IMG/VR virus record: IMGVR_UViG_2534682158_000021
Source of the DNA: a virus
Lineage: Duplodnaviria > Heunggongvirae > Uroviricota > Caudoviricetes > Peduoviridae
DNA: 32,660 nt
Direction: 5' to 3' (one strand)
Made by a program: the position numbers and the translations under genes. A model generated the notes under the pieces. The model was not told the origin of the DNA, made no database searches, and worked only from the letters and a program-made list of their open reading frames with translations. Shown in pieces: positions 1 through 32,660 of the stretch. How positions within the stretch are numbered: position 1 is the stretch's first letter; each line of letters begins with the position of its first letter.

Positions 1-18693: not shown

Positions 18694-19037
18694 CTGCGCG
18701 TTATCTCGGAATGAATCGCAGTGATGGCCTGACTGTCACTGACCTTGAGCATATCAGCCAGAGTATCGGCGATATCCTGCGCACACCGGTCGGCTCGCGG
18801 GTGATGCGTCGTGATTACGGCTCGTTGCTGGCGTCAATGATTGACCAGCCGCAGACTCCGGCGCTTGAGTTGCAGATTAAGGTCGCCTGTTACATGGCGG
18901 TGCTGAAATGGGAACCCCGCGTCACCCTGTCATCCGTCACCACGGCGCGCAGCTTTGACGGTCGAATGACAGTTACGTTAACCGGCCAGCATAACGACAC
19001 CGGCCAGCCACTTTCGTTAACCATCCCTGTGAGTTGA
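18690..19037 (+). CDS. W: Baseplate wedge protein W (gp25-like)
   Basis: 115-aa ORF coupled to V; size and position match P2 gpW. Confidence 0.88.
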   Translation: MTARYLGMNRSDGLTVTDLEHISQSIGDILRTPVGSRVMRRDYGSLLASMIDQPQTPALELQIKVACYMAVLKWEPRVTLSSVTTARSFDGRMTVTLTGQHNDTGQPLSLTIPVS

Positions 19038-19041
19038 AACC

Positions 19042-19950
19042 ATGCCGATTATCGACCTGAACCAGCTACCCGCACCGGATGTGGTTGAGGAGCTGGACTT
19101 TGAAACCATTCTCGCCGAACGCAAGGCGACACTGATTTCCCTTTACCCGGAAGACCAGCAGGAGGCGGTCGCCCGTACCCTGACGCTGGAATCTGAGCCT
19201 CTCGTCAAACTGCTGGAGGAAAATGCTTATCGTGAGCTTATCTGGCGTCAGCGTGTGAATGAGGCTGCACGGGCGGTAATGCTGGCCTGTGCCGCCGGTA
19301 ATGACCTTGATGTGATTGGTGCCAATTACAACACCACGCGCCTGACTATCACCCCGGCAGATGATTCGACCATTCCGCCGACACCGGCAGTGATGGAATC
19401 TGACACAGATTATCGTCTGCGTATTCAGCAGGCGTTTGAAGGTTTAAGCGTCGCCGGGTCGGTGGGTGCCTATCAGTATCATGGACGCAGTGCTGACGGG
19501 CGTGTTGCGGATATCTCTGTCACAAGTCCGTCTCCGGCCTGCGTCACCATCTCCGTGCTGTCTCGCGAAAATAACGGTGTTGCATCCGAAGACCTGCTGG
19601 CGGCGGTGCGTAACGCCCTTAATGGCGAGGACGTCAGGCCGGTGGCCGACCGCGTGACCGTGCAGTCTGCCGCCATCGTTGAATACCAGATAAACGCCAC
19701 GCTTTACCTTTACCCTGGTCCCGAAAGCGAACCCATCCGCGCTGCTGCCGTGAAAAAACTGGAAGCGTACATCACAGCACAGCACCGGCTGGGGCGCGAC
19801 ATCCGTCTGTCTGCCATTTATGCTGCTTTGCATGTGGAAGGCGTGCAGCGTGTCGAACTGACTGCACCGCTGGCCGACATCGTGCTCAACAGTACGCAGG
19901 CGTCTTTCTGTACCGAATACCGCGTCGTGACCGGAGGCTCGGATGAGTGA
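19042..19950 (+). CDS. J: Baseplate protein J
   Basis: 302-aa ORF; size and position match P2 gpJ. Confidence 0.9.
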   Translation: MPIIDLNQLPAPDVVEELDFETILAERKATLISLYPEDQQEAVARTLTLESEPLVKLLEENAYRELIWRQRVNEAARAVMLACAAGNDLDVIGANYNTTRLTITPADDSTIPPTPAVMESDTDYRLRIQQAFEGLSVAGSVGAYQYHGRSADGRVADISVTSPSPACVTISVLSRENNGVASEDLLAAVRNALNGEDVRPVADRVTVQSAAIVEYQINATLYLYPGPESEPIRAAAVKKLEAYITAQHRLGRDIRLSAIYAALHVEGVQRVELTAPLADIVLNSTQASFCTEYRVVTGGSDE

Positions 19951-20473
19951 TTCGCGACTGCTGCCGACCGGCTCATCACCGCTTGAAGTTGCTGCCGCAA
20001 AAGCCTGTGCGGAAATTGAAAAAACGCCGGTCAGTATTCGTGAACTGTGGAACCCGGACACCTGCCCGGCAAATCTGCTGCCGTGGCTGGCGTGGGCGTT
20101 TTCGGTCGACAGGTGGGATGAAAAGTGGCCGGAAGCGACCAAGCGCGCCGTTATTCGCGATGCCTATTTCATCCACTGTCATAAAGGCACTATAGGCGCA
20201 ATCCGGCGTGTGGTGGAGCCGCTCGGCTATCTCATTAACGTAAAGGAATGGTGGGAGACAAACGACCCGCCCGGAACCTTTCGCCTTGATATCGGTGTGC
20301 TGGAAAGCGGCATCACGGAGGAGATGTATCTGGAAATGGAACGGCTGATTGCCGATGCCAAACCCGCAAGTCGCCACCTTATCGGCCTGAACATTATCCA
20401 GGACATTCCCGGCTATCTGTATACAGGCGGTGTGGTCTGTGATGGTGATGTTATTACTGTTTATCCCGGATAA
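19943..20473 (+). CDS. I: Baseplate protein I
   Basis: 176-aa ORF overlapping the J stop; size and position match P2 gpI. Confidence 0.9.
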   Translation: MSDSRLLPTGSSPLEVAAAKACAEIEKTPVSIRELWNPDTCPANLLPWLAWAFSVDRWDEKWPEATKRAVIRDAYFIHCHKGTIGAIRRVVEPLGYLINVKEWWETNDPPGTFRLDIGVLESGITEEMYLEMERLIADAKPASRHLIGLNIIQDIPGYLYTGGVVCDGDVITVYPG

Positions 20474-20483
20474 GTGAGAAACA

Positions 20484-23243
20484 ATGAGCACGAAATTTAA
20501 AACCGTTATCACTACTGCCGGAGCCGCGAAGCTGGCAGCCGCCACTGTCCCCGGCGGGAAAAAAGTAAACCTGTCTGCAATGGCCGTGGGTGACGGTAAT
20601 GGCAAATTGCCGGTGCCGGATGCCGGTCAGACGAAGCTGGTGCATGAGGTCTGGCGTCATGCCCTGAATAAAGTCAGCGTGGATAATAAGAATAAAAACT
20701 ATATCGTGGCTGAACTGGTTGTTCCGCCAGAAGTGGGCGGCTTCTGGATGCGTGAGCTTGGTCTGTATGACGATGCCGGAACACTGATTGCGGTATCCAA
20801 CATGGCAGAAAGCTATAAGCCAGAACTGGCTGAAGGCTCCGGACGTGCGCAGACCTGCCGCATGGTTATTATTCTCAGCAACGTGGCGTCCGTTGAGCTG
20901 AGTATTGATGCCAGCACAGTGATGGCGACGCAGGATTACGTCGATGACAAAATCGCAGAGCATGAGCAGTCCCGCCGCCATCCTGACGCCACGCTGACAG
21001 AAAAAGGTTTTACTCAGTTAAGCAGTGCAACAAACAGCACCAGTGAAAAGCAGGCTGCAACGCCAAAGGCAGTAAAAGCAGCCTATGACAATGCAGAGAA
21101 ACGTCTGCAGAAAGACCAGAACGGTGGCGATATTCCAGATAAGGACGCTTTTCTGGACAATGTTGGCGTTACCAGCCTGACGTTTATGAAAAACAATGTC
21201 GAAATGCCGCTTGATGCTGATCTGAATACATTTGGTCCCGTTAAGGCTTATCTGGGGATCTGGTCTAAAGCTACCTCAACTAACGCAACACTGGAGAAAA
21301 ATTTCCCGGAAGATAATGCTGTCGGTGTGCTTGAGGTTTTTGCTGCCGGCAATTTTGCAGGTACGCAACGCTTCACCACGAGAGACGGCAATGTATACAT
21401 ACGCAGACTCGCCAATAAGTGGAATGGCTCTGATGGTCCGTGGGGCATATGGCGTCACACTCAATCAGCTACCCGCCCTTTGAGTACGACTATAGACCTG
21501 AATACGCTTGGAGCCGCCGAACATCTTGGTTTATGGCGTAACAGTAGCTCGGCTATAGCTTCATATGAACGCAATTATCCAGAGGAAGGCGGCTTTGCTC
21601 AGGGGATGCTTGAGATCCTCGAAGGCGGAAATTATGGAAGAACGCAACGTTATACCACTCGCCGTGGAAATATGTATGTCCGCTGCCTTGCGGCAAGATG
21701 GGATGCATCAAATCCGCAGTGGGAACCGTGGTTAAGAGTCGGTCATCAGTCAGAGAGTCGTTATTACGAAGGTGATTTGAATGATGTAACCTCACCAGGT
21801 ATTTACAGCGTTACAGGTAAAGCGACCAACGGTCCAGTACTGGACGGAAACGGCGTGACTGTACTCGGCATTCTGGAAGTGTTGAGGCGGTTTGATGGTG
21901 TTAATGTATGGCAGCGTTATACAACTGCCGGAACAGGTACAACCCTTAAAGGCCGCACCTTTGAGCGCGTCTTTACCGGCAGCTCATGGAGCGAATGGCG
22001 GGAAGTCTACACCTCGTATTCACTTCCCCTGAATCTGGGTATCGGCGGTGCTGTGGCAAAGCTCACCAGCCTGGACTGGCAGACCTACGATTTTGTGCCG
22101 GGCAGTCTGATAACCGTTAGGCTGGATAATATGACCAATATTCCCGACGGTATGGACTGGGGCGTCATTGATGGCAACCTGATAAACATCGCAGTTGGTC
22201 CGAGTGATGATTCCGGTACGGGGCGCTCAATGCATGTATGGCGCAGCACTGTAAGTAAAGCGAACTACCGCTTTTTTATGGTGCGTATTTCAGGAAATCC
22301 GGGAAGCCGCACGATCACAGCAAGACGAGTACCAATCATTGACGAAGCCCAGACATGGGGCGCGAAACAGACATTCAGTGCTGGCCTTTCTGGTGAACTG
22401 TCCGGCAATGCGGCGACAGCAACAAAGCTGAAAACAGCCCGTAAAATTAATAACGTTTCGTTTGATGGAACATCAGATATTAACCTGACGCCGAAAAATA
22501 TTGGTGCATTTGCTTCAGGAAAAACAGGAGACACCGTTGCGAATGATAAAGCCGTTGGGTGGAACTGGAGTAGCGGAGCCTATAACGCAACTACTGGTGG
22601 GGCATCAACGTTAATTCTTCATTTTAATATCGGTGAAGGAAGTTGTCCCGCCGCCCAGTTCCGCGTTAATTATAAGAACGGCGGTATTTTTTATCGTTCT
22701 GCTCGTGACGGTTACGGATTCGAGGCTGACTGGTCTGAGTTTTATACCACAACGCGAAAACCTACAGCGGGAGATGTCGGTGCACTGCCGTTATCTGGTG
22801 GTCAATTGAATGGTGCTCTGGGTATAGGAACATCCAGTGCTCTTGGCGGTAATTCGATTGTTTTGGGTGATAATGACACGGGCTTTAAACAAAATGGTGA
22901 TGGTAATCTGGATGTTTATGCTAATAGCGTCCATATTATGCGTTTTGTCTCGGGAAGTATTCAAAGTAATAAAACCATAAATATTACGGGGCGTGTTAAT
23001 CCCTCGGATTACGGTAACTTTGATTCCCGCTATGTCCGGGATATCCGGCTTGGTGGTGCTGCCACATACAAACCTGCGAACAATGGCATGACATGGACAC
23101 ATCATGCACCGTCCGGGTGTGTATATTCCGGCATTATTGTTCAGGATACCGGCTCAAACTCTGCCGATAACATTGGTGGTGTATATTACAGGCCGGTTCA
23201 GAAATACATTAACGGGACATGGTATAACGTGGCGCAGGTATAA
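20484..23243 (+). CDS. H: Tail fibre protein H (enlarged, mosaic C-terminus)
   Basis: 919-aa ORF, longer than the ~669-aa P2 gpH as I remember it; N-terminal region is typical of the conserved tail-fibre anchor; three tandem ~85-aa repeats in the middle; glycine-rich divergent C-terminus. Confidence 0.88.
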   Translation: MSTKFKTVITTAGAAKLAAATVPGGKKVNLSAMAVGDGNGKLPVPDAGQTKLVHEVWRHALNKVSVDNKNKNYIVAELVVPPEVGGFWMRELGLYDDAGTLIAVSNMAESYKPELAEGSGRAQTCRMVIILSNVASVELSIDASTVMATQDYVDDKIAEHEQSRRHPDATLTEKGFTQLSSATNSTSEKQAATPKAVKAAYDNAEKRLQKDQNGGDIPDKDAFLDNVGVTSLTFMKNNVEMPLDADLNTFGPVKAYLGIWSKATSTNATLEKNFPEDNAVGVLEVFAAGNFAGTQRFTTRDGNVYIRRLANKWNGSDGPWGIWRHTQSATRPLSTTIDLNTLGAAEHLGLWRNSSSAIASYERNYPEEGGFAQGMLEILEGGNYGRTQRYTTRRGNMYVRCLAARWDASNPQWEPWLRVGHQSESRYYEGDLNDVTSPGIYSVTGKATNGPVLDGNGVTVLGILEVLRRFDGVNVWQRYTTAGTGTTLKGRTFERVFTGSSWSEWREVYTSYSLPLNLGIGGAVAKLTSLDWQTYDFVPGSLITVRLDNMTNIPDGMDWGVIDGNLINIAVGPSDDSGTGRSMHVWRSTVSKANYRFFMVRISGNPGSRTITARRVPIIDEAQTWGAKQTFSAGLSGELSGNAATATKLKTARKINNVSFDGTSDINLTPKNIGAFASGKTGDTVANDKAVGWNWSSGAYNATTGGASTLILHFNIGEGSCPAAQFRVNYKNGGIFYRSARDGYGFEADWSEFYTTTRKPTAGDVGALPLSGGQLNGALGIGTSSALGGNSIVLGDNDTGFKQNGDGNLDVYANSVHIMRFVSGSIQSNKTINITGRVNPSDYGNFDSRYVRDIRLGGAATYKPANNGMTWTHHAPSGCVYSGIIVQDTGSNSADNIGGVYYRPVQKYINGTWYNVAQV

Positions 23244-23246
23244 TTT

Positions 23247-23774
23247 ATGCAGCATTTAAAAAATATTACGGCGGGTAATCCAAAAACGGTTGAACAATAT
23301 CAATTGACAAAGGGTTTTGATGTTGTCTGGTTTTTTTCAGAAGATGGTAAGAACTGGTACGAAGAACAAAAGTATTTTGCTGATGACACGATAAAAATAG
23401 CGTACGACAAAGATAATATTATCCGCTATGTGGAAAAGGATGTGACAGCTATCAGACCGGATGGATTAAGTGTTGTTGAAGTGGCGGATATTACTGCTAA
23501 CCGACGGGCGGACATTTCAGGGGGCTGGATGTTTAAGGACGGCAAAGTGATTAAACGCATTTATACGGCAGAGGAATTGCTGCAGCAGGCAGAAAGCCGG
23601 AAAGCCAGACTTCTTGCAGATGCTGAATCCGTGATTTTGCCGCTGGAGCGCGCGGTCAGACTGAACATGGCAACAGATGAGGAGCGTAGCCGACTGGATG
23701 CATGGGAGCGTTACAGCGTTCTGGTCAGTCGTGTGGATCCTGCAAATCCTGAATGGCCGGAAATGCCGCAATAA
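23247..23774 (+). CDS. G: Tail fibre assembly chaperone G
   Basis: 175-aa ORF directly after H; size and position match P2 gpG. Confidence 0.85.
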
Positions 23775-23995
23775 GTTGTATGATCTCTGGAGTGAGCAAA
23801 CATATCTATGGCACAGAGTAAAGCCTAATCTGACAGGCCGCTCTGTGTCTGGAGTAGATTTTAGTAAAGCATTATTTTATTAGTGCAAATTCTAATCAAT
23901 ACATTTTATGTATATGATATCCTGCAGACTTTAATGACTTGGTTTAGGCTAACCAGATAACACTGAAGGAATATTTTTGATAATTAAGGTGCGGT

Positions 23996-24589
23996 ATGTT
24001 TACTAAGCGACGATTAAAAAATATTAACTGGGAGGCAAGTTCAGTGATACTTGCTATGGTTCTCTTTGTTGGAAATATATTTTATACAAATCATCGTGAT
24101 GATATAAGCATGGAGGCTGAGAGGGACAGTATCAGAACAATGTTTGCATATGAAATCGCTAATAACCATCGCGCTCTCACTTTTCTTGATAAAACGAGAT
24201 ATATTGGCTTTGACGAAAATTCGGAGCATTTTGTTGGCGAGCCTTTTGCCATTAATGTCAAATCATTAGGGGGGCCTCGCTTACAGATTGCATTAAACCA
24301 GACTGATAAAGTGTTTAAATCCTACTTCAGCGAATTAAGTAAGCTTGATAAAGAGGATGTTACTCTTCTTATGGACTATTACCATGAGCAAAGCATCCTG
24401 CTGGAGCGTGTAAAATCTACGTTACAGAAGATGAAAAGTGGTAATGATATTAAAGTTGATATTGATGGTTACTTATTAGAAGAACACTTCATGAATGAGC
24501 TTAATCTTTCTAATATTTTGCTTAAACGCTATAGCCATTTGTTGTCACAACACGCCAAAGAACATAAAACAAAAGATTTACATAATTGA
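23996..24589 (+). CDS. Uncharacterised cargo protein with N-terminal hydrophobic segment, in the G-FI (Z/fun) variable locus
   Basis: 197-aa ORF with AAGGTG Shine-Dalgarno about 8 nt upstream; strongly AT-rich compared with flanking G and FI; residues ~14-30 (SSVILAMVLFVGNIFY) look like a transmembrane helix; no recognisable catalytic motif. Confidence 0.6.
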   Translation: MFTKRRLKNINWEASSVILAMVLFVGNIFYTNHRDDISMEAERDSIRTMFAYEIANNHRALTFLDKTRYIGFDENSEHFVGEPFAINVKSLGGPRLQIALNQTDKVFKSYFSELSKLDKEDVTLLMDYYHEQSILLERVKSTLQKMKSGNDIKVDIDGYLLEEHFMNELNLSNILLKRYSHLLSQHAKEHKTKDLHN

Positions 24590-24795
24590 TAATCTGCTAA
24601 TGGTTATTCATGGGGTAACTATGTTTTATATGTAATCCAACTCAGATGAATTATTGATTCTGGATAATAACCGCAGAGCGGCATATATCCTGACAGGCAA
24701 ATGTCCGCTTCTTGTTCAAAGCAGACCGTCAGATTTGATAACTTTTGGGCTATGTAAATTGTCAGTCGGAAAATGAGTGAGTTCAAATCAGGACA

Positions 24796-24822
24796 GGCGG
24801 GCGAATTGCCCGCCTTTTCTTT
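24796..24822 (+). terminator. Intrinsic terminator upstream of FI
   Basis: ggcgggc-gaatt-gcccgcc stem-loop followed by ttttcttt. Confidence 0.55.
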
Positions 24823-24918
24823 ATCTGTTGTTTCATCCACTGACCAGCCAGGTCAAATAGCGTCTCATGCTCTGCACAACAGAAAATAGTTGCACCCATT
24901 AACCACGGAGTTAAACGG
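24823..24918 (+). promoter_or_regulatory. Probable late promoter region for the FI-FII-E-T-U-D operon
   Basis: Position between a terminator and FI; P2 has an Ogr-dependent late promoter here. I could not find an exact TGT-N12-ACA element by eye. Confidence 0.35.
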
Positions 24919-26109
24919 ATGAGTGACTATCATCACGGCGTGCAGGTGCTGGAGATTAACGACGGCACCCGCGTCATTTCCACCGTATCCACTGCCATTG
25001 TCGGCATGATCTGCACGGCCAGCGATGCGGATGCGGAAACCTTCCCCCTCAATAAACCTGTGCTGATTACCAATGTGCAGAGCGCAATTGCAAAGGCCGG
25101 TAAAAAAGGCACGCTGGCGGCATCGTTGCAGGCCATCGCAGACCAGTCAAAACCGGTCACCGTTGTCGTGCGCGTGGAAGACGGCACCGGTGATGACGAG
25201 GAAACGAAACTCGCGCAGACCGTTTCCAATATCATCGGCACCACCGACGAAAACGGCCAGTACACCGGACTGAAAGCCCTGCTGGCGGCAGAATCGGTAA
25301 CCGGTGTTAAACCGCGTATTCTCGGTGTGCCGGGACTGGACACCAAAGAGGTGGCCGTCGCACTGGCATCAGTCTGTCAGAAGCTGCGCGCTTTCGGGTA
25401 TATCAGCGCATGGGGCTGTAAAACCATTTCTGAGGTGAAAGCCTACCGCCAGAATTTCAGCCAGCGTGAGTTGATGGTCATCTGGCCTGATTTCCTCGCA
25501 TGGGATACGGTCACCAGTACCACCGCCACCGCGTATGCCACCGCCCGTGCGCTGGGTCTGCGTGCCAAAATCGACCAGGAGCAGGGCTGGCATAAAACGC
25601 TGTCCAACGTCGGGGTAAACGGTGTTACCGGCATCAGTGCCTCTGTATTCTGGGATTTGCAGGAGTCCGGCACCGATGCTGACCTGTTGAACGAGTCAGG
25701 TGTCACAACGCTGATTCGCCGTGACGGTTTCCGCTTCTGGGGTAACCGTACCTGCTCTGATGACCCGCTGTTCCTCTTTGAAAACTACACCCGCACCGCG
25801 CAGGTGCTGGCCGACACGATGGCTGAGGCGCACATGTGGGCGGTGGACAAGCCCATCACCGCAACGCTGATTCGCGACATCGTTGACGGTATCAATGCCA
25901 AATTCCGTGAGCTGAAAACAAACGGCTATATCGTGGATGCGACCTGCTGGTTCAGCGAAGAATCCAACGATGCGGAAACCCTCAAGGCCGGAAAACTGTA
26001 TATCGACTACGACTATACACCGGTGCCTCCTCTCGAAAACCTGACCCTGCGCCAGCGTATTACCGATAAATACCTGGCAAATCTGGTTACTTCGGTTAAC
26101 AGCAATTAA
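24919..26109 (+). CDS. FI: Contractile tail sheath protein FI
   Basis: 396-aa ORF; size and position match P2 gpFI. Confidence 0.93.
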   Translation: MSDYHHGVQVLEINDGTRVISTVSTAIVGMICTASDADAETFPLNKPVLITNVQSAIAKAGKKGTLAASLQAIADQSKPVTVVVRVEDGTGDDEETKLAQTVSNIIGTTDENGQYTGLKALLAAESVTGVKPRILGVPGLDTKEVAVALASVCQKLRAFGYISAWGCKTISEVKAYRQNFSQRELMVIWPDFLAWDTVTSTTATAYATARALGLRAKIDQEQGWHKTLSNVGVNGVTGISASVFWDLQESGTDADLLNESGVTTLIRRDGFRFWGNRTCSDDPLFLFENYTRTAQVLADTMAEAHMWAVDKPITATLIRDIVDGINAKFRELKTNGYIVDATCWFSEESNDAETLKAGKLYIDYDYTPVPPLENLTLRQRITDKYLANLVTSVNSN

Positions 26110-26121
26110 GGAGCCTGACCG

Positions 26122-26640
26122 ATGGCAATGCCGCGCAAACTCAAGTTAATGAACGTCTTTCTGAACGGCTACAGCTATCAGGGCGTTGCAAAGTCCGTCA
26201 CGCTGCCAAAACTGACCCGTAAACTCGAAAACTATCGCGGTGCGGGGATGAACGGCAGCGTACCGGTAGACCTCGGCCTTGATGACGATGCGCTGTCAAT
26301 GGAGTGGTCGCTCGGTGGTTTCCCGGATTCGGTTATCTGGGAGCTTTACGCCGCAACCGGTGTGGATGCCGTACCGATTCGTTTTGCTGGCTCTTACCAG
26401 CGCGACGATACCGGCGAAACGGTGGCCGTCGAGGTGGTCATGCGTGGCCGTCAGAAAGAAATCGACACCGGCGAGGGTAAACAGGGAGAAGACACCGAGT
26501 CGAAAATCTCCGTGGTCTGCACCTATTTCCGGCTGACGATGGACGGTAAGGAGCTGGTCGAAATCGACACCACCAACATGATTGAGAAGGTGAACGGCGT
26601 CGACCGGCTGGAGCAACACCGCCGCAATATCGGCCTGTGA
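26122..26640 (+). CDS. FII: Tail tube protein FII
   Basis: 172-aa ORF; size and position match P2 gpFII. Confidence 0.93.
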   Translation: MAMPRKLKLMNVFLNGYSYQGVAKSVTLPKLTRKLENYRGAGMNGSVPVDLGLDDDALSMEWSLGGFPDSVIWELYAATGVDAVPIRFAGSYQRDDTGETVAVEVVMRGRQKEIDTGEGKQGEDTESKISVVCTYFRLTMDGKELVEIDTTNMIEKVNGVDRLEQHRRNIGL

Positions 26641-26696
26641 TTTTCATCCGGTCAGCCAGGCTGACCGGTTAACCCCGATTCAGAAGTGAGAAAACC

Positions 26697-26972
26697 ATGA
26701 ACAAAGAAAATGTCATTACCCTGGACAATCCGGTCAAACGTGGTGAGCAGGTTATCGAACAGGTCACGCTGATGAAACCTAACGCCGGGACGCTGCGCGG
26801 TGTCAGTCTGGCTGCGGTCGCAAACTCCGAAGTCGATGCACTGATTAAAGTGCTGCCGCGCATGACGGCACCGATGCTGACCGAGCAGGAAGTCGCCGCG
26901 CTGGAACTGCCTGACCTTGTGGCGCTGGCCGGTAAGGTGGTCGGTTTTTTGTCGCCGAACTCGGTGCAGTGA
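26697..26972 (+). CDS. E: Tail assembly chaperone E
   Basis: 91-aa ORF immediately upstream of the tape measure gene; contains a T_TTT_TTG slippery heptamer near its 3' end. Confidence 0.85.
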   Translation: MNKENVITLDNPVKRGEQVIEQVTLMKPNAGTLRGVSLAAVANSEVDALIKVLPRMTAPMLTEQEVAALELPDLVALAGKVVGFLSPNSVQ

Positions 26973-27124
26973 CGTTCCCGAAAAATCTGTCGGTCGATGA
27001 CCTGATGGCGGATGTGGCAGTGATATTTCACTGGCCGCCATCAGAACTGTATCCCATGAGCCTGACCGAACTCATCACATGGCGCGAAAAGGCGCTCCGG
27101 CGAAGCGGAAACACGAATGAGTAA
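26697..27124 (+). CDS. E+E': Tail assembly chaperone E+E' (product of -1 programmed frameshift)
   Basis: Slippery heptamer T_TTT_TTG at 26945-26951; the -1 frame is open from 26951 to a TAA at 27122-27124, giving about 142 aa. This is the conserved chaperone frameshift found upstream of tape-measure genes. Confidence 0.6.

Positions 27125-32660: not shown

What the first reader, a model, noticed from the sequence alone, without database searches (positions are those of the whole stretch)
21219..22015. Tail fibre H contains three tandem ~85-aa repeats and a divergent C-terminal receptor-binding region
The H product is 919 aa. Residues about 246-510 form three consecutive repeats, each starting DLN(T/D) and sharing the pattern G..(F/Y)..GN(F/Y)..(T/R)QR(F/Y)TTR.GN.Y.R......W..W, followed by a glycine-rich distal region unlike the conserved N-terminal anchor. 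This modular expansion suggests receptor-specificity switching by domain shuffling, and the repeats are a substrate for recombination.
Basis: seen in the sequence. Interest (0 to 1): 0.45.

Follow-up and report, generated by a model that had tools for sequence, protein, structure and literature searches.

The report
Three knob domains in P2-like tail fibre
The three repeats in this phage tail-fibre gene are real, but they are three copies of the well-known "pyocin knob" fibre domain, and the same arrangement occurs in many related phages and hundreds of E. coli prophages, so the finding is ordinary.

Summary
ORF 20484-23243 (+) encodes a 919-aa P2-type tail fibre H. It has DLN-initiated units at aa 246-337, 338-430 and 431-516.

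- **Repeat support:** K1 and K2 are clearly related (45% identity, z=33 against shuffles). K3 is marginal as a single sequence (p about 0.03) but is tied to K1 and K2 by profile comparison (hhalign 92%, E 6e-7).
- **What the unit is:** it is the "pyocin knob" domain. A profile of the units matches Knob2 of the solved R1/R2 pyocin fibres by sequence (6cl5, E 1e-5). The AlphaFold model matches knob-bearing fibres (5efv, 6cl5; probability 1.0). NCBI already names close homologues "pyocin knob domain-containing protein".
- **How common it is:** the architecture is standard. It occurs in at least 28 Peduovirus records, about 276 of 5426 E. coli genomes, roughly 180 T-even gp37 proteins (T6: 53% identity over 465 aa) and Yersinia phage L-413C gpH. 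Three tandem knobs is the commonest count in the family.
- **Shuffling:** classical P2 H has no knobs, so this H is a known mosaic. Among relatives, the knobs and the C-terminal tip (which co-varies with chaperone G) change in sharp blocks. This supports exchange of whole domains between alleles.
- **Internal recombination:** the repeats share no exact word longer than 8 nt, so they are not a substrate for recombination within the gene.

Interest is low; this is already known.

The parts
20484..23243 (+). Gene H: 919-aa P2-type tail fibre, a mosaic
   Evidence: ORF; phrog_381 tail fibre E 1.5e-202; 99.4% nt identity to annotated tail fibre genes of Peduovirus records
20484..20936 (+). aa 1-151: N-terminal baseplate-attachment ('tail-collar fibre') domain
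   Evidence: PF12571 E 3e-57; 84% identical to classical P2 H aa 1-204; 99-100% among relatives
20991..21113 (+). aa 170-210: phage tail fibre repeat, shared with Mu gpS
   Evidence: PF03406 E 6e-21; matches Mu S residues 110-176 in 5yvq/8ju3
21219..21494 (+). Knob 1 (aa 246-337)
   Evidence: 45% identity to K2, z=33.5; five-strand pattern in the AF2 model; knob profile hits the R1/R2 pyocin fibre
21495..21773 (+). Knob 2 (aa 338-430)
   Evidence: Same as K1
21774..22031 (+). Knob 3 (aa 431-516), a divergent copy
   Evidence: hhalign to K1 92%, E 6e-7, and to K2 71%; same strand pattern; replaced on its own as a block in phages YpM_22 and P24E6b
22032..22343 (+). aa 517-620: beta-rich globular domain ('K4'), not detectably a knob by sequence
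   Evidence: No similarity to K1-K3; AF2 pLDDT 80-92 across the core; no significant PDB fold match, best E 0.12; conserved with T-even gp37
22344..22493 (+). aa 621-670: shaft or linker segment with a fibre repeat motif (AKQTFSAGL...)
   Evidence: 66% identical to T6 gp37 aa 63-106; 98-100% conserved among relatives
22494..22787 (+). aa 671-768: Mu S/S'-like distal domain (gp37_C)
   Evidence: 8ju3 residues 320-417, domain i-E 3.7e-48; PF12604 E 4.6e-5
22788..23018 (+). aa 769-845: glycine-rich segment shared with classical P2 H and T-even gp37
   Evidence: 18.2% Gly; aligns to P2 H from aa 472; weak PF20744 hit; 6f45 S16 gp37 E 2e-4
23019..23240 (+). aa 846-919: C-terminal tip domain, presumed primary receptor-binding tip and chaperone-dependent
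   Evidence: Matches the C-termini of Mu S (5yvq 425-503) and of the phiTE short tail fibre (9cuy, E 1e-17); occurs as two allele classes, 99% or 48-50% identical
23247..23774 (+). Gene G: tail fibre assembly chaperone
   Evidence: PF02413 Caudo_TAP E 4.6e-34; 75% identical to P2 G; co-varies with the H tip allele, 97-99% against 73-78%

Best explanation
The repeats are three tandem 'pyocin knob' domains in the shaft of a mosaic P2-type tail fibre.

Shown:
- Each unit of about 90 aa is a small antiparallel beta-sheet domain, homologous to Knob1/Knob2 of the R-type pyocin fibre.
- The three-knob block, together with the following 104-aa domain, is a module shared with the T2/T6-type distal long-tail-fibre protein gp37.
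- The module sits between the P2 baseplate anchor (aa 1-210) and a Mu-S/P2-like distal end (aa 671-919). Chaperone G is needed for that end.
- Among relatives, the knobs and the tip are the variable parts. They are exchanged between alleles as whole-domain blocks.

Inferred from the solved pyocin and Staphylococcus phage fibres:
- In the H trimer, each set of three chains forms one globular knob. The sheets are buried on the threefold axis and the variable loops face outward.
- The knobs help trimer folding, set fibre length and stiffness, and probably provide accessory low-affinity sugar (LPS) contacts. These would add to the primary binding by the C-terminal tip and so contribute to host range.

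The three copies arose by ancient duplication, before the module spread between P2-like and T-even phages. They are not a recent expansion.
For: - Repeat homology.
- Sequence-profile match of the unit to solved pyocin fibres. 6cl5 chain positions 140-209 are roughly residues 457-526, which lies in Knob2 (445-528) as defined in PMC6116203; E 1.1e-5. Also 6cl6 (E 2.4e-4), 6ct8 (E 6e-4), Pa193 gp47 9b45 (E 1.5e-4) and P68 fibre 6iab.
- Foldseek of the AF2 model (pLDDT 76.8). The top hits are 5efv (phi11 gp45), 6cl5 (R1 pyocin fibre), 9euf, 6v8i and 6iab, with probability 0.99-1.00. 5efv (phi11 gp45) is a structure that PMC6116203 itself lists as knob-bearing, and 9euf (phi812) is from the same phage group as its gp144 of phage K.
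- NCBI and UniRef name close homologues 'pyocin knob domain-containing protein'.
- Family survey: 2565 cluster representatives at E<=1e-3. Copies per protein among the best 150 range from 1 to 8, with a mode of 3 (52 of 150).
- Shared module with T6 gp37: aa 105-561 against H 226-688, 53% identity, E 2e-166, with three knobs at the same spacing. About 180 T-even records carry the block at roughly 61% identity.
- Mosaic structure against classical P2 H.
- Block-wise variation of K1, K2, K3 and the tip with conserved flanks.
- Co-variation of the tip with G.
- In R pyocins, Knob2 and the C-terminal domain are the most variable parts and bind LPS mimics (PMC6116203).
Against: - No Pfam or NCBIfam model covers aa 246-620. 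Family assignment therefore rests on my own profile, on Foldseek and on database names.
- A K3-only profile does not reach significance against PDB sequences (best knob-bearing hits E 0.65-3.9).
- Global TM-scores in Foldseek are low (0.20-0.26), because a monomer model of a multi-domain fibre has arbitrary domain orientations. No per-knob superposition was run against solved (PDB) structures; the only single-knob-length alignments are to predicted BFVD models.
- The trimeric state and any sugar binding are inferred, not tested.
- In the only mutational study of a P2-like fibre that I read (P88, a different H type), host range mapped to a distal hypervariable region, not to a knob (PMC5285337).
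Confidence: 0.85

Rival explanations
1. The knobs are purely structural spacers and folding nuclei. They set fibre length and rigidity and have no part in receptor recognition. Their variability reflects relaxed constraint on surface loops, or hitch-hiking with recombination that is selected at the tip.
For: - Buth et al. stress the unusual multi-core structure of the knob and its likely role in trimer folding (PMC6116203).
- Host range in P2-like P88 mapped to a distal region (PMC5285337).
- The tip and chaperone form their own co-varying cassette.
- Yersinia phage YpM_22 has K1 and K2 99-100% identical to this E. coli phage but a different tip.
Against: - Variation is concentrated in the knobs in discrete blocks, while the neighbouring aa 517-620 and 621-845 stay 95-100% identical (apart from aa 517-620 in L-413C, 70%). 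That pattern is unlike relaxed constraint and does not follow the tip allele: P24E6b has the same tip but a different K3.
- In pyocins, Knob2 is the most diverse region and binds LPS-mimicking ligands.
- A knob-like domain of the K1F endosialidase binds sialic acid.
Confidence: 0.3
2. One reading: the tandem repeats are a recombination substrate within the gene. Unequal crossing-over between them expands or contracts the array and so switches specificity.
For: - Knob copy number differs between family members, from 1 to 8.
- Some distant homologues align with only two of the three knobs (P0095, P0100, P0105, P0106).
Against: - The longest exact nucleotide word shared by any two units is 8 nt, and DNA identity is 57-62%.
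- All six Peduovirus H genes of this type that I inspected (909-919 aa), and T6 gp37, have exactly three knobs in the same order. No close relative shows a copy-number change.
- K1-K2-K3 orthology is kept across P2-like and T-even phages, so the duplication is old.
Confidence: 0.03
3. The third 'repeat' is not homologous to the first two. It only shares a few motif residues (DLN, QRYTT, W..W) by chance or by convergence.
For: - Single-sequence Smith-Waterman scores are only z=2.4, p about 0.03.
- The K3-only profile is not significant against PDB knob proteins.
Against: - Full-length, in-register profile-profile alignment (hhalign 92%, E 6e-7).
- A K1-only HMM finds K3 at i-E 3.6e-5.
- Identical order and spacing of five strands in the model.
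- The non-significant K3 hits are nevertheless knob-bearing fibres (P68, F2 pyocin, R1 pyocin).
Confidence: 0.05

Closest known systems
Knob1/Knob2 of the R-type pyocin fibre of Pseudomonas aeruginosa (PDB 6CL5, 6CL6, 6CT8; Buth et al. 2018, PMC6116203); NCBI's 'pyocin knob' domain
   Same: - Unit size of about 85-93 aa.
- A five- to six-stranded antiparallel sheet.
- Tandem arrangement in the middle of a contractile-tail fibre, between the N-terminal anchor and a distal binding domain.
- Sequence-profile and fold matches.
- Knobs and the C-terminal domain are the variable parts.
   Different: - Three copies instead of two.
- The copies are more similar to each other (45% for K1/K2, against 20% for the pyocin knobs).
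- The distal end is Mu-S/P2-like with a Caudo_TAP chaperone, rather than the pyocin iron-containing shaft and lectin-like foot.
gpH of Yersinia phage L-413C (AY251033) and the 909-919-aa H proteins of other Peduovirus phages (P22H1, P24C9, P24E6b, vB_YpM_22, and others)
   Same: - Same gene position and the same domain order, including three knobs.
- 76-99% overall identity.
- The mosaic nature of L-413C gpH relative to P2 H was already described (Garcia et al. 2008, as summarised in PMC7460101).
   Different: Only allelic differences in individual knobs and in the tip/G cassette.
T2/T6-type gp37, the distal long-tail-fibre subunit of T-even phages (T6 AF052605; RB33, IP008, JK23)
   Same: Contains the same K1-K2-K3 plus 104-aa-domain module. 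T6 aa 105-561 is 53% identical to H aa 226-688, and the knobs lie at the same spacing.
   Different: - A different N-terminus (it joins gp36, not a P2 baseplate).
- A different distal end, with a separate gp38 adhesin gene.
- The AKQTF fibre motif precedes the knobs in T6 but follows them in H.
Classical phage P2 gpH (NC_001895, 669 aa)
   Same: - N-terminal anchor (84% over aa 1-204).
- Glycine-rich segment and tip (39%).
- Chaperone G (75%).
- Same operon order.
   Different: No knob domains at all (the knob HMM finds nothing). The middle 265 aa are unrelated.
Phage Mu tail fibre gpS/S' (PDB 5YVQ, 8JU3)
   Same: The PF03406 repeat near the N-terminus, a distal domain (H aa 671-768 against S/S' 320-417, very close) and the C-terminal tip.
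   Different: The PDB sequence search aligned no Mu S/S' residues to the knob block (aa 246-620).

Membership tests
Pyocin knob domain (R-type pyocin fibre Knob1/Knob2 fold) | Sequence homology to the knob domains of solved R1/R2 pyocin fibres | tested here: met
   A profile of 20 knob units hits 6cl5 (E 1.1e-5, chain positions 140-209, i.e. Knob2), 6cl6 (2.4e-4) and 6ct8 (6.3e-4). A weak second stretch falls on Knob1. A K3-only profile is not significant.
Pyocin knob domain (R-type pyocin fibre Knob1/Knob2 fold) | Fold: a unit of about 80-95 aa built on a five- or six-stranded antiparallel beta-sheet with variable loops | tested here: met
   The AF2 model has five strands at equivalent positions in each of K1, K2 and K3. 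Foldseek top hits are 5efv, 6cl5, 9euf, 6v8i and 6iab with probability 0.99-1.00. Single-knob local matches in BFVD reach rmsd 1.5 A over 93 columns. Global TM is low because the model is a multi-domain monomer.
Pyocin knob domain (R-type pyocin fibre Knob1/Knob2 fold) | Occurs, often in tandem, within a phage or tailocin receptor-binding fibre | tested here: met
   Three in tandem inside gene H. Among the 150 best family representatives, 145 have at least 2 copies and the mode is 3.
Pyocin knob domain (R-type pyocin fibre Knob1/Knob2 fold) | Three chains assemble into one trimeric knob with the sheets on the threefold axis | not testable with these tools
   Only monomer prediction was available.
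Pyocin knob domain (R-type pyocin fibre Knob1/Knob2 fold) | Binds saccharide or LPS ligands on its outer loops | not testable with these tools
   Needs binding assays. The only indirect evidence is that variation concentrates in the knobs.
P2-type tail fibre gpH | N-terminal tail-collar fibre domain (PF12571) homologous to P2 H | tested here: met
   PF12571 E 3e-57; 84% identity to P2 H aa 1-204.
P2-type tail fibre gpH | Gene order V-W-J-I-H-G, with a Caudo_TAP assembly chaperone immediately downstream | tested here: met
   ORFs; Baseplate_J, Tail_P2_I and Caudo_TAP hits; matches the P2 annotation.
T-even gp37 (distal long tail fibre subunit) | gp37 N-terminus that joins gp36, and a gp38 adhesin or chaperone gene downstream | tested here: not met
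   Similarity to T6 gp37 is limited to T6 aa 63-106 and 105-561. The flanking genes are P2 I and G, not 36 and 38. H shares a module with gp37 but is not a gp37.

The most novel reading that the evidence does not exclude
Each of the three knobs may be an independently exchangeable specificity cassette that reads a different part of the LPS. Under this reading, host range in this fibre type is set by the combination of three knob alleles plus the tip/G cassette, and alleles move between temperate P2-like and virulent T-even phages through conserved junction motifs (…YYEGDLN… and …SYSLPL…). The block-wise replacement of K3 alone, with 95-100% identical flanks, is compatible with this. No binding or host-range data were available to test it.
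Probability: 0.25. Interest if true: 0.35.

Novelty: already known. Interest (0 to 1): 0.12.

Why it matters
It matters little as a discovery. The protein is 99-100% identical to database entries already named after this domain. The fibre type has been in GenBank since T6 gp37 and L-413C gpH, and horizontal exchange of tail-fibre segments between P2, Mu and T-even phages is textbook.

There are two practical uses. First, the domain map (anchor, three knobs, a 104-aa domain, Mu-S-like domain, tip plus G) gives clean fusion points for engineering P2-type or pyocin-type fibres. Second, the knob-by-knob allelic pattern suggests a simple swap experiment to find out whether knobs contribute to host range.

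Tried and rejected
- **Pfam and NCBIfam scans** of H, of the repeat block and of 20 individual knob units gave no model covering aa 246-620. PHROGs gave only generic 'tail fibre' families.
- **Self-BLAST of H** with composition-based statistics listed only the diagonal. The units had to be compared pairwise.
- **Is aa 517-620 a fourth knob?** There was no sequence or profile similarity. A separate AF2 model (core pLDDT 80-92) gave no significant PDB match (best E 0.12). Knob-bearing 9euf_5 and 6eu4 appeared only at rank 17 and 34, with TMq 0.40-0.46. I leave this open.
- **K3-only profile against the PDB:** not significant.
- **Direct DNA repeats inside H:** only imperfect matches of 16 nt or less at the QRYTT motif. 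The intragenic recombination idea was rejected.
- **Is this simply classical P2 H?** Rejected, because P2 H lacks the knob block.
- **PADLOC scan of the neighbouring cargo ORF:** nothing.
Full report
**1. What is at the coordinates**

The window is a P2-like (Peduovirus) phage genome. Its late tail operon reads V, W, J, I, H, G. Baseplate_J, Tail_P2_I and Caudo_TAP hits flank the ORF in question, and the order matches the annotated P2 record. ORF 20484..23243 (+) encodes 919 aa, with PF12571 at aa 1-151 and PF03406 at aa 170-210.

I call the units K1 (246-337), K2 (338-430) and K3 (431-516).

**2. Are the repeats real?**

K1 and K2 are unambiguous:
- 45% identity, blastp E 1e-25.
- Smith-Waterman z=33.5, with 0 of 2000 shuffles reaching the score.

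K3 is a divergent copy:
- As a single sequence it is only marginal (z=2.4, about 3% of shuffles).
- Profiles built from homologues align it full-length and in register (hhalign K1-K3 92%, E 5.9e-7; K2-K3 71%, E 3.6e-5).
- A K1-only HMM finds it at i-E 3.6e-5.
- The AlphaFold model (aa 236-639, mean pLDDT 76.8) gives each unit the same five strands at equivalent positions.

The next 104 aa (517-620) show no similarity to the knobs.

**3. What the unit is**

A profile of 20 non-redundant units (A3) matches the solved R1 and R2 pyocin fibres by sequence: 6cl5 at E 1.1e-5, 6cl6 at 2.4e-4 and 6ct8 at 6.3e-4. It also matches the Pa193 gp47 fibre (9b45) and the P68 fibre (6iab) (the phage for 9b45 is identified).

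The matched stretch of 6cl5 (chain positions 140-209, about residues 457-526) lies in Knob2 (445-528) as defined by Buth et al. A weak second stretch lies in Knob1 (PMC6116203).

Foldseek of the model returns phi11 gp45 (5efv), the R1 pyocin fibre (6cl5), the phi812 and 80alpha baseplates and the P68 fibre as the top hits, with probability 0.99-1.00. Buth et al. named 5efv (phi11 gp45) as knob-bearing, and the phi812 baseplate belongs to the same phage group as the gp144 of phage K that they also named.

NCBI and UniRef already name close homologues 'pyocin knob domain-containing protein'. A recent tail-fibre atlas lists the 'Pyocin knob' as a mobile pseudo-domain found across phage families (PMC12143355).

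Pfam and NCBIfam have no model for the unit.

**4. How common the architecture is**

- The H gene is 99.3-99.4% identical to the tail fibre genes of two Peduovirus genomes (four records: Peduovirus P2 OU784746/NC_070906 and P22H1). In all, 28 phage records cover at least 80% of it.
- The repeat block is found in 367 of 5426 complete E. coli genomes, 276 of them at 80% coverage or more.
- By tblastn, 225 phage records hold the whole 275-aa block. About 180 of these are T-even phages at roughly 61% identity, annotated as the distal long-tail-fibre subunit.
- T6 gp37 aa 105-561 aligns to H aa 226-688 at 53% identity (E 2e-166) and has three knobs at the same spacing. L-413C gpH (913 aa) has the same layout at 76% identity.
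- An exhaustive profile search finds 2565 cluster representatives at E<=1e-3. Among the best 150, the number of knob stretches per protein runs from 1 to 8, with 3 the commonest (52 of 150).

Three tandem knobs is therefore the standard form.

**5. Mosaic structure**

Classical P2 H (669 aa) shares only aa 1-204 (84%) and aa 770-919 (39%) with this H, and it has no knob. The parts of this H are:
- The P2 anchor.
- A PF03406 repeat also present in Mu S.
- The T2/T6-type module: three knobs plus the 104-aa domain.
- A segment very close to Mu S/S' (aa 671-768 against 8ju3 residues 320-417).
- A glycine-rich segment shared with P2 H and S16 gp37.
- A tip similar to the C-termini of Mu S and of the phiTE short fibre.

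The hybrid nature of this H type relative to P2 was described for L-413C by Garcia et al. 2008, as summarised in PMC7460101.

**6. Domain shuffling: which part holds**

I compared this H with six Peduovirus H proteins of the same type.

| Region | Identity to this H |
|---|---|
| N-terminus | 99-100% |
| aa 517-620 | 95-98% (70% in L-413C) |
| aa 621-845 | 96-100% |
| K1 | 51-100% |
| K2 | 66-99% |
| K3 | 47-100% |
| Tip (aa 846-919) | 99% or 48-50% |

K1, K2 and K3 vary independently of one another.

At the DNA level the transitions are sharp. Phage vB_YpM_22 is 98-100% identical up to about aa 420, 65-78% across K3, 95-100% from about aa 541 to 840 (87% in the aa 521-540 window), and then 35% in the tip. 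Partial E. coli proteins show the same knob-by-knob mosaic.

Chaperone G co-varies with the tip allele: 97-99% when the tip is the same, against 73-78% when it differs.

So whole-domain exchange between alleles is supported. This parallels the R pyocins, where Knob2 and the C-terminal domain are the most diverse parts.

Recombination between the repeats within one gene is not supported. The longest shared exact word is 8 nt, DNA identity is 57-62%, and no close relative differs in copy number.

**7. Mechanism**

Shown: domain identity, position in the fibre, and the pattern of variation.

Inferred from solved homologues (PMC6116203):
- The three chains of the H trimer form three successive globular knobs, with buried sheets and exposed variable loops.
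- The knobs aid trimer folding and set fibre geometry.
- They may supply accessory LPS contacts that complement the tip. The tip is folded with the help of G.

Whether the knobs affect host range is untested. The one mutational study I read on a P2-like fibre, of a different H type, mapped host range to a distal region (PMC5285337).

**8. Verdict**

The structure is an ordinary and already annotated domain arrangement, so novelty and interest are low. The only open points are whether aa 517-620 is a degenerate fourth knob and whether individual knob alleles alter specificity.

Noticed in passing
window 23996-24589 (+): A 197-aa ORF of low G+C (about 0.40, against 0.55 in the flanks) with an N-terminal hydrophobic helix. 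It sits between G and the sheath gene FI, the slot where P2 carries fun(Z) and P24C9 carries NUDIX and phosphatase genes. An ORF of identical length annotated 'hypothetical' sits in this slot in P24E6b, and a similarly annotated ORF (cut off at the locus end) in P24B2; the sequences were not compared. There is no Pfam, NCBIfam or PADLOC hit. It is probably accessory cargo (a moron, or a candidate defence or exclusion gene).
   Followed up: partly
window 22032-22343 (H aa 517-620): A confidently predicted beta-rich domain (core pLDDT 80-92) that follows the three knobs. It is conserved with T-even gp37 and has no significant match in the PDB (best Foldseek E 0.12). Weak, untrustworthy resemblances to knob-bearing 9euf_5 and 6eu4 suggest it might be a degenerate fourth knob.
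   Followed up: partly
window 23019-23240 (H tip) and 23247-23774 (G): The C-terminal 74 aa of H occur as two allele classes among relatives (99% or 48-50% identical). Chaperone G co-varies with them (97-99% against 73-78%, with the N-terminal half most affected). The tip and chaperone therefore travel as one cassette, with the breakpoint near aa 845.
   Followed up: yes
window 22371-22502 (H aa 630-673) against L002 (T6 gene 37, aa 63-106): A 44-aa fibre motif (AKQTFSAGL...NLTP), 66% identical between the two proteins, lies after the knob module in H but before it in T6 gp37. The shared pieces are therefore arranged in a different order in the two fibres.
   Followed up: no
window 7501-9000 and 1-3000: Two further low-G+C stretches (0.38-0.46, against about 0.55-0.60 in the structural genes). 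The first also has strong positive GC skew. They may be additional horizontally acquired or non-essential regions of the prophage and were not examined.
   Followed up: no

Follow-up and report, generated by a model that had tools for sequence, protein, structure and literature searches.

A mobile single-gene cassette at the G–FI hotspot of a P2-like prophage encodes a conserved helical protein, possibly an envelope-level exclusion factor

Introduction

T4 Imm and Spackle, P22 SieA, HK97 gp15, lactococcal Sie2009 and Ltp of S. thermophilus are small products of single phage or prophage genes. These Sie proteins are tethered to the cytoplasmic membrane and act on genome entry in or at the periplasm. 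In phage P2, the exclusion of T5 is due to Fun(Z), which is classed under lysogenic conversion in the P2 annotation and is encoded between the tail-fibre assembly gene G and the tail sheath gene FI.

The G–FI, or fun, locus has been described as a second defence hotspot of P2-like phages, and three experimentally selected defence systems map to it (Vassallo 2022, PMC9519451). Partition systems and CDT also occur among P2 hotspot cargo (Rousset 2022, PMC9122126), and many hotspot genes of P2 and P4 elements are hypothetical (Vassallo 2022; Rousset 2022; NAR 2026 gkag898). In a challenge of four P2-like lysogens with a panel of eight phages (lambda, T4, P1, 186cIts, CLB_P2, LF82_P8, AL505_P2 and T7), only the AC1 lysogen was protected, and this protection was reproduced by the TIR system from the other hotspot of AC1 (PMC9122126).

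Here, we analyse the G–FI interval of a P2-like prophage contained in a window of 32,660 nucleotides (IMG/VR record IMGVR_UViG_2534682158_000021). A first-pass annotation had described the locus as a variable anti-phage hotspot, in line with the published work (Vassallo 2022, PMC9519451), and had proposed its single 197-aa ORF as a candidate defence or exclusion gene.

Results

The 197-aa ORF lies between G and FI. According to the P2 map and the Pfam domains of the flanking genes (Table 1), this is the Z/fun site, as the first-pass annotation had stated. The same synteny was found in E. coli M7424 and in PhiR44_1, in which the counterpart of G is annotated GpG. The cassette junctions were defined by aligning six G–FI loci with six different cargos: fun(Z), a 125-aa protein, a 403-aa HNH protein, a 360-aa SMEK protein, a 299-aa protein and the present 197-aa protein. 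Homology to the P2 backbone extended to ~23857 at the left and restarted at ~24701 at the right, and all six cargos shared these junctions. The 197-aa ORF is swapped as a cassette of ~843 bp between conserved flanks, and the sharp common junctions of the six loci bear out the expectation that cassettes are exchanged at this site across P2-like prophages. Among the alternative cargos, the HNH endonuclease matched PADLOC candidate and effector models, and the SMEK protein matched an Aga REase model.

Table 1. Features of the G–FI interval, with positions in the window
Feature	Position	Strand	Basis or remark
Gene G, tail-fibre assembly; left conserved neighbour	23247-23774	+	PF02413 Caudo_TAP, E 4.6e-34
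Post-G spacer, left homology anchor of cassette	23775-23857	+	kept in P2 and five E. coli loci with different cargos
Exchangeable AT-rich cassette, ~843 bp, GC 0.34	23858-24700	+	junctions from six-locus alignments
Candidate native promoter/operator, AATTCTAATCAATACATTTTATGTATATGATATCCT	23888-23923	+	conserved non-coding block 5' of ORF
Shine-Dalgarno, AAGGTG	23986-23991	+	4 nt 5' of ATG; read from sequence
197-aa ORF	23996-24589	+	ATG start; PHROG 3829, WP_000494502.1
Predicted single transmembrane helix, codons 12-31, WEASSVILAMVLFVGNIFYT	24029-24088	+	hydropathy and flank charges
Predicted helical bundle, codons 32-197, conserved GEPFA loop	24089-24586	+	AF2 model
P2 backbone, right homology anchor	24701-24918	+	common to about 1018 E. 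coli genomes and P2
Intrinsic terminator hairpin	24795-24815	+	terminator call; z = -3.3
Region homologous to annotated Ogr activator site for pF of P2	~24826-24851	+	P2 annotation
F-operon start, by homology to P2	~24893	+	P2 annotation
Gene FI, tail sheath; right conserved neighbour	24919-26109	+	PF04984, PF17482, PF22671; sheath domains E 1e-33

The non-coding spacers on either side of the ORF are 221 bp and 329 bp, in agreement with the earlier estimates. The strong terminator that had been noted before FI was confirmed as a hairpin, but its attribution to the cassette was not, as it lies in the conserved P2 backbone. Because backbone homology resumes at ~24701, the ~220 bp that precede FI, with the terminator, belong to the conserved pF-promoter region, which all P2 relatives have. 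A further hairpin lies in the post-G spacer (23805–23852; centroid fold −24 kcal/mol, z = −2.0). It received no terminator call and, with no U-run trailing its stem, does not qualify as a canonical intrinsic terminator. The interval from G to the ORF, which is co-directional with the tail operons, yielded no terminator-like site; a strong terminator is first met 3' of the ORF.

As first noted, the gene is poorer in GC than the flanking structural genes. The ORF has a GC content of 0.352, and the DNA on its 5' and 3' sides has 0.353 and 0.419, respectively. By comparison, the values are 0.456 in G, 0.560 in FI and 0.519 over the window as a whole. GC3 was 0.34 for the ORF versus 0.67 for FI. 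The ORF has its own Shine-Dalgarno sequence, as had been claimed, and the surrounding block, TTTTTGATAATTAAGG(T/A)G, is kept in Pantoea and Enterobacter homologues. Some annotations place the start at a GTG at codon 17, yielding a protein of 181 aa. We prefer the upstream ATG because N11, W12, E13, A14 and S16 are invariant across the family. The older NCBI name for WP_000494502.1 is 'lysogenic conversion protein'. Several unconserved ORFs overlap the 197-aa ORF on both strands.

Upstream of the ORF, a conserved non-coding block may serve as its native promoter or operator. This block contains a −10-like TATGAT and the palindrome ATACAT-TTT-ATGTAT, and 30 of its 36 positions are identical to DNA upstream of a Pantoea sp. 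homologue, although the synonymous sites of the gene itself are saturated in this comparison. A consensus scan called no sigma-70 promoter in the block and no convincing one for the ORF: the sole match on the + strand overlaps the RBS region, ending 12 nt before the ATG.

To place the protein in a known family, we searched it against Pfam, NCBIfam, PADLOC and PHROGs profiles at permissive E-values. The sole match was PHROG 3829, of unknown function. In PADLOC-DB 2.0, no family matched at E ≤ 10; in Pfam, PHROGs and NCBIfam, there was no similarity to Sie families (Imm, Sp, SieA, SieB, gp15, Cor and others); and a profile search against PDB sequences yielded nothing below E 0.16. The profile searches also found no enzymatic or nucleotide-binding domain. 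Together with the fold comparisons described below, these data uphold the initial statement that the protein cannot be assigned to a known family. Homology to P2 Fun(Z) was rejected (BLASTP E 3.3). We found no study of the protein in the literature, and it is not named in the searchable text of the P2/P4 hotspot studies. The family is tiny, with 28 matches among 1.84 billion representatives. One sequence, P0038, joins an unrelated N-terminus to a segment that matches 25% of the query at 98% identity, and was ignored as a likely assembly chimera.

The ORF is a genuine gene. Across genera, dN/dS was 0.08–0.14 with saturated dS, and 41 columns were invariant across 24 sequences of down to 53% identity. 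The dN/dS of ~0.1 indicates strong purifying selection on the 197-aa gene.

Residues 12–31 are hydrophobic (Kyte–Doolittle maximum of 1.54), follow a K/R-rich tail and are predicted to form a transmembrane helix, as the first reading of the sequence had suggested. The intramembrane sequence is unusually conserved, with N11, W12, E13, A14, S16, V17, A20, M21 and F24 being invariant. The remainder, originally described as largely helical, is all-helical in the AF2 model (best pLDDT of 83.2; 79.5–83.2 over five models). More specifically, the modelled helices comprise a continuous helix spanning residues 12–66, followed by helices at 92–100, 105–116, 119–148 and 151–178, and the transmembrane helix is confidently predicted to run on into a compact helical bundle. 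All 23 members checked have a positively charged N-terminal tail (net +1 to +7), as against a neutral or negative C-terminal flank, the bias being small for a few close members. By the positive-inside rule, the single basis for this assignment, the protein is predicted to be N-in/C-out with a periplasmic bundle. CxxxxC pairs in the C-terminal region of three distant relatives fit an oxidising periplasm. No solved structure or annotated Sie protein gave a significant fold match. The nearest folds, which were not significant, were membrane-tethered extracytoplasmic bundles. They include surface-exposed helical bundles such as Borrelia Vsp/OspC.

The identical cassette occurs in 201 of the 1018 complete E. 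coli genomes that have these flanks, or about one-fifth of P2-like G–FI loci in complete E. coli genomes. It was also found in 13 phage records, its carriers include 8 distinct Peduovirus isolates, and the identical protein is present on 744 contigs. The cassette of SIDE7 is 99.6% identical and that of AC1 is 96.8% identical. Since the gene is missing from P2 and from ~817 of the 1018 E. coli genomes sharing the flanks, it is dispensable for the phage; viable phages exist both with and without the cassette. This absence from P2 and ~80% of its relatives contradicts the possibility, also raised at the outset, of a structural or lysis gene present in all P2-like phages.

The cassette co-occurs with different H alleles, of 919 aa in the present prophage and SIDE7 and of 681 aa in AC1. 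Linkage to one tail-fibre allele, as in receptor masking, is thus unlikely. The other hotspot of the present prophage carries a cdt-V toxin operon (cdtABC), an example of hotspot cargo other than antiviral genes. The cassette is not linked to this cargo, as the cdt phages KC618326 and fiAA91-ss are without it.

More than 12 distinct contexts of relatives were distinguished. In these the gene is solitary, with no conserved partner, and almost all of them are mobile elements or small inserted islands. These contexts include P2-like prophages, three P4-like satellites, an IncFII plasmid, a conjugative tra gene cluster, small resolvase or AlpA islands, and the end of a lambdoid prophage, directly before a type II MTase and REase. 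One distant relative lies 38 nt 3' of a co-directional TIR-domain gene, beside an integrase; such TIR pairing was found at this locus only. Another distant relative is divergent from a Cap4 nuclease gene, a Proteus relative adjoins a putAbiC protein gene in a putAbiC/HD context, and a further one is near Rhs/WHH toxin-immunity genes. Homologues were found consistently in accessory positions of mobile elements, several of them beside defence genes. This runs against the possibility, also considered in the first-pass annotation, that they would lie outside mobile-element hotspots. The TIR neighbour prompted a comparison with the TIR-associated TM proteins of phage AC1, and hhalign ruled out homology.

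AC1 and SIDE7, both of which belong to the set of four lysogens challenged with eight phages, carry the present cassette. The wording of that study suggests that the SIDE7 lysogen was negative (PMC9122126). The published lysogen data are accordingly mildly negative for the cassette, with no protection attributable to the 197-aa gene.

Discussion

We tentatively propose that the 197-aa protein acts in envelope-level superinfection or entry exclusion. This reading is favoured by the hotspot position, purifying selection, the mobile and defence contexts of relatives, the lack of an enzymatic domain, the charge bias and the AF2 model. The gene would be a non-essential accessory (moron) gene that recombined into the G–FI hotspot via the conserved flanks. 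Its product, presumably made in the lysogen, would be a bitopic inner-membrane protein with a short, cytoplasmic K/R-rich tail and one conserved transmembrane helix, which would extend as a stalk into a compact, periplasm-facing helical bundle. The bundle, the transmembrane helix or both might bind the genome-delivery component of an incoming phage or, alternatively, a host inner-membrane factor used by the delivery machinery, and DNA entry would be blocked as a result. Several considerations temper this proposal. The published lysogen data are mildly negative, and the protein resembles no annotated Sie protein, PADLOC model or solved structure. The gene also points the same way as the late tail operon and no terminator intervenes, so it may be late rather than lysogenic. 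Finally, the prior for defence is not overwhelming because the other hotspot carries a virulence toxin.

The protein might instead be a lysogenic-conversion factor that has nothing to do with phage, for example providing protection against colicins, T6SS or other toxins that act in the periplasm, conjugative entry exclusion or a benefit in host colonisation. The cdtABC operon and the known partition and CDT cargo of P2 hotspots (Rousset 2022) illustrate that prophage cargo includes non-defence traits. The relative in the tra cluster, where entry-exclusion genes are typical, that near the Rhs/WHH toxin-immunity genes, the Vsp/OspC bundles among the nearest, non-significant folds, and the absence of protection in the eight-phage panel all point in the same direction. 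We nevertheless consider this rather unlikely: the protein has no similarity to known immunity, exclusion or virulence families, and the P4-like satellites and the R-M, TIR, Cap4 and Abi neighbours fit antiviral islands better.

It is less probable that the protein is an abortive-infection or membrane effector, which would sense infection alone or via a neighbouring sensor and kill or arrest the cell as its transmembrane helix disturbed the inner membrane. Single-TM proteins are frequent effectors of defence systems (PMC9122126, discussion), relatives occur beside a TIR gene, a Cap4 nuclease and a putAbiC protein, and the conservation of the intramembrane sequence is unusual. By contrast, the gene is alone in most contexts, with the TIR pairing confined to one locus, and the predicted periplasmic location of the bulk of the protein would leave only ~10–25 cytoplasmic residues for sensing. 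Moreover, the protein has no PADLOC match, nor any relation to the TM proteins that belong to the TIR system of AC1.

A late accessory function in the phage cycle, whether spanin-like or in lysis timing, tail-fibre assistance or adsorption, is improbable. Such a function would be consistent with the orientation of the gene, which is that of the V–G late operon, with the position of the first strong terminator after the ORF and none between G and the ORF, and with the predicted N-in/C-out single TM and periplasmic helical domain, the architecture of an i-spanin. However, the gene is absent from P2 and ~80% of relatives, occurs in satellites, plasmids and islands without tail or lysis genes, and accompanies H alleles of differing length, and the AF2 model is a compact bundle rather than an extended coiled coil. 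The window also has its own holin and LysC, the latter located elsewhere in the window, and no conserved overlapping or adjacent lipoprotein ORF; a spanin was rejected as there was no conserved alternate-frame lipobox ORF in six homologous loci. Finally, a functionless ORF hitch-hiking in AT-rich filler DNA, for which one might cite the lack of a known domain, the ease with which such DNA yields ORFs and the unconserved ORFs overlapping on both strands, is effectively refuted by the selection analysis (dN/dS 0.08–0.14, with synonymous sites saturated across genera), as well as being at odds with the 41 invariant columns in 24 sequences and the confident structure prediction.

If the 197-aa protein does exclude phages, phage susceptibility in E. 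coli would commonly depend on a cassette that DefenseFinder/PADLOC-style tools miss, with a bearing on host-range prediction for phage therapy. It would further represent a structurally new envelope mechanism in a field where cytoplasmic nucleic-acid systems and abortive infection predominate. The protein and its relatives may even, although this is doubtful, make up a new family of 'entry blockers', periplasmic proteins encoded by single genes and anchored in the inner membrane, whose fold and contacts differ from those of described Sie proteins. P2-like phages, P4-like satellites, lambdoid prophages, plasmids and conjugative elements of the Enterobacterales would exchange the genes for such proteins, which would halt incoming DNA, of phages or of other mobile elements, at the envelope. 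Should the gene have no antiviral role, it would remain a widespread lysogenic-conversion gene carried by a CDT-V toxin-converting prophage.

We compared the protein with the four-helix bundles that bind ligands in the periplasm in chemoreceptors and sensor kinases (Tar/Tsr, PilJ, PcaY, MCP2201); it lacks the set of features expected of 4HB_MCP-type sensors, namely a significant profile or fold match together with a second TM helix and a cytoplasmic signalling module. The i-spanins lambda Rz and P2 LysB share the predicted N-in/C-out single TM and a helical periplasmic domain of similar size, but the 197-aa gene has no o-spanin partner and occurs on elements without lysis genes. The P2 fun(Z) gene occupies the same G–FI interval between the same conserved flanks and is likewise non-essential and AT-rich, and neither protein has a Pfam domain. 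However, Fun(Z) is 528 aa long versus 197 aa and is encoded on the opposite strand, and of the two only Fun(Z) has a known anti-T5 phenotype. The defence systems of the fun hotspot (Vassallo et al. 2022) and those of P2/P4 hotspots (Rousset et al. 2022; NAR 2026 gkag898) share the location and the logic of cassette swapping, whereas no PADLOC 2.0 model matches the present protein. Lastly, although the 197-aa protein matches no annotated Sie PHROG or Pfam family or fold, its predicted topology and lack of enzymatic domains fit the pattern of the Sie membrane proteins.

Results

The window is a P2-like prophage with both ends recognisable, the integrase gene lying at one and ogr followed by host fieF at the other (31240-32660). 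The same host genes are abutted by an E. coli P2 remnant (ogrK-fieF-pfkA) and by a Salmonella island bearing a homologue of the 197-aa protein and a type II restriction-modification system.

Features of the prophage and of its G-FI interval
Feature	Position	Strand	Length	Remarks
int	1-1014	-		left edge of prophage
gpA	3476-5815
cdtC-like	within 5891-8033	-	181 aa
cdtB	within 5891-8033	-	269 aa	Exo_endo_phos
cdtA-like	within 5891-8033	-	258 aa
Portal gene Q	8812-9780	-
Holin Y	at 15340
LysC	at 16709
H (tail fibre)	20484-23243
G	23247-23774
Hairpin	23805-23852
Conserved block	23888-23923		36 nt
197-aa ORF	23996-24589	+	197 aa
38-aa ORF	24783-24899	-	38 aa
Terminator	24795-24815			z = -3.3
FI	24919-26109
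ogr	31240-31521
Host fieF	from 31740			Cation_efflux + ZT_dimer domains

The G-FI interval contains a single ORF, which begins with ATG preceded by AAGGTG and is flanked by spacers of 221 bp (G side) and 329 bp (FI side). The GC content of the ORF and its upstream spacer is 0.35, versus 0.56 for FI and 0.52 for the window, and GC3 is 0.34 in the ORF versus 0.67 in FI. The features given in the first-pass annotation, which had proposed a candidate novel defence or exclusion gene, were all present at the locus. Among copies from Escherichia, Salmonella, Pantoea and Kosakonia, dN/dS was 0.08-0.14 with synonymous sites saturated, and 41 positions were invariant across 24 sequences with identities down to 53%. 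The 197-aa ORF is a real gene. Its start is supported by the invariant residues N11-W12-E13-A14-S16, which precede a GTG used as the start by some annotators.

To define the borders of the insert, we aligned the G-FI interval with those of phage P2 and five E. coli prophages holding other genes there. Homology extended on the left to ~23857 and restarted on the right at ~24701. The right-hand 220 bp before FI include the terminator and, according to the P2 annotation, the Ogr-activated pF promoter region; this stretch is backbone, common to ~1018 of 5426 complete E. coli genomes. Thus, the strong terminator, initially assigned to the non-coding flank of the cargo, is not cargo, and the mobile unit is ~843 bp. 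The 38-aa ORF, annotated 'FIG00643520 hypothetical protein' in phage PhiR44_1, lies within the conserved terminator/pF region and is most likely an annotation artefact. Just 3' of G, a hairpin (GGCACAGAG...CTCTGTGTC, ~-24 kcal/mol) is kept irrespective of cargo, both in P2 and in all G-FI loci examined. It lacks a U-tract and so is not a standard terminator; stabilising RNA or anchoring recombination are possible roles. A scan of the stretch from G to the ORF revealed no terminator separating the ORF from this late gene, making late read-through likely. The block upstream of the ORF, which includes TATGAT and a palindrome, shows 83% conservation in a Pantoea copy although synonymous sites are saturated, and may be the native promoter or operator.

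Six different cargos occupied the same junctions: P2 fun(Z), ORFs of 125 and 299 aa, a 403-aa HNH endonuclease and a 360-aa SMEK-domain protein, both matching PADLOC candidate/effector models, and the 197-aa gene. This comparison, suggested in the first-pass annotation, confirmed cassette exchange at the hotspot, a site already described in the literature as a second locus for defence in P2-like phages (PMC9519451; bioRxiv 2024.10.15.618418). Next to it, GC falls to 0.41-0.46 over the C-terminal part of H and G (22400-23774), below the remaining tail operon, and H encodes 919 aa versus 681 aa in phage AC1, whose downstream cassette is the same. Both observations fit the swapping of receptor-binding modules beside this hotspot reported previously (bioRxiv 2024.10.15.618418).

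The other hotspot, between gpA and Q, holds a cytolethal distending toxin operon that is 99.4-99.7% identical to CDT-V of the E. coli O157:H43 T22 prophage (KC618326) and of phage fiAA91-ss. Neither of these carries the 197-aa cassette, indicating that the two hotspots assort independently. Between the operon and Q, positions 8001-8600 have a GC content of 0.30 and a strong positive GC skew; fiAA91-ss has cosR annotated in the matching region, and a cos site is expected nearby.

The whole cassette was present at 97-99.9% identity in 201 complete E. coli genomes, chromosomal every time, and in 13 phage records representing eight distinct phages (PhiR44_1, P24E6b, P24B2, P22H1, D8, 12W, SIDE7 and AC1). 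The exact protein occurred on 744 contigs. RefSeq names it hypothetical (WP_000494502.1); an older NCBI name, 'lysogenic conversion protein', appears to reflect position only. A 165-aa ENA protein from a 1.6-kb contig is probably an assembly chimera: its ~50 C-terminal residues match the end of the 197-aa protein at 98% identity, and its N-terminus, which contains PF14804, is unrelated.

Searches of Pfam, NCBIfam and PADLOC with the protein, and of PDB sequences with the family profile, yielded no match, bearing out the initial impression that no motif could be assigned to a known family. The sole PHROG match was 3829 ('unknown function'; full length, E 2e-137), and there was no similarity to P2 Fun(Z). 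The family comprises 38 clusters among 5.8 billion proteins; a profile search of 1.84 billion representatives gave 28 matches, including ~10 full-length distant relatives at 20-38% identity. Each named source is an Enterobacterales genus.

In all contexts the family gene was solitary, with no conserved partner. Besides the E. coli G-FI locus, it occurred at the edge of P4-like satellites in Pantoea ananatis, Kosakonia sp. and K. oryzendophytica, each time as the next gene after the primase. In Salmonella, a copy stands at one end of a lambdoid prophage, with tail-fibre genes before it and genes for a type II methylase and restriction enzyme (PADLOC E ~1e-180) next after it. Islands provided two further contexts, an AlpA island near Rhs toxins and one that also holds RadC and anti-restriction genes. 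The others were an Enterobacter IncFII plasmid; a small resolvase/RepB element; an islet that interrupts a HAD hydrolase gene; a TraU/TraG/TraC transfer region, within which the gene lies; a ParA contig, where it is divergent from a Cap4 nuclease gene; and the two loci described below. A distribution of this kind marks the gene as portable accessory cargo, often in antiviral neighbourhoods. Among these contexts the gene was neither a conserved structural gene nor consistently found outside mobile hotspots, the two outcomes named beforehand as counting against a defence role.

In locus L051 (5090-6657), a 290-aa TIR-domain gene beside an integrase is followed after 38 nt, in the same orientation, by the gene for a 29%-identical relative; in this one genomic context, the pair may constitute a two-gene TIR and single-TM system. 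In Proteus mirabilis ATCC 29906 (locus L020, 3712-8591), a small islet beside ahpCF looks like an uncharacterised defence islet: it encodes a 30%-identical relative and, divergent from it, a 471-aa protein with a putAbiC domain and a 510-aa protein with an HD domain and a weak match to a dGTPase model.

AlphaFold yielded one good model of five from 24 sequences (pLDDT 73.7), and five agreeing models from 36 sequences including distant relatives (pLDDT 79.5-83.2, pTM 0.71). In the model, a continuous helix spans residues 12-66, the first 20 residues forming a hydrophobic segment; a loop with an invariant GEPFA motif follows, and helices 92-100, 105-116, 119-148 and 151-178 pack as a bundle. This agrees with the N-terminal TM helix and largely helical remainder originally predicted. 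In all 23 members checked, the N-terminal tail carries a net positive charge, reaching +7 among distant relatives, and the segment that follows the hydrophobic helix is neutral or acidic. By the positive-inside rule, this charge pattern argues that the bundle would face the periplasm. CxxxxC pairs, C-terminal in three distant relatives and in the loop of one, fit an oxidising compartment. The hydrophobic segment, being long and without a signal-peptidase motif, is probably an uncleaved anchor. Its sequence is conserved far more strongly than an anchor requires, suggesting that it makes a specific contact inside the membrane.

Discussion

The hotspot itself and the idea of swapped defence cargo were already established. 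What is new is that the 197-aa gene is among the commoner G-FI cargos, and that its family, a very small orphan one whose fold is predicted with confidence yet cannot be assigned, is spread over phages, satellites, plasmids and conjugative elements.

We tentatively propose that the protein is an envelope-level exclusion factor: a prophage- or satellite-borne membrane anchor would present a bundle in the periplasm and thereby hinder incoming phages in delivering their genomes. This proposal draws on the record of the hotspot, on the usefulness of such a function to any mobile element, and on a solitary, enzyme-free, predicted periplasm-facing architecture with little capacity for sensing cytoplasmic events. 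Published data count mildly against it. Rousset et al. (PMC9122126) prepared E. coli C lysogens of four P2-like phages, AC1 and SIDE7 among them, and challenged the lysogens with lambda, T4, P1, 186cIts, CLB_P2, LF82_P8, AL505_P2 and T7. The AC1 lysogen alone was protected, and AC1's cloned TIR system reproduced the phenotype. According to our sequence comparison, AC1 and SIDE7 both carry the 197-aa cassette. The cassette therefore conferred no obvious protection in the prophage state against these eight phages, a panel without T5, the target of Fun(Z). That the SIDE7 lysogen was negative we infer from the wording of that paper, not from a reported table.

Lysogenic conversion unrelated to phage is an unlikely but serious alternative, in keeping with cdtABC in the other hotspot of the same prophage and with the one relative among tra genes. 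Less probable still is an abortive-infection or membrane effector, to which the one pairing with a TIR gene and the conservation of the TM helix point, and which the limited capacity for cytoplasmic sensing disfavours. An accessory role late in the phage cycle, for instance that of a spanin-like protein, is very improbable: the lipoprotein partner is missing, the prophage has its own LysC, and the gene is present on elements without tails or lysis genes. A functionless ORF, of negligible probability, is excluded by the selection analysis.

Overall, the 197-aa gene is a hotspot accessory gene and a candidate exclusion factor, with one mildly negative published data set. It shares its junctions with the T5-excluding Fun(Z) of P2, but Fun(Z) comprises 528 aa and is encoded on the minus strand, whereas the 197-aa gene lies on the plus strand.
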